Assembly: GCA_050014195.1 (NCBI GenBank)
Contig: JBEKDT010000001.1
Span: forward strand, 384,001-448,000
DNA length: 64,000 nucleotides
Origin: Desulfomonilia bacterium
GTDB lineage: Bacteria; Desulfobacterota; Desulfomonilia; UBA1062
Reading direction: 5' to 3'
This document shows, piece after piece, positions 1 to 64,000 of the stretch. The stretch's first letter is position 1. Every line of letters starts with the position of its first letter. The translations under genes were made by a program, and so were the position numbers. Below the pieces are notes generated by a model. The model made no database searches and was not told the origin of the DNA. It saw only the letters and a list, made by a program, of their open reading frames with translations.

Positions 1-1
1 T

Positions 2-94
2 ACTGAGGATTATCCCGCTATCAGCAGGTGCATGGAATTGGTCAGCTCCGATATTGAACTGCTCTCCGAACTCAAGGGTCGTTTTCTGGGATAA
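2..94 (+). CDS. 3' end of an upstream CDS (truncated by the window), product unknown
   Basis: Open frame from the window edge (TEDYPAISRCMELVSSDIELLSELKGRFLG) ending at TAA 92-94. Confidence 0.5.
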   Translation, partial: TEDYPAISRCMELVSSDIELLSELKGRFLG

Positions 95-161
95 TTGACA
101 AGGTGTTGGAGAAAGTATTTCTGACGGTAAAAACTTTTGGAAGATCACTTAAAAACGCTAG

Positions 162-821
162 ATGATCATCCTCGATAATGTAACAAAGATTTACCATGAT
201 ACCGTCTATGCCGTCCGGGATGTATCCCTGAACGTTGAAAAAGGTGACCTGTGCTTCATCGTGGGCCCATCGGGAGCAGGCAAGACTACGATTCTTAAGC
301 TTATGTTCGGCTTGGAGCGACCATCCCGGGGTATGGTTTCCATGTTCGGCCGAAAACTTGAAGGACTCGACGCATCGAGCATCCAGGCCATAAGACGCCA
401 TACCGGGTTTGTATTCCAGGACTTCAAGCTCATAGAAGACTGGACCGTCTTCAACAACGCCGCCATCATCCTTGAAATCCTGGGTAAACCGGCTGTATAT
501 GTCAGGGGCAGGGTTTGGAGGATGCTCAAATGGGTCGGGCTCCAACACAAGGTTTATGAACGGGCCAAAGATCTCTCGGGGGGCGAGAGACAGCGCCTGG
601 CCTTGGTCCGAGCAATGATTCATGACCCCGATATCCTTCTGGCCGACGAGCCTGTGGGAAACCTGGATGAAACCATGGCCAGGTACATGATGAATGTTTT
701 TTTAAAGCTCAATAAAAAGGGTACTACCATTATTATTGCGAGCCATCACGGTGACCCTTTGATGGAATATGCAAAGGTCATCCAGATGGACCGCGGTAGT
801 ATCACGGGCGCCGGCAATTAA
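162..821 (+). CDS. ftsE: Cell division ABC ATPase FtsE
   Basis: Walker A GPSGAGKTT, FQDFKL, LSGGE signature, LLADEP; directly upstream of ftsX. Confidence 0.93.
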   Translation: MIILDNVTKIYHDTVYAVRDVSLNVEKGDLCFIVGPSGAGKTTILKLMFGLERPSRGMVSMFGRKLEGLDASSIQAIRRHTGFVFQDFKLIEDWTVFNNAAIILEILGKPAVYVRGRVWRMLKWVGLQHKVYERAKDLSGGERQRLALVRAMIHDPDILLADEPVGNLDETMARYMMNVFLKLNKKGTTIIIASHHGDPLMEYAKVIQMDRGSITGAGN

Positions 822-1691
822 ATGATCCGGTTTTATTACATCCTAAAACTTATCGTGCGTGGTTTGCGCCTGCGGCCATGGGGGAGCCTGTTTACGCTTA
901 TAGCTTGCTGGTTTGCCCTCTGCCAGCTTTCATTTGTTTTTTACATTGTTGATGTCGCCGACAGGGCAAGTACTATGCCTTCCACATCGGGATCTATGAT
1001 CGCCTACCTGAAAGACTCTACATCGCAGGTCCGCATGAATGAGCTGGAGAAGCAATTGCGATCTTTTGAATCAGTCTCGAAGGTACAATTTATCCCGAGA
1101 CAGGCCGGTCTCGAAAAGATGAAGCAATGGCTGGGGCCAAATAACTCTATAGTGGAAGGCGTAGATCCACAGATCCTGCCTGATGCCTTCGAGATTACCC
1201 TCAAGCGAGAGTATGCAGACAAGGTTCGGGAGATTGCGAATACTCTTAATGCACTGTCCGGTGTAAACGATGTCCGCTATCGCAAAGGGCTCATCGGATA
1301 TATTGCAGGCTCCTTTTCGGAAATTCTCATCGGCGCATCCGTGCTCGGCGGTATCGTGATGATCTGCCTGGCATTGGTGATCTTCCTGTCCATTCGGGTA
1401 GGAATTGTCTCCCGGAAGCAGGAGATAGAAGTTATGAACATGCTTGGGGCAAACTACCTTTTCATCTATGCACCATATCTGATCGAAGCAGGAACATACG
1501 GACTTCTCGGGTCATGTGCCGCCCTGGCTACCACATCCATTGCTCTTACATATCTGCATGTCCATTTTACATCGCTCCAGGCCTTTTTAAGGCCTCTTGC
1601 TACCTATCAAATGGTGGGAATTCTGACCTTTGCCTGTTTCTGCAGTATATTAGGTGCACTGCTCGCTATCAAAAGGAGCTTCGATGTCTAG
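822..1691 (+). CDS. ftsX: Cell division permease FtsX
   Basis: 4 TM segments with periplasmic domain, LPDAFEI and RKQEIEVMNMLGA..I..PYLIE motifs. Confidence 0.92.
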   Translation: MIRFYYILKLIVRGLRLRPWGSLFTLIACWFALCQLSFVFYIVDVADRASTMPSTSGSMIAYLKDSTSQVRMNELEKQLRSFESVSKVQFIPRQAGLEKMKQWLGPNNSIVEGVDPQILPDAFEITLKREYADKVREIANTLNALSGVNDVRYRKGLIGYIAGSFSEILIGASVLGGIVMICLALVIFLSIRVGIVSRKQEIEVMNMLGANYLFIYAPYLIEAGTYGLLGSCAALATTSIALTYLHVHFTSLQAFLRPLATYQMVGILTFACFCSILGALLAIKRSFDV

Positions 1692-2739
1692 AAAGATCCT
1701 CATGGTACTTCTAATCTTCCTGCTCATTCCCTCGATTCTCCCCGCCAAAAACGAATCCCGCAGGCTCAAAGAACTTGGTAAAAAAGTCCATGCACTTGAT
1801 ATCAAACGCCGTTCTGAGGGTCAGCGACTTCAGGACATAGACAAGAATATCTCGGCTATGCAGGGAGAGATCGCCGCTGTCAGGAAAGAAGCACAGGCCA
1901 TCAATGTGAAGATTGTACAGCAGCAGAGCCAGATACAGTATTATCAGCAGGCCCTTACCCAATCCCGGGGAACGTTAAAGCAGAAGTGGATCTCCCTTTA
2001 CAAGGGTGCATACCTTGACATGGTGGATATGCTCTATACACACTCCGAGTATTCCGGCTACATCGATGCGATCATCACGAAGAACAAAGATGAACTTATG
2101 GGCTACCGAAAGATGCGCGAGCAGCTGCTCGATGCCAAGGGGAAACTCGACGAGGCGTCCAAGGCCCAGAAAGAGAACTTGAGCGTGTTGCAAGACAAGA
2201 TCGGTTTGTTCAATGCCGAGCGAGAGAAAAAGGCTGTATTGCTGGCATCGCTCAGCAAAGAGAAGCAGTCCTACCAGGAAGAGATACAGCGCCTGCTTAA
2301 AGAATTACAGGCTCGGAAGAAGGAGCTTCCGAACAAGGGTATGGCCAAAAGGATGGGGGATCTGCCCTGGCCTGTGGCGGGCAGAATTGTGCGAGGCTTT
2401 GGAATAACGAAAGAACAAGGATATGCCCAAATATCACATGGAGTAGATATCGAGGCAGATGAAGGCACGCCGGTGAAGACAATACATGCAGGCAAGATTG
2501 TGTTTTACGACTGGATTACAAACTTCGGCAATACGATGATTATCGATCATGGCGGGGGGCTGTATTCTGTCTACGGCCACCTCCAGAAGCCTTTAAAGTC
2601 GATAGGAGAGTCCGTGGAAGCACGCCAGGATATAGCCCTGGTGGGTCAGAGCGGTGATGTGTTAAAACCTACCCTGCACTTTGAGATACGTTACAATGAT
2701 AAACCCCAAGACCCGGTCAAGTGGCTCTCCAGGAAATAG
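1684..2739 (+). CDS. envC: Murein hydrolase activator EnvC-like (coiled coil + M23 domain)
   Basis: Signal peptide, long coiled coil, HGVDI/YGHL/LHFEIR M23 motifs; ftsEX synteny; ATG at 1684. Confidence 0.85.
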   Translation: MSRKILMVLLIFLLIPSILPAKNESRRLKELGKKVHALDIKRRSEGQRLQDIDKNISAMQGEIAAVRKEAQAINVKIVQQQSQIQYYQQALTQSRGTLKQKWISLYKGAYLDMVDMLYTHSEYSGYIDAIITKNKDELMGYRKMREQLLDAKGKLDEASKAQKENLSVLQDKIGLFNAEREKKAVLLASLSKEKQSYQEEIQRLLKELQARKKELPNKGMAKRMGDLPWPVAGRIVRGFGITKEQGYAQISHGVDIEADEGTPVKTIHAGKIVFYDWITNFGNTMIIDHGGGLYSVYGHLQKPLKSIGESVEARQDIALVGQSGDVLKPTLHFEIRYNDKPQDPVKWLSRK

Positions 2740-2812
2740 TGATTATTTAAACCTCATGTCGGATATGCTATAGACCGATTTTGTTAGATAGCTTTAACCA
2801 GAAAGGGTGTGT

Positions 2813-4102
2813 ATGAGAAACGCTAAAGGGATACTAAGGGGCTTTGGGGTTGCTGCATTAATGGGCTTCTTTCTTTTGCAGCACACGGATGCGCTCAATG
2901 CTGAGTCCATGAACATCTTTCCGGAACTCCAGAAGTTTACCGACTGTCTGGATTTAATCGAAAAGTACTACGTGGAGGAGGTAAAACCCGAGACGCTCAT
3001 TGAAGGGGCTATTAAAGGCATGGTCTCGGTTCTTGATCCTCATTCGGCATACCTCACGAAAGAGGATTATAAAGAGATGCAAATCAGCACGACCGGGTCC
3101 TTCGGGGGGCTTGGCATTGAAATAGGGCTGCGTGATAACCAGCTCACCGTCATCACACCCATTGATGGTACACCTGCCTTCAAAGCGGGCATCCGCCCCG
3201 GTGACAGGATCCTCAAGATTGATACCTCACCAACAAATGAAATAACCCTTGAAGAGGCTGTCAAGCTTCTGCGGGGACCCAAGGGATCGAAGGTGACACT
3301 TACCATCCTCCGTGAGTCTCAGGAGAAACCTATTGAGTTCACCATCACACGAGCCATTATCCACATAGAGAGTGTGCTTTCCCAGATAATTGAACCGGGA
3401 TATGGTTACATAAAGATTCGTAATTTTCAGGTGGACACCTCGGAAGCCGTGCGAAAGGCAATGCAGAAGATGGTCGGGCTGAAGGGGTTGATCCTTGACC
3501 TCAGATACGACCCGGGCGGCCTGCTGGATCAGGCCATTGCCGTGAGCGACCTTTTCCTGAGCGAGGGCAAAATAGTCTATACTGATGGGAGGAGACCAGA
3601 GGACCGTACCGAATACATTGCCCATAAGAAGGAAGGCACCTTTGAAGGGTTCCCCATAGTGGTCCTCATCAACGGTGGAACAGCCAGCGCAGCAGAGATT
3701 GTTTCCGGAGCACTGCAGGACAACAAACGCGCGGTTATCGTGGGGGTAAGGAGTTTCGGCAAGGCATCGGTCCAGACTATCAGGCCTTTAAGTGACGGAT
3801 CGGCGTTGAAGCTCACCATAGCAAGGTATTATACGCCGTCAGGCAGATCCATCCAGGCAAAAGGCATCGAGCCTGATGTGGTTGTGGAACAAAAGATGCT
3901 CGTTAAGGAAGATTTAAAGACGCAGACCTTTATCCGGGAGAAGGATCTGAAATCACATCTGGAGCCGGAGGGAGCTGAGCCTACTGACACGAATGAGAGT
4001 GCAACCGGTCCTGTGAATCTGGATAAAGACTACCAGCTCAAGTACGGACTCGACATGCTCAAGACATGGGAGGTGTTTCACCGCATCAAGAAGGCAGCAT
4101 GA
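2813..4102 (+). CDS. ctpA: S41 carboxyl-terminal processing protease (PDZ)
   Basis: LDPHSAY, GGLGIEI PDZ motif, DLRYDPGG, TASAAEI, GKASVQ, YYTPSG. Confidence 0.93.
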   Translation: MRNAKGILRGFGVAALMGFFLLQHTDALNAESMNIFPELQKFTDCLDLIEKYYVEEVKPETLIEGAIKGMVSVLDPHSAYLTKEDYKEMQISTTGSFGGLGIEIGLRDNQLTVITPIDGTPAFKAGIRPGDRILKIDTSPTNEITLEEAVKLLRGPKGSKVTLTILRESQEKPIEFTITRAIIHIESVLSQIIEPGYGYIKIRNFQVDTSEAVRKAMQKMVGLKGLILDLRYDPGGLLDQAIAVSDLFLSEGKIVYTDGRRPEDRTEYIAHKKEGTFEGFPIVVLINGGTASAAEIVSGALQDNKRAVIVGVRSFGKASVQTIRPLSDGSALKLTIARYYTPSGRSIQAKGIEPDVVVEQKMLVKEDLKTQTFIREKDLKSHLEPEGAEPTDTNESATGPVNLDKDYQLKYGLDMLKTWEVFHRIKKAA

Positions 4103-5196
4103 GAAGGAAGAGAAGGAAAAAAAATACCAACACGATCCTCATAACTGCCGTCATAGGTGTCTTGATTGCCGCGATCATCATAGTGACGGGCATTGTTCTC
4201 CTGACCGAGAAGCCTCACAAGCCTCCGGAAAAGAGGGAGGCACCCGGCGGCGTTACCATAACCAAACCTTTCGTTGAAGGGGATGAGCTCCTCATCAAGG
4301 GGTGCCTGTTCGACCTCGGCGTCCCCAAGGATCATGTTCGCATCACAGGCAGGACTATTGAAATCACCATGGCAAAGTTGCCGGATCCATCCCACATTGA
4401 AGAGGCCTTTGCCGGCTTACGCAAAATCGAGGGTGCGGAGGTTACCCTGAAAGAGCCGACTCGGCTTACACTCAACATCAATGAGAAAGAGTGGAACATC
4501 TATTTCCGTGTATACAAGGCCCCTGAAAAGAAGATGGAAAAGGTTGCCATTATCATCGATGATATGGGGCAGGACATGGATGTTGCCCGCAAGCTCTGCG
4601 CCATTGACGCGAACCTAACCTTCTCGGTCCTTCCCCATGAAATGCATACGGAAGAGGTTGCTCTCTACCTCCACAAGCAAGGCAAGGAGGTGCTGCTCCA
4701 TCTCCCCATGGAAGGAAACGGGAAGAACCCGGGTTTGGGGGCCATCTACCATGATACGGATCCCAGCCAGGCCCAAAAGATCCTGAAAGAATCCCTTGAG
4801 AGGGTCCCTATGGCAGACGGGGTGAACAACCATATGGGTTCTGTAGTCACTCAGAATCAGGTCATTATGAAGGCCCTGTTTTCCAGTATCAAGGAGCAGG
4901 GCCTCTTCTTCATCGATAGCCTCACTACGGGGAAATCGGTATGTAAAACGGTTGCGACTGAAACGAACCTTCCCTTCCAGGTACGCGATGTATTCCTCGA
5001 TAACGAACAGACTTACCAGTACATAGCAGGGCAGTTGGACGTGCTTGTCACGATTGCCAGACGGAATGGTGAAGCTATTGCGATCTGTCATCCACACCCA
5101 GTGACCGTAGAAGTGCTGGTCCATGAGGTGCCACACCTCAATGATAAGGGGATCGAGGTGGTGAGAGTCTCCAAGCTCGTTAACGGCCGCTCTTAG
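4099..5196 (+). CDS. Divergent polysaccharide deacetylase family protein (YibQ-like), N-terminal TM anchor
   Basis: AIIIDDMG, LLHLPME, NNHMGS, FIDSLT, RDVFLDN, ICHPH motifs. Confidence 0.9.
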   Translation: MRRKRRKKNTNTILITAVIGVLIAAIIIVTGIVLLTEKPHKPPEKREAPGGVTITKPFVEGDELLIKGCLFDLGVPKDHVRITGRTIEITMAKLPDPSHIEEAFAGLRKIEGAEVTLKEPTRLTLNINEKEWNIYFRVYKAPEKKMEKVAIIIDDMGQDMDVARKLCAIDANLTFSVLPHEMHTEEVALYLHKQGKEVLLHLPMEGNGKNPGLGAIYHDTDPSQAQKILKESLERVPMADGVNNHMGSVVTQNQVIMKALFSSIKEQGLFFIDSLTTGKSVCKTVATETNLPFQVRDVFLDNEQTYQYIAGQLDVLVTIARRNGEAIAICHPHPVTVEVLVHEVPHLNDKGIEVVRVSKLVNGRS

Positions 5197-5282
5197 GTCT
5201 TAAGAGTGTAAGACATGCTGCCTTGATTGACTCGGATGTATGCTTTAGGCTATAGAGGGAGGCGGTTAAAGGGTTTAAGATC

Positions 5283-5783
5283 ATGAAGCAGTGGTTTGTG
5301 ATACAGACTAATCCCAAGGAAGATAACCTTGCCTGCCTTGTTCTCTCACAGAACGGTATCAGCATCTATCAGCCGTTCATGGAGAAGTACGTGTTCCATG
5401 CCCGGAAGAAGACGTTGAAGCGATACCCGCTCTTTCCCAACTACATCTTCGTGAATATAAATCCCGTGGAGGAGGACTTTCACAAGATCCGATGGAGCAG
5501 GGGAGTACGCAGGATCCTTCTCGACAACTATCAGCCGATACCTATTGAGGAGGAGTTTATCTCCTCATTGCAGACACTCCAGGATAAAGATACCGGTATT
5601 ATCAAGAAGCCCGTGGAGTTTGCCCCGGGTGACATGGTTCGGATCAAGTCGGGCCCTATGAAGGATCTTTACGGGATATTCGAGGAATGGGGCTCGGACG
5701 AGGGCAGGGTAAAGATCTTGATCCAGATGGTCAACAACAGGGCAAAGGTGGTCATGCACGCCTCTCTCATTGAGAAGGTCTGA
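5283..5783 (+). CDS. NusG paralog, RfaH/UpxY-like transcription antiterminator
   Basis: WFVIQTNP, PLFPNYIFV, IRWSRGV NGN domain; KOW motif GDMVRIKSGP; not in secE-rplK context. Confidence 0.85.
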   Translation: MKQWFVIQTNPKEDNLACLVLSQNGISIYQPFMEKYVFHARKKTLKRYPLFPNYIFVNINPVEEDFHKIRWSRGVRRILLDNYQPIPIEEEFISSLQTLQDKDTGIIKKPVEFAPGDMVRIKSGPMKDLYGIFEEWGSDEGRVKILIQMVNNRAKVVMHASLIEKV

Positions 5784-5798
5784 CCATGAGGAGGGCCC

Positions 5799-7421
5799 AT
5801 CCATAAGATCTACGGCAACGCAAAGACCCTGAAAGCCTCCGATGAAAAGGCCATCGAGAGGCTCTACAGGAGAAGGATACCCTCCACAGTTGTCATAACT
5901 CATGAGCTTTGCATAGAACTCGCGCGTATATCCCATGAAACAGGCATCCAGATCGGGCTGCTTATCAACAGGGCAGGAGCTGTTGAATATGTGATCGCCG
6001 GCAATGCATCAGGCATATCCATTCCCAAACTGCATCGGATGCGGACTCATCCCGGAAGGCTCCAGGGCCTCAGGCTCATTCACACTCATATGAGGGATGG
6101 CCATCTCACCTCCGAGGATCTTACCGACCTGGCCAAGCTTCGGCTCGATATGATCTATGCCATCGAGGTCTCGGCGGACGGAAGCCCCGGCCTTGCATAT
6201 GGGGCACACCTCATTCCTGCGCAGGATACGGCCTTGTGGAAACTGTTTGATCCGGTCCCCACGTATGGGATGGACATCAGGTTCGATCTCTTCATCAGAG
6301 AGCTGGAAGATGAGATCACCAAGAAACAGACTGCGCTTGTCGCCGGTGCCCATGAAGACCGGGCCATCCTCGTGGTGGTTACCTCCGCGCTCAATGAGGC
6401 TACCAAGGACATCATAGCTGAGTTTCAGGCCCTTGCTCGGGCAGCCGAGGTCACTGTCGTGGACACGGTGGTACAGAGAAGGCCGAAACCCGATCCAAGG
6501 TACGTGGTGGGCAAAGGTAAGGTGGCGGACATCTATATTCTGGCATTGGCCAAGGACGCCAATCTCCTCATCTTCGACCATGAGCTGACGCCGTCACAGG
6601 CCCGTTCCATTGCCGAGATCGCGGATATGCGGGTGATCGATCGCACACAGCTCATCCTCGATATCTTTGCCCGCAGGGCCAGAACAAGAGAGGGCAAGAT
6701 CCAGGTCGAGCTGGCCCAGCTCAGGTACAATATGTCCCGGCTCGTGGGCAAGAACCCGTCGCTCAGCCGGCTTGCCGGTGGTATCGGGACCAGAGGGCCG
6801 GGTGAGAGTAGGCTGGAGATCGACCGCCGCCGTGCCAAAGAGCGCATGGAGCGGCTTGAGCGGGAGACTCATCAGATAAGTCAAAAACGCAGGCTTACCA
6901 GGCTTCGCAGGAGCAGGCATGCACTCCCGGTCATTTCAATCATCGGTTACACCAATACCGGTAAATCCACACTCTTAAATACCCTGACCAAGAGCAAGGT
7001 CTTCACGGCAGACATGCCTTTCGCCACACTCGATCCCTCCAGCAAACGCCTGAGGTTTCCAAAAGACATCGAGGTGATCATCACCGATACGGTGGGTTTT
7101 ATCCGTGATCTCCCGACCGATCTCAAGGCCTCCTTCATGGCCACGTTGGATGAGCTGAGAGATGCCCACCTTCTCCTGGAGATCATCGACCTCACCGACC
7201 CTCATATCGATTATCGCATCCAGGCTGTCGATGAGATCCTTAAAGGCCTGGAACTCCAGAGCAAACCCCGTCTCAAGGTATTCAACAAGGCGGATAAATG
7301 TCCCAAGGGCCTTGCGGATTCCTTGTCTGAACGTTACGGGGGTGTTGCAGTCTCGGCGCTGGACAGTACAAGCCTTATCCCCCTCATCGAGCGGATGCAG
7401 GCCTACTTCCTGCACAAATAG
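5799..7421 (+). CDS. hflX: GTPase HflX, long form with N-terminal extension; probable ATC start
   Basis: DRTQLILDIF, GTRGPGE, GYTNTGKST, FATLD, DTVGF, NKAD; frame open back to 5790 with IYGN..LK...IERLYRRRIP. Confidence 0.9.
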   Translation: MHKIYGNAKTLKASDEKAIERLYRRRIPSTVVITHELCIELARISHETGIQIGLLINRAGAVEYVIAGNASGISIPKLHRMRTHPGRLQGLRLIHTHMRDGHLTSEDLTDLAKLRLDMIYAIEVSADGSPGLAYGAHLIPAQDTALWKLFDPVPTYGMDIRFDLFIRELEDEITKKQTALVAGAHEDRAILVVVTSALNEATKDIIAEFQALARAAEVTVVDTVVQRRPKPDPRYVVGKGKVADIYILALAKDANLLIFDHELTPSQARSIAEIADMRVIDRTQLILDIFARRARTREGKIQVELAQLRYNMSRLVGKNPSLSRLAGGIGTRGPGESRLEIDRRRAKERMERLERETHQISQKRRLTRLRRSRHALPVISIIGYTNTGKSTLLNTLTKSKVFTADMPFATLDPSSKRLRFPKDIEVIITDTVGFIRDLPTDLKASFMATLDELRDAHLLLEIIDLTDPHIDYRIQAVDEILKGLELQSKPRLKVFNKADKCPKGLADSLSERYGGVAVSALDSTSLIPLIERMQAYFLHK

Positions 7422-7428
7422 CCGTCTC

Positions 7429-10400
7429 CTACTGTTTTTTATTCTCTAAGTACTTGAGCGACTCATTGATGAGGTGGGCAGGCAGCCTGAGAGACCTCAG
7501 CAGAGATGCCGCCACGGTGTTGGATAAGGTATTGATGGGTTCCAGGCGTACCTTCGGGTCAGACATGGTACCCTTGAGGCTCATGTTCAACACGATCAGC
7601 TTTCCTTTGTCGCCTGTGAGCACCCAGCCTACGAGCGGGATCTTGCTGACTGTCCAGTCTACGCTCTCCAGGGGCTGGACACCTATGTTTGCATCGATTT
7701 TCTTTGTCGTTATAGAATACTTCCCCACTGCAGACAGTTGAATCGAGTTGCTCTCCAGCGCAAAGTCATCGAAACTCACCACATTGTCGGTTATGTCCAA
7801 TGTTGATGTCAGGTGGTTGTAGGTGAAATGGTGGCTGATAAAATCGATGTCACGATTCTGAAAGATCTTATACACATTCAGCAATGAGAAGATTTGTGAA
7901 ACGAGTTCGTATTTTCGTATCTCGCCGTCCCTGGCGGATATGGTGAGTATGCCGTTTATGGAATCATCATGGCCTGAGATATGGCCATCCATATCAAGAC
8001 TTCCGTCGATGATGGATTTGATGTTTGTTGCGCGTAACAGCTTGCGCATATCAGCACCCTTGATGGAGATCATCAAATCGTAGGTGGAGGCACCGTCGGC
8101 AGCGATCTGGATGGTTCCTTTGGCATTCCCTGAGACCGTCTCCATATCGACGTGAGTAAGGCTTAAGATTCCGTCTTTGAATTCTGCCTGTGCCGATGAT
8201 CCCTCGATGGGAAGTCCATAGAAAACACAATTGACAAACTTCAGTGTTGCATCGGCCCTGAGATCCGTAAGTCCCTTTAAGGTCATACCCCCTTCGCCGG
8301 TCTTCATGCCGTCAACAACTGCGCTGCCCTTGAAATACGGTTGCTTCTCAAGGGAAAGTTTCCCCTTGAGTACGACGGTAGTTTCCCCTGAGGCGATCTG
8401 CAGGGCATCTGATGAGATGACGTGCGTGCTGAAAGTTACAGGGCCGTTTATGGTGAGGGGGTTTTCCTGATAGGGCAGGACCATATTGTTGAATCTCAGG
8501 TTTCCTTCAGCAGAGACGGCATTATCCCAGGAGATCTTCATTGAGCCGTTCACCAGGCCGTCCAGGTTCTTGAGGCCTTTTGCGGTCTTGCAGGAGAGGT
8601 CCTTGAGATGCAACTCGCCGGACAAGGCCAAAGAGCCGGTGTCCGATTTGATGGATGCAGAGCCGCCCAGAGAGCTCTTCGGAGTACGGATAACCATATC
8701 ATTTATACTGATGCGCGGCTGAGATTCCAGTCTGGTTGTGAAATTGCCCTTGGCTGATGCCGGCTGTGATGTAATCGTGTAGTTGCTCGCAGCATACGTG
8801 ATGCCCGGAGTACTCAGTTCCAAGGAGCCCTTGAGGTCGGCCCCGATGCCGGAGCCTGTGAGTTTGATACTGGCATCTCCAAGGGCGATAGTTCCCACCG
8901 GGTGAAGGTGATCGGCGAGGACGAAAAACCGGGAGCGGTTCTTCCCGAAGGGATCTACAAGGCTTACATCCAGCTTCTTGATGCGTATGGAGTCGAATGT
9001 CCCGGTGAATATAATACGGTGAGGTGCGGAATAACTGTCTGCATGGATGGAACCCGATTGCCCTGAAATGCTTTTGTTTCCCCAGGTGTAGGTACAATTT
9101 TCAATCTTGATGTCCTCGATCGCATTGAAAGGCGATTTCAAAGTCTCATCATAGGAGGCGCTCACCCGGGCATGCACCAGGCCTCCTTTCACCTTGGATA
9201 CAGGCGAGAGGAGCTTGTAGATATCCTGGGGAACCATGGCTGCCCGCCAGGTTCTGATGAAATCCGCTGCAGGCATGTCCAGATCAATAACCACGTAAAC
9301 ACGCCAGAACTTCAAAATCTGCAGAAGCGCGACATTCACCCTTCTCAGACTGGATTGCCCCATAAAACCTGAAAGATTATTGAACCGGATGTCGCCTTTC
9401 GTGTACATCACCTGACCGGTGATCCCTGTGACCCGATCAGGGGAATAACCGGCACCGAAGCTCTGGCCACGAAGATCCTGGACCACATAGAGGTTGTTCA
9501 TCAGGGCCTCGCCCGAGAGGAAGTCCTTTATGGAGCCCCTGTAGCGAGCCATGGAAAACCGCGAGCGGCCGCTTCTGATCTGTTTGGTGAGAAGGGTTTT
9601 GAGCCAGTCGGGAAACAGATTAACCGGGAGCACGGAGACTACCTTTTCGTAGTCGAACTCCTTGGAGGATGCTTCCAGGCTGAGTATGGAATCCTTCCAT
9701 GATTCCATATCGTTGAGCCCCATGATCTCCCCCTTGCCTGATACTTCCACGAGCGGCGTCTTGATGGAGATGTCGGTGAAGCTCATCCGCTGTCTGTCTC
9801 CTGACAGGGCGGCTGACACAATAAGATTTTTCATGGTGCCCCGTATGTACGGCAGGCTCAGGTCTTTCGCCTGGAGCAAGAACGAGCCTGCCTTTGAGTT
9901 TTTAACATCCTCTATGGTGAAGCTCATATTTGCAGTACCCTTGAAACGGGTATCGATCTGTTTCAAAGGAATGCCGTAGGCATCAAAGGTCACCTTTCCG
10001 GGCTTGACCAGGTCGGCTTCAAGGAGGACCCTGCCTCCGAGCGAGCGCGCCCTGAGATTGATCCAGTCATTCGTGATGCGGCCGGAGAGGTCGGTCAGGG
10101 GAAAATCCAGCCCCTGGTAGATGAACTTAACGCTGCCCTTCCATATGATCACTACGGGTCGGCCGGCGGTCCCTTTTTTGAGCTTCAGATTCTGCAGGTT
10201 GTCAAGGTCGATCTCGCCGGAGGGCTCGACAAGGCGCACCTTCTTGACGCTCACATCTCCGAAGAGGAGTCTCCAGATTCCGAGATATGCTGTGACACTT
10301 TGAATGTGAAGGTTGATTATACCCGGGGAGTCTATACTGACCTTATTGAGAATGACCCGCGGACCCTGTTTCCATTCAAGCCGCGTACTTGCTATAGTGA

Positions 10401-10557
10401 CAGGCAGGCTGAGCTGATTTTTCAACTGCTGCTGTACAGCTTTTGTCATTGCTTCGGGTGATCTTGTGGCCAGGTATGATATGAACAAGACGCAACCGAT
10501 AAACACAAGCACGGCCGCAAGCAGGGTTAGGAGTATCCTCTTCAGGATTTTATTCAT
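7429..10557 (-). CDS. AsmA-like/YhdP family lipid bridge protein
   Basis: 1042 aa, N-terminal TM anchor, beta-rich repeats, C-terminal IPLVGWVL..G..SDPKV AsmA_2-type end. Confidence 0.8.
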   Translation of the reverse strand: MNKILKRILLTLLAAVLVFIGCVLFISYLATRSPEAMTKAVQQQLKNQLSLPVTIASTRLEWKQGPRVILNKVSIDSPGIINLHIQSVTAYLGIWRLLFGDVSVKKVRLVEPSGEIDLDNLQNLKLKKGTAGRPVVIIWKGSVKFIYQGLDFPLTDLSGRITNDWINLRARSLGGRVLLEADLVKPGKVTFDAYGIPLKQIDTRFKGTANMSFTIEDVKNSKAGSFLLQAKDLSLPYIRGTMKNLIVSAALSGDRQRMSFTDISIKTPLVEVSGKGEIMGLNDMESWKDSILSLEASSKEFDYEKVVSVLPVNLFPDWLKTLLTKQIRSGRSRFSMARYRGSIKDFLSGEALMNNLYVVQDLRGQSFGAGYSPDRVTGITGQVMYTKGDIRFNNLSGFMGQSSLRRVNVALLQILKFWRVYVVIDLDMPAADFIRTWRAAMVPQDIYKLLSPVSKVKGGLVHARVSASYDETLKSPFNAIEDIKIENCTYTWGNKSISGQSGSIHADSYSAPHRIIFTGTFDSIRIKKLDVSLVDPFGKNRSRFFVLADHLHPVGTIALGDASIKLTGSGIGADLKGSLELSTPGITYAASNYTITSQPASAKGNFTTRLESQPRISINDMVIRTPKSSLGGSASIKSDTGSLALSGELHLKDLSCKTAKGLKNLDGLVNGSMKISWDNAVSAEGNLRFNNMVLPYQENPLTINGPVTFSTHVISSDALQIASGETTVVLKGKLSLEKQPYFKGSAVVDGMKTGEGGMTLKGLTDLRADATLKFVNCVFYGLPIEGSSAQAEFKDGILSLTHVDMETVSGNAKGTIQIAADGASTYDLMISIKGADMRKLLRATNIKSIIDGSLDMDGHISGHDDSINGILTISARDGEIRKYELVSQIFSLLNVYKIFQNRDIDFISHHFTYNHLTSTLDITDNVVSFDDFALESNSIQLSAVGKYSITTKKIDANIGVQPLESVDWTVSKIPLVGWVLTGDKGKLIVLNMSLKGTMSDPKVRLEPINTLSNTVAASLLRSLRLPAHLINESLKYLENKKQ

Positions 10558-10642
10558 GTGCGTCCCAAGAGCAATTAGTACAAATTGACACTTAATTGCA
10601 AGTGTCTCTCCTCTTTTCCTTTGTCTTTACTATAGGGATTCC

Positions 10643-10671
10643 TTGACTGCCTACGCGGGAAATGATACACT
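10643..10671 (+). promoter_or_regulatory. sigma70 promoter of serS (TTGACT-17-TACACT, with extended -10 TG)
   Basis: Consensus-like hexamers with 17-nt spacing; -10 lies 7 nt before the ATG. Confidence 0.7.
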
Positions 10672-10678
10672 CATTAGT

Positions 10679-11950
10679 ATGTTAGATATTAAATTTATTA
10701 GACAAAATGTAGAATTGGTGAAGAAGGCGCTCCAGAATAGAGGGTATTCCATGCAACTTGACTCCCTCATGGAGAAGGATAATGAGCGAAGGGCCCTCAT
10801 CCAGAAGGCTGAAGATCTCAAGGCTGCCCGTAACCAGTTTTCCATGCGAATTGCGCGGGCCAAAAATGAGGGGGGAGACCTGGAGCAGGAAAAGGCCGAG
10901 ATGCGCAGGATCTCCGATGAGATCAAGGGCCTCGACGGGCAGATCCGCGAAGTGGAAATCGCCATTGAGGCAATCGTCATGGAGATCCCCAATATCCCGC
11001 ATGAGAGCGTACCTGTCGGGTCTGACTCAAGTTATAACCAGGTGGTGCGTACATGGGGTGATAAGCCGCAGTATGACTTTGCTCCCAAGGACCACTGGGA
11101 TGTGGGAGAGAATTTGGGCATTCTCGACTTCAAGCGAGCCGCCAAGATCACCGGTGCAAGGTTCTGCCTCAACTGGGGTGCGGGTGCGGCCCTGGAGCGC
11201 GCACTCATCAGCTTCATGCTCGATGTGCACACAAAAGAACATGGATATACCGAAGTATGGACCCCGTTCATGGTGAACAGGGACAGTATGACCGCCACGG
11301 GCCAGCTCCCGAAATTCGAGGAGGAGCTGTTTCGGACCGATGATTACTTCCTCATTCCCACTGCCGAGGTGCCGGTCACGAACATCTACCGCGACGAGAC
11401 CTTGCAGGAGGAAAAACTGCCCGTGAAGCTGGTTGCGTATACCCCCTGTTTCCGCAGAGAGGCCGGCTCCTACGGCAAGGACACCCGCGGGCTCATCCGG
11501 CAGCACCAGTTCGACAAGGTGGAGGTCGTGCGGTTCGCACATCCCGAAAGGTCCTTCACGGATCTGGAAGAGCTCACCAATGATGCCGAGGATATCCTCA
11601 AGAAGCTCGGGCTCCACTATCGGGTGGTAGTGCTCTGCACCGGCGATCTGGGGTTCTCTTCCTCCAAGACCTATGACCTTGAGGTGTGGATGCCTGCACA
11701 GGGTGTATACCGGGAGATCTCTTCCTGCAGCAACTTTTTCGACTTCCAGGCCCGCAGGGGCCAGATCCGTTTCAAGGCGAAACAGGGTAAGAAGACCGAG
11801 TTCTGCCACACGCTCAACGGGAGCGGCCTGGCTGTGGGAAGGACGCTTGCAGCCATCCTGGAGAACTACCAGCAGGGAGATGGGACGGTCAAGGTCCCCG
11901 AGGCGCTCAAGCCCTACATGGGAGTTGACCTCATAACGCCCATCGGTTAA
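10679..11950 (+). CDS. serS: Serine--tRNA ligase
   Basis: MLDIKFIR start, [38 protein letters not shown]. Confidence 0.97.
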
Positions 11951-11964
11951 TGGTAAATTCGTGC

Positions 11965-12052
11965 GGAGGGATGGCCGAGTGGTTGAAGGCGGCGGTCTTG
12001 AAAACCGTTGTACTGTAAGGTACCGCGGGTTCGAATCCTGCTCCCTCCGCCA
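11965..12052 (+). tRNA. tRNA-Ser(TGA)
   Basis: GGAGGGA/TCCCTCC acceptor stem, GGCCGAGTGG D-arm, CT-TGA-AA anticodon loop, long variable arm, GTTCGAATC, encoded CCA. Confidence 0.96.
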
Positions 12053-12159
12053 TGTTTTATTAATGAATGCATCTTTAAGACCTTCGGCACAGACAATCGT
12101 AAGCGTCTTGATTTCTAAAAAGTTGGTGTATGCTGCAAAGAGTACAACAGGGCCTCTTA

Positions 12160-12284
12160 TTCCAATTCTCAATCAAAGATGATATCGAGGAGGCAAGGAA
12201 GAGGCGACGCAGGCGTACTTTTATAGTACGTTGAGGAGCCGATGACGAAGCCGACAAGGATAGCGCTTTGATTGAGAATTGGAA
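12160..12284. mobile_element. 125-bp MITE-like/RPE-like palindromic element
   Basis: Perfect 19-bp terminal IR TTCCAATTCTCAATCAAAG, TTA direct repeats on both flanks, internal CGTAC..GTACG hairpin. Confidence 0.7.
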
Positions 12285-13256
12285 TTACTCCTCGTCCTGA
12301 TAGCTCCTCGTATAGAGGTGGCGGTTGTAGATGCTGGAGAAGGCGGAGAAAGATTCTTCTTCGGGCGTTGCCTCTATGATGGAGCATATGCCGGTCAGCT
12401 TTGCATCGAGGTCGTCCATCATATGGAGGAAGATGGCCTCTTTGGTCATGGGCAGCTTGGGCGAGCCGAATTCAAGCTGACCGTGATGGCCCAGGATCAT
12501 ATGAAGGAGCTGGAGCTTGAGTTCCTTCGGAAAGCCCTCAATGGATGATGCCTCCTGGTCCACCATATTTGCGGAAAGGTAGATATGCCCCAGGAGCCTG
12601 CCCATCGGGGTAATGTCTATGATCTTGGTGTAGGTGTACTCATATATCTTGCCGAGGTCGTGGAGCATAGCGCCGACAACCAGCATATCCCGGTTGAAGC
12701 CCACATGGACATAGACGGGCAATAATGCATCGATAGCCCTTAAGACAAAGATTGTATGCTCCAGCAGGCCCCCTATGTAGTTATGGTGTATCCCTTTGGC
12801 GGCAGGGGCCTTCATGAACCCTTCCCTTACCCCTTCCCTGGCAAAGATCCGCTCGATGAGGTGGCGCAGGTGATTGTTTTTGATGCCGGAGCAGGACTGC
12901 TCGAACTCATCCATCATGGATGTCATATCCCGGCCGGTGGAAGGCACAAGACTTGCTATTTCCACATCCTGGTCGGAGAGTTTTGTGATCTTCTCGATCC
13001 TGAGTTGCAGGCGGTTTTCGTATGACTCGGCACTTGCCCTTACCCCTACTACGTCACCAGGGGCAATGCTTGAAACCTGCTCCTGTGCTTCATCCCAGAC
13101 CATTCCGAGGATGTCACCGGTCTTGTCGGAGAGGATGATTTTACCATAGGGCTTGCCATTGCGGGCTGTGAGCAGCCTGCGTTCGGAGACCAAAAACACC
13201 GCCTTTACACGGTCGCCGTCCCCGATCTCACTGATAAAACGTCCCTTTGAAATCAT
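12285..13256 (-). CDS. yhaM: OB-fold + HD domain 3'-5' exoribonuclease, YhaM/Cbf1 family
   Basis: N-terminal OB fold, APAAKGIHH..GGLLEH, LHDLGK, HHG..EFGSP, DDLDAK. Confidence 0.88.
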   Translation of the reverse strand: MISKGRFISEIGDGDRVKAVFLVSERRLLTARNGKPYGKIILSDKTGDILGMVWDEAQEQVSSIAPGDVVGVRASAESYENRLQLRIEKITKLSDQDVEIASLVPSTGRDMTSMMDEFEQSCSGIKNNHLRHLIERIFAREGVREGFMKAPAAKGIHHNYIGGLLEHTIFVLRAIDALLPVYVHVGFNRDMLVVGAMLHDLGKIYEYTYTKIIDITPMGRLLGHIYLSANMVDQEASSIEGFPKELKLQLLHMILGHHGQLEFGSPKLPMTKEAIFLHMMDDLDAKLTGICSIIEATPEEESFSAFSSIYNRHLYTRSYQDEE

Positions 13257-13323
13257 GTGTCTCCCTTTGTAGGGATTTTTGTATCATATACGCGAAGTTT
13301 TAACAGCCGGAATTATACTATTC

Positions 13324-14634
13324 CTACAGAATGTATCTGCTTAGGTCTTCCCTGCTCATAAGCGGCCCCAGACGCTGCTTGACATATGCTTCATCGACCA
13401 CAACAGAGCCCTCGAGCTCTTTCGATGCAAAGGAGATGTCCTCCAGCAGTTTCTCAAGCACGGTATGAAGTCTGCGGGCCCCGATGTTCTCGGTATGGTC
13501 ATTGATGTACTGGGCGATGGCAGCGATCTCTTTGACGGCATCGTCCGTGAAGACAAGGTCGACCCCCTCGGTGGCCAGCAGGGCCTGATACTGCTTGATG
13601 AGGGCATTCTTGGGCTCCATGAGGATGCGGACAAAATCTTCTTTGCTCAGGTGATTGAGCTCCTCCCGAATGGGGAAGCGGCCCTGAAGCTCGGGTATGA
13701 GGTCGGAGGGCTTGCTCACATGGAAGGCCCCTGAACCGATGAACAGGATATGGTCCGTGTTTACGGGCCCGAACTTGGTGTTCACCGTGGTCCCCTCCAC
13801 GATGGGCAGCAGGTCGCGCTGCACCCCTTCACGTGACACGTCGGGGCCACGGCCCGATTCCCTGCCTGCAATCTTGTCCAGCTCGTCTATGAACACGATA
13901 CCGGAGTTCTCCACCCGGACCCTAGCCTCCTGGTTTACCTTGTCCATGTCGATGAGGCGGCCCACTTCCTGGCTGGTGATGAACTCGAGGGCCTCTTTCA
14001 CGCTCATGCGTCTTCGGCGGGTGCGCTTGGGGAGGATGGACGAGAACATCTCCTTGAAGTCGATGCCCATCTCTTCCAGCCCCTGGCCCGAGAAGATCTC
14101 AACGGTGGGCATCTGGGTCTCGCGTGACTCCACCTCGATGAACCGATCGTCAAGTGCCCCATCCTCGAGCATCTTCTTCATTTTGTCCCTGCTCTCCATA
14201 TGGAGCTCCGCATCTTTCTGGGGCGGCAGCAGATAATCCAGCACCCGCTCCCTGGCGATATCGGCGGCCTTGTCCCTGACCTTTTCGCTCTCTTCGGCCT
14301 GGACCATCTGGATGCCCATCCTCATGAGATCACGGATAATGGACTCCACATCCCTGCCTACATAGCCCACCTCGGTGAACTTGGATGCCTCAACTTTTAT
14401 AAAGGGTGCACCCGAGAGTTTTGCAAGCCTTCGGGCAATCTCGGTCTTTCCCACGCCGGTGGGTCCGATGAGGATGATATTCTTCGGGTATATGTCATCC
14501 TTCATCTCGGGGGCTACCATCTGGCGCCTCCATCGGTTCCTCAGTGCTATAGCCACTGCGCGCTTGGCCTTGTCCTGGCCGACGATGTAGCGGTCGAGCT
14601 CGGCAACGATCTGTTTGGGTGTGAGGTTGCTCAT
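13324..14634 (-). CDS. hslU: ATP-dependent protease ATPase subunit HslU
   Basis: [49 protein letters not shown]. Confidence 0.97.
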
Positions 14635-15164
14635 CACAGTTCCTCATAGTGTATGGCTTTATTCGTATAGATGCAGATATCGGATGCAATCTCCATGGCA
14701 TTGGCCGCAATGTCCTTTGCAGACAGGTCGGTATGCTTCAAGAGGGCCTTGGCTGCGGCAAAGGCGTACTGGCCGCCGGAGCCGATACCGCAGACATCGC
14801 CATCCGGCTCCACCACATCGCCGGTTCCTGAAAGGATGAAGGTGTTTAAGGTATCGGCCACGATCATGAGGGCCTCCAGCCTCCTGAGCACCCGGTCGGT
14901 CCTCCAGTCTTTTCCCATTTCAACAGCGGCCCTGGTGAGGTTGCCGCGGTACTCCTTCAGTTTTTCTTCGAAGCGCTCAAAGAGCGTAAATGCATCCGAG
15001 GTGGAACCGGCAAAGCCTGCCAGGACTTTGTCGTCATAGATCTTCCTCACCTTCTTTGCCTTGCCTTTAAGGATCACATTATTCATGGTCACCTGGCCGT
15101 CGCCGGCCATCACCACTTTCCCTTCCTTTCTTACGCATAATATGGTGGTCCCGTGGATCTCCAT
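14634..15164 (-). CDS. hslV: ATP-dependent protease subunit HslV
   Basis: HGTTI Thr nucleophile, AGDGQVT, GFAG, GSGG, DICIYTN. Confidence 0.97.
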
Positions 15165-16042
15165 CATCCCTCCTTTGCCTTCGGATGAGCTTTATCATAC
15201 ACATCCATGAGTTTGTCCACACTCAAGTGGGTGTAGCGCTGGGTGGTGGAGAGGCTTACATGCCCCAGCATCTCCTGGATGGATCTGAGGTCGGCACCCG
15301 CATCCAGCATGTGGCTTGCAAAGGTGTGCCGTATTACATGGGGGCTCACATGCTTGGCGAGCGCGGCATGCAAAGACCACTGGGAGATTATCCGCCTGAT
15401 GCTCCTCGATCGCATAGGGCCTCCCCTGCTGTTTAAAAACAAGGGCTCGGTGCAGTATATCGGGTCATTGATGCCCCTTGTTTTCAGATAACTGCCGATG
15501 GCATTGATCGCCCGGGTACCGATGGGCACATGCCGCTGCTTGGAACCCTTTCCTATGACCATGATAAAACCTTCGTTCACATCCACATCACAGCACTTCA
15601 TGGTCTCTGCCTCTCCCACCCGTATACCCGTAGAGTAGAACAGCTCGAGGATAGCCCTGTCACGGGGATCATCTACCGCATCGATAAGGTCGAACATCTC
15701 GTCGTGGCTTAAGAACTTCGGCAGGCTGTCCCGTTGCTTGAGAGACCTCACATGGCCGAAAGGGTTCATGGGAAGGCCGGTGGAACGCATCACGAAGGAG
15801 AAAAATCCCTTGATGGCGCTCAGCTTGCGGTTGACCGAGGTGCGGTTGTAGCGGGTCCTGAGCCTGAGCATATACGAGCGCACCATACGACGGTCTGGGA
15901 TGCCGGCCTGGTGCTCGGTAATGAATGTGATGAAATCCCTGATATCGTTTACGTACGCCCGGTAGGTTTCCCTGGAAAATCCTCTACTGTCCAACAGCAC
16001 GAGGGCATAGCGGTTCAGCAGGGCCTCGTAGTCCAGATCCAT
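15164..16042 (-). CDS. xerC: Tyrosine recombinase XerC
   Basis: [35 protein letters not shown]...TTQRY; standard xerC-hslVU synteny. Confidence 0.88.
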
Positions 16043-16189
16043 AGTGCGTTTTTTACACCCTGGATGTGTTTTTATCAAGGCCGTGATGGGTTGCAAAGGT
16101 CGGTGTAATCCTGTCTTGTCAAGGCAATGGTATTATGAAATAGTAGTTAATGTTACCCTTTAAAGACATCCCAAACTGGAGGTGGCAAC

Positions 16190-17479
16190 ATGGCGAACGT
16201 GGTCATTGTCGACGGAGTAAGGACGGCTGTGGGCGGCTTCGGAGGGACGCTGAAGGATGTCCCCGCCAAAGAGCTGGGCTCCCTTGTAATACACGAACTC
16301 CTTGTCAAGAACGGACTCAAGCCGGAGGTCTCCGCTTCGAGCAAAGAAGCAGCACCTGATGTTTTCAAGAATGCAGGCCTGTCGGCCATTGAAGAGAAAT
16401 ACTCCGGCTGGCCCAAGGACCTCAAGGGCATCACCATCGATGAGGTGATCATGGGCAACGTGCTCTCGTCAGGCCAGGGACAAAACCCTGCCAGGCAGGC
16501 AATGATCATGGCAGGGCTGCCCAAGGAGACCGGCGCGTTCACCATCAACAAGGTCTGCGCCTCGGGCATGAAGGCCATTGCCCTGGCTGCGGCATCCATC
16601 AAATCAGGCGACAACAACGTGGTCATTGCAGGCGGCATGGAGAACATGAGCGACGTGCCCATAGCACTGCCCAAGGCCCGCTGGGGCTACCGCATGGACA
16701 TGCCCTACGGCAAGACCATGGACCTCATGGTATTCGACGGCCTCTATGAGATCTTTTACGGCTACCACATGGGCATAACGGCCGAGAACATCGCCGAGAA
16801 ATACGGCATCACCAGGGCCGATCAAGACAAGATGGGGCTCGACAGTCACAAACGCGCGCTTGCTGCAATCAAATCCGGTATCTTGAAGGGGGAGATCGTG
16901 CCCGTGAAGATCCCGCAGAAAAAGGGCGACCCTCTCATCTTCGATACAGACGAAAGGCCGATGGACACCACATTAGAAAAGATGGGCAAGCTTGCCACCG
17001 TGTTCAAGAAGGACGGTACGGTTACTGCAGGCAATGCTTCAGGCATAAATGACGCTGCCGCTGCGTGCCTGGTCATGAATGAAGACAAGGCCAAGGAGTT
17101 GGGGCTCAAGCCCATTGCCCGGATAAAGGGCTATGCAACAGGAGGCGTGGACCCGTCATACATGGGGCTTGGTCCTATCCCGGCGGTTAGGAAACTGCTG
17201 AAGATCACCAAGACCTCGGTGAAGGACTACGGCCTCTTCGAGGTGAACGAGGCCTTCGCATCCCAGGCTATTGCATGCATGCGGGAATTGAATATGGACT
17301 GGAGCATCACCAACGTGAACGGCTCAGGCATCTCCATCGGCCACCCCATAGGCTGCACGGGCGCCCGTCTCATGATCGCACTGGCCAACGAAATGAAGCG
17401 GCGCGGCGTGGGGCTCGGCATGGCATCGCTCTGCATCGGCGGCGGTATGGGTATGGCAATGTCCATCGAACTGGTCTGA
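16190..17479 (+). CDS. Acetyl-CoA acetyltransferase (thiolase)
   Basis: NKVCASG, NEAFA, GHPIGCTG, LCIGGGMG. Confidence 0.95.
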   Translation: MANVVIVDGVRTAVGGFGGTLKDVPAKELGSLVIHELLVKNGLKPEVSASSKEAAPDVFKNAGLSAIEEKYSGWPKDLKGITIDEVIMGNVLSSGQGQNPARQAMIMAGLPKETGAFTINKVCASGMKAIALAAASIKSGDNNVVIAGGMENMSDVPIALPKARWGYRMDMPYGKTMDLMVFDGLYEIFYGYHMGITAENIAEKYGITRADQDKMGLDSHKRALAAIKSGILKGEIVPVKIPQKKGDPLIFDTDERPMDTTLEKMGKLATVFKKDGTVTAGNASGINDAAAACLVMNEDKAKELGLKPIARIKGYATGGVDPSYMGLGPIPAVRKLLKITKTSVKDYGLFEVNEAFASQAIACMRELNMDWSITNVNGSGISIGHPIGCTGARLMIALANEMKRRGVGLGMASLCIGGGMGMAMSIELV

Positions 17480-17512
17480 CTAATTCCCTGTCCCCTTTAC
17501 AAAAAAAGGGGT

Positions 17513-17535
17513 TGCCCCCCCTTTGCGGGGGGGCA
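17513..17535. terminator. GC-rich hairpin between convergent thiolase and S8 genes
   Basis: TGCCCCCCC-tttgc-GGGGGGGCA with an A-tract nearby at ~17501. Confidence 0.6.
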
Positions 17536-17545
17536 GGGGTATAGG

Positions 17546-18907
17546 CTATTCCAGATCCTTACTCCGACTGACCTGGAACAAGACTATCATGATCATGAGC
17601 AGGACAGCTGCGATGGGGGTTGGTGCAGTGTGAGCCGTCTCGATGAGACATCCGCCACCACCACCGCCGCCTGATTCGGCAGAACTCACGGCATTGCTCG
17701 TATCACTGGTCTGCGAAGAATCCTGAGTCGAACTTGTCGATGTATCGGTATTTCCCTCGGCAACGAGCGCCTCATAGGCATTCACACAACCGCCGGTTGC
17801 AACCATGCTAGACCCTGTGCTCGGAGTTTTGGTCGCTGAACTCAGGATGATTTGCCGGAGCGTCACGTAATTCATATTTGGTGACTGGGAGAGTACCATT
17901 GCTGCTACACCGGTGACAAAGGGGGTGGCAAACGAAGTGCCTGCCGCATTGGAGACATAACCGTCGTTAATCGTGGTAGTCGTGATACCGACCCCGGGCG
18001 CCATGATTTGAACGGTCTTTGATCCGTAATTGGAGAACGATGCAATGCTGCCGTCAGTGTCCATGGCAGCTACTGCGATTACGTTGTCATAAGGACAGTT
18101 CGAAGGATAGTGGACGCTCGTGTCATTGTCCTGCCCGTTGTTCCCTGCGGATGCAACGAACAGCACCCCCTTGCTTTTCGCGTATGCAATAGCATCATCT
18201 AATGACTTGGATTGTTCATAAAAGCCCCAGCTTGCATTGATGATCTGTGCCCCGTGGTCTACTGCATAGTAGATGGCATTCACTGCATCCGAGAGATTCC
18301 CTGTAGTCTGGCCATCATTGTTCAGCTTCATGAACTTGACCGGCATGATTGCAATGTTTATATCCCAGTCCACCCCTGCGATACCAATGCCGTTATTGCC
18401 GACAGCTCCGAAGATGCCGCACACCTTGGTGCCATGCCCCGAGTCGTCTTCCGGGGTACCGTCATTATTTGCAAAATCATACCCGGGGATAATCCGGCCC
18501 TGCAGATCCGGATGATTCATATCCACACCGGAGTCGATGACGGCAATGACAACCTGCTGGCCAGCACCTTGCTGGGTAATAAGGTCCCATGCACTTTCGA
18601 TACCTAGTTCGCTCCACTCGCCCGTATACGGCCAGTCATCAGGAACAGTCTCTGCCTCGATGATATAGTTCGGTTCAACATATTCTACATCCTCACTTGC
18701 AGAGAGCTCTTCGATGGCCTTGTCCGCATCGTCCACAGCCATGGTAACCGGCCGTTCTACCGAGGCAACCTCGGATGAAAGGCCTTGTGGATTCTTTGTC
18801 TTGAACTTCACGATTACTTCATCCGTGCGGTATCCGGCTGCATTCAGCGAGAAGGCCATCAGGACGAAAACCAGGAGACCGATAGAAAATGTTCTGTAGT
18901 CTTTCAC
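17546..18907 (-). CDS. Secreted S8 subtilisin-like serine protease with C-terminal Gly-rich/Cys/TM sorting tail
   Basis: Signal peptide, propeptide, DSG / HGT / GTSFATP triad, S/T linker, GGGGGGGCLIETA then TM and basic residues. Confidence 0.9.
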   Translation of the reverse strand: MKDYRTFSIGLLVFVLMAFSLNAAGYRTDEVIVKFKTKNPQGLSSEVASVERPVTMAVDDADKAIEELSASEDVEYVEPNYIIEAETVPDDWPYTGEWSELGIESAWDLITQQGAGQQVVIAVIDSGVDMNHPDLQGRIIPGYDFANNDGTPEDDSGHGTKVCGIFGAVGNNGIGIAGVDWDINIAIMPVKFMKLNNDGQTTGNLSDAVNAIYYAVDHGAQIINASWGFYEQSKSLDDAIAYAKSKGVLFVASAGNNGQDNDTSVHYPSNCPYDNVIAVAAMDTDGSIASFSNYGSKTVQIMAPGVGITTTTINDGYVSNAAGTSFATPFVTGVAAMVLSQSPNMNYVTLRQIILSSATKTPSTGSSMVATGGCVNAYEALVAEGNTDTSTSSTQDSSQTSDTSNAVSSAESGGGGGGGCLIETAHTAPTPIAAVLLMIMIVLFQVSRSKDLE

Positions 18908-18946
18908 CTTATACCCCCCAGATCGAGTACGATCTGGGGTTACTAA

Positions 18947-18963
18947 GGCAAGGTGAATGCCAA
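18947..18963 (-). promoter_or_regulatory. sigma54 (-24/-12) promoter of the S8 protease gene
   Basis: Minus strand TTGGCATTCACCTTGCC = GG-N10-GC; IHF-like AATCAGTATGTTA at 19002-19014; palindromes at 19023-19040 and 19069-19086. Confidence 0.75.
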
Positions 18964-19176
18964 AGTATTGTCGATAGCGATTATTATTTATTAATCATAT
19001 AAATCAGTATGTTATAAAGCAATAGTCATACTTATGACTACTTTAGGGCAGTTACACTCGGTGCATCCTTGTAATCCGAATTACAATCCGTGGTATCTGG
19101 TTTGTAACTGGACGTAACTGGATTTGATGATCAGCGCACTTCCGTATAGGTCAAGTCTTTGGCTGTAATCGCAGTC

Positions 19177-19977
19177 TCATAAAGCCCCTCGGAGAAATTT
19201 CTTATACCTTTTGCTGAATAAATAATATTGCTCAGGTGTAATATCCTGAGGCCGTGACCCAAGATGGATGCCTGCATATTCGGCGAGCTTATCCAGGGTG
19301 TCCTCATCCATATCGGGCAACCGGGCAAGGGTGTTCTTGAGGGTCTTCCTCCTCTGACCGAAGGCGCATGCCGCTACGCTTCTGTACACATCCGTATCTG
19401 TGGGGGGTATAGGAGACATCTTCGGGCTCAGCTTGATCACCAGGGAATCGACCTTGGGCTTGGGGAAGAAGTTGTTCGGCCCGACAAGAAACCCGGGGGA
19501 TGCATCAAATCCTGCGGCTACCACCACGCTCAAGTATGAATATGCCTTATCACCGACATGCGCACAGATCCTCTGTGCAACCTCCTTCTGGAGCATGACA
19601 ACGACTGAATCAATGCGATGAGCTTGATCAACCAGCCTTATAATAAGCTGCGTGGCAATATTGTACGGCAAATTGGCCACTATTTTCGCCCTGTCAGGAA
19701 TTATCTGCCCCAGGTCACTTTCCAGGATATCCTGATGAATTAGCGCAATGCCATCAGAGTTATTGAAAGCATCGAGGAGGCTCTCATAAAGATGGTCGTC
19801 CTTTTCTATTGCAATGACATAAGATGCATGCTTCAGGAGTACTCTCGTAAGCATGCCCCTGCCCGGCCCGACCTCCACCACTGTGTCATCTTTGCTGATG
19901 TCAGCGAGGGATGCCATCTTTCCAGCGATCCCTATATTTTTCAGGAAGTTCTGACCCAGTGAACGTTTTGGCCTCAT
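19177..19977 (-). CDS. rsmA: 16S rRNA dimethyladenosine transferase
   Basis: KRSLGQNFL, EVGPGRG, ANLPYNI, MLQKEVA, PKPKVDS, QRRKTL. Confidence 0.95.
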   Translation of the reverse strand: MRPKRSLGQNFLKNIGIAGKMASLADISKDDTVVEVGPGRGMLTRVLLKHASYVIAIEKDDHLYESLLDAFNNSDGIALIHQDILESDLGQIIPDRAKIVANLPYNIATQLIIRLVDQAHRIDSVVVMLQKEVAQRICAHVGDKAYSYLSVVVAAGFDASPGFLVGPNNFFPKPKVDSLVIKLSPKMSPIPPTDTDVYRSVAACAFGQRRKTLKNTLARLPDMDEDTLDKLAEYAGIHLGSRPQDITPEQYYLFSKRYKKFLRGAL

Positions 19978-19987
19978 AGTGACTCTT

Positions 19988-21049
19988 TTAACCAGTAATG
20001 CTTGACCACCTCGACACGGCATTCATATCCAGGGTTGCATAATGACCATCCCTGAAATGTCTAAGGCTCGCGATCCCTATCATGACTGCGTTATCGGTAC
20101 AATACTTCCTCTCAGGGATGACGAGGCGTATCCCCTCTTCTGCGGTCTTCTGTTGCAGTGCCTCGCGCAAGGCCGTGTTGCTCGCCACCCCACCCGATAC
20201 TACGATGAGTTCCATGCCGTGATCCTTTGCAGCCTTGATGGCCTTGGTCACGAGCACATCCACCACTGCCGCTTGAAAGGCTGCAGCGATCACGGGTATG
20301 AGCTGCTCTTTGCCGGGCCTGGGCTTCTTCGGTTCAGGCAGTCCTGAAAACCGAAGATCGAGTCCGTCAAAGATCTCGGACTTGATCACGAGATTCAGGA
20401 CCGCAGTCTTGAGCCCGGAGAAGCTGAAGTCATAACTGTTGTCGTTCATCATGGGCCGCGGCAGGTCAATGCCGCTGTGGTCCACGCCTGTTGCAATCTT
20501 CTCGATCATCACACCGCCCGGGTAGCCCAGGTTCAGGAGCTTTGCCACCTTGTCAAAGGCCTCTCCGGCTGCATCATCGATGGTCTGACCGATCTGGGTG
20601 ATATTGGTTTCACTTTGGACGTTATAGAGCGACGTATGACCGCCGGAGACCACCATGCCCATATGTGGATAAGTCAGCTCATGGCCTATCTTGGCTGCAC
20701 ACAGGTGGCCTTCGAGATGGTTGATACCGCACAGAGGAATGCCCAGGCCGTAGGCAAGGGCCTTGCCATAGGAGATCCCCACCAGCAGCGCGCCGATGAG
20801 CCCCGGCCCTTGCGTGACGGCAATGCCGCCAAGGGCTTTGAGAGTGATACCGGAGAGCTTCATGGCCTCATCAACCACGGGTACGATGAGCTCAATGTGC
20901 CTTCGGGATGCAATCTCCGGAACAACACCGCCGAACACGGCATGGTCAGCCACCTGGCTGGCCACCACATCGGAAAGGACCTTGCCTTCGCCTGTTACCA
21001 CAGCGGCAGCAGTCTCATCACAGGAGGTCTCAATGGCAAGGATATACAT
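19988..21049 (-). CDS. tsaD: t6A synthesis protein TsaD
   Basis: IETSCDET, GGVVPEIASRRH, NHLEGH, SGGHT, DDAAGEAFDK, CTDNA. Confidence 0.96.
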   Translation of the reverse strand: MYILAIETSCDETAAAVVTGEGKVLSDVVASQVADHAVFGGVVPEIASRRHIELIVPVVDEAMKLSGITLKALGGIAVTQGPGLIGALLVGISYGKALAYGLGIPLCGINHLEGHLCAAKIGHELTYPHMGMVVSGGHTSLYNVQSETNITQIGQTIDDAAGEAFDKVAKLLNLGYPGGVMIEKIATGVDHSGIDLPRPMMNDNSYDFSFSGLKTAVLNLVIKSEIFDGLDLRFSGLPEPKKPRPGKEQLIPVIAAAFQAAVVDVLVTKAIKAAKDHGMELIVVSGGVASNTALREALQQKTAEEGIRLVIPERKYCTDNAVMIGIASLRHFRDGHYATLDMNAVSRWSSITG

Positions 21050-21097
21050 GGCATCTTCTCATTGGTGATGTTGAGGCCCTCCCACCGGGGAGCCTGG

Positions 21098-21631
21098 TCA
21101 CAGATCGTGACGCGTCAGGAGTGAGCGGACTTCATAGCCCAGGGCCTCAATAGCCTCTCTCCCGCCCTCGCACCGGTCGAAAATCGCCACCACCAGCTCG
21201 ATCTCAAGGCCTGCCTCCTTGATGCGCTCTATGGCTGAGATGGTGCTGGCACCGGTGGTGATGACATCCTCTACAACGATGGCTCGCTGACCGGGCTTGA
21301 TGGGCCCCTCTATCACATTTCCCGTTCCATGTGTCTTTTGGTTCTTGCGTACGAGGAAGGCCATGATCTCCCTCCCCTCCTGATAAGCAGCCAGGCTTGT
21401 TGCAACAGCAATCGGGTCTGCGCCGACGGACATGCCGCCCACCGCATCCACCTTCCTGTTTTTGATGATGTCGGAGATGAGCGAGCCGATAATGGATGCA
21501 CCGACAGGATTCAGCGTCACCTTGCGAAGGTCCACATAGAGGTCGGATTCCTTACCCGATGAAAGCGTGAACTTGCCGAACTTCACTGCATCGTGCCTGA
21601 TGATTTCTTTAAGCTGGTCGATCTTATTCAT
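21098..21631 (-). CDS. pyrE: Orotate phosphoribosyltransferase
   Basis: FTLSSGKES..YVD, RK..KTHG, VVEDVITTG PRPP motif. Confidence 0.93.
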   Translation of the reverse strand: MNKIDQLKEIIRHDAVKFGKFTLSSGKESDLYVDLRKVTLNPVGASIIGSLISDIIKNRKVDAVGGMSVGADPIAVATSLAAYQEGREIMAFLVRKNQKTHGTGNVIEGPIKPGQRAIVVEDVITTGASTISAIERIKEAGLEIELVVAIFDRCEGGREAIEALGYEVRSLLTRHDL

Positions 21632-22919
21632 GGAAGACCCTTTCAAAGATGGTGTGTATATGGGCAAGGTGGTGGGAGAGGTCAAAGAGGTCTTCGATCT
21701 CCTTTTTCCCAAGCACCTTCATGATGTCTTTATCCTTCTTAAGTAGTGTTTTGAAATCTGTATCGCCCTCCCAGACCTTTAAGGCATTGCGCTGAACCCA
21801 TGCATAGGCCTCATCTCGCTGTATCCCCTTTTCAACCAGCGCCAGAAGCACGTTCTGTGAGTGCCACAGGCCCTTGGTGAGCTCCAGGTTCTTTTTGATA
21901 TTCTCAGGGAAGACTCTAAGTCCTTCAATGATGGCTGTTAGCCTTGTGAGCATAAAATCAAGAACGGTTGTTGCATCCGGGCCGATGACCCGTTCAACGC
22001 TTGAGTGGCTGATGTCGCGTTCGTGCCACAACGCCACGTCTTCCAGGGCCGAGACGCAGTAACCTCGCAGCAGGCGTGCAAGCCCGGTGATATTCTCAGA
22101 GCCTATAGGGTTCTTTTTGTGCGGCATGGCGGATGAGCCCTTCTGGCCTTTGCCGAATGGCTCCATGGCCTCCAGCACTTCGGTACGCTGGAGGTGTCTG
22201 ATCTCGGTGGCGATCTTCTCCAGGCTTGCCCCAATGATGGCGAGCGTGGCAAAGAACTGCGCATGCCTGTCACGCTGAAGTACCTGGGTGCTGATGGGTG
22301 CAGGCTTCAAGCCCAGCCTCTTGCATACATATGCTTCCACACTTGGGGGCACGTTGGCGAAGGTGCCCACAACACCGGATATCTTTCCGTAGGCGATTAT
22401 ATCAAGGGCATCCTCCATACGTTTGAGGTTCCGCTCCATCTCAGCATACCATAAGGCGAACTTGAGACCGAATGTGATGGGTTCTGCATGGATCCCATGG
22501 GACCTGCCCATGGCAGGGGTATCCCTGAATTCATAAGCCCTCTTCTTGAGCGCCGCCATGAGACCTTTGATGTCTTCGAGGATAACAATGCTGCTCTCTT
22601 TGAGCTGCAGGGCATAGGCCGTGTCCAGCACATCGGAAGAGGTGAGCCCCATATGGATGAACCGGGCATCCTCGCCCACGTATTCACCCACGCAGCTTAC
22701 GAATGCGATGACATCATGGCGGGTTACGGCCTCAATCTCTTCGATGCGCACCATGGTAAAGCGTGCCTTTTTCTTGATGGTCGCAAGACTTTTCTTGGGG
22801 ATCCTACCGAGTTTTGCCCAAGCCTCGCACGCGGCCATCTCCACATCGAGCCATTTCTGGTAACGGTTCTCATCGGACCAGATCACTTGAAGCTGTTTCC
22901 TGGTATATCGTGGTATCAC
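21624..22919 (-). CDS. purB: Adenylosuccinate lyase
   Basis: MIPRY, RHDV, GRSHGIHAEP, GSSAMPHKKNP. Confidence 0.96.
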   Translation of the reverse strand: MIPRYTRKQLQVIWSDENRYQKWLDVEMAACEAWAKLGRIPKKSLATIKKKARFTMVRIEEIEAVTRHDVIAFVSCVGEYVGEDARFIHMGLTSSDVLDTAYALQLKESSIVILEDIKGLMAALKKRAYEFRDTPAMGRSHGIHAEPITFGLKFALWYAEMERNLKRMEDALDIIAYGKISGVVGTFANVPPSVEAYVCKRLGLKPAPISTQVLQRDRHAQFFATLAIIGASLEKIATEIRHLQRTEVLEAMEPFGKGQKGSSAMPHKKNPIGSENITGLARLLRGYCVSALEDVALWHERDISHSSVERVIGPDATTVLDFMLTRLTAIIEGLRVFPENIKKNLELTKGLWHSQNVLLALVEKGIQRDEAYAWVQRNALKVWEGDTDFKTLLKKDKDIMKVLGKKEIEDLFDLSHHLAHIHTIFERVFHE

Positions 22920-23839
22920 TTCTTCATTACCCTCCGGTCGATCATGTAATTGCTTCCCTCAAGCCCCTTGAGATACTTTTTGATGTCAGTTGCATCCTGT
23001 GAGGCCTGACCATAATGGGTGTAGTGTGCGCCTTCATTGTGAATAACCGCAATGGATATGGTCATAACGGAGTATTCCCGCACTTTGCCGTCCCTTTCTG
23101 AAGATACAATGACTCCCTGGTCCAGGTCTTCGTCATCGTAGAAGTTCCTGATGACCATATCGAACCTGGAGATCATCTCTTCACACAAAGACCTGACACG
23201 ATCACCAGGGCAGATGAATACGAAATCGTCCCCGCCGATATGGCCCACGAAAGTCTTCTCCTCATTGATCTCTTTGAGGGCATTCGCGATGATCCTGCCG
23301 GTGGCGATAATGACCTCATCCCCCCGGGAATAACCATAGCGATCATTGAAGGGCTTGAAGTTGTCTATGTCCACCCATGCAATGGCAATTTCCTCGCCCG
23401 CATCAAACATGCCCTGGATATACCGGATGATGGACTCATTCCCGGGCAGCCTGGTGAGCGGGTTCATATCCACTTCCCGTATGGCCCGCTTGAATATGAA
23501 CTGGATGCGCCGCTTGATGGAAAGATCACTCTCGTCTGTGTCGAGATAATCATCAATGGAGATGTCCTGCCAGGGAGCGGCCTCGAGCTCAGACTTGCCC
23601 AGAAAGGCCACGATGGGGACGTGTCCGAAAATGGTGTTGCTCCTGAATTCCCGTACGATCCCTCCCCCCTTGGACAACAAATACCCGCCATCGATGAGTA
23701 TGAGGTCCGGGGGGTCCATGTAGATCATGGAGATAACATCCTGGTTCCCTGTCATGACCTGAAAAGAGTCGAACATGGAGTCTATGAGCTCACTGAAATG
23801 GTTGTCAGCACTTTCCTGTACGATAAAAACGGCCCTCAC
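22916..23839 (-). CDS. Diguanylate cyclase (degenerate REC + GGDEF domain, GGDDF variant)
   Basis: NPLTRLPGN, DIDNFKPFND.YG..RGD, GHIGGDDF. Confidence 0.85.
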   Translation of the reverse strand: MRAVFIVQESADNHFSELIDSMFDSFQVMTGNQDVISMIYMDPPDLILIDGGYLLSKGGGIVREFRSNTIFGHVPIVAFLGKSELEAAPWQDISIDDYLDTDESDLSIKRRIQFIFKRAIREVDMNPLTRLPGNESIIRYIQGMFDAGEEIAIAWVDIDNFKPFNDRYGYSRGDEVIIATGRIIANALKEINEEKTFVGHIGGDDFVFICPGDRVRSLCEEMISRFDMVIRNFYDDEDLDQGVIVSSERDGKVREYSVMTISIAVIHNEGAHYTHYGQASQDATDIKKYLKGLEGSNYMIDRRVMKK

Positions 23840-23843
23840 ATTA

Positions 23844-24689
23844 TCACTCCACAGGCCCCTGTTGATACATTTCCACTTCCTCAAGATCATCCATTATCCG
23901 TTTCATGAGCTTTGGCAGATCCACGTTATCCATCCCTATAGTGTCCCATGCCTTGTGAGAAATTTGTCCCACCCACGGATCCCCTCCGTTGCCGATGCCG
24001 CAGGCCCTCACGATTGCGTCTGCGATGTGTACCACTGCTACCCTGTCCTTGAATCTCACGGCGGCGTCCGGATCGTGGTGTCCTGCAATGGGGATAGCAA
24101 GCTTTTCCGGCAGGTTCCATTCCCTTGAAAGCCACTGGCCTATCTCGGAGTGGTCAACGCCTAAGATCTCGATCTCGGCCTCGCGGAAAGAGATCTGCTT
24201 GGCATTCACCACATCCACAATCTTGTCATAGTCCGCCGTCAGGGAGACCCTCACCAGGACCTTGCCGATATCATGGAGCAGGGCAGCAGTGGATATCTCC
24301 TCCGGCTCACTCAAGCCTAAAGTCCTGCTGATGGTGCCGGAAACAATGGCCGCTCCCAGCGAGTGCTCCCAGAGCCCTACCATGGTGCGCTCCATGAGGT
24401 CAAATACCGATGCCGACAGGACCACGCCCTTGATCACGTTGAATCCCAAGAGGATGATGGCATGACTGATGGAAGAAATCCTGCCCGGGAACCCGTAAAA
24501 AGGTGAATTCACCAGCTTGAGCACCCGGGCACCCAGGACCTGGTCCGACGAGATGAGCTTGCCCACATCCTTGGGTGAGACATCGGGGCTTTCCACCATG
24601 GTCATGAGCTTCTCCACCACCTTGGGAAGCGTTGGCAGGCTCTGGATTTTCCGGGCGAGTACCTTCAGGTGCTGGACCTTGGTGCTCAT
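23844..24689 (-). CDS. HDOD domain signalling protein
   Basis: LPTLP, LKLVNSPFYGF, LWEHS, LLHDIGK, WNLP, HH. Confidence 0.9.
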   Translation of the reverse strand: MSTKVQHLKVLARKIQSLPTLPKVVEKLMTMVESPDVSPKDVGKLISSDQVLGARVLKLVNSPFYGFPGRISSISHAIILLGFNVIKGVVLSASVFDLMERTMVGLWEHSLGAAIVSGTISRTLGLSEPEEISTAALLHDIGKVLVRVSLTADYDKIVDVVNAKQISFREAEIEILGVDHSEIGQWLSREWNLPEKLAIPIAGHHDPDAAVRFKDRVAVVHIADAIVRACGIGNGGDPWVGQISHKAWDTIGMDNVDLPKLMKRIMDDLEEVEMYQQGPVE

Positions 24690-25033
24690 GGTCGGCCTCC
24701 TTCCGTAGCGCACTCAGCTTCCTTTTCGGCCTCCAGGGACAAGATGGCGCTCTCAATGGCTGATTGGATCTTCTGCATGAGGGGGTCGTCCTGAACCCGG
24801 GAGAACCTCATCTTCAGCTCTTCGATCTTCTGCTCCTTGGTCTTGGTTTCACACCCGAGATCCACAGGATGCCCTTTCAGGGTAACATGTGAGACATTCA
24901 TCCGCTTGAGCCGTTCGATGATGGTGTCGCTCAGCTCGGTGCCCTCGGCGCACAGCGCCATGCCGGCCTCGTTGGTAATAGGCCTGGCCAGCACCATACC
25001 GGGTTTCACCAGTTCTATGGGAACCTTCTGCAT
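24686..25033 (-). CDS. Small protein resembling the N-terminal region of HD-GYP proteins
   Basis: PGMVLARPI..G..L..G..L...I.RL pattern; overlaps the HDOD start. Confidence 0.7.
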   Translation of the reverse strand: MQKVPIELVKPGMVLARPITNEAGMALCAEGTELSDTIIERLKRMNVSHVTLKGHPVDLGCETKTKEQKIEELKMRFSRVQDDPLMQKIQSAIESAILSLEAEKEAECATEGGRP

Positions 25034-25052
25034 AAGCGCCTCCTTAAAGTAC

Positions 25053-26960
25053 TTACTTAACCCGCGCACCAACCTTGGGTGCCTGATCAAAGCTTAAAAG
25101 CGTCAAAGACCCGCCTGCTCCGTCGGTAGCGAGTAACATGCCTTCGCTTGCAAGCCCCATGAGTTTTGCAGGTTTCAGGTTTGTCACTACCGCAATATGC
25201 TTGCCTGCAAGTTCTTCGGGCTTATATGACTTCCCGATACCGGCAACGATCTGGATGGTCCTTCCCACATCCACCTTAAGGATTATGAGCTTATCGGACT
25301 TCTCCACTGCCTGAGCCTCCATGATCCTGCCGGCCTTGATCTCGACACGGCCGAACTCGCTGATGTCGATGAGGTTCTCCGGTGCATGGTCCGCCTTCTT
25401 GCCGGTCTTGACCTTTGGTTCCTCTTTCTGCTCACCCATTTTTCCCACCCTGGGGAACAGGGCCTGGACCTGGCCGATCTTCACCCCCGGCATAAGCTGC
25501 CCGAATGTGCTCAGGCCGGCAAGAGAAACATCGCCGTTTGTCCCGATGAGCTTAAGGATTTTCCTTGATATCCCGGGCATCACCGGGAAGACAAGCACCG
25601 AGACAAACCGTATGGATTCCATGATATGGTACATGACCGTAGCTAGCCGCTGCATATTATTCTTGGCCAATTCCCAGGGCGCGGTGCGGTCGATGTACTT
25701 ATTCAGGGCCGAGACCAGAGACCACACGGACATGAGTGCCGTGTGGAGCTCCAAGGATACCATCTTTACCATGTAGTCGTCCCTGACCTTCTCGGCAAGC
25801 TCACTGAGCTCTCTGTCCATATCCTGGGCGGCTCCATCTGCAGCCGGAAGGATGCCGCCAAAGTACTTGGACACCATCATCGTACTCCTGCTCACCAGGT
25901 TGCCAAGGTCATTGGCCAGGTCCGCGTTGTAGCGCTCGATGAGGGCCTCTTCCGAGAAGTTGGAGTCGAGCCCGAAGACCATGTCGCGGACCAAAAAGTA
26001 ACGGAAGGCATCCACCCCGTATTTGTTCTTCATCTCGAGCGGGTCCACCACATTGCCCAGGCTCTTGGACATCTTGGTGGCATCAACGTTCCAGAAGCCG
26101 TGTACATTGAGATGCTTGTAGGGCTCGACCCCTATGGCCTTCAACATAGTTGGCCAGTACACGGCATGGGGTTTGAGGATGTCTTTACCAACGAGATGCT
26201 GGGTTTCCTTCCAGAAGTCCTTGAATTGTTCACCATCAGGGTAGCCGATGCCGGTGAGGTAGTTGATGAGCGCATCAAACCATACATAACAGACAAAATT
26301 GGTGTCAAAGGGCAATTCGATCCCCCAGGAGAGCCTCTTCTTGGGCCTGGATATACATAGGTCATCAATCGGCTCGCGGAGCATGCCGAGCACTTCATTC
26401 TTATAGCGATCGGGTCTGATGAAGTCTGGGTTGGTCTTGATGTACTCGATGAGCCAGGGCCGGTATTTCTCCATCTTGAAGAAGTAGTTCTGCTCCTGGA
26501 CAAACGTTAAAGGCGTCAGGTGGATGGGGCATTTGCCGTCCACCATCTCGGTCTCGGTCATGAAGCGCTCGCAGCCTGTACAGTAGTGGCCGCCGTATTC
26601 CCCGAAGTAGATGTCTCCTTTGTCGTATACATCCTGAAGGATCCGTTGAACGGTTTTCACGTGATCAGGCTCTGTGGTGCGGATAAAACGGTTGTTCTCC
26701 ACCTGGATCTGGGGCCAGAGGTCGCGAAAGCGCTGGCTGTTTTCATCCGCGAGGGCTTTCGGCGTGGTGCCGAGTTCCTTGGCGGTCTCCATGATCTTGT
26801 CGCCATGCTCGTCCGTGCCGGTGAGAAAGAAGACATCTTCCCCCAGGAGCTTGTGAAAGCGGGCGAGGACATCGGCAATGACCGTAGTGTAGACATGGCC
26901 GAGGTGAGGCTTCGCATTCACATAATAGATGGGAGTGGTAACATAGAAATACTGCTTCAT
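25053..26960 (-). CDS. metG: Methionine--tRNA ligase
   Basis: YVTTPIYY, HLGH, GTDEHG, YVWFDAL, KMSKS, C-terminal tRNA-binding domain. Confidence 0.97.
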   Translation of the reverse strand: MKQYFYVTTPIYYVNAKPHLGHVYTTVIADVLARFHKLLGEDVFFLTGTDEHGDKIMETAKELGTTPKALADENSQRFRDLWPQIQVENNRFIRTTEPDHVKTVQRILQDVYDKGDIYFGEYGGHYCTGCERFMTETEMVDGKCPIHLTPLTFVQEQNYFFKMEKYRPWLIEYIKTNPDFIRPDRYKNEVLGMLREPIDDLCISRPKKRLSWGIELPFDTNFVCYVWFDALINYLTGIGYPDGEQFKDFWKETQHLVGKDILKPHAVYWPTMLKAIGVEPYKHLNVHGFWNVDATKMSKSLGNVVDPLEMKNKYGVDAFRYFLVRDMVFGLDSNFSEEALIERYNADLANDLGNLVSRSTMMVSKYFGGILPAADGAAQDMDRELSELAEKVRDDYMVKMVSLELHTALMSVWSLVSALNKYIDRTAPWELAKNNMQRLATVMYHIMESIRFVSVLVFPVMPGISRKILKLIGTNGDVSLAGLSTFGQLMPGVKIGQVQALFPRVGKMGEQKEEPKVKTGKKADHAPENLIDISEFGRVEIKAGRIMEAQAVEKSDKLIILKVDVGRTIQIVAGIGKSYKPEELAGKHIAVVTNLKPAKLMGLASEGMLLATDGAGGSLTLLSFDQAPKVGARVK

Positions 26961-27952
26961 GAGCCCTTGCTCCTTTTTTTCCGTGCGTTGCGGTTGCGTG
27001 ACCTCTTTCTCTTCGGTTTGGGCTTGATGGCGATCATGGGCTGCATGGGAAGCTCTTCTGCCGCCCGTTCTTCTTCCATGAGGACCTCCCTCTCCTTATC
27101 CTGGGCCGGGGATTTCTGGTCGCCGAGTTGCTGAAATTCTTCCTCGGTGAGGATATCCGAGACATTGGCCTTGACGAATCGCCTGTCCGTAAGTTTTGCC
27201 ACAAAGGTCTGGTTGATGACATTGATGCTCACCACGGTAGCTTCACCCTCATCGAGATAGACCTTTTTGCCCGGCTTGGGGAGATTCTCGATAAGGTTTG
27301 CATAGGACTCCTTTTCGTAGGCCAGGCAGCACTTGAGCTTACCGCACAACCCAGAGATCTTGGTTGGGTTCAGCGTCATGTTCTGGTTCTTCGCCATCTT
27401 CACGGATATCCGCTGGAAGTTCGTCAGGAAGGTGGCGCAGCAGAGCTCCCTGCCGCAGCTCCCGATTCCGCCGAGCATAGCGGACTCCTGTCTGGTTCCT
27501 ACCTGCCTCAGCTCGATCCTGGTGTGGTAATGCTCCACCAGGTCTTTGAGCAGTTCCCTGAAATCCACCCTTCCCTCTGAAACGAAGGAGAAGGTGATCT
27601 TATTCTCATCAAAGAGCTGCTCTACCCATATGAGCTTCATGGGCAATCCCCGGGCACTGATCCGCTCAAGACAGAATGCATAGCATTCTTTTTCCTTGGC
27701 ATGAATCCGCTCGAGCTTTTCTGTATCCTCTACCGTCATCTTGCGGATGACCGGTTTGATCTCTTCCAGCCCGGAGGCTTCATCCTCTCTTGTGTATCCC
27801 ATGACCCGTGCCGCACAGAGCCCCGCCTCAGTGCTCACGATGACCATCTCCCCCTGGTTGAGCTCAAGGTCCAGAGCATCAAAGATGTATGGGGTCGGTA
27901 TACTATCGAATCTCACACACACGAGTCGTCTTGGTTTTTCTCTATTTTCCAT
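26957..27952 (-). CDS. ricT: PSP1/RicT (YaaT) family protein
   Basis: RVDFRELLKDL, RIELRQ, CGRELCC, KISGLCGKLKCCL; next to metG. Confidence 0.9.
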   Translation of the reverse strand: MENREKPRRLVCVRFDSIPTPYIFDALDLELNQGEMVIVSTEAGLCAARVMGYTREDEASGLEEIKPVIRKMTVEDTEKLERIHAKEKECYAFCLERISARGLPMKLIWVEQLFDENKITFSFVSEGRVDFRELLKDLVEHYHTRIELRQVGTRQESAMLGGIGSCGRELCCATFLTNFQRISVKMAKNQNMTLNPTKISGLCGKLKCCLAYEKESYANLIENLPKPGKKVYLDEGEATVVSINVINQTFVAKLTDRRFVKANVSDILTEEEFQQLGDQKSPAQDKEREVLMEEERAAEELPMQPMIAIKPKPKRKRSRNRNARKKRSKGS

Positions 27953-28069
27953 CAATACCATGTTAGCAACCATACATCATATATTTCAAGTGCATCTTTG
28001 AGAGAAGTTGATCATTGAGGATATTTATGTGATAAGTGGACTAGTCAGCGCGTCCTTTACGGAGATAAT

Positions 28070-28699
28070 ATGACACTTTGGGAGTTTTTTATAAAAGGCG
28101 GCCCCTTGATGTGGCCTCTGTTTGCATGCTCCATCATCGCTTTTACCATTATTATAGAACGGCTGTTCGCCCTACGACACGACCAGATCATCCCCAAGGA
28201 ACTTGTCGAAGAGGTGGAGAGGCTCATCCGTTTGGGGAGGCTTGGTGATATTGAGCAGCTCCTGAAGAAGAGCTCCTCCCCCATGTGCCCCATCATCATG
28301 ACCGCCGTCAAGAATGCCGGCCTCCGCCGCGAGGTCATCAAGGAATACATGGAGGAAGCAGGTGCGACGGAAGGATATACCATGGAGCGGTATATCGACA
28401 TCTTGGGCATCATTGCAGCGATCGCTCCTCTGCTCGGATTTTTGGGTACCGTCGCGGGCATGTTCACCTCGTTTAAGGCAATGAGCACAACCCTTGAGCA
28501 CTCCAGCCGGCTCTTCGCCTCAGGCATCTCAGAGTCCCTCATTACAACGGTTATGGGTCTAGCAATCGCAATACCGGTATACATATTTTATCGGCTTCTC
28601 ATTGCACGCAGCGACTACCTCCTCATGGAGATGGAAATGACCTCTGCAAGAATCCTCGAATGCCTGAAGGGTGAAACATATGAGGTTCAGACGGAATAA
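28070..28699 (+). CDS. MotA/TolQ/ExbB proton channel protein
   Basis: GGPLMWPL, APLLGFLGTVAGM, GISESLITT..GL.IAIP. Confidence 0.92.
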   Translation: MTLWEFFIKGGPLMWPLFACSIIAFTIIIERLFALRHDQIIPKELVEEVERLIRLGRLGDIEQLLKKSSSPMCPIIMTAVKNAGLRREVIKEYMEEAGATEGYTMERYIDILGIIAAIAPLLGFLGTVAGMFTSFKAMSTTLEHSSRLFASGISESLITTVMGLAIAIPVYIFYRLLIARSDYLLMEMEMTSARILECLKGETYEVQTE

Positions 28700-29057
28700 A
28701 CACAAAAGAAGAATTGCATTTATCGACACCACACCTGTCGTGAATGTTGTATTTCTGCTCCTGATTTTTTTCCTGCTCTCGATAGGCGTACCGTACGGAC
28801 TGAAATCGGGGTCTATGGCAGGGGCTAGCGGAACTCCCGCTACCGGTCCAATGACCATCATTGTCATGCCTGATAAAGTTCTTATTGATGGCAAACCAGT
28901 GAGCGAACAGGTCCTGCCGGGGCTTCCACATAACAGGGATATCCTTATACTTGCATCTCGGAATATCCCCTATTTCAAAGTAAGTAGTGTCCTGGATGTC
29001 CTGAGAACATCCGGACACACACGGCTTTCACTCTCAACAAGACCCGTAAAGGACTAA
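28680..29057 (+). CDS. ExbD/TolR family protein (Asp replaced by Asn in the TM helix)
   Basis: TTPVVNVVFLLLIFFL TM motif; downstream of exbB-like gene. Confidence 0.8.
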   Translation: MRFRRNKHKRRIAFIDTTPVVNVVFLLLIFFLLSIGVPYGLKSGSMAGASGTPATGPMTIIVMPDKVLIDGKPVSEQVLPGLPHNRDILILASRNIPYFKVSSVLDVLRTSGHTRLSLSTRPVKD

Positions 29058-29128
29058 GGGCTCGCTTTTTTTCTATCTTGTATCAAAAGGTTTGACTTAG
29101 TAGTATTATCTCATTAATATTATTGAAA

Positions 29129-29491
29129 ATGAAGCGAATCCTCATCATAGAAGACGACAAGAATATCCAGGAGCTACTCCGCCAAGAGCTCAACGATGAA
29201 GGTTATGCCATCACTATTGCCTCAAACGGGAAAGAGGCCTTGTCTGTCTTGAAAGGCAAAGATAATGAGAAGCCGGATCTTATTATCCTTGACCTGAGAA
29301 TGCCGGCCATGGATGGTTTTGAGACCATGGGGCACATCCTGAAGCTTAAAGATGAGACCCCGGTGATCATCCACACGGCATACCCCAGCTACAAGGATGA
29401 TGCACTGGCCATTGCGGCTGACGCGTTTGTCGTGAAGTCACATGATTTAACCAAGTTAAAGAATGCAATCTTTGAATTGATTGGGAAATAA
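29129..29491 (+). CDS. Single-domain response regulator
   Basis: ILIIEDD, DLIILDLRMP.MDG, HTAY, VVKS. Confidence 0.9.
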   Translation: MKRILIIEDDKNIQELLRQELNDEGYAITIASNGKEALSVLKGKDNEKPDLIILDLRMPAMDGFETMGHILKLKDETPVIIHTAYPSYKDDALAIAADAFVVKSHDLTKLKNAIFELIGK

Positions 29492-30726
29492 TGCCTTTTG
29501 TAAACCCCCACGACATTGAAGTGGTTATACTCGCGGGCGGAAAGGGCGAACGGCTCTATCCTCTGACCAAAGACCGCGCCAAGCCCGCGGTGCCTTTCGC
29601 CGGGATGTACCGCATCATTGACTTTACCCTGTCCAACTGTGTGAATTCCGACCTCAAGAAAATTTATGTACTCTCACAATACAAGTCCCACTCTTTAAAC
29701 CGCCATATCCAGCAGGGATGGCTCTCGTTCTTCTCATATCCCATGGGTGAGTTTATCTATGACATCCCGGCACAGCAGCGGATCGGGAACAGTTGGTACG
29801 AGGGCACGGCCGATGCGGTTTTCCAGAACATCTATTCCCTCCAGCATGACATGCCCGGTTATACCCTGATTCTCTCAGGTGACCACATCTACCAGATGAA
29901 CTATATGGAGATGATACAGTCCCACGTGCGGAGAAAGGCGGATGTGACCATAGGGGTTGTCCCGATGCCCGTTGAAACTGCCTCTCAGTTCGGTGTGATC
30001 AAAGCGGATAAGGGCATGAACGTAGTGGGTTTCCAGGAAAAACCCAAGAAGGAACCCTTCACCATGCAGGGCGATGCAAGCAAGGTCATGGTCTCCATGG
30101 GGATCTATGTGTTCGACACCAAGACACTCATCCGCAAGCTCGTGGAGGATGCAAAGCTGAAGTCGAGCTCACATGATTTCGGCAAGGACATTATCCCGCG
30201 CATGGTTAAGCACAACAAGATCATGGTATATCCATTTAAGGGCATCATGGGAAATGGCTACTGGCGCGACATCGGCACGCTCGATGCCTACTACGAGGCC
30301 AACATGGACCTGGTATCCGTCACACCCCAATGTAACCTTTATCATCCCAACTGGCCGGTGCATACGGTCTATAGTCCCTTCCCGCCGGCAAAGATGGTCT
30401 TCTCCGGAGGTAAGGACGGCAAGCGCATCGGCATGGTGCTGGACTCCATTATCTGTGACGGTGCCATTGTCTCGGGCGGGAAGGTCGAACGTTCCATCAT
30501 CTCGCCCAATGTCAGGGTCCACAGTTATTCCGAGATTGAGGATTCCATGCTCATGGAAGGTGTTGAGATCGGGAGGAATTGCAAGATCAGGCGTACCATT
30601 ATAGACAAATACGTCAAGATACCGCCCCGAACAATAATCGGTTATGATCCGGAGGACGACAAGAAAAGGTTCGATGTCTCTCCCGGCGGGATTGTTGTTG
30701 TTTCCAAGAACACCATGTTCGATTGA
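29491..30726 (+). CDS. glgC: Glucose-1-phosphate adenylyltransferase
   Basis: LAGGKGERLYPLT.DRAKPAVPF, GTADAV, FQEKP, HDFGKD, YWRDIG. Confidence 0.96.
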   Translation: MPFVNPHDIEVVILAGGKGERLYPLTKDRAKPAVPFAGMYRIIDFTLSNCVNSDLKKIYVLSQYKSHSLNRHIQQGWLSFFSYPMGEFIYDIPAQQRIGNSWYEGTADAVFQNIYSLQHDMPGYTLILSGDHIYQMNYMEMIQSHVRRKADVTIGVVPMPVETASQFGVIKADKGMNVVGFQEKPKKEPFTMQGDASKVMVSMGIYVFDTKTLIRKLVEDAKLKSSSHDFGKDIIPRMVKHNKIMVYPFKGIMGNGYWRDIGTLDAYYEANMDLVSVTPQCNLYHPNWPVHTVYSPFPPAKMVFSGGKDGKRIGMVLDSIICDGAIVSGGKVERSIISPNVRVHSYSEIEDSMLMEGVEIGRNCKIRRTIIDKYVKIPPRTIIGYDPEDDKKRFDVSPGGIVVVSKNTMFD

Positions 30727-30734
30727 TCAGGCTC

Positions 30735-32021
30735 ATGAAACGTATCGCCCTGGTGAGCCTCGGCTGCCCCAAGAATCTTGTGGACTCGGAATATATATGT
30801 GAGAGGTTCATAAAGGCAGATTATACCCTTGTCCAAAACCTTGAAGACGCCGATCTGGTCGTCGTGAACACCTGTTCTTTCCTCACTTCTGCAGTGGAGG
30901 AATCCGTCAATACCCTGCTGGACCTTGTCAAAAGCGGCAAGGAGGTGCTTTGCACCGGCTGCCTGGTAAGCAGGTACGGCCATGAGATTGCCAAGGAACT
31001 CCCTGAGATCCGCCTGTTTGCAGGGCCCGGTAGTTATGAAGGGATCGTGGATGCGTATGAGTCCGGCAGGAAATACCTCGAACCGTCCTTTGACTCCGTT
31101 GTGAAGAGATCATTCTTCTCCGGTACGGCAAGTGCTTATGTAAAGGTGAGCGAGGGGTGCGACAACCGCTGCAACTACTGTCTTATCCCATCGATCAGGG
31201 GGAGGCTTGTAAGCAAGTCAGTGGAAGAGGTGGTTGCCGAATGCCTGGACCTTGCCGGCAGTGGGGCAAAGGAGATCATCCTGGTGGCCCAGGACCTGGG
31301 CGGCTATGGAAAGGACCTGGCCTTGAAGGACGGCCTTAATAGACTTGTCGAGAAGATATCCGCCATCGATGCCGTCGAGTGGATCCGCCTCATGTACATC
31401 CATCCGGCATCGCTCACCAAGGCTCTGATGAGACAGTTCGACAGCAACCCCAAGGTGTGCCCGTATATCGACCTGCCCATCCAGCATGTCTCCGATACGG
31501 TTCTTAAGGCCATGGGAAGGCGGGGCGGCTCAAAGGCTGTTCGCAGGGCCTTTGATCTCATTCAAAAGACCCATAAGGATATCTGGGTAAGAACAAGCCT
31601 CATGGTGGGCCATCCGGGCGAAGACGATGAGGCCTTCAGCGAGCTGGAACACTTTGTTGCACAAGGGAACATTGACCATCTCGGTGTCTTTGCCTATTCA
31701 CCGGAGCCTGGCACGAAAAGCTCCTGCCGGCATAACAGGGCTGAAGGCAGTGTCGCCCTGAAGAGGAAGCGCAGGCTCATGGCCCTCCAACAGCGCCTCT
31801 CGAAAAAAAGACTTCACAAGCTCAGAGGGAACAGGATAAAAGTACTCATCGAGGGATACCACCCTGAAACCAAGCTCCTCCTGAGAGGCAGGGCACCATT
31901 CCAGGCCCCGGAGGTGGACGGCATGGTGATCATCAACGAGGGTGGGGCTGATGCCGGGACCATCGTGGAGGTTGAGATTACCGGTTCTTGGGAATATGAT
32001 CTGATCGGAAGGGTCGTATGA
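30735..32021 (+). CDS. rimO: Ribosomal protein S12 methylthiotransferase
   Basis: SLGCPKNLVDSE, VNTCSF, EGCDNRCNYC, WIRLMY, QAPEVDG, TRAM domain. Confidence 0.94.
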   Translation: MKRIALVSLGCPKNLVDSEYICERFIKADYTLVQNLEDADLVVVNTCSFLTSAVEESVNTLLDLVKSGKEVLCTGCLVSRYGHEIAKELPEIRLFAGPGSYEGIVDAYESGRKYLEPSFDSVVKRSFFSGTASAYVKVSEGCDNRCNYCLIPSIRGRLVSKSVEEVVAECLDLAGSGAKEIILVAQDLGGYGKDLALKDGLNRLVEKISAIDAVEWIRLMYIHPASLTKALMRQFDSNPKVCPYIDLPIQHVSDTVLKAMGRRGGSKAVRRAFDLIQKTHKDIWVRTSLMVGHPGEDDEAFSELEHFVAQGNIDHLGVFAYSPEPGTKSSCRHNRAEGSVALKRKRRLMALQQRLSKKRLHKLRGNRIKVLIEGYHPETKLLLRGRAPFQAPEVDGMVIINEGGADAGTIVEVEITGSWEYDLIGRVV

Positions 32022-32998
32022 ATGCATCCCGAATCATAGAGCTTGGAAAAGAAGCCGTGCGTATTGAGATCGAAGGTCTCGAGGAGCTTGCTTCTCAGAT
32101 AGGAGAGGGATTTGCACTGGCAGTGAAGATCATCGCTGACCTCAAGGGCAAGGTAGTGCTCACAGGGGTCGGGAAGTCGGGCATCATAGCCAAGAAGATC
32201 GCCTCCACCATGATGAGCATCGGTACACCCGCCATCTTCATGCATCCCGTGGACGGGCTGCACGGCGATCTCGGCTCCATCGTAGCCGAAGATGCCGCCA
32301 TCATTATCACCAACAGCGGCATGACGACAGAGGTCATCAATCTCATCCCTTCATTAAAAAAACTCTGTATCCCTATCATCACCATCACCTCGGATACGGA
32401 CTCTACGGTAGCAAGGGCATCCGACGTGGTATTGAAATGCAGCGTGAGCCGCGAGGCCTGCAACCTTGGGCTCGCACCCACCGCCTCAACCACTGCCCAA
32501 CTCGCACTGGGTGATGCCATTGCCGTAGTAGTCTCCCGGATCAAGGGCTTTGATAAGGATTCCTTTCATATCCTCCACCCTGCAGGCGAGCTTGGGAAAC
32601 AACTCATGGTGGGCATCTCCCAGATGATGATCACCGATGAACGTATCCCTGTGGTTAGCCTCGATATGCCTCTGCCTGATGTCGTAATAGAGATGACACA
32701 GAAAAAACTGGGTTTCACCCTTGTAAAAAAGGGGGCTTCCGTGGAGGGAATGATTACGGACGGTGACCTGAGGAGGGTGCTCCTTAAGTATGGGGATCAG
32801 CTTGCAGGGCTTAGGGCCAAAGATATCATGTCACCGAAACCCAAGTGCATCAACGGCAACAAGCTGGCCATCGATGCGTTGGATATCATGGAGAAATTCC
32901 AGATCACTTCTCTCGTAGTAACCGACGAGTCCGACACAATGACCGGCGTCATTCATCTGCATGATCTCCTGGGAAGAGGTAAGCTGGGACTGCGCTGA
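32018..32998 (+). CDS. kdsD: Arabinose-5-phosphate isomerase (SIS + 2 CBS), KpsF/GutQ family
   Basis: GVGKSG, HGDLG, LAPTASTT, HPAG.LG, TDGDLRR. Confidence 0.93.
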   Translation: MNASRIIELGKEAVRIEIEGLEELASQIGEGFALAVKIIADLKGKVVLTGVGKSGIIAKKIASTMMSIGTPAIFMHPVDGLHGDLGSIVAEDAAIIITNSGMTTEVINLIPSLKKLCIPIITITSDTDSTVARASDVVLKCSVSREACNLGLAPTASTTAQLALGDAIAVVVSRIKGFDKDSFHILHPAGELGKQLMVGISQMMITDERIPVVSLDMPLPDVVIEMTQKKLGFTLVKKGASVEGMITDGDLRRVLLKYGDQLAGLRAKDIMSPKPKCINGNKLAIDALDIMEKFQITSLVVTDESDTMTGVIHLHDLLGRGKLGLR

Positions 32999-33147
32999 TG
33001 TTCATTCATACTCTTAAGAAGAATTGCTGTAAACACACACCCTGCCTGATCCCTCTCATAACAGTTTGCAAACATAAGATAACCCTCTTTCCTTTTTGAG
33101 TCGGCTTCACTACGTAAAGTGCAACTTTACACAGGGAGGATTTTTCT

Positions 33148-33621
33148 ATGGAAAAATCATGGCAGGATGTACTGGACAGATTCCATTACGGCATATACCT
33201 CATTTCTATAGCGGCAGACGGTCTTTATAACGGGATGATTGCCTCATGGGTGTCGCAATGCTCACACGACCCGCCGCTCATTACACTCGCCATCAGAAAG
33301 AACAGGCTTTCGCAGGGCCAGATTATGCAAACGGGCAAATTCACCCTCAATGTCCTGCCCAAGGATGCCCTGCCTATCCTTAGCAAATTCAAAGTCCCGG
33401 ACTGGAAACAAAAATTCGACGGCATTGATTACGAACTCTCACCCGGCGGCAATCCCGTCCTCAAAGGTGCCCTGGGGTACCTTGACTGTAACGTTGAGCG
33501 GGCCGTCGATACGGGAGACCATACCCTGTTCATAGGCCGTATAACAGGGGGTGCATTGAAGAATGAGGCAGATACGCTTTCTACGATCCAGTATCCTGGC
33601 AGGTACAGGGGCGATAAGTAG
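33148..33621 (+). CDS. Flavin reductase family protein
   Basis: NGMIASWVSQCSHDPP, GDHTLFIG; SD GGGAGG. Confidence 0.88.
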   Translation: MEKSWQDVLDRFHYGIYLISIAADGLYNGMIASWVSQCSHDPPLITLAIRKNRLSQGQIMQTGKFTLNVLPKDALPILSKFKVPDWKQKFDGIDYELSPGGNPVLKGALGYLDCNVERAVDTGDHTLFIGRITGGALKNEADTLSTIQYPGRYRGDK

Positions 33622-34103
33622 CAACTGGGCAGGAATCAATAGGAACAGTGTCAAGCGACTGAATTTGTATTCCCCCGTAATGGGAAGATGACGGTGTACC
33701 ATTTTCCATGCGAGCTGCAGAATAAAATCCATTAAATCTTTTCCAAATCAATACGTTTAGATCTTGTTATGAAATCTCTGATAATCAAGTAGCGATAAGA
33801 ATGTACATTATCATCAATTTCCCAGGTCTTGTGGAACTGATCAGTTATCGCAGTAATGTTCACTTTGGAAAAAGTGATGCTAATGAGTTATAATCAACAG
33901 TAGGCCTATTCAAACTTAGCTTAGGAATAGTCACATGATCATCGGTTTCTCAGTACTTGATAATAGTATTGCGAGGATTTTAGTATACTGCATTTTGCTT
34001 TGAACTTTTATAGTGCTAAGCTGTAAAAGAGAAGTATATTTATTGTTAGACATTAATGTTTAATGGATTATGCTTATTAGAATAAACTTAGTAGGTGAAA
34101 ATA

Positions 34104-35024
34104 ATGAATGAAAAACAATTCGAGAGCATTCTGGAGAGGTATCCTGAGTTAATCGAGCATGGCCTACTACTCAAAGGACGGCAGGTCTCAATAAAAGGGA
34201 AGTATATTGATTTGCTTTATATAGATAAGCATGGTCAGAAGTTAATTATAGAACTGAAAATAGGTACAATTGTTCGCAACCATATTGGTCAACTCATAGA
34301 TTATGAAGGTGAACTTCTTAGTCCAGATGATCCCACAATTAGAATAATGATCGTGGGTAACCGTGTTCCTCCCAATCTTCGAAGATCTTTGGAACATCAT
34401 GGAATAGAATGGAAAGAAATCTCTTACCAATATTTGATCAGCTTTCTCAAGGAACAGAATGATTATGAGTTCCTTCAGTTTTTTAATAATGAAAATTTAG
34501 AATTTAATGAGGATGCTCCTTTGATGAGGAAACAAAGGCATGTTTCAGAGTCAACACAATCAATCAATGTTTATAATAAACCTGAAGGACTACAGGTAAG
34601 AAACGGAGCGTGTCTTATGAAGGGATTAAACGAGTCTAAGTATTCCCTCCAAGAAGTTTACGAGAAACAAAATCCTAGTCCCTCTGTTCAAAGGCTTCTG
34701 GAGGAATTCCACCATCAGCTTGTTCAGCGACTGGATGAGAATAACCTGCATTGGATGGCCAGGACACACATCGCAGGAATCTCTTACCTCTGCAATGATC
34801 GTAAGGCCTTTTTATTTCTCGATGTAAGACAGCAATTTATAACAACTCACTTCTTTACAGGAAAGAGTAGTATCGCTGGTATAGGTAAAAGGAATTGGTT
34901 ACATCTCGAAGATAACCTTGGTAGCCAACCCCATAGAATTGTCGATAAAACGTCTCTAGATCGTGCGCTATCATTTGCTGTAGAGGCATATCACATAGCT
35001 AGCGAGTGGACAGGCTTAAAGTAG
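34104..35024 (+). CDS. NucS/DUF91-like PD-(D/E)XK endonuclease domain protein
   Basis: E...E.IL..YPELIE, IDLL..D....IIELK, GQL.DY; AT-rich sequence. Confidence 0.75.
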   Translation: MNEKQFESILERYPELIEHGLLLKGRQVSIKGKYIDLLYIDKHGQKLIIELKIGTIVRNHIGQLIDYEGELLSPDDPTIRIMIVGNRVPPNLRRSLEHHGIEWKEISYQYLISFLKEQNDYEFLQFFNNENLEFNEDAPLMRKQRHVSESTQSINVYNKPEGLQVRNGACLMKGLNESKYSLQEVYEKQNPSPSVQRLLEEFHHQLVQRLDENNLHWMARTHIAGISYLCNDRKAFLFLDVRQQFITTHFFTGKSSIAGIGKRNWLHLEDNLGSQPHRIVDKTSLDRALSFAVEAYHIASEWTGLK

Positions 35025-35320
35025 AAACTGATAACGATTGCCTTTTGTTATCTAATAAGAAATTCGGTGTTCCTCAATCCTTGATGTCATACCGCTGATT
35101 ACGCAAAAGAAGCATCGGTTTTATAAACATGGAAATATTGTATAGATCGTGCCATCTCTTATGGTTAATTCAGAGTGATGATTCCCTTGAAAATCAACAT
35201 TCCCCACCAGCCTTTAAACCAAAGGTTTTGAGATGAAATCTCTATCCTTCCATTAAACAGATAAAACGGTCTACATGGTGTCGGAGACGATTAATAATAA
35301 TGTGAGCAGAGGTCTTTTTT

Positions 35321-35507
35321 CATCCCCTCTGAACCCGGTGAGCGAGCGCTGGAAAATCTGGGGGGAAAGCGTCGTCTGTTTGAGCGGAGTGAAACGGAGC
35401 GAGTTTCGACGCGGCCCGGATTTTTCAAGCGAGCGAGCGCACCCTTCAGGGCGGGTTCATGGGGTGCCTTTTCTTTCGTCCTTTCTTTTGGCACCAAAAG
35501 AAAGGAC
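35321..35507. repeat. Nested-hairpin structured element (~190 bp)
   Basis: Three nested inverted repeats plus a terminal perfect 14-bp hairpin GTCCTTTCTTTTGG/CCAAAAGAAAGGAC. Confidence 0.6.
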
Positions 35508-35600
35508 AAGAAAATAAAAATGGTACAGTCTATAAACATAGGTAAAACAACCATAAATCTTCATTCTGTGAAATCTGCTCCATCCATCAAATCAGATAAT

Positions 35601-35633
35601 AAAAAAGGGAGGGAACTTAAGATTCCCTCCCTT
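35601..35633 (-). terminator. Intrinsic terminator of the acyl-CoA dehydrogenase gene
   Basis: AAGGGAGGGAA/TTCCCTCCCTT stem followed by a U-tract on the minus strand. Confidence 0.8.
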
Positions 35634-35655
35634 GGTGTTTCGAATAGGAGACGGT

Positions 35656-37479
35656 TTAGATGGCGAATGCCTCGTCCGGGATCCTCACGCAGCTGATCTC
35701 GTCCTTGGTGAGTGTCTCACACTTGGAAGGGACCAGCGCCGTGATCCTGTTGATGTAGAACTTGGCGCCTTCGATCTTGCCCGTGTAGAACATCTTTTCC
35801 TTGTCGATGGGATTGGCTGCAAGCTTCTCGGCGGCGACGTTTGCCATCCAGATGTGGAACCAGCCGCAGATGGCCTCGGCAAGACAGTTGAGGAAATCAC
35901 ACGCTGCGATGAGCGGGATGAACGGGTTTGACCTGATAAGCTGGCTGAACTGCATGGCGGTTCCGGCACATGCATTCAACGCCTTTTCCACGATCTCGGC
36001 CTCGGCCTTGAGGTTGTCGTTAGCCTTGGCCTTGGCAACCTGGGCGGCTGTTTCGCCGAGCATGTTCATGAAGTACAGGCCTTTCTTCATGCCGAGTTTC
36101 CTGCCCAAGAGGTCGAGTGCCTGGATGCCGTTGGTGCCTTCGTAGATGCCGTTGATCCTGTTGTCCCTCATCATCTGCTCGACCGGGTACTCACGGCAGA
36201 AGCCGTAGCCGCCGTAGGTCTGGACCGCCAGGGAAGTGACCACATCGCCCATATCGGTGCCGTAGGCCTTCACGATGGGGGTATACATCTCGATCATGCC
36301 CTGCCACTTGACCTTCTCTTCATCCGTAGTGGCAACCTTCAGCCTGTCCATGGCATAGTAGCAGTACAGGGCCAGGATCTTGAGGGCCTCGGTGATGGAC
36401 TTCATCTTTAAGAGCATCCTGCGGATGTCCGGGTGCTGGATGATAGGGCACTGCTTTGCATTCGGGTCTTTCATCTGCATGATGTTCACACCCTGCATAC
36501 GCTCTTTCGCATAGGCAAGGGCATGGAGGTATGCGGTGGTCGACAGGGCGACACCCATGGTGCCCACACCCTGGCGTTCTTCGTTCATCATCTGGAACAT
36601 GATCGGCATGCCCTGGCGCTCCTCGCCCATGAGGTAGCCGATGCACTTGCCGTTTTCGCCGAAGTTGAGCGTAGCGGTGGCATTGCCGTGGATACCCATT
36701 TTGCTCTCGATGCCGCCGCAGTTCATGTCATTGGGCTTGCCCAATGAACCGTCCGGGTTGATCATGATCTTGGGTACTACAAATATGGAGATGCCCTTGG
36801 TACCGGCCGGATCGCCCTCGATCCTTGCGAGTACCGGGTGAATGATGTTCGGGGTCAGATCATGGTCGCCTGCAGATATGAAGCACTTGGTCCCCGTGAT
36901 GGAGAATGTTCCATCGGGATTCCTCTTCGCCGTTGACTTCAGCGCTCCCACGTCGGAGCCTGCACCCGGCTCGGTGAGGCACATGGTTCCGGCCCACTCG
37001 CCGCTGAACATCTTCTCAAGGATGATATTTCTCAACGGATGCTGGAAGTGATCCTCAATGAGTCTGGCTGCGCCATGGGTAAGACCCGGATACATGAGAA
37101 AAGCCTGGTTGCCTGCAAGGAACATCTGTGCACATGCAGCGGCGATCATGGCTGGGAAACCCTGGCCGCCCACCTCGGGGTTGTCGGAAACGCTCATCCA
37201 ACCGCCCTCGCAGTAGAGCTTGTATACCTTATGGTATGATTCGGGGGCATACACCTTGCCATCCTTGAATACTGCCTCAACAGGCTTTCTCTGAACCTCG
37301 TCCGGATACGTAGGTGCGATATCATTCTCTGTGAATTTTGCCGCCTGTTCGAGAACCATGTTCACCATGTCGGCATCGTGGTCTGCAAAAGGACCTTTGC
37401 CGAGGATCTCATCGCTAATGCGGAATACTTCGTGCAATATGAACTTGAGATCCCTCTCGTCTACCCATTGACTTGCCAT
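35656..37479 (-). CDS. Acyl-CoA dehydrogenase (long, ~600-aa type)
   Basis: GTMCLTEP.AGSD, ITGTKCFIS, KMGIHG, MF.MMNE.R, GGYG, IYEGTNGIQ. Confidence 0.95.
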   Translation of the reverse strand: MASQWVDERDLKFILHEVFRISDEILGKGPFADHDADMVNMVLEQAAKFTENDIAPTYPDEVQRKPVEAVFKDGKVYAPESYHKVYKLYCEGGWMSVSDNPEVGGQGFPAMIAAACAQMFLAGNQAFLMYPGLTHGAARLIEDHFQHPLRNIILEKMFSGEWAGTMCLTEPGAGSDVGALKSTAKRNPDGTFSITGTKCFISAGDHDLTPNIIHPVLARIEGDPAGTKGISIFVVPKIMINPDGSLGKPNDMNCGGIESKMGIHGNATATLNFGENGKCIGYLMGEERQGMPIMFQMMNEERQGVGTMGVALSTTAYLHALAYAKERMQGVNIMQMKDPNAKQCPIIQHPDIRRMLLKMKSITEALKILALYCYYAMDRLKVATTDEEKVKWQGMIEMYTPIVKAYGTDMGDVVTSLAVQTYGGYGFCREYPVEQMMRDNRINGIYEGTNGIQALDLLGRKLGMKKGLYFMNMLGETAAQVAKAKANDNLKAEAEIVEKALNACAGTAMQFSQLIRSNPFIPLIAACDFLNCLAEAICGWFHIWMANVAAEKLAANPIDKEKMFYTGKIEGAKFYINRITALVPSKCETLTKDEISCVRIPDEAFAI

Positions 37480-37526
37480 ATTACCCTCCTTACAAGATTA
37501 TCTTTGATTGTTTTACCTTCCTGTCC

Positions 37527-37571
37527 TGAATGAGCATTCATTCTTATATCCTTTCTATAAATTCATGTCAA
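37527..37571 (-). promoter_or_regulatory. sigma70 promoter (TTGACA-17-TATAAG) with a TetR/FadR-type operator TGAATGAGCATTCATTC
   Basis: -35 at 37566-37571, -10 at 37543-37548, palindrome at 37527-37543 over the predicted TSS. Confidence 0.7.
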
Positions 37572-37686
37572 CATATCTTCTTTTTGGGTAGCGAATAAGT
37601 TTGAATAAATGGTTGTCCTAGATAATCGTTTATGTCATAATTTCCATGCGGAATTGGTTGAATTGGAATAACAGGAGGACGAGAGA

Positions 37687-38523
37687 ATGAATACATTAAG
37701 CGGAACATTCACCACCCAGGACGGAACCACCCTGTGCTGGAAGGCTTGGCTTCCCAATGGAATCCCCAGGGCAGTAATACATCTTATCCACGGCTATGCC
37801 GAGCATATCGAACGCTATGGCAATGTAGTGAATGAGCTGGTTCCGGCAGGCTATGCCGTTTTCGGCAACGATCATCGCGGCCATGGCAGGAGCCAGGGTC
37901 GCCGGGGCCACGTAAAGAGATTCCAGGATTTCATCGAGGACGAAAGACAGTTCTATACCCAGGTGATCCGGAAAGAGCTCCCCGACACCCCGTACTTTGT
38001 GCTGGGTCATTCCATGGGAAGCCTCATTGCCATGAACTATGTGGAACAGAACCCAGACGAACTGAAGGGGCTTGTGTTGTCAGGTACAGGATCACAACCG
38101 GGTACGGATATCCCAAAAATCCTCATAACCTTAACGAAGATTCTCTCAAAGATCCTACCGGCCATTCACGTGAAGTCGCCTCTACCTCCGGAGTTCATAT
38201 CCAGGGACCCGGATGTAGTGAAGGCGTATGTGGATGATCCCCTGGTCTATAATGTCATAACCCCGAGGCTCGCACACGAGATGAACAGGTATGTGGTTCT
38301 GGGGGCGGAAAAAGCCTTCATGATCAAAACCCCGGTGCTCATCCAGCTTGGTTCGCAGGACACGGCATTCTCAGGCCAGAAGGAGCTCTATGAGAAGATC
38401 GGCGCCAAAGACAAGAGCTTCAAACTCTATGACGGCCTCAAACACGAGGTGTATAACGAGCTGCCCAACGATAGGGCCAAGGTGCTCTCCGATCTGCATA
38501 CATGGCTTGACGCTCACTTATAA
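37687..38523 (+). CDS. Alpha/beta hydrolase, lysophospholipase/monoacylglycerol lipase family
   Basis: HGYAEH, DHRGHGRS, GHSMG, HE.YNE. Confidence 0.92.
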   Translation: MNTLSGTFTTQDGTTLCWKAWLPNGIPRAVIHLIHGYAEHIERYGNVVNELVPAGYAVFGNDHRGHGRSQGRRGHVKRFQDFIEDERQFYTQVIRKELPDTPYFVLGHSMGSLIAMNYVEQNPDELKGLVLSGTGSQPGTDIPKILITLTKILSKILPAIHVKSPLPPEFISRDPDVVKAYVDDPLVYNVITPRLAHEMNRYVVLGAEKAFMIKTPVLIQLGSQDTAFSGQKELYEKIGAKDKSFKLYDGLKHEVYNELPNDRAKVLSDLHTWLDAHL

Positions 38524-38532
38524 AATGGGAAA

Positions 38533-38565
38533 AGGCCCTCACCGTCCGTGACGGAAAGGGGCCTT
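38533..38565. terminator. Hairpin between convergent lipase and ahcY genes
   Basis: AAGGCCC..CCGTC/GACGG..GGGCCTT imperfect stem. Confidence 0.45.
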
Positions 38566-38608
38566 AGGCTCATCATCGCTACCATGAGTTGTTCATGTAA
38601 GGATACCC

Positions 38609-38669
38609 TGTAGGAGCGGCTTTAGCCGCGAGGGTGATACCATCAGTCGCGACTGAAGTCGCTCCTACA
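38609..38669. repeat. REP doublet (GTAG-class REPIN)
   Basis: TGTAGGAGCGGCTTTAGCCGCGA and inverted TCGCGACTGAAGTCGCTCCTACA, 15-bp spacer. Confidence 0.85.
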
Positions 38670-38713
38670 AGACATTACCCTCACTCACAGATCAGTGTAT
38701 TATATTAATAGTA

Positions 38714-40162
38714 TTAATATCTGTAATGCTCCGGCTTGAACGGCCCGCCGACACTCACTCCGATATAATCCGCCTGCTCCTTGGTGAGCCTGGTGAGCTT
38801 CACCCCAAGCTTGCCGAGGTGCAGCCTGGCTACTTCCTCGTCGAGGATCTTCGGCAGCGTCTTCACGCTGATCTCTCTTAAGTTCGCCCACAGGTCCATC
38901 TGGGCGAGCACCTGGTTGGTGAACGAGTTGGACATGACGAACGAAGGATGACCTGTTGCGCAACCAAGGTTCACAAGCCTTCCTTCTGCGAGCAGATAGA
39001 TGCAATGGCCGTCGGGGAAGGTGAACTTGTCAACCTGGGGCTTGATGTTAAGCCTCTTGATGCCCGGGAATTTCTCAAGCTTATCCACCTCTATCTCATC
39101 ATCGAAATGCCCGATGTTGCATACGATGGCCTGGTCAAGCATCTTTTGCATGTGCTCTATCCGGATGATCTTGCAGTTCCCCGTCGCGGTAACAAAGATG
39201 TTGGCCTCACGGAGCGCATCTTCGACCGTTACGACCTCAAAGCCCTCCATTGCGGCCTGCAGAGCGCAAATGGGGTCGATCTCGGTGACCAGCACCCGCG
39301 CGCCGAATCCGCGCATGGACTGGGCGCATCCCTTACCTACATCCCCATATCCGCATACGCACACCACCTTGCCAGCCACCATGACGTCGGTGGCGCGCTT
39401 GATGCCGTCGGCCAGCGATTCACGGCATCCGTAGAGGTTGTCGAACTTGCTCTTGGTAACGGAGTCATTCACATTGATGGCAGGGAAAAGGAGTGTGCCG
39501 TTTTCCAGCATCTGATAGAGCCGGTGCACCCCGGTGGTGGTCTCCTCGGATACGCCCTTGATCTCGTTGACCACCCGGTGCCAGAAGCTCGGGTCATCCT
39601 TGAGTCTGCGTTTGAGCACCATATTGATGATGGCGAGCTCTTTGTTATCCGTCTTCGCATCCAGGGTGGACGGGTCTTCCTCTGCACGGTAGCCCCTGTG
39701 CACCATGAGTGTGGCATCTCCGCCATCATCGACAATGAGGTTGGGTCCCTTGCCGCCAGGAAAGGTGAGGGCTTCCAGTGTGCATGCCCAGTAATCTTCA
39801 AGGCTCTCGCCCTTCCATGCGTATACCGGTATCCCGCTTGCGGCTATGGCTGCTGCGGCATGGTCCTGGGTGGAGAAGATATTGCATGAAGCCCACCTGA
39901 CATCCGCGCCCAGGGCCTTTAAGGTCTCGATGAGTACTGCAGTCTGGATGGTCATGTGCAGGGAGCCCGATATCCGTGACCCCTTCAGCGGCTGCTTCGG
40001 GATATATTTTTCCCTTACTGCCATCAGGCCGGGCATTTCATGCTCGGATACGGTGATCTCCTTCCTGCCGAAGTCTGCCTGGGCAATATCCGCCACTTTA
40101 TACTTGAGGCTGGAAAAATCAGGCAGCCCATTCGCGTCCAGCTTTTTCACCTTTTCAGCCAT
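38714..40162 (-). CDS. ahcY: Adenosylhomocysteinase
   Basis: [47 protein letters not shown]. Confidence 0.97.
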
Positions 40163-41331
40163 TATTTACCTGCCTTGTCTTTTAAAATAGCCACCTTATC
40201 GGTCTTTTCCCAGGTGAACTCCGGCTCGTTCCTGCCGAAGTGCCCATAGGCAGCGGTCTTCTTGTAGATGGGCCGCAGCAGATCGAGATGGTCAATGATG
40301 CCCTTGGGTTTCATCGGGAAGACATCCCTGACAAGCTTGCTCAGCTTATCGTCCGAGATCTTGCCTGTGCCTGCAGTGTCGATCATAACGGAAACCGGCT
40401 CGGCCACACCGATGGCATAGGCGAGCTGCACTACACACCGTTTCGCAAGACCTGCTGCAACAATGTTCTTGGCTATGTAGCGGGACATATATGCAGCGGA
40501 GCGATCGACCTTCGAGGGGTCTTTGCCGGAAAACGCGCCGCCTCCGTGGCTGGCAAAACCGCCGTAGGTATCCACGATGATCTTGCGTCCTGTGAGCCCA
40601 GTGTCGGCATGCGGGCCGCCCAGGACAAACCGCCCTGTGGCATTGATATAATATTTCGTGTCCTTGTCCAGCAGAGAAGCAGGAATCTGTTTCTTGATGA
40701 CCTCTTCCATGATGCCGTCGCGGACTGCCTCATAGCTCGCATCTTCGTCGTGCTGTGCGGCAATGACGACACTAGTAACCCTTTTAGGTTTTCCATTCTC
40801 ATACTGCACCGTCACCTGGGATTTGCCGTCGGGTCTTAAGAATTCCAGGATCCCGTTTTTCCTGGTATCGGCAAGTCCTTTGGTCAGCAGATGGGCATAG
40901 TGTATGGGGGCGGGCATAAGCATGTCCGTATCATCGCAGGCAAAACCGAACATCATACCCTGGTCTCCTGCGCCCTGCTCCTTGAAGAGGCCCTCGCCCT
41001 CCTGGACGCCCTGATTGATGTCCGGGGACTGCTTGTCAAGGGTCACGAGCACGCCGCAGGTGTTCCAGCTGAAGCCCATGACGGCCTCCGTATAGCCGAT
41101 CTCTTTAACGGTTTGGCGTGCAACACGCTGCACATCCAGATGGTGGGTCGTGGTTATCTCGCCGGATACGATAATCAGTCCTGTGGTAACCAGGGTTTCG
41201 CATGCAACATGTGCATTTTTGTCATTGGCAATGATCTCATCTAAGATGGCATCGGAGATATTGTCCGCTACCTTGTCGGGATGCCCTTCCGTAACTGACT
41301 CGGATGAGAATAAGAAATTTCTGTCACCCAT
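40162..41331 (-). CDS. metK: S-adenosylmethionine synthetase
   Basis: [41 protein letters not shown]. Confidence 0.97.
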
Positions 41332-41438
41332 TCAATAATCCTCCTGTTTCATGAGTATTCTTATATTTGTTTGAAGACCTGGTGCGATATGTTATCCGCA
41401 AAACTTTTAAGTTTAAGGCAAAATCCTTTGGGATCATG

Positions 41439-42830
41439 CTAGACCTTTCTCTTGAGTCCGAGGTATTCGGCAATCTCGGGGGCGCTTCCCTTAAGTGTCA
41501 CCGGTGTATTTTTCAGTTCCTCTTTTGTGGAGATGCCGTATTCAGGGTCAAAGGCATCATCAAAATACAGCTGCTGGAACGAGGCAAACTTGAGCTGGTG
41601 GGAAGTGGAATCCACCACGAACCGTCCTGTAGCCGGGATCAGCTTTTCATGCAGTGCCTTCTTGAGGCCTGCAACAGACTCCCCACCCTGGGTGCAGACC
41701 ACGTGACCGTGCCTGTTGGCCGTCAACATGCCTTCCATGATCTCATTCTCGGTGACCGAGATGACATAAAACCTGTCGTTAAAATGCTTCTCAACGAGCT
41801 GAGAGACCTTGGGGAAAGACACCGGGTCCCCGATCATGGCGGCCTGGGCCACCGATGGGGTTACCTTCAAGGGGACAAACCGGCCGGTTGTCCGCCAGCG
41901 GGCTATAGGGTCGGCATGATTGCTCTGAACACCAAGGATTTGAGGCAGCTCGGATATGATGCCGAGTTCATGAAGGTCTACAAACCCCTCCATGACGGCG
42001 GTGATGTTGCCTGCGTTCCCTATGGGGACAACCACGGTGAGGCCCGCCGTATCCCATCCCAGTTGTTGGGCTATCTCATAGGCATAGGTCTTCTGCCCCA
42101 GAATCCGAACCGGATTCTTCGAGTTCAGAAGGAATACATGATAATCCCGCGCCAGCTCCTCCACCACACGCATGCAGTCGTCGAACACACCGGGCATCTC
42201 GATGACCTGTGCGCCGGAGCCGAGCGGTTGGGATAACTGTTGAGCAGTTACCTTGCCCTTGGGCAGGAGGACCACGGCCCTGACCTTGGATTTTGGGAGA
42301 TAGCTCAAATAAAGAGCGGCAGCGGCCGAGGTGTCGCCCGTGGAGGCGCAGATGCCGAGGACGCTACTTAAGTTTTTAACCCTGATGATGTGATTAAGAA
42401 AGGATATCGCCGATGCCATGCCCCGGTCCTTGAAGCTGGCGGAAGGGTTCAACCCGTCGTTCTTTACGAAAAACGATGCACCCACCCACGTGCTTAATTC
42501 AGGGTTTGCCCTGACCATAGGCGTTTGACCTTCACCCAGGTAGATAACGTCTTGAAGCGGTATGATGGGCAAAATCAGCTCATGGAAACGGAAGATGCCC
42601 TGGATCTCCAGGACATTACTGTTCCTACGGGCATCAAAGATATTCTTCCAAGTTCCGGGCGGTGTGGCCTTCAGTTCGTCGAAGGCCGTGTTCTCAATCC
42701 TCAAAAGAGACTTGCAGGTCGGGCATGTGTAGATGAATTCGTAGATATCATAGCGCTGTCCGCATCCGATGCATGCATAAACCAGGTTCCCTCTTTTCTT
42801 AGGCATGTATGGTTCGGACTTTTCCGGCAT
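41439..42830 (-). CDS. thrC: Threonine synthase
   Basis: N-terminal CxxC..CxxC, LGEGQTP, NPSASFKDRG, ASTGDTSA, PIGNAGN. Confidence 0.92.
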   Translation of the reverse strand: MPEKSEPYMPKKRGNLVYACIGCGQRYDIYEFIYTCPTCKSLLRIENTAFDELKATPPGTWKNIFDARRNSNVLEIQGIFRFHELILPIIPLQDVIYLGEGQTPMVRANPELSTWVGASFFVKNDGLNPSASFKDRGMASAISFLNHIIRVKNLSSVLGICASTGDTSAAAALYLSYLPKSKVRAVVLLPKGKVTAQQLSQPLGSGAQVIEMPGVFDDCMRVVEELARDYHVFLLNSKNPVRILGQKTYAYEIAQQLGWDTAGLTVVVPIGNAGNITAVMEGFVDLHELGIISELPQILGVQSNHADPIARWRTTGRFVPLKVTPSVAQAAMIGDPVSFPKVSQLVEKHFNDRFYVISVTENEIMEGMLTANRHGHVVCTQGGESVAGLKKALHEKLIPATGRFVVDSTSHQLKFASFQQLYFDDAFDPEYGISTKEELKNTPVTLKGSAPEIAEYLGLKRKV

Positions 42831-42937
42831 CACTTCCCCTTCAACCTATAAAGGCCCCACACTGTATAATAGACTATTGACTTTTTCAATACTTTTTTGG
42901 CATCTTAACGGCTTATTTCTTCAGCCTGGGAGAACAT

Positions 42938-43840
42938 ATGGAAACCTTCACAAATATAGAATTTCCTGCTGTAAAAAAGTTGGGGAGCGGCAAGGTCAGA
43001 GAGATATTTGATGCCGGCTCCGAGCATCTTCTTATTGTCACTACCGATCGCATCTCAGCCTTTGATGTGATCCTGCCCGATCCAATCCCTTCCAAAGGCT
43101 GTGTCTTAAACCTACTCTCCCTGTTTTGGTTTGAAAAAGGATCATCCATCATCAAGAATCATGTGGTAACTTCAGCCGTGAACGCCTACACGGAGCCATT
43201 TAAGGGAGACAGCCGCCTAGCCGGGAGGTCCATGCTGGTAAAAAAAACCAACCCTCTGCCCGTGGAGTGTATTGTAAGAGGGTACATCTCGGGCTCGGGC
43301 TGGAAAGAATACCTTAAACTCGGCTCCGTCTCCGGGGTGAAGCTCCCTACCGGACTAAGGGAATCAGACCGCCTTCCTGAACCTATATTTACTCCCTCCA
43401 CCAAGGCACAGATCGGGCATCACGACATCAATATCGATATGAAGACCGCAGGAGACCTCGTGGGTCAGTCCCTTATCGAAGAGGTAAAGAGTATCTCACT
43501 TTCAATCTACTCCATGGCGGCGGCCCATGCGCTGGGAAAGGGTATCATCATTGCCGACACGAAATTCGAGTTCGGGCTTTTAGAGGGAGAGCTCATCTGG
43601 ATCGACGAGGCCCTCACTCCCGATTCCTCCAGGTTCTGGCCGCTTGAAGGGTACATGCCGGGAGGGCCGCAGAAGAGCTTTGATAAACAGTTTGTCCGCG
43701 ACTACCTGGAAACTCTGGATTGGAACAAGACAGCACCGGGGCCCAATCTGCCGCAGGACATCATTAAGAAGACCTCTGAGAAGTATATTGCCGCCTATGA
43801 GCTGCTTACGGGAAGAATATTCGCACAAGAACGGGCATAG
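42938..43840 (+). CDS. purC: SAICAR synthetase
   Basis: [40 protein letters not shown]. Confidence 0.96.
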
Positions 43841-43893
43841 AATCCGCCCCTGCTGCTTTTTTAGAATGGTCTTTCATGATGCAGGAGCTCTAT

Positions 43894-43929
43894 AAAAAAA
43901 ACCACCACTCAAGAAGGCGGTGGTTTTTT
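43894..43929 (-). terminator. Intrinsic terminator (possibly bidirectional, stronger on minus)
   Basis: Minus strand AAAAAACCACCGC-loop-GUGGUGGUUUUUUUU. Confidence 0.8.
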
Positions 43930-44107
43930 AGGAACGAGGATGACACTTTCTCAAGATGCAGGGTTCTTTCCGATCTCAATAAGGAGATGCCGGGGGTACC
44001 GAATAACAGGTCTGCGCGGCTCTATTTTTTATAGTTTCTTCATTTAACCTTATGGTCGGTTAGCCCGCCTAGGGATCGGTTTTTCGAATACCCCAGCTCT
44101 TCTCCCT
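43894..44107 (-). ncRNA. Candidate structured small RNA (~214 nt)
   Basis: Upstream sigma28-like promoter, long 5' stem with G-U pairs, terminator, no ORF of meaningful length. Confidence 0.45.
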
Positions 44108-44114
44108 AAGAAAT

Positions 44115-44141
44115 GTATCGGCAGCGATGTCGATTGCTTAA
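44115..44141 (-). promoter_or_regulatory. sigma28/FliA-like promoter TTAAG-N14-GCCGATAC
   Basis: Fits the TAAA-N15-GCCGATAA geometry. Confidence 0.55.
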
Positions 44142-44203
44142 GCGTATTTCTTGAAAGAAAATTTCATGACGACCAGCGGTTCAATCTGGGTATTCCTCGC
44201 CTA

Positions 44204-44890
44204 TCATCTCAGGTTTTTATGGCCCCCCTGTGCAGACAAGAGATTGTTCACCCAGCTCCGGGCGGAGTCTGATACCGCACCGAAAGGTATCGGGGACCCG
44301 ACGATCAGATCCACAAGATGCTTCAGCATGCGTGCCGTGGCACCCCAGACTACGCCCCCCTCGATCTCAAGGAAATAGATGTTGACGCCCCTGCCCCGGA
44401 AATGAGACCGCTCAGCCATCCAGGCCGAATCACTCAGCGCCTTTCTCAAGGGGACCAGCAGCAGGATCTCGGACTCGCTGTTGATCTTAAAGTCGTACGG
44501 ATAAGGGATGGCACCCACCACCGGCGTGATGTGATATCCCACAATGGATATATGGTCATCCAGTAGGCCCAGGACTTCCACGTCATCCCGGCAGAGCCCG
44601 ATCTCCTCGTGGGCCTCCCGCAGAGCCGTCTCCACCAGGCCCTTATCGCCGGTCTCCACCCCTCCGCCCGGGAAGCAGATCTCTCCCTTGTGGTGCTCAA
44701 CGTCCATGGACCGCATGGTGACAATCACCTGGGGATCACCGTCACTCCAGCACAGGGGGAGCAGGACGGCAGATTCCCGGAGGTCCTCCCGGGGGATGAT
44801 CCTCCTCTTGTGGGCGGCCAGCAGGGTACGGATATAATCCTTCAAGGCCTGCTCACTACCAAGAAGCTCATGGATTCTGGAACCTTGCAT
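44204..44890 (-). CDS. Nudix hydrolase, CoA pyrophosphatase (NudL-like)
   Basis: SAVLLPL, HKGEICFPGG, ALREAHEEIG Nudix box, VWGATA. Confidence 0.92.
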   Translation of the reverse strand: MQGSRIHELLGSEQALKDYIRTLLAAHKRRIIPREDLRESAVLLPLCWSDGDPQVIVTMRSMDVEHHKGEICFPGGGVETGDKGLVETALREAHEEIGLCRDDVEVLGLLDDHISIVGYHITPVVGAIPYPYDFKINSESEILLLVPLRKALSDSAWMAERSHFRGRGVNIYFLEIEGGVVWGATARMLKHLVDLIVGSPIPFGAVSDSARSWVNNLLSAQGGHKNLR

Positions 44891-44967
44891 GGATGCTTCT
44901 ATTACCACAAAGAGCTTGCCATGAACAGGCTTGACCGCATGAGGTCTTGCTGTATATTATACCACTC

Positions 44968-45555
44968 ATGAGAAGCAAAGGTGCAATCAAGAACTACATC
45001 GTCCTCATCAGAGATCTGGTGAGTGATGTGGAACTCCTCCTGGATGACGACATTGAGCACGATTCTTCGCACAGGTGGAAGGAGCATGCAACACTCATCC
45101 TGGGTAAGATCCTCGGCAAGGATCACACCTATGTCAAACAATTCGCTGGGATAGAGTTCTGCACCCCTTTCTTCGACGACTTTGATGAGTTTATGGAGGA
45201 GGATACCTTCCGGCTCGCCCTGGAGGATGCCAGATCATTCCTCATCTCTCTCATCGACGAGCTTGAGAGCGAACACAACTGTACACCCGGCCTCATGGAC
45301 ATGGAGAGCCTGTTCGCCGAGATGAACCGTTATGTCCTCGCCCGAGTGGGAGACCCGGGTATGCGCAGCAGCCTCCACAACCGGATCACAAGGCTGAGAA
45401 ACGGCATGATGTCAGGCGAGATCTCAGGTGATGAGGTGCGCTACCACATGGAGCACATCGGCTGCCTTGATTCCGGGCTCTACGAGCGCATAGTCCCGCT
45501 CCTGACATGGTATTATATTCAGGGGGCGGGGTTTAAAGGGGCACACAACAACTAA
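44968..45555 (+). CDS. Hypothetical helical protein
   Basis: 195-aa ORF with normal codon usage and an upstream sigma70-like promoter. Confidence 0.7.
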
Positions 45556-45607
45556 CCCATATCACACCTCCCTTATACATTCATTATTCCTAAGGAAAGG
45601 AGTTTAC

Positions 45608-47179
45608 ATGCCGAAGATCACAAGGGCCCTTGTGAGCGTTACTGATAAAAAAGACATTACGGAATTCATCAAAGAGCTCGCTTCATTCGGGGTGGAGATC
45701 ATCTCAACGGGCGGCACCGCCAAGGCACTGAAGGATAACGGCATTAAGGTGGTGGACATCTCCGAGTATACAGGCTTCCCCGAGATGATGGACGGCAGGC
45801 TCAAGACCCTGCACCCCCTGGTACACGGCGGGATGCTTGCCGTGCGTGACAATCCCGAGCACGTCGAGGCCATGAAAAAGCATGGCATCAAGCCCATTGA
45901 TATGCTCGTAGTAAATCTCTACCGGTTTGAAGAGACCATTGCCAAGGGTGCATCTCTTAAAGAGGCCATCGAGAATATCGACATCGGCGGCCCCGCCATG
46001 GTAAGGGCCGCATCCAAGAACTACAAGTACGTGTCCGTGGTGACCGATACTTCCCAGTATCCCAAGATTATTGATGAGATGAAGCAGACCGGCGGCACGG
46101 TGAGTGAAAAGACCAACTTCGAGCTTGCCCGGGATGCATTCTCTCTCACCGCGCGCTATGATGCCGCCATATCCAACTACCTCCAGGGTATCGATGTGGA
46201 GGAGGGGCAGTTCCCTCTCACGTATACGGTCCAGTACAAGCGCTCCCAGATCATGCGATATGGCGAGAACCCACACCAGAAGGCTGCATTCTACAGCGAA
46301 CCCAACATAGACCAGCCCGCAATATCAAGCGCCGAGAAGCTCTGGGGCAAGGAGCTCTCGTACAATAATATCATGGATTCCGATGCGGCCCTTGACCTCA
46401 TCATGGAGTTCGACAAGCCCGCATGCGTGATACTCAAGCATTCCAACCCCTGCGGGGCAGCCCAATCTACAAGCTCTTTGGCCGAGGCATACCGCAAGGC
46501 CCTGGCCGTTGATACTACGAGCGCCTTCGGCGGCATCGTGGGCCTGAACCGGGTCGTGGATGCCGAGACGGCCAGGGCTATCGGCGAGATCTTTACCGAG
46601 GTGGTTGTGGCGCCCGATTACACCCCAGAGGCCTTGGCCATCCTCGAGGAGAAGAAGAATGTACGCCTCCTGAAGGTTCCGGGAATTGCCCAGGGTATCA
46701 AGGCAAAGAAGCAGATGCTCTCTTCACGCAGGGTCACCGGCGGCCTGCTCCTCCAGGAACGCGATCTGGGCGACATCGACCTTACAAAGGCCCAGGTGGT
46801 TACCAGGCGCAAGCCCACCAGTGAGGAAATGGAGGCGTTGAAGTTTGCATGGAGGATCGTTAAATATGTCAAGTCCAACGCGGTCATTTATGCAACAAAG
46901 GACCAGCTCATCGGTGTGGGTGCAGGCCAGATGAGCAGGGTGGACTCCTCGAAACTGGCTATCATCAAGGCTGCCAATGCAGGGCTTTCCACCAAGGGTA
47001 CGGTAGTGGCATCGGATGCCTTCTTTCCCTTCAGGGACGGTATCGACGAGGCCGCCAAGGCAGGCGCAACGGCCGTGGTGCAACCGGGCGGTTCGGTGCG
47101 GGACGCGGAGGTCATCCAGGCAGCCGATGAGCATGACATGGCCATGATCTTTACCGGCATGCGTCATTTCAGGCACTAG
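45608..47179 (+). CDS. purH: Bifunctional AICAR transformylase/IMP cyclohydrolase
   Basis: [45 protein letters not shown]. Confidence 0.97.
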
Positions 47180-47189
47180 GAGGTATTTC

Positions 47190-48470
47190 ATGCGGGTGCT
47201 GGTGGTAGGCTCGGGCGGCAGGGAGCATACCCTGTGCTGGAAGATCGCACAGAGCAGCCTCGTGGACGAGGTGTTCTGCGCCCCCGGCAACGGCGGCATC
47301 GCCCAGGACGCAGTTTGCGTAGACATCGGGGCGGATGACATCGCAGGCCTGCTGAAGTTTGCAAAGAACAACCGTTTCGATCTCACTGTCGTGGGCCCCG
47401 AGGCGCCACTGACAGCAGGCATTGTGGATGCCTTCCGCTCAGAAGGCCTTGCCGTCTTCGGGCCGGACAAGGCGGCCGCAGCACTCGAGGGCTCAAAGGC
47501 CTTTGCCAAGGATGTGATGAAGGCCTGCGGCATCCCTACTGCAACCTATCGGGTATTCTCGGATGTGCATGCCGCCAGGACTTTTATTAAAGAGGCCCCC
47601 TACAACGTGGTGGTCAAAGCAGACGGCCTGGCAGCGGGCAAGGGAGTGCTCGTCACCTCGTCCAAGGAAGAGGCCTATGCAGCCATCGATGAGGTCATGG
47701 TGAAGAAGTCCTTCGGCGCGGCAGGAGACCGGGCTTTAGTAGAGGAGCTCCTCGATGGAGAGGAGGCCTCGTTCATTGCCATCTGCGACGGCGAGAACGT
47801 CCTGCCGCTGGCCTCGTCCCAGGACCACAAGCGGGTCTTTGACAACGATGAAGGGCCCAACACGGGCGGCATGGGCGCATACTCGCCTGCTCCCGTGGTG
47901 GATGATACAGTCACGGCTGCGGTGATGGAAAAGATCCTGAACCCCCTCGCCAGGGGCCTGAAGAAACAGGGCATCACATATCGGGGTGTCATTTATGCAG
48001 GGCTCATGATCACCAAGACCGGCCCATCCGTGCTTGAGTTCAATGTGCGCTTGGGGGACCCTGAGACACAGCCCTTGCTCATGCGGTGCAAGAGCGACAT
48101 TGTGCCGGTGCTCCTGGAAGTTGCGAATGGCGGGGTCATAAGAAACTATACTCTCGATTGGGAAGAAGGTCCCAGTGTATGCGTGGTCGTAGCCTCAGGG
48201 GGTTACCCGGGCTCCATCGAGAAGGGCAAGGTGATAAGCGGCATCGCTCAGGCTGACAAGATCGCCGGTGTGAAGGTCTTTCATGCCGGCACAAGGCTCC
48301 AGGGAGATGCCTTTGTCACCATAGGCGGCAGGGTACTGGGCGTGACTGCAAAGGCCCATGAGTTGAAGGCCGCCATCGACAAGGCATACCAGGCGATATC
48401 CTTGATCTCCTTCGACAGGATGCACTTTCGCAAAGATATCGGGCACAAGGCCCTGAAGAGGTTGTCATGA
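47190..48470 (+). CDS. purD: Phosphoribosylamine--glycine ligase
   Basis: GSGGREH, VGPEAPL, KADGLAAGKGV, QDHKR, GPNTGGMG, RLGDPE. Confidence 0.97.
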   Translation: MRVLVVGSGGREHTLCWKIAQSSLVDEVFCAPGNGGIAQDAVCVDIGADDIAGLLKFAKNNRFDLTVVGPEAPLTAGIVDAFRSEGLAVFGPDKAAAALEGSKAFAKDVMKACGIPTATYRVFSDVHAARTFIKEAPYNVVVKADGLAAGKGVLVTSSKEEAYAAIDEVMVKKSFGAAGDRALVEELLDGEEASFIAICDGENVLPLASSQDHKRVFDNDEGPNTGGMGAYSPAPVVDDTVTAAVMEKILNPLARGLKKQGITYRGVIYAGLMITKTGPSVLEFNVRLGDPETQPLLMRCKSDIVPVLLEVANGGVIRNYTLDWEEGPSVCVVVASGGYPGSIEKGKVISGIAQADKIAGVKVFHAGTRLQGDAFVTIGGRVLGVTAKAHELKAAIDKAYQAISLISFDRMHFRKDIGHKALKRLS

Positions 48471-48955
48471 AAGTAGCCGTTCTCATGGGAAGCAAGTCGG
48501 ACCTTTCGATCATGGAGGAGGCATCGGTCGTACTCAAGCAGTTCGGCATCGATTGCGAGATGCGCATCATGTCTGCGCACCGTACGCCTGATGAGGTCCT
48601 GGCCTTCAGCAGGGATGCAAAGGCAAACGGGTTCTCGGTGATCATAGCAGGTGCGGGCATGGCAGCGCATTTGGCTGGAGTCATTGCAGCGCATACAACC
48701 CTGCCTGTCATCGGCGTACCCATTGCCTCCTCTTCGCTGAACGGCATGGATGCCCTGCTCGCCATGGTGCAGATGCCTCCAGGCGTGCCGGTTGCTACGG
48801 TGAGCGTCGGCAAGGCAGGTGCGAAGAACGCGGCACTGCTTGCCGTGGAGATCCTTGCGCTCAACAATGAAAGGCTCCAGAAAAGACTGGCCCAGTACCG
48901 CTCCGACATGAGAAAGACCGTCCTGGAAGAAGACGACAGCATCAAGAACTCCTGA
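48467..48955 (+). CDS. purE: N5-CAIR mutase / AIR carboxylase
   Basis: MGSKSD, SAHRTP, AGMAAHL, QMPPGVPVATV. Confidence 0.96.
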   Translation: MKVAVLMGSKSDLSIMEEASVVLKQFGIDCEMRIMSAHRTPDEVLAFSRDAKANGFSVIIAGAGMAAHLAGVIAAHTTLPVIGVPIASSSLNGMDALLAMVQMPPGVPVATVSVGKAGAKNAALLAVEILALNNERLQKRLAQYRSDMRKTVLEEDDSIKNS

Positions 48956-48958
48956 GCC

Positions 48959-49567
48959 ATGATCGTCACGAAAGATGCCTCAGCCATCGCCTCCCTACTC
49001 ACCGGGCAGCCGGGCTCACTGGTCGCTTACCCCACCGAAACCTTTTACGGGCTTGGTGCACGGATCGCCGATCATAGTGCGCTTAATAGGCTGCTGCGCG
49101 TTAAAGGGAGGGATGCGACAAAAGGCATGATCGTGCTTGTGTCCGATCTGAGGATGGCATGCAGCATCGCGCGGATCAGCGACCCCTGGAAATCGATACT
49201 GGAGAAATTCTGGCCCGGACCTATCAGTGTCGTGCTTTACGCACTCGATGATGTGGACCCGCTCATAGTCTCCCAGGGGAAAATAGCCCTCAGGATCTCC
49301 CCCTTGAGCCTGGCTACATCGCTTGTAGAGCTGGCCGGCCCCATTACTTCCACCTCTGCAAATAGATCCGGCGAGCCGCCAGCACAGACAGCAGAAGAAG
49401 TGGCGAAACAAGGGTTAGATACCGACGCTATCCTGGACGGGGGCCGGACACCAGGAGGAAAACCCTCTACCCTCATCGACCTCACGGTCTGGCCGCCTTT
49501 ATGCCTGAGGGAAGGGGCGGTACCCTTTCAGGAGATATTTGGACTTATTTCCCATGTTCTATCCTAG
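48959..49567 (+). CDS. tsaC: Threonylcarbamoyl-AMP synthase (YrdC/Sua5)
   Basis: PTETFYGL, KGR, FWPGP, STSANRSG, PSTLID, LREGA. Confidence 0.9.
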   Translation: MIVTKDASAIASLLTGQPGSLVAYPTETFYGLGARIADHSALNRLLRVKGRDATKGMIVLVSDLRMACSIARISDPWKSILEKFWPGPISVVLYALDDVDPLIVSQGKIALRISPLSLATSLVELAGPITSTSANRSGEPPAQTAEEVAKQGLDTDAILDGGRTPGGKPSTLIDLTVWPPLCLREGAVPFQEIFGLISHVLS

Positions 49568-49570
49568 GTT

Positions 49571-50356
49571 TCACCGGCCGGAAAAGCTCGGCTTACGTCT
49601 CTCCAGCATGGCATCGATCCCTTCACGGGCATCATGTGTCCTGCCTGCCTCCATGATCCCGAGCCTTTCCTGCTCGAGCTGGTTTTCCAGGAGGGGGAGC
49701 ATGGCACGGTTCAGGTTCTCCTTGGCAATGGCAAAGGCCGCAAGGGGTCCCTTCACGATGCGCTGAACCTTCTCAATGGTCTTCTTCTCCAGGTCGGCAT
49801 CATCTACCACCTCGCCCACCAGGCCGATCTCATACGCCTTCTTGGCATCAATCATGGGGTCTGTGAAGATGAGCTCGGATGCCCTTCCGAACCCGATGAG
49901 GAGCGGCACGTTCAGGCTCCAGGCCCCGTCGGGCGTCAGGCCCACCGAGGTATATGCCTGGCGGAAAACGGCCGATGCGCCGCAGATCCGCAGGTCGCAG
50001 GCTGCCGCAATGGACAGGCCCGCGCCCATACATACCCCGTTGATCATGGCGATCACCGGCTTATCCATCCGTCTGATACCCGAGATGAGGGGGTTGAAGA
50101 GCTTGGTCATCTGCCTGGTGGTATCGCCGATGTCCTCCGACTCCCTGAAGGCCGCAACATCACCACCTGCACAGAAGGCTTTACCCGAGCCGGTGATTAT
50201 GACCGCCTTGGTTGTGTCATCATCCCAGCACACCTCAAGGGCCTTCAGGAGATCTGCCGTGAGTTCGAAGTTCAGCGTGTTCATTTCCTTGAGCCGGTTC
50301 ATTCGGATAATGGCAAGGTCATCCGATTGATCGAGAATGATGGTCTTAAAGTCCAT
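49571..50356 (-). CDS. Enoyl-CoA hydratase/isomerase family protein
   Basis: AFCAGGD, KPVIAMING..MGAG, ACDLR, GLTPDGA. Confidence 0.92.
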   Translation of the reverse strand: MDFKTIILDQSDDLAIIRMNRLKEMNTLNFELTADLLKALEVCWDDDTTKAVIITGSGKAFCAGGDVAAFRESEDIGDTTRQMTKLFNPLISGIRRMDKPVIAMINGVCMGAGLSIAAACDLRICGASAVFRQAYTSVGLTPDGAWSLNVPLLIGFGRASELIFTDPMIDAKKAYEIGLVGEVVDDADLEKKTIEKVQRIVKGPLAAFAIAKENLNRAMLPLLENQLEQERLGIMEAGRTHDAREGIDAMLERRKPSFSGR

Positions 50357-50624
50357 AGAGCCTCCTCGTTATCATTATGCAAACCGACACTTGGGTAACT
50401 CATGCCCTGAATCAGCATATCTTTATACACCCCTTTGGATGCAAAACAAGCCTGCATAACCTCTCGAAGGGAATTATTTGATCAGATTGTTACGTATGCC
50501 AAAACGATGCCGAGTCCTGTCGGATAAGACTAATCCTGCAACACAGGAAACCACTTCGAAATACCATGGTACACATATTTTAATAATCTAATGAAATTAT
50601 TGTGGAATTAATCTTTCGAAAAGT

Positions 50625-50640
50625 TGGTATAGGAATTGTA
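50625..50640 (+). promoter_or_regulatory. Possible sigma54 promoter TGGTATAGGAATTGTA
   Basis: GG-N10-GT (non-consensus -12), AT-rich region upstream. Confidence 0.4.
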
Positions 50641-50689
50641 AGTACCCACCCCATGTCAATAATCTTTATTTTTGATGAGGAGCTCATAT

Positions 50690-50965
50690 ATGTACAGGAA
50701 GAAGAACCGCGATGAGGTTTCAAAAACAAAGGAATTCACTGCTATCGACCCGTTGTACGATCTCATCGAGATCATGGGTGACCATCTCGTTCGAGTTTAT
50801 GAGCACAGGGAGAAATCAAGAGAACAAATAGGTAGCTATAAACAACCCTGCCAGGACCGCCTGATCGTCGAAGCGATAGCTGAATTCCTTATGACAGGCA
50901 AGTTCCAGCTCAGATGCCCGATCAACGAGTGGGAAAATGTCAGTGTGGGAAGGTTTGAACGCTGA
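50690..50965 (+). CDS. Hypothetical 91-aa protein
   Basis: SD GAGGAG before ATG 50690; stop is adjacent to the ferredoxin SD. Confidence 0.6.
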   Translation: MYRKKNRDEVSKTKEFTAIDPLYDLIEIMGDHLVRVYEHREKSREQIGSYKQPCQDRLIVEAIAEFLMTGKFQLRCPINEWENVSVGRFER

Positions 50966-50975
50966 GGGAGACTTT

Positions 50976-51170
50976 ATGAGCAGGGTTGTCTATCTTGTGG
51001 AAGAAGAATGTATCGGATGCGGAATGTGTCAGGATACATGCCCGGAGGTGTTCAAGCTTAACGAGGAAACCAACGTTGCCGAGGTCATCAAGCCTGAAGG
51101 AGGCCCTGAAGACCTCATCCAGGAGGCCATCGATTCATGCCCTGTCGAATGCATCCATTGGAAGGAATGA
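50976..51170 (+). CDS. Monocluster [4Fe-4S] ferredoxin
   Basis: CIGCGMC...CP and CPVECI; 64 aa, acidic; SD GGGAG. Confidence 0.92.
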   Translation: MSRVVYLVEEECIGCGMCQDTCPEVFKLNEETNVAEVIKPEGGPEDLIQEAIDSCPVECIHWKE

Positions 51171-51242
51171 TCGCATCCATATGCGGGCTTGCATGGCTTC
51201 TATACATGCCGGCCACTTTGAGATTGAGATAGAATTCCTCTC

Positions 51243-51659
51243 TTACTCACCGATGATTTTCACCAGCACCCGCTTTTTCCGCCTCCCGTCGAACTCACCA
51301 TAGAAGATCTGTTCCCAAGGTCCAAAATCGAGTTTACCATCAGTGACTGCCACGACCGCTTCACGTCCCATGATCTGGCGTTTCAAATGTCCGTCCGCAT
51401 TATCCTCACCTACATTATGGTGGTACTGAGAAACAGGGCCGTGAGGAGCGAGCTTTTCGAGCCATACTTCAAAGTCATGGTGCAAACCACCCTCGTCATC
51501 ATTGATGAACACACTGGCTGTGATGTGCATTGCATTCACCAGCACGAGACCTTCCTTTACGCCGCTTTCTTTCAGGCACTGCCTTACTTGAGGTGTGATG
51601 TTGATGAACTCGACACGTTTGTCCGTGTTGAACCAGAGTTCCTTGCGAAAGGAATTCAT
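51243..51659 (-). CDS. yjbQ: YjbQ/UPF0047 family protein
   Basis: [31 protein letters not shown]. Confidence 0.9.
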
Positions 51660-52114
51660 CGTTTATCCCCATCATGCCTTCTTAACTCCATTGCCCATGA
51701 GGATACCATTAACCCTTCGTGAAACAGCACTCCTCGGTTTTCGTACTGTTCCGGTTCAAGCTGCCGAAGGTATTCCATCCCTGTAGAGGCCCCGTCCTCT
51801 GAGCTGAATGCGGATAGAATGGAATCTCCTACAACGGCATAAACGCCATACAGCGTCCCAAGGGTGGGGTTCCGCGAGCACCAGGTAGTCGTAAGGCCGT
51901 CTCTTTCAAAGGGGACAATCTCATAGTGATTCGTAAATTCCAAGCGGTTCTCTCCGAGCATCTTCATGGTACCTTCATTCACCCATAGATCGCCCTGGTG
52001 AATGATGCTCACTGTTCCTTCAGCCGCAACAGCTTTACCCTGATTATCTATGTACGTGCCTAACGCATGCCATGTTCCCGGGTGGAACAGAAAGGTGTGC
52101 CTCGTGGTTTCCAT
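51656..52114 (-). CDS. Hypothetical beta-rich protein (lipocalin/calycin-like pattern)
   Basis: HTFL..PGTW...G start, alternating beta strands; SD AGGGGG. Confidence 0.7.
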
Positions 52115-52314
52115 GTTTGCCCCCCTTATGAGATACTTCATGATGCATAAAAAAATCTAGTCCAGCATCCACACTGGCCTTGGTGATGATACGAGAATAA
52201 TACAGCCGATGTATGAAGCGCAAGTGTTGAACATATTACGTTGCAGCAAAACAGGACAGGAGGACTTGATTATAACAACGGCAATGGAGACAAAAAGTTT
52301 TTGTATCTTGCGGC

Positions 52315-52884
52315 TTACCTTCTTTTCTTATAATCCTTTCCCGAGCAGAAGGCCTTGCCTGCATAGTCTCCAACTTTCCAGTATTGGTTGTCAGGCATGG
52401 TTAAAAGCAGGGGGTCCATCTTCTTGATATCGGGCCTGCCCTCCGTAAGGCATCCCTCACCGGCATAAGCCCCGACAATCTCACCTATGTAGAAGGTATT
52501 GGTAGGGAACTCCATGGTCTTATTGAGCTCGCACTCCAAACACAAAGGGCATTCCTCGATCATGGGTGCAGTTTTGAGCTTGCCGTAGAATACATGAAAG
52601 AGGCCGGCTTTATCGGCCTTCTCGCCTGATACTATACCGCAGTAGTCGGTGATCTCCATCATCTCGGCGTTGGGGAAATTTATGCTGAAAGTCTTAGTCT
52701 CGGCTATGCCTGGACAGGTGTAGTGGTGCCTGCCCACACCCACGCCGATCATCGGCGGATTCGCATTGACCCGGGTGATCCACCCCAGGGCCATGAAGTT
52801 GGGCTTGGCGTTCACCTGGGTTCCCAGGAGGGTGACCGGCATGGGAAAGACAAACGTGTTCGCCCCGATATCCACTTTCTTCAA
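52315..52884 (-). CDS. Flavoredoxin / flavin reductase-like FMN-binding protein
   Basis: PMPVTLLG, NFM..W, DYCG.VSG...DK, AP.IEECPL..EC, YW..G...G.A. Confidence 0.88.
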   Translation of the reverse strand: MKKVDIGANTFVFPMPVTLLGTQVNAKPNFMALGWITRVNANPPMIGVGVGRHHYTCPGIAETKTFSINFPNAEMMEITDYCGIVSGEKADKAGLFHVFYGKLKTAPMIEECPLCLECELNKTMEFPTNTFYIGEIVGAYAGEGCLTEGRPDIKKMDPLLLTMPDNQYWKVGDYAGKAFCSGKDYKKRR

Positions 52885-55800
52885 GCACTCTTCCCCTTCA
52901 GATAATTAATCATGGGCTGAGTGACCAGCGGCACCACCTCTCCTATCATGTGGGGCATGAGGTTGGCAACGACCTTTGGCATGAGCTCAGGCATCTGCTC
53001 GCGCATGTAGTCGGGCATGGGGATGCGCTCGGAGACCTTCTTGAGCATAGTAGGCATGACCTTGGGCATCATCATGGGCAGCAGCCTCGGGAACAGGACC
53101 GGGAACATGGGCTTCATGAGGTCGAGCGCACCCGGAATTTTGCCCATAATGCGCATCATGGGCCCCATGCCGAACGGCATGGCAGAGATGAGCTCGGACC
53201 ACATGGTACCCATGAGGTCGGCGAACCCCTGCGGTGTCATGAGTGCTATCATGGCCTCGAACACGGCCCACTGCTTCTGCACTTCGGGATTGGGATCAGG
53301 GAAATCATACCCCAGGGCGGAAGAGGCGAATCGCGCCAAGTCCACTATTTCGAGCGGCATCTTCTTTTTTTCCGCAGTGACCCGGAACTGGAACTCGCAG
53401 CACGGGCACAGGGCCAGGACCTTCTGGGCTCCGGCATCCAATGCCTCGTTCAGACGCGTCTCCCCGATATCGGCGGCTACCAGGGGCTCCTTGAGGAGGT
53501 TGAGCACGCTCCCGCAGCAGTGCGCCTCGGCATGATGATAATCCATCTCCACGAATTTCACATGGGGGATCGCCTTGATGAGGTCCCGTGGCTCTTCATA
53601 AACACCCGATACACGGCCCATGTGGCACGAGTCATGCCAGGTTACCGTAACCTCTTCCTGCCCCGTATCCGGGAAGGTGAACTCGCCCGATCTGATCTTT
53701 TCCGAGAGGATCTCGCTGTAGTGGCGTGCCGTTATGTCATAATCGATACCCAGCTTTTTAGCCCATGTCGGGTAGACATGTCGCCACATCATATTGCATG
53801 CAGGGCAGGATGTAATAACGGTGTCACTGCCGGCTTCTTTGACAGCCTTAATGTTCCTCCTCATGATCGCTTCAAACACATCCCACTTGCCGGCAACCAG
53901 CATGGGCGTGCCGCAGCAGTTTTCCTTGTTGCCAACATAGGTGAAATCCACCCCTGCCTTATCCAGCAGCCGCACACTCGCCATGCCGATGTCCTCTTCC
54001 ACATAGCTCGCGGTACACCCTGCGAAATAGACGTTCTTGGCCTTTGTGCCGGGGCCGTGCTTCTCCTTGAGGTCTTCTGGGAACCACTTGGCTCGGTCCT
54101 TACGGTAGCCGGCCCATATGTTGCCTTCCTTCATGGCTGCCGCCGACATGATCTCAAAGGGAGGGAAGGTCATCTTCTTTTCCTCATCTACGAGCTTGCC
54201 CCTGAGCTTCATCCAGGAAGGCTCTATGGGAAGCGCTGCAGAGCAACGGAAATTGCAGAGCTCGCAGGTGGTGCAGACCAGTATGGTGTCCACCATCTTC
54301 TGGTTCCACTCCTGCTTGCCTTTCATATACTCCCGCAACCAGTACCACTTGCCCCTTGGGCTCTGGCTCTCCCATCCGCGGCCGTAGAACTGATCACACT
54401 CATCCACACAGTAGCCGCACTGGGAGCAGCTGTAGGCATACCAGGCCACATCAGGCGGGATATCCCGAACATCTTTTTCAGGCCTCTCCCCCACTTCCGT
54501 GATAATGGCATAACTGAAAGGCCTGATGAGCGGCTCGAATATGCTCCCCAGTCTGACGGCAGTCCCGATGAGTCCTCCTCCGAGCACCTTGCCGGGGTTC
54601 AGTATCCCCTTGGGGTCGACCTTCTTTTTGAATGACTTCATCCGGGCAAGGCGGTCTTTTCCGAGGACCGCCTTTGCCTTGTTCTTGAAATAGAGCCCTG
54701 TGGCATACGCTCGTCCGCCATATTTTTCAGCAATCTTCATGACCGTGAGCGACAGAGGGAAGACGAAGTTGTAGCTGAACTTCCGCTCATCGCTCGGGAT
54801 GAATCCGAGGATGACCACCTCGGGCTTGCCGGATGCCGATTTCCTGATGACCACCCCCTCCTTGACCACGGGCTGCTGGATGGTGCTCTCCACCTTCTTC
54901 ATGAAGTCGCCGAAGGAAGACAGCGGGATGACCACTTCGGCGGGTACAAGACTTGGACCCAAGCGCTTCACCACCATGAGCTTGAATCGGTGCTTCCATT
55001 CATGGTACGCAATTTTATCACTCAGGATCTCTGCCTCGCACAGTTTGATGATCTTGCCGAGGCCGCTCATAACCTGCCCTGCGTCCTTCTTACGGAAGGT
55101 GAGCGTGATGATGTAGGATGCAGGCAGGAGCACCCGCTCCTCTGCCGGGTGGCCCCAGTGCTCCATCATAGGTGCCTGGTTCTTCATCTCCGCCATCTTC
55201 GGGTTGATGAACACGATGGACCATATGGGCAGGCCTTCGGATATCATTGCCTCCATGAGCTTCTGGAGGTCATGGGGGTTCGGACAGCCGATGGAGACCA
55301 GATCCATGGGCTCATCAAGCTGTACCTTAATGGTGATCTCGCCGATCAGCCCGGTTATGCCTTCCGCATCACTGATCATATCGAGATCTTTCCCCTCGAA
55401 CACGCTGACCGTACCATCGGGAAGCACGACGCGGGCACTCAGCACGATGTCCCTGAACCAGCCGGCTTCAAACGAACCGAAGCCTGCACCTCCCTGGGCA
55501 AGCCAGCCTCCTGCTGTTGAGCTCGGGTAGCTGGAAGGATAGGTAAGCAGCGTGAGGCCTTTCTTCTTCAGCTCGCGGTCAAGCCCTTCCCAAACAATAC
55601 CAGGCTGGACAGTGGCTGTAAGCTTATCTTTATCGATAGAAAGCACCTTCTTCATGCGGTAGAAATCCACCACGATGCCGTTCTCAACGGGCAAAACTCC
55701 GCCGTAGCCCGAAGAAGCCTTGCCCCTCGGGGTGAGCGGGATATGGTTTTTGGCGGCCCACATCACCAGTTCTTTCAGCTCCTCTTCGCTCTGGGGCTGC

Positions 55801-55961
55801 ACCACGGCATCGGGGGTGGTATCGCCGATCAAGGGCTTGATAAGGCTCGGCATGGCGGCTATGTCATGCCCATAGAGCATTCGCTCCACGTCATCAAAGG
55901 TCACACGGTCCTTGAATTTTTCCTTGAGATATTCTTTATGGGCTTTGCTGAGATTCGACAT
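52881..55961 (-). CDS. FAD-binding + FAD-oxidase-C + 2x[4Fe-4S] + 2xCCG oxidoreductase (GlcD/GlcF-like fusion) with Met/Pro-rich tail
   Basis: TPRG..SS..GG, EG.TG.I, DPKGILNPGK, CSQCGYC, CTTCELC, GC/CCG/SCP.C, HDSCH, CCG, CPCC. Confidence 0.88.
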   Translation of the reverse strand: MSNLSKAHKEYLKEKFKDRVTFDDVERMLYGHDIAAMPSLIKPLIGDTTPDAVVQPQSEEELKELVMWAAKNHIPLTPRGKASSGYGGVLPVENGIVVDFYRMKKVLSIDKDKLTATVQPGIVWEGLDRELKKKGLTLLTYPSSYPSSTAGGWLAQGGAGFGSFEAGWFRDIVLSARVVLPDGTVSVFEGKDLDMISDAEGITGLIGEITIKVQLDEPMDLVSIGCPNPHDLQKLMEAMISEGLPIWSIVFINPKMAEMKNQAPMMEHWGHPAEERVLLPASYIITLTFRKKDAGQVMSGLGKIIKLCEAEILSDKIAYHEWKHRFKLMVVKRLGPSLVPAEVVIPLSSFGDFMKKVESTIQQPVVKEGVVIRKSASGKPEVVILGFIPSDERKFSYNFVFPLSLTVMKIAEKYGGRAYATGLYFKNKAKAVLGKDRLARMKSFKKKVDPKGILNPGKVLGGGLIGTAVRLGSIFEPLIRPFSYAIITEVGERPEKDVRDIPPDVAWYAYSCSQCGYCVDECDQFYGRGWESQSPRGKWYWLREYMKGKQEWNQKMVDTILVCTTCELCNFRCSAALPIEPSWMKLRGKLVDEEKKMTFPPFEIMSAAAMKEGNIWAGYRKDRAKWFPEDLKEKHGPGTKAKNVYFAGCTASYVEEDIGMASVRLLDKAGVDFTYVGNKENCCGTPMLVAGKWDVFEAIMRRNIKAVKEAGSDTVITSCPACNMMWRHVYPTWAKKLGIDYDITARHYSEILSEKIRSGEFTFPDTGQEEVTVTWHDSCHMGRVSGVYEEPRDLIKAIPHVKFVEMDYHHAEAHCCGSVLNLLKEPLVAADIGETRLNEALDAGAQKVLALCPCCEFQFRVTAEKKKMPLEIVDLARFASSALGYDFPDPNPEVQKQWAVFEAMIALMTPQGFADLMGTMWSELISAMPFGMGPMMRIMGKIPGALDLMKPMFPVLFPRLLPMMMPKVMPTMLKKVSERIPMPDYMREQMPELMPKVVANLMPHMIGEVVPLVTQPMINYLKGKSA

Positions 55962-56013
55962 GCTCATGCCTCCTGTGTGCTATCCCGCTGAGTTAATCGG
56001 AGCTGTTCCTGCA

Positions 56014-57303
56014 TTAAAAATACCATGTGAGTCCGAAGTCAAGGCTGTCCTCGCTCAGCGTGGACTTGAGGGAGACTGCCTGTCCGAACGGGTCGGTGCC
56101 GGACTCAGAGATGGTCTTCTCGAAGGCATGCATGTAGCCAAGGTTCATGGAGAACTGCTTGGTGAAATTGTATCCAACACCGCAGGTCACATGCTTTTCA
56201 GCAACGGCCGGGAAACCGATGATCCGGAAGGTCTCATAGTAATAGGCAGGGAATATGGTTCCCTGGACATTGACAGCGCTGTTGGGCATGCCGGTTGATG
56301 GATTGAAGCTCCCATTAAATCCGTTGTGCTCCTCAACAGGGTTTTTCGCATAGTTGAATCCGGCCCTGACAGTGAATTTCTTGATCGGCTCCGCCTTCAG
56401 CCCGATGGCATAGACCAACTGATTTTTCCAGTCAAAATCTTTATAGCCGGCGGCATTCGCCCAGTTCAGCCATTTGACATCTGTCTCCACAAGAAGATTC
56501 ATTGCAGAGGGGATCTCATATGAAGCACCGACCCCAAGCTGAGTGGGTGACTCCAGCTTCAATCTATTCAGGTTGGGCAGGTTGATGTTGTCATGGATTG
56601 TCTCCTGGGGAGAAGTATAGCTCAATCCCAGGTTGATTGAATCCGTGGGCATGAAGATAAGACCCAACTGGCCCCCGGCGGAATAGGCCGGTGAAGTGCC
56701 GTTCCTCAGATCGAGCATTGCATAGTCGATGTGAACTGCCATACCAAGGGAGAGTTTGTCCGTGAGAAGCACACTTAAAGCCGGTGCGAACTTCATGACC
56801 TGCAGTGAGGTATAATCTCCCTGGATGAGAGGTGCGGTTTTCCCTCCCCCGAAATTATAATATGAAGAATTATCAAGTGCCCCACCACGATAATCTACGC
56901 CGAGACCCGTCACGCCATACGCTGCAATCCCGAACCTCCACACAGGAAGCTTATCCGTGATAGGCACGGACAGGCCTATGGCAGGAATGGCATAGACAGA
57001 ACTCGCAGATGAGTCCTCTGCAACTGACCCTGCATGTACGACCTCTGCCTTCACATGGGGCATGAAGAGCGTACCTGCAAAATCAAAGGATGATGACGGG
57101 CAGTACGGGCCGACGCACATGGCGGCAGGGTTGGCGAACACGGCACTGATCGCATCCTGCGGGGCGGCAATGCCTGTCCCTCCCATTGCACGGGCATTGG
57201 GTCCGATGCCGATCAGGTTATCGCCGTTCGTGGCAAAGGCTCCTGAACCAAACGCCATAATGACCAGCAATATGATCGCCGAACTTATTGAACTTCTTTT
57301 CAT
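56014..57303 (-). CDS. OmpP1/FadL/TodX family outer-membrane channel
   Basis: Signal peptide, ATNG....G...RAMGG, NPA motif, C-terminal aromatic WYF. Confidence 0.88.
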   Translation of the reverse strand: MKRSSISSAIILLVIMAFGSGAFATNGDNLIGIGPNARAMGGTGIAAPQDAISAVFANPAAMCVGPYCPSSSFDFAGTLFMPHVKAEVVHAGSVAEDSSASSVYAIPAIGLSVPITDKLPVWRFGIAAYGVTGLGVDYRGGALDNSSYYNFGGGKTAPLIQGDYTSLQVMKFAPALSVLLTDKLSLGMAVHIDYAMLDLRNGTSPAYSAGGQLGLIFMPTDSINLGLSYTSPQETIHDNINLPNLNRLKLESPTQLGVGASYEIPSAMNLLVETDVKWLNWANAAGYKDFDWKNQLVYAIGLKAEPIKKFTVRAGFNYAKNPVEEHNGFNGSFNPSTGMPNSAVNVQGTIFPAYYYETFRIIGFPAVAEKHVTCGVGYNFTKQFSMNLGYMHAFEKTISESGTDPFGQAVSLKSTLSEDSLDFGLTWYF

Positions 57304-57386
57304 AACTTCCTCCTTGTGTTTCTTAAGATATCGATACCTGGCTCATGCAGTGGGTACTCTGGATAAGAATCTCCTTTTACATGGTG

Positions 57387-57722
57387 TTACTTTAAGTTTC
57401 TGTCTATAAAAGCAGCGAGTTTGGCCTTGGGGAGTGAACCAATCTGCGTCCCCCGGACCAGTCCTCCTTTTATGAACAATAATGTGGGTATGCTCCGGAC
57501 TCCGTATTTTCTCGATGTCTCAGGACTCTCATCAACATTCACCTTCACCATATTCACCCGTCCGTCATATTCCTTGGCTATGTCTTCCAGAACCGGTCCG
57601 ATAGCCCGGCAGGGTCCGCACCATGGTGCCCAGAAATCCACCAGGGCAGGGCTTTCAGACTTTATAACAATGGCATCAAACGTGTTATCATCGGCATGGG
57701 TTACATATTGCTTGCTCTCCAT
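57387..57722 (-). CDS. trxA: Thioredoxin
   Basis: DFWAPWCGPC, KVNVDE, SIPTL. Confidence 0.95.
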   Translation of the reverse strand: MESKQYVTHADDNTFDAIVIKSESPALVDFWAPWCGPCRAIGPVLEDIAKEYDGRVNMVKVNVDESPETSRKYGVRSIPTLLFIKGGLVRGTQIGSLPKAKLAAFIDRNLK

Positions 57723-57801
57723 TCTTCGCTCCTTAAAAGTGTTGATTTCTTTTGCACCGGGATTCTTGCTTATGATAACAAGGTCTCATCCCGTGAGGTT
57801 A

Positions 57802-57843
57802 AGCATAAACCAGCTCAGTGGCGCGGTCATTGATCTAGATCAA
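57802..57843 (-). promoter_or_regulatory. FNR-type box TTGATCTAGATCAA with class II promoter geometry
   Basis: Perfect TTGAT-N4-ATCAA at 57830-57843; minus-strand -10 TATGCT at 57802-57807. Confidence 0.8.
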
Positions 57844-57858
57844 CGGAAATAGAAATTT

Positions 57859-58539
57859 ATGGATATACTGAAACAGATTCAGGACATCCCTCTCTTCCAG
57901 GGGCTCTCCAATGATGTATTGGAGGCCCTTTCCCTGCGTGTCCTGATCGGGACGTACCAGCCGGGAGAGGTGATTGTTGCCGAGACGGACCTGGTCAAGC
58001 AGTTCTTTGTCGTTATTACGGGGCAGGTGAAACTTTCCAAGAGCTCGATAGAGGGCAAGGAACAGACCCTGTACCTTTTAGGACAAGGGGAACCTTTCGG
58101 CCTGTGCACCGCCTTTGCCACCCATGACTTTCCCGCCGAGGCCCTGGCGCTCAAAAAGTCCGATATCCTCACCATTCCCGGAGCAGCCGTGGAGGAGATC
58201 GTCATGAAAGAGCCGGCACTCCTCCTGAACATCCTGAAGGTGCTATCCAACAGGCTCAAGGAATCCATGAGCCTCATCGAGTCCCTGGCGCTCAAGGAGA
58301 TCCCCCAGCGCCTGGCCTCATTCATCATCCTCACCCAGCTAAGGGAAAATAAGGACAAAGGCGGCCGGATCGAGTTGTCAATTACCCATCGCGAGCTGTC
58401 GAAGATACTCGGGTCAACACCCGAGGCCCTCTCCCGTGCGTTGAGAAAAATGCAGAACGATGGAGTATTGGAAGTTCAGGGAAGGGTAATCACTATCCTG
58501 AACCACAAGGCCCTGGAGGAACTCTCGGAAGGTGAGTAG
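57859..58539 (+). CDS. Crp/Fnr family regulator (DNR/HcpR-like, no FNR Cys cluster)
   Basis: cNMP-binding fold (GKEQTL..L..GEPFG), HTH GSTPEALSR. Confidence 0.92.
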   Translation: MDILKQIQDIPLFQGLSNDVLEALSLRVLIGTYQPGEVIVAETDLVKQFFVVITGQVKLSKSSIEGKEQTLYLLGQGEPFGLCTAFATHDFPAEALALKKSDILTIPGAAVEEIVMKEPALLLNILKVLSNRLKESMSLIESLALKEIPQRLASFIILTQLRENKDKGGRIELSITHRELSKILGSTPEALSRALRKMQNDGVLEVQGRVITILNHKALEELSEGE

Positions 58540-58773
58540 GACCGGGTAGTACTCTTGATCACAATCCTTGAACTCTATGGTATTGAGTGCGCAGTACCAT
58601 GCCATGATACCTTCTGCTCTTGAATGATCACAGGGTAATAATCACCCAGATGAGTAACATTATTTTTTCGTTGTGGTCTTATAGAACCGATCCAGAAGAG
58701 GTCCGGGTGCTTTGTCCCAGGTGGATGCATCCTAGTCAAAATCCCGCCTTGGGTTTGTCATGGGCTCACTCCT

Positions 58774-60099
58774 TTATTTCCGAGGTGCAACTCTTCGGTA
58801 GTTCATATTTGACATCAGTGCAAACATCATCGAGGTGAAACTCCGCGTATTCTTCAAGGTAGAAACGGCTTTGCGAAGCAACACCGGCCAGGCGTAAATC
58901 TGCCGGTGGATCTCGATCATTTTTTGGGAAAGCTGCTCAGGCTCCATGCTGCCGGGACGATGGATCACCTCGGTCATGTCATAATGATTCCAATCTATGG
59001 GGAAGTTAGTATAGAGCAACCGATTCTCTTTATAATACCTGTCGAAAACCCGAGTGCCGGCAAGCGGCGTAAGAAATGTGGTTTGCATCACATCTATTTG
59101 ACTTCGGATCATAAAGTCGGCACGTTGCTGCAGTTTATCAGCCGTATCACCATCCATTCCGAAGATGAAGGCCCCTAAAACAGCAATCCCTGCCTTGTTG
59201 ATGCGACGGAATGCCTGGGAGTAGTAATCTACTCCCCGCTTGATATTGAGTTGTTTGTGAACCTCTTCCAAGGCACCCTCATCCTCTGCTTCAAGCCCAA
59301 GGAAGACCATCCTGCAACCGGCACGCCTCGCCCAGAAAAGCACTTCCTCATCATCCCCGAAGTTAAGCGAGGCCTGGCAGAACCACCATTTGTTCAACTT
59401 ACGCTCCACCATACCCTTGAAGATCGCCAATGCCTGATCCCGTGACTCTTTGCCGTACCCGATGATATTGTCATCCACAAAGAATATCCTTTTCTCAGGG
59501 ATAGTCTCCAGTTCAGCCAGTACTTCCCCGGGGGGACGCCGCCGGTATCGCTTCCCATTAAAGGCTGTAACCGAGCAGAATTCGCAGTCCATGGGACAAC
59601 CCCGCGAGGTCTGCACGGAGGCGAACATATAGCGTGGATGAAATAAGTCACGTCGCGGGTTCGGTGCACCTGACAGGTCGGTCCATCCTCCCTTGTATAT
59701 CTTTTGCAGATGTCCTGCCTCAACATCCGATATTACGTGCAGCCAGACGGCCTCTGCTTCGCCTATGACAACAGCATCAACATATTGAAGGGCTTCTTCC
59801 GGTCGGATTGACGCATGAATCCCGCCTATGACCACAGGTACCCTCCGCTGTCGATAGATCGAGGCAATTTCATATGCCCGATTGGCAGAAGCGGTAAAGG
59901 CTGTGATGCCCACTAAATCCGCATCTTGATATGAGAAAGACTCCCAGTTCTCATCAAGCAGCTTTACCTTCCAGGAAGATGGTGTGACTGCTGCGACAAT
60001 TCCCAAGCCGATAGGGGGAAACCGGGAAGACCTGTTGACCGTGAGACCAACACGCGCAGGGTTCACAGGGTTGATCAGGACCAGTCTTGGGCGCTTCAT
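58774..60099 (-). CDS. B12-binding radical SAM protein
   Basis: PPIGL..VAA, VVIGGIHAS, GEAE, SRGCPMDCEFC, FVDDN. Confidence 0.92.
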   Translation of the reverse strand: MKRPRLVLINPVNPARVGLTVNRSSRFPPIGLGIVAAVTPSSWKVKLLDENWESFSYQDADLVGITAFTASANRAYEIASIYRQRRVPVVIGGIHASIRPEEALQYVDAVVIGEAEAVWLHVISDVEAGHLQKIYKGGWTDLSGAPNPRRDLFHPRYMFASVQTSRGCPMDCEFCSVTAFNGKRYRRRPPGEVLAELETIPEKRIFFVDDNIIGYGKESRDQALAIFKGMVERKLNKWWFCQASLNFGDDEEVLFWARRAGCRMVFLGLEAEDEGALEEVHKQLNIKRGVDYYSQAFRRINKAGIAVLGAFIFGMDGDTADKLQQRADFMIRSQIDVMQTTFLTPLAGTRVFDRYYKENRLLYTNFPIDWNHYDMTEVIHRPGSMEPEQLSQKMIEIHRQIYAWPVLLRKAVSTLKNTRSFTSMMFALMSNMNYRRVAPRK

Positions 60100-60166
60100 G
60101 TTATAGACAATTCCTTGTTATGGTCGGTTATTACGTCCCGACCTCATTTAAAAATAAAATGAACAG

Positions 60167-60211
60167 CAGCATTATAATGTTGTAATACCCAACCATTGTA
60201 TTATAATACAA
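60167..60211. promoter_or_regulatory. Tandem palindromic operators, probably for MarR
   Basis: CAGCATTATAATGTTG (60167-60182) and perfect TTGTATTATAATACAA (60196-60211). Confidence 0.65.
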
Positions 60212-60251
60212 ATAGAGAATGCAACTATTATTGTGAAAGGAAGAAACTATA

Positions 60252-60701
60252 ATGCCTCTTACAGATAAGGAATCCCTGCAATTGAATCAGGCATTGTTCA
60301 GCATGTCACACGCCTACCATTTGCGTACTGCAAAATATGAAAAAAAGAATCCGACCGGTCTTGCCTTTTCTGATCGGGCGGTGCTCATGGTTTTGGGCCA
60401 GCTGGCGCCGATCAACTCCCGCCAATTATCGAACTTGATGACCATCAATCCCGGCACGATTTCTCAGTATGTCCATAGCCTTGTCAAGAAAGGGCTGGTC
60501 GAAAAAAAACAAGATGAAAATGACCGGCGTAAATGGTGGTTGAGTCTTACGAAAAAAGGGCAGGCCATCTATCAGGAAACAGTCTCAAAAGCGATTGTAT
60601 ACACTAGAGATTTCATATCCTCACTGAGTGAAAAGGAACAAAAGACACTCCATCAATTGCTTTTAAAAGCGTCCCACGCCCTGGGATACGAGTGGCAATA
60701 G
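60252..60701 (+). CDS. MarR family regulator
   Basis: wHTH, LVKKGLV....D..DRR...L.LT.KG. Confidence 0.92.
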   Translation: MPLTDKESLQLNQALFSMSHAYHLRTAKYEKKNPTGLAFSDRAVLMVLGQLAPINSRQLSNLMTINPGTISQYVHSLVKKGLVEKKQDENDRRKWWLSLTKKGQAIYQETVSKAIVYTRDFISSLSEKEQKTLHQLLLKASHALGYEWQ

Positions 60702-61879
60702 AAATGCGGATTTTGTGGGCAGTCAGCTCACTCGGCAAAGGTCACATCATGCGTGACATTGCAATAGTCAACCAACTTCAGAGGTTGACAGATGTAGAAG
60801 TTGACTGGCTTGTCCCTGATCCCGGCGGAGAATTCATGCGCAACAGGGGTTATACCGTCCTTGATCATTCAGGGCTCTTGTCCGGCAGCGGAAAGGTCTA
60901 TGCCCAGGTTTTTGATGGCAGTTCAAACGAGATCAACCTGATGAGGTATACAAAGGCCGATACGAGACTTCACAAGCATGATTTTTTTGTGAGTAAGAAG
61001 GCATGGGAAGATAAGGTATATAATGTAATCATCGGTGACGAGGCCTTCTGGCTCCTCACCGGATTTGCTTCAAGATGGGCAGCTAAGCCTGCCCCTTTTA
61101 TTTTCCTCACGGATTTTATCGGTGTAAAGTCAATGCAGCCCGACATGAATGATATTCTCTTTGCCTGGTATAACAATCTCAAGTTCACCATGAGTTTTTT
61201 AGGACCGGATATCTACATCTACATTGGATACGCAGAAGAAATCCCTGACGAGCCGATGGGTTTTCTGCTTCCGGGCAGGAGATCCTGGGCGCGGCGCCAC
61301 TGCCGTTTTGTAAGACCCATTGTCAGCTTTGATCCTGAGGCCCTCCCTAATAAATCAACGCTGCGCGAAAATCTCGGATTGCCGGTTCATAAAACATTGT
61401 TCATTGCAACAGTAGGCCCGGAAGGAGACGCTTATAAACGAACAACAGACATAGAGTCGGTTCTGGAGCTCTTGCGGTCTGATTACCCGGATGCCCATTT
61501 TGTTATGGTCAGCCCGGAGGCAGGTAGGAAAGACTGGATTCAATACCATGGATACCTTGATGAGCTGTATAAATACTTTGCAGCAGCGGATTTCGTTTTG
61601 ACCCAATCAGGATATGGGAAGGTTGCGGAGCTTGCTGCAACAGGAACGCCCTTCATCGCTGTTCCCCTGGATTTTCACTTTGAGCAGGAATACGTGATGG
61701 CTCACCGTTTGGACCACTACGGGGTGGGAAAGATAGTGACTCTTCGCAATAATTCCCCTGAAACGATTGCTGCAATGGCCCTTCAATTAATGGGTCAAGG
61801 TGGACGAAGGGTATCGGTAGACGACGGAACAGAGGTCGCCTGTATTATCCTGAAAGCAGGGAAGCACACAAGTGCATGA
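60692..61879 (+). CDS. GT-B glycosyltransferase (GT28/MurG-like C-terminus)
   Basis: SLGKGH..R, AADFVLTQSGYG..AE....GTP.I.VP....FEQ. Confidence 0.8.
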   Translation: MAIEMRILWAVSSLGKGHIMRDIAIVNQLQRLTDVEVDWLVPDPGGEFMRNRGYTVLDHSGLLSGSGKVYAQVFDGSSNEINLMRYTKADTRLHKHDFFVSKKAWEDKVYNVIIGDEAFWLLTGFASRWAAKPAPFIFLTDFIGVKSMQPDMNDILFAWYNNLKFTMSFLGPDIYIYIGYAEEIPDEPMGFLLPGRRSWARRHCRFVRPIVSFDPEALPNKSTLRENLGLPVHKTLFIATVGPEGDAYKRTTDIESVLELLRSDYPDAHFVMVSPEAGRKDWIQYHGYLDELYKYFAAADFVLTQSGYGKVAELAATGTPFIAVPLDFHFEQEYVMAHRLDHYGVGKIVTLRNNSPETIAAMALQLMGQGGRRVSVDDGTEVACIILKAGKHTSA

Positions 61880-62137
61880 CAATACGTCAGTTCAACACAG
61901 AGAAATTCTAAAAACGCTTTGCTTGAGTAAAAGGATAAGGGGGTCGGTAATTCTGCTCGGCTAGGTCCAGGAGATAAATACCAGGATAGAGTATACCAGA
62001 ATGCTTATTGCAAATAACATTCTCATCAACTTCTCCTTCATGGATGGGCTTGTTACAAGTTGGTGCCCACATATACCTTTGTTTTTCAAGTTTCAAGAGG
62101 AATTATTATGGAAACAAACCGTGATTGATCTTTTCCC

Positions 62138-62560
62138 TTACACGAGCTCTTCGAGGATTTTTACTGCATCTTGCACATATTTAACGCACCGGACGGCAAA
62201 GATGGCCTTTTCCCGGGCCTCGGCCAGTTGCTCGGGTTTGCCCAGGTCGTACCCGATAAGCTCGGTGCAGTTGATGGAGCCGTGGAGCCTGGTGAACCGG
62301 TCAACGAACTCCCGCACGACCTCATAGGTCCCTTCCTTCATCTCGGGCCCGCCGCCGTGCTTCAGCCCGATAGCCATAAGAGCGCCTGTAACGGCACCGC
62401 AGGTGAGACCCAGGTGCGAGATGCCGCCGCCGAATGCACATGCAACCTTCGATGCCGTAAGCTGGTCCATGCCGAAGTCCCCGGCAAAGGCCATGAGCAC
62501 TGCCTGGGCGCAGGAGTGTTTGGTTGAGAACAATTGCATGGCATGTTCTGTCTTTGTCAT
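62138..62560 (-). CDS. C-GCAxxG-C-C family redox protein
   Basis: SCAQAV, FGGG, TCGAVTG, GSINC.EL, C..YV. Confidence 0.9.
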   Translation of the reverse strand: MTKTEHAMQLFSTKHSCAQAVLMAFAGDFGMDQLTASKVACAFGGGISHLGLTCGAVTGALMAIGLKHGGGPEMKEGTYEVVREFVDRFTRLHGSINCTELIGYDLGKPEQLAEAREKAIFAVRCVKYVQDAVKILEELV

Positions 62561-62587
62561 AGTTACCTTTATACATTATTTTTAAGA

Positions 62588-62633
62588 AAAAGGAACGCCG
62601 CACTGTCATGAATGAGGTCGTAACAGCGCGGCG
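62588..62633 (-). terminator. Probable terminator after hpf
   Basis: Minus strand CGCCGCGCTGT..ACAGTGCGGCG then TTCCTTTTT. Confidence 0.55.
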
Positions 62634-62661
62634 CGATATGCCTAGAGACGATGAGTGATCT

Positions 62662-63189
62662 TCAGATTTGGGGTTCTACCAAAGCAAGCTCTCCGTCCTG
62701 GCGTTTGTAGATAAGATTGAGCTGCTTTGAATCCGTGTTCTGGAAGATAATAAAGTTTTGTGGTGCTTCACCCATCTCCATGACGGCCTCGTCAACACTC
62801 ATGGGCCTGACGGGATAGTTCTTCTCATAGATGAGGCGCTGTTTTGCCTTTTTGCTGACCGGGGGCGCAGCTGCCACTGTTGCCGCCTTACCCTGCTGGG
62901 TCTTCTTACCCTGGAGCTTCTCCTTGTACTTCTTGAGCTGCCTTTCAAGCTTATCCATCACCATGTCGATGGCTGCATACAAGTCCTCGGTGATCTCTAC
63001 GGCGTTGATGACCGTGCCGTCCGCGGTGAGGGTGACATCAGCCTTGTGCCGGCGCTTTTCCACAGAAAGGACGACATGCGCTTCAGCGGTGCGGTCGATG
63101 TATCTGTCCATCTTCGAGAGCCTTTTGAACGCGTAGTCTTTCAGCGCATCGGAAGAGTCAATGTTCTTAAAGGTAATGTCGGTCTGCAT
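62662..63189 (-). CDS. hpf: Ribosome hibernation promoting factor (long HPF/RaiA)
   Basis: ALKDYA..RL, DLYAAID....KLERQL, PMSVDEA, Y.R.DG; directly follows rpoN. Confidence 0.93.
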   Translation of the reverse strand: MQTDITFKNIDSSDALKDYAFKRLSKMDRYIDRTAEAHVVLSVEKRRHKADVTLTADGTVINAVEITEDLYAAIDMVMDKLERQLKKYKEKLQGKKTQQGKAATVAAAPPVSKKAKQRLIYEKNYPVRPMSVDEAVMEMGEAPQNFIIFQNTDSKQLNLIYKRQDGELALVEPQI

Positions 63190-63218
63190 AAATCCTCCTC
63201 TCGTGGTTAAACAATGAT

Positions 63219-64000
63219 TTAAAAGTGTTTCTTCCTCCGGTTTGAAGGAAGAATACCAAGCAGCTCACGGTACTTGGCAACGGTCCTGCGTGCTATCCTC
63301 ACCCCTTTCCCTTTCAGTTTATGGGCTATGGCCTGGTCGCTCAGGGGATGTTTGGCATCCTCCGCCTTGATGATATTTTCAATTTCATTCTTAACGCTCT
63401 GGGATGCGATAAAACTTCCGTCGCTCTTGGATATACCGCTGTTGAAGAAATACTTGAGCTCGAATGTGCCCTGGGTCGTATGCACATATTTATTAGATGT
63501 AACCCTGCTGATGGTGGATTCATGCATGCCCACATCATCGGCAACGTCTCTGAGGACTAATGGTTTCAGGTTCGTGATACCGTGGTCGAGAAAATCTTTC
63601 TGGAACTTGACGATGCTCTCTGTGACCTTGCACAGGGTATTCTGCCTCTGCTGGATGCTCTTTAAAAGCCACTGGGCAGACTTGTAGCAGTCGGAGAGGT
63701 AGTCCTTGGCCATCTTGCCCATATTGTCGGACTTCATCATGATCTGGTATTCTTTGTTGAGCTTGAGCATGGGCAGATCCTCCTCATTGAGCAGGATCAT
63801 ATACTCCCCCTCCATTTTCACCACATACACATCCGGGACGATGTACTGGGGGGGATCGTCTGAGTAATCACGGGCGGGACGGGGTTCCATGTTGACGATG
63901 ATCTGGGCGGCCTGTGCCACATCATCCACGGTTGCAGAAAGCTCCTGGGCGATCTTGTTGTAGTTTTTGGTCTGGAGGTCCTCCAGGTGGGAATCGATTA
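63219..64000 (-). CDS. rpoN: RNA polymerase sigma-54 factor, C-terminal part (truncated by the window)
   Basis: HESTISRVT, ELKYFF, PLSDQ, RpoN box ARRTVAKYRE. Confidence 0.96.
   Translation of the reverse strand, partial: IDSHLEDLQTKNYNKIAQELSATVDDVAQAAQIIVNMEPRPARDYSDDPPQYIVPDVYVVKMEGEYMILLNEEDLPMLKLNKEYQIMMKSDNMGKMAKDYLSDCYKSAQWLLKSIQQRQNTLCKVTESIVKFQKDFLDHGITNLKPLVLRDVADDVGMHESTISRVTSNKYVHTTQGTFELKYFFNSGISKSDGSFIASQSVKNEIENIIKAEDAKHPLSDQAIAHKLKGKGVRIARRTVAKYRELLGILPSNRRKKHF

Follow-up and report, generated by a model that had tools for sequence, protein, structure and literature searches.

Small RNAs made under the flagellar sigma factor are reported from Escherichia coli and Campylobacter, where they give the flagellar hierarchy a further, post-transcriptional level of control (PMC10578931, PMC11187230, PMC4626219). 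The sigma-28-dependent small RNAs (sRNAs) of E. coli are described as binding Hfq and tuning flagellin levels, the number of flagella and motility, and UhpU is placed within the 3' UTR of a metabolic gene (PMC10578931). In Campylobacter jejuni, CJnc170 (FlmR) is given as a FliA-dependent sRNA, and CjNC1 and CjNC4 as short sigma-28-dependent paralogues identical at 37 of 44 nt. These late-class RNAs are reported to feed back on flagellar biogenesis, and CjNC1/4 to work independently of Hfq in a reporter system (PMC11187230, PMC4626219).

The locus described here lies on the minus strand of a 363-nt spacer between two convergent genes, purC and a Nudix hydrolase gene, in a 64,000-nt stretch of DNA (the window). 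Its features are listed in Table 1. We read it as a new sRNA of the sigma-28-dependent class, restricted to its lineage, and put a probability of roughly 0.6 on its being a stand-alone gene of the late flagellar (sigma-28/FliA) regulon that encodes a small, structured non-coding RNA, likely acting in trans. Like UhpU, as that RNA is described, it has metabolic genes in its neighbourhood. However, the E. coli sRNAs are presented as UTR-derived, whereas this RNA stands alone in a spacer between convergent genes and forms a closed ~128-nt hairpin whose ends are both paired. Neither its sequence nor Rfam linked it to the E. coli sRNAs, and the phylum differs (Desulfomonilia-type MAGs). As in C. 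jejuni, the host has a CsrA-FliW system. The RNA is nevertheless unrelated in sequence to the C. jejuni RNAs, is single-copy, much larger and more structured than CjNC1/4 as these are described, and had no predicted flagellar target. Our literature search found no small-RNA work on the Desulfomonilia-type group, and the locus suggests an independent origin of the same design in a peat/wetland lineage of this type that is still uncultured.

Table 1. Features of the purC-Nudix spacer and its flanking genes, in window coordinates.
Feature	Position	Strand	Remarks
purC (SAICAR synthetase)	42938..43840	+	Pfam SAICAR_synt E = 1.7e-70; convergent downstream neighbour
Hairpin + U8, bidirectional intrinsic terminator	43894..43929	-	A6 upstream, U8 downstream; formed in the fold
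CU-rich tail motif CAUCCUCGUUCCU	43942-43930	-	Within the tail
Lineage-specific tail	43930..43981	-	~50 nt, predicted largely unpaired; seen in the 8 nearest genome copies
Conserved core RNA (covariance-model match)	43973..44109	-	Long irregular hairpin P1-P4, variable apical hairpin P5, A-rich linker
3' strands of P2 and P1	43982..44001	-	UCUCCU of P1 is CU-rich and anti-Shine-Dalgarno-like
Apical domain	44002..44084	-	P3, P4, unpaired UAACC, small hairpins, A-rich stretch
UAACC, conserved, unpaired	44062-44058	-	In the apical domain
P4 inner stem GCGGGC	44068-44063	-	3' partner is the first part of GCCGCG, from 44020
P2 5' strand GCUGGGGUAUUCG	44097-44085	-	Pairs with CGGUACCCCCGGC at 44001-43989
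P1 5' strand GGGAGA	44106-44101	-	Pairs with UCUCCU at 43987-43982
Predicted transcription start, A	44107	-	Inferred from the -10 position (8 nt after it) and a near-constant -10-to-P1 distance in most homologues
-10-like element GCCGATAC	44115..44122	-	14-nt spacer after TTAAG; CCGAT[AG] core in 30/31 distinct homologues
-35-like element TTAAG	44137..44141	-	Read in the sequence; T[N]AA[GA] at equal spacing in 26/31 distinct homologues
Nudix hydrolase (CoA-pyrophosphatase-like)	44204..44908	-	Pfam NUDIX E = 8.2e-13; upstream neighbour on the same strand

We searched for relatives of the element using BLAST and covariance models. The 363-nt spacer was found in 11 of the 14 other genomes of the genus, and the conserved block began slightly upstream of the -35 element and reached as far as the terminator. 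The first covariance model (R1) matched a single copy in the source genome (145.3 bits, E = 9.3e-39) and exactly one copy in each of 26 of the 52 genomes of one family/order, in 5 of its 14 genera (13/14 genomes of g1, 4/5 of g11, 2/2 of g23, 3/3 of g7 and 3/12 of g5). The RNA is thus conserved in relatives, a point on which the initial annotation had made its proposal depend. A second model (R2), applied with strict filters to a fraction of the first-look candidates, yielded nothing new in the order (the same 52 genomes, again 26/52) and no match in 70 genomes of the sister family. When all GTDB species genomes were scanned for the motif with a strict pattern, which is blind to diverged copies, there were 17 matches, all in deltaproteobacterial-type MAGs.

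The long stem proposed in the initial annotation was recovered, except that its 3' arm starts at 44007 rather than 44008, and the inner GCGGGCU/AGCCGC stem and the AACC/GGUU and CUAU/AUAG hairpins were all found. About 8 nt beyond the -10 element a long imperfect hairpin begins. The 214-nt minus-strand RNA folded with -66.1 kcal/mol (z = -2.89; 1 of 200 shuffles as good) and the plus strand of the same region with z = -2.00 (8 of 200); taken alone, such predicted fold energies are weak evidence for a structured RNA. Single-sequence folds of eight homologues from different genera all gave the same long hairpin (z of -1.27 to -6.39), and the internal loops in these independent folds were small, with no large central bubble. 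UAACC and the A-run were conserved, and the small apical hairpin swapped its sequence between genera yet stayed a hairpin. An additional helix of 4 pairs, P3b, was rejected, as only 45 to 79% of the sequences formed it and the window's subclade did not.

The decisive support is comparative: conservation, covariation and promoter retention. Across 33 distinct aligned sequences, 95.5% of the pair cells were paired (96.0% in P1, 97.7% in P2, 94.5% in P3 and 91.3% in P4). Changes on both sides were seen at 13 of 30 pairs, in 55 cells, a level reached by 0 of 500 shuffles, which ignore relatedness; the covariance model had been used to fit the alignments (A2 and A3). Slid-alignment controls gave 38 to 50% paired cells and 2 to 8 pairs changed on both sides, and the covariation was also computed in a 26-sequence version. 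P3 and P4 contained 4 pairs each that had changed on both sides. Columns 19/130 showed a compensatory change from G-C to A-U in 14 of the 33 sequences, and columns 13/137 one from G-C to U-A in 3. In P2, 5 of the 13 pairs were invariant and 5 varied on one side only. Since most of P2 is invariant, part of the apparent structure signal is plain sequence conservation, for which protein binding is no worse an explanation than base pairing. Several wobble pairs were also conserved (U·G in 32/33 and 23/33 sequences, G·U in 16/33 and 18/33). On the opposite strand they would be A·C mismatches, so the minus strand is the RNA strand. The earlier suggestion that wobbles forming only on this strand reflect selection on RNA agrees with this conservation.

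Could the locus instead hold a small protein gene on either strand, or act at the DNA level, as a repeat or as a palindrome bound by a protein? The five-codon minigene AUG-AAG-AAA-CUA-UAA, noted initially as a coding hint, is indeed present at the locus, but it is not conserved among the homologues. Short plus-strand ORFs exist at 43876-44034 and 43940-44047, the latter preceded by the Shine-Dalgarno-like AGGAACGAGG, and the genome holds four further copies of a 12-mer of the locus. However, none of the frames stays open in all 26 homologues, the core of the locus itself has stops in all six frames, and the closest relatives are set apart by 1-nt indels in an A-run, which shift the frame. The element is single-copy, the other 12-mer sites have no flanking similarity, and the strand asymmetry of the G·U wobbles indicates selection on RNA rather than DNA. 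We consider a protein gene or DNA element very improbable. Compensatory changes, strand-specific wobbles and the lack of a conserved ORF together are the marks of a structured non-coding RNA, and judging from the alignments we are highly confident that this is a real structured RNA gene.

A comparison with Rfam 15, which includes 6S, SRP, tmRNA, RNase P and riboswitches, gave no match at the gathering threshold at the locus and 0 matches at six homologous loci. The absence of signatures of these families, noted from the start, was thus upheld, and the RNA was assigned to no family. The only gathering-level match in the 64-kb window was a tRNA at 11965-12049. Around the locus the best scores were 13.5 to 17.9 bits, compared to gathering scores of 36 to 66, and the weak E-value matches lay mainly on the terminator hairpin. 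6S RNA (RF00013), to which the promoter mimic of the initial annotation alludes, is a long irregular hairpin of ~180 nt with paired ends and a large central bubble, and it binds a sigma-specific holoenzyme. The RNA described here is also a long irregular hairpin with paired ends. However, it did not match 6S at gathering or E-value thresholds, its core is only ~128 nt, and it has neither a large central bubble nor a conserved internal promoter-like sequence.

In sigma-28 promoters a TAAA-like -35 element is separated by ~14 to 16 nt from a -10 element that resembles GCCGATA(A). TTAAG-N14-GCCGATAC is present at 44141-44115 on the minus strand, exactly as first annotated. The full two-block motif was retained in 26 of 31 distinct homologues, across genera, and the sequence between the two elements diverged freely. 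Among the five homologues without the full motif, L033 and three g7 copies had a variant -35 element and L044 had no recognisable -10 element. The distance from the -10 core to the start of the covariance-model match was 5 to 8 nt in 26 of the 30 core-bearing homologues, 11 nt in L033 and 0 nt in the three g7 copies. The predicted start at 44107 lies 1 nt before the first stem base. The strict motif T[TCA]AAG-N14-15-GCCGATA occurred at 14 sites in the 4.2-Mb genome, compared to ~3 expected from base composition, and its chance expectation for one strand of the spacer was roughly 1e-4. From their open-frame context, 8 of the 14 sites were judged intergenic. Two of these eight directly precede flagellin genes with Flagellin_N and Flagellin_C domains, and the flagellin promoters in this genome carry TAAAG as the -35 element. 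FliA promoters are reported to be stringent (10.1101/188474).

The fliA gene, whose presence the initial annotation had left to be confirmed, is encoded in the source genome (276 bits, with a cut-off of 189.6 bits). It also scored above the cut-off in 49 of the 52 family genomes, RNA present or not, so the co-occurrence of fliA and the RNA is uninformative. A sigma-70 promoter scan of the locus found nothing. The original assignment to a FliA-like sigma factor is supported by comparison, with a motif retained across genera and common to the flagellin genes, and the RNA is probably driven by sigma-28.

The size of the RNA had to be revised in part. The ~50-nt tail and U8 terminator described in the initial annotation are present in the source genome, and its ~214-nt form is confined to the window's subclade (8 of 26 genome copies), whereas the conserved unit is a closed hairpin of ~128 nt ending in its own U-tract in most lineages. 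In these the U-tract follows P1 directly, e.g. CUCCUUUUUCUUUU. Two metagenome copies carry the same post-stem sequence as the window's subclade. The UCCUC core of the CU-rich motif was the only stretch of the tail kept in all five representatives aligned. The terminator hairpin at 43929-43894 was formed in the RNA fold, although a simple terminator scan did not list it; on the plus strand the same hairpin comes after purC and is followed by U6. As a separate observation, the recurring 12-mer, CCTTATTGAGAT, stems from the tail junction, and its four further copies have no consistent position relative to start codons. This recurrence is unexplained and probably due to chance.

The flanking genes were compared among the genomes with and without the RNA. 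The Nudix protein scored 118.2 bits with the NCBIfam CoA pyrophosphatase model, under its 134-bit cut-off. In 24 of the 26 RNA-bearing loci purC was convergent to the RNA, and in 21 of 26 the Nudix gene lay upstream on the same strand. In most genera the 3' end of the RNA was located within tens of nucleotides of the purC stop codon, and no separate purC terminator was seen. No terminator was seen between the Nudix stop codon and the promoter either, and Nudix read-through into the RNA may occur. This arrangement, together with a hairpin in the window able to terminate both strands, would suit an element acting in cis, either as a structured Nudix 3' UTR or terminator, or as a sigma-28-driven antisense RNA or terminator that collides or pairs with the purC 3' end. 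However, the Nudix-purC adjacency was equally kept in all five RNA-less genomes checked, where the spacers were ~30 to 60 nt (four genomes) or 236 nt of unrelated sequence (one genome). The shared gene order is therefore a background feature, and the element is required by neither gene. Because the RNA is cleanly missing from the spacer in 5 of 5 checked genomes without a model match, it behaves as a discrete gene. In addition, retention of the promoter at a conserved spacing speaks for independent initiation, and ~100 nt of conserved apical structure would be needless for a simple terminator. A role in cis is hence improbable.

A stand-alone RNA of the sigma-28 regulon could work as follows. 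FliA-RNA polymerase would start at ~44107 from the TTAAG-N14-GCCGATAC promoter and produce the closed ~128-nt hairpin, with its 5' and 3' ends paired through P1 and P2. In most lineages, with the U-tract directly after it, the hairpin would serve as its own terminator. In the source genome this U-tract appears to have decayed, and the transcript is probably ~85 nt longer, running through an exposed CU-rich tail to the hairpin and U8 shared with purC, ~214 nt in total. Once FliA is released late in flagellar assembly, the RNA would act in trans. The likeliest mode would be base pairing with mRNA via the CU-rich tail and/or UAACC and the A-rich apical loop, possibly with Hfq. From its promoter, the RNA is probably a regulator tied to motility; that it regulates by base pairing is a tentative proposal, to which we give slightly less than even odds.

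As would be expected of an Hfq-type base-pairing sRNA, the RNA has a predicted Rho-independent terminator with a U-tail, and Hfq is encoded in the genome (74.3 bits). The candidate seeds, UAACC, the A-run and the CU-rich tail motif, are short or lineage-specific. Both ends of the RNA are paired and its conserved single-stranded stretches are short, unlike in typical seed-bearing sRNAs. We scanned 3,931 crudely called translation-start regions for targets. Long segments in RNAduplex gave long gappy duplexes (best z of -3.8 to -4.5), and short segments gave best z of -3.8 to -5.9 with no outlier. Pfam searches of the 16 top target matches identified no flagellar or chemotaxis gene; the 16 included a PAS histidine kinase, a metallo-beta-lactamase-fold/RNase Z-like protein, ClpP, HPPK, an HtrA-like protease, an Fe-alcohol dehydrogenase, an HTH protein and an M48 peptidase. 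An exact-match search of the genome gave only matches of 13 to 17 nt, and one of them, on the terminator stem, fell at a crude translation-start region.

That these target scans found nothing would also be expected if the sigma-28-driven RNA titrated a protein (CsrA, FliW, Hfq, or the FliA holoenzyme in a 6S-like manner) rather than pairing with mRNA. The closed hairpin with both ends paired is consistent with this. P2, near-invariant on both strands with a U·G pair in 32/33 sequences and a bulge at a fixed position, is constrained beyond the needs of helix formation alone. CsrA (85.6 bits) and FliW (148 bits) are, like Hfq, encoded in the genome, and fliW is located after a flagellin gene with the sigma-28 motif. 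However, CsrA sponges have many GGA motifs in hairpin loops, as in CsrB/RsmZ, whereas here one GGA, in the P1 stem, is broadly conserved, CGGAU is partly conserved and alternates with CAGA, and apical loops carry GGA in few lineages. Other lineages have CGGAU or CAGA in place of the internal CCGAU, which leaves the RNA with no conserved -10 mimic. The central bubble of 6S is large next to the internal loops seen here, and neither the locus nor its six homologues matched 6S or any other Rfam family. A decoy of flagellin leaders was considered and rejected, as the RNA has no similarity to them beyond the promoter. The protein sponge or promoter mimic offered in the initial annotation found no specific support, with only 1 to 2 GGA motifs, no conserved internal -10-like element and no 6S match. 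We regard titration of a protein as unlikely, though as the leading alternative to mRNA pairing.

One form of titration deserves mention for its consequences. The RNA might be a decoy of the sigma-28 regulon, made on FliA release and capturing CsrA, FliW or the FliA holoenzyme, with P2 as the candidate protein site. We know of no CsrA-antagonist RNA in FliW-type bacteria. Such a decoy, which we think rather improbable, would be considerably more interesting, as it would mean RNA-level feedback on late flagellar genes in a FliW-type bacterium.

As a sigma-28-dependent regulatory RNA, the locus is a well-defined computational candidate, with a covariance model, 33 distinct sequences, a clear promoter and clean presence or absence of the RNA between close relatives. 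It offers a usable way into the regulation of motility in organisms not yet cultivable. The source organism is known from metagenome assemblies only. A search of sequencing runs listed 24 with the locus sequence, all of them DNA contigs from peat/wetland metagenomes and none RNA, and peat metatranscriptomes could be searched directly for this RNA.

A spacer of 363 nt (43841-44203) between the convergent purC and Nudix hydrolase genes holds the candidate RNA (see the table). The promoter blocks, long stem, inner stem, small hairpins, minigene, tail and terminator described in the initial annotation were all found on the minus strand. The long stem exists, but its 3' arm starts at 44007, one base away from the position first assigned. 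Against shuffled sequences, the single-sequence fold scored z = -2.89 for the minus strand and z = -2.00 for the plus strand. Since such folding only mildly outperforms shuffles, the case must rest on comparative evidence.

Features of the purC-Nudix locus (window coordinates)
Feature	Position	Strand	Basis
purC	42938-43840	+	Pfam SAICAR_synt, E = 1.7e-70
Nudix hydrolase gene	44204-44908	-	closest NCBIfam CoA pyrophosphatase, 118.2 bits (below the 134-bit cut-off)
-35-like TTAAG, followed by a 14-nt spacer	44141-44137	-	read from sequence
-10-like GCCGATAC	44122-44115	-	read from sequence
Predicted start A, 1 base ahead of the long imperfect stem	44107	-	read from sequence
P1, GGGAGA with UCUCCU	44106-44101 with 43987-43982	-	read from sequence
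P2, GCUGGGGUAUUCG with CGGUACCCCCGGC	44097-44085 with 44001-43989	-	read from sequence
Inner stem, GCGGGC with the start of GCCGCG	44068-44063 with 44020	-	read from sequence
Two small hairpins within the RNA		-	read from sequence
Five-codon minigene within the RNA		-	read from sequence
Tail of ~50 nt, then hairpin with A6 and U8 flanks	hairpin 43929-43894	-	read from sequence

A BLAST search with the spacer against 41 related genomes gave matches in 11 of the 14 other same-genus genomes and in no others, with a conserved block running from just upstream of the -35 element to the terminator. The covariance model R1, built from 12 same-genus cores, detected a single copy in the window's own genome (145.3 bits; no second match up to E = 1) and one copy apiece in 26 of the 52 family genomes, distributed over the genera g1 (13/14), g11 (4/5), g23 (2/2), g7 (3/3) and g5 (3/12). 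R1 was not found in the family's nine other genera, and a second model built from the 26 copies (R2) yielded no further copies over the order, which comprises the same 52 genomes, and was not found in any of 70 genomes from the sister family within the class; "not found" here refers to searches with strict filters, in which a fraction of the first-look candidates was scored. A strict two-block pattern, run over one genome per GTDB species (185,579), hit 17 loci, all in MAGs with record titles of Desulfomonilia, Thermodesulfobacteriota, delta proteobacterium/Deltaproteobacteria or Syntrophaceae UBA6087; a Bacteriovoracaceae label is attached to three of the 17. Sixteen metagenome contigs matched as well. 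The model and pattern searches thus indicate a lineage-restricted, single-copy RNA gene, and the proposed RNA is conserved in relatives.

Covariation was assessed on 42 model-aligned copies, 33 of them distinct, in alignments fitted to the model. Among the distinct sequences, 95.5% of the pair cells contained standard pairs, and changes on both sides occurred in 13 of the 30 pairs (55 cells); the 26-genome version was 94.7% paired, with both-side changes in 12/30 pairs (44 cells). In 500 column shuffles, which ignore relatedness, the paired fraction, the compensatory counts and the covariation score never reached the observed values, and pairing fell to 38-50% when the 3' partners were slid by 1-3 columns. 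Compensatory changes were G-C (18 sequences) versus A-U (14) in P2, G-C (30) versus U-A (3) at the P2 base, C-G (21) versus A-U (11) in P3, and G-C to A-U and C-G to U-A in P4, and 10 of the 13 P2 pairs were invariant or varied on one side only. Eight homologues from different genera, folded singly, all adopted one shared architecture, a long irregular hairpin (z = -1.27 to -6.39). The small apical hairpin kept its shape, although its sequence differed in nearly every genus.

Wobble pairs (U·G and G·U) are conserved in 32, 23, 18 and 16 of the 33 sequences. These would be A·C mismatches if read from the other strand, so the pattern points to selection on the minus-strand RNA, an argument already made in the initial annotation. 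No conserved reading frame was found among the homologues, the window's own core contains stop codons in all six frames, and the closest relatives differ by 1-nt indels within an A-run. The minigene, once regarded as the only coding hint, is not kept in the homologues. With no frame conserved and strand-specific wobbles, a coding or DNA-level element is highly improbable.

The conserved unit is predicted to be a closed hairpin of ~128 nt. P1 pairs a purine-rich 5' end with a CU-rich 3' end and is followed by the nearly invariant P2, by P3 and its lineage-variable extension P3b (formed in 45-79% of sequences, not in the window's subclade), and by P4, an unpaired conserved UAACC, a small hairpin that varies and an A-rich linker. 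Directly after P1, most lineages have a U-rich tract such as CUCCUUUUUCUUUU, so that the hairpin itself should work as an intrinsic terminator, positioned a few tens of nucleotides from the purC stop codon. In the window's subclade (8/26 genome copies), this tract has decayed to CUCCUUAUUGAGAU, and two metagenome copies share the same post-stem sequence. The tail carries a CU-rich, anti-Shine-Dalgarno-like motif at 43942-43930 that is predicted to be largely unpaired, and the UCCUC core of the motif is the sole tail stretch common to all aligned representatives; the hairpin at the tail end is usable as a terminator on both strands. Given the decayed tract and the subclade-only tail and terminator, the ~214-nt RNA initially proposed is plausible for the window's genome but would be a derived form of the shorter conserved unit.

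A plus-strand ORF of 35 codons (43940-44047), preceded by AGGAACGAGG and antisense to the RNA tail and P1/P2, was rejected as a gene because the matching ATG opens just 4-12 codons in the nearest relatives (alignment read by eye); the letters conserved there are thus taken as the RNA's CU-rich motif. The 12-mer CCTTATTGAGAT at the P1/tail junction (43971-43986) has four more copies in the genome versus ~0.5 expected (C5:47307, C17:108248, C10:135092 and C14:21477), with dissimilar flanks and inconsistent gene context. This recurrence may be due to chance, given the ~200 positions tested.

The promoter blocks match the sigma-28 consensus letters. Upstream sequence of 45 nt or more was available for 31 distinct homologues. 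Of these, 26 kept the full motif (T-N-A-A-[G/A], 13-16 nt, N-CCGAT[A/G]); L033 instead has TGAAG as -35, the three g7 copies have a TAATG-like -35, and L044 lacks a recognisable -10. The CCGAT[A/G] core persists in 30, and in 26 of these its end lies 5-8 nt ahead of the model start (11 nt in L033 and 0 nt in the three g7 copies), whereas the spacer between the blocks diverged freely. The strict motif (T[TCA]AAG-N14-15-GCCGATA) occurred 14 times in the own genome versus ~3 expected from composition, and eight sites were judged intergenic by open-frame context, although ~87% of the genome is coding by a crude gene call. Two of the eight lie directly upstream of flagellin genes (Flagellin_N and Flagellin_C domains); others precede genes for a PilB-type ATPase and an NlpC/P60 hydrolase, and a DUF4388/HTH operon with a small ORF in divergent orientation. 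At G000:C2:63653-63719, two strict motifs stand back to back on opposite strands, the first facing a 106-aa protein without family match and then a DUF4388 and HTH protein, and the second a 90-aa protein, also without family match. A strict site (C10) located within a 765-codon open frame precedes a GspH-type pseudopilin gene. FliA, whose presence the initial annotation had proposed to confirm, is encoded in the genome (276 bits versus a cut-off of 189.6 bits); fliA exceeds the cut-off in 49/52 family genomes, and its co-occurrence with the RNA is thus uninformative. FliA promoters reportedly demand a stringent consensus match (10.1101/188474). The retention of the motif among homologues and its position ahead of flagellin genes support its proposed assignment as the organism's sigma-28 promoter, carried by the RNA gene, and we infer FliA-dependent initiation.

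Of the 26 RNA loci, 24 have a convergent purC and 21 an upstream Nudix gene, some loci being cut by contig ends. In five family genomes without a model match (L072-L076: G001, G018, G044, G019 and G022), the two genes are still adjacent and convergent, separated by ~30-60 nt in four and by 236 nt of unrelated sequence in G044. The synteny is thus background, and neither neighbour needs the RNA, so that an element acting solely in cis on purC or Nudix is unlikely. The RNA gene behaves as a discrete present-or-absent unit, and one of these five genomes belongs to the window's own genus, suggesting a recent clean loss or gain.

At Rfam 15 gathering thresholds, the sole match in the whole window was a tRNA away from the RNA locus. 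A permissive scan of 43700-44350 gave seven matches of 13.5-17.9 bits (E = 3-9.7), mostly over the terminator hairpin, and six homologous loci from other genera gave none, in agreement with the lack of known signatures noted initially. The RNA, from an uncultured host, is a robust computational candidate for a sigma-28-dependent small RNA. Those known in E. coli (UhpU, MotR, FliX and FlgO; PMC10578931) and Campylobacter (CJnc170/FlmR, PMC11187230; CjNC1/4, PMC4626219) are reported to be trans base-pairing regulators. They and the window RNA are unrelated in sequence and Rfam family, and the window RNA differs in being stand-alone, not UTR-derived, and in its closed-hairpin build. Full-text searches of the main articles in open-access journals gave one unrelated paper for small RNAs in Desulfomonil* and no pertinent one linking the -10 motif to deltaproteobacteria.

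Our tentative preference, at a probability of about 0.45, is for a base-pairing regulator that acts in trans and is expressed alongside the late flagellar genes, considering the terminator/U-tail features and encoded Hfq, the exposed (semi-)conserved UAACC and A-run, the CU-rich pre-terminator motif in the window's subclade, and the precedent of the E. coli and Campylobacter RNAs. The subclade's CU-rich motif could cover Shine-Dalgarno sequences. However, target scans in the own genome produced neither an outlier nor a motility gene, and the closed, sequence-invariant P2 resembles a protein-binding site more, which makes a protein-titrating RNA the main rival, albeit a rather doubtful one. Titration would fit with the CsrA and FliW encoded in the genome and the GGA-in-loop motifs of the second flagellin leader, but the RNA has just one or two GGA motifs and lacks a 6S-like bubble and an internal promoter mimic; the earlier suggestion of a protein sponge or promoter mimic is weakened by the same features.

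At the flagellin gene L067 (G000:C9:23064-24173), the ATG is just 10 nt past the GCCGATAA -10 element, implying a (nearly) leaderless mRNA, and fliW (L095, G000:C9:24239-24601) lies directly 3'. The second flagellin gene, L069, has a leader of ~100-150 nt (upstream region G000:C11:35359-35485) with GGA motifs resembling CsrA sites, both at the Shine-Dalgarno site and in the loop of a hairpin; csrA is encoded elsewhere (G000:C1:240245-240400). Outside the window, at G000:C4:120796-120893, TTAAG-N15-GCCGATAT is followed ~45 nt on by a hairpin and U8, and no ORF of at least 40 aa starts within 160 nt; this site may encode a second sigma-28-driven short RNA.
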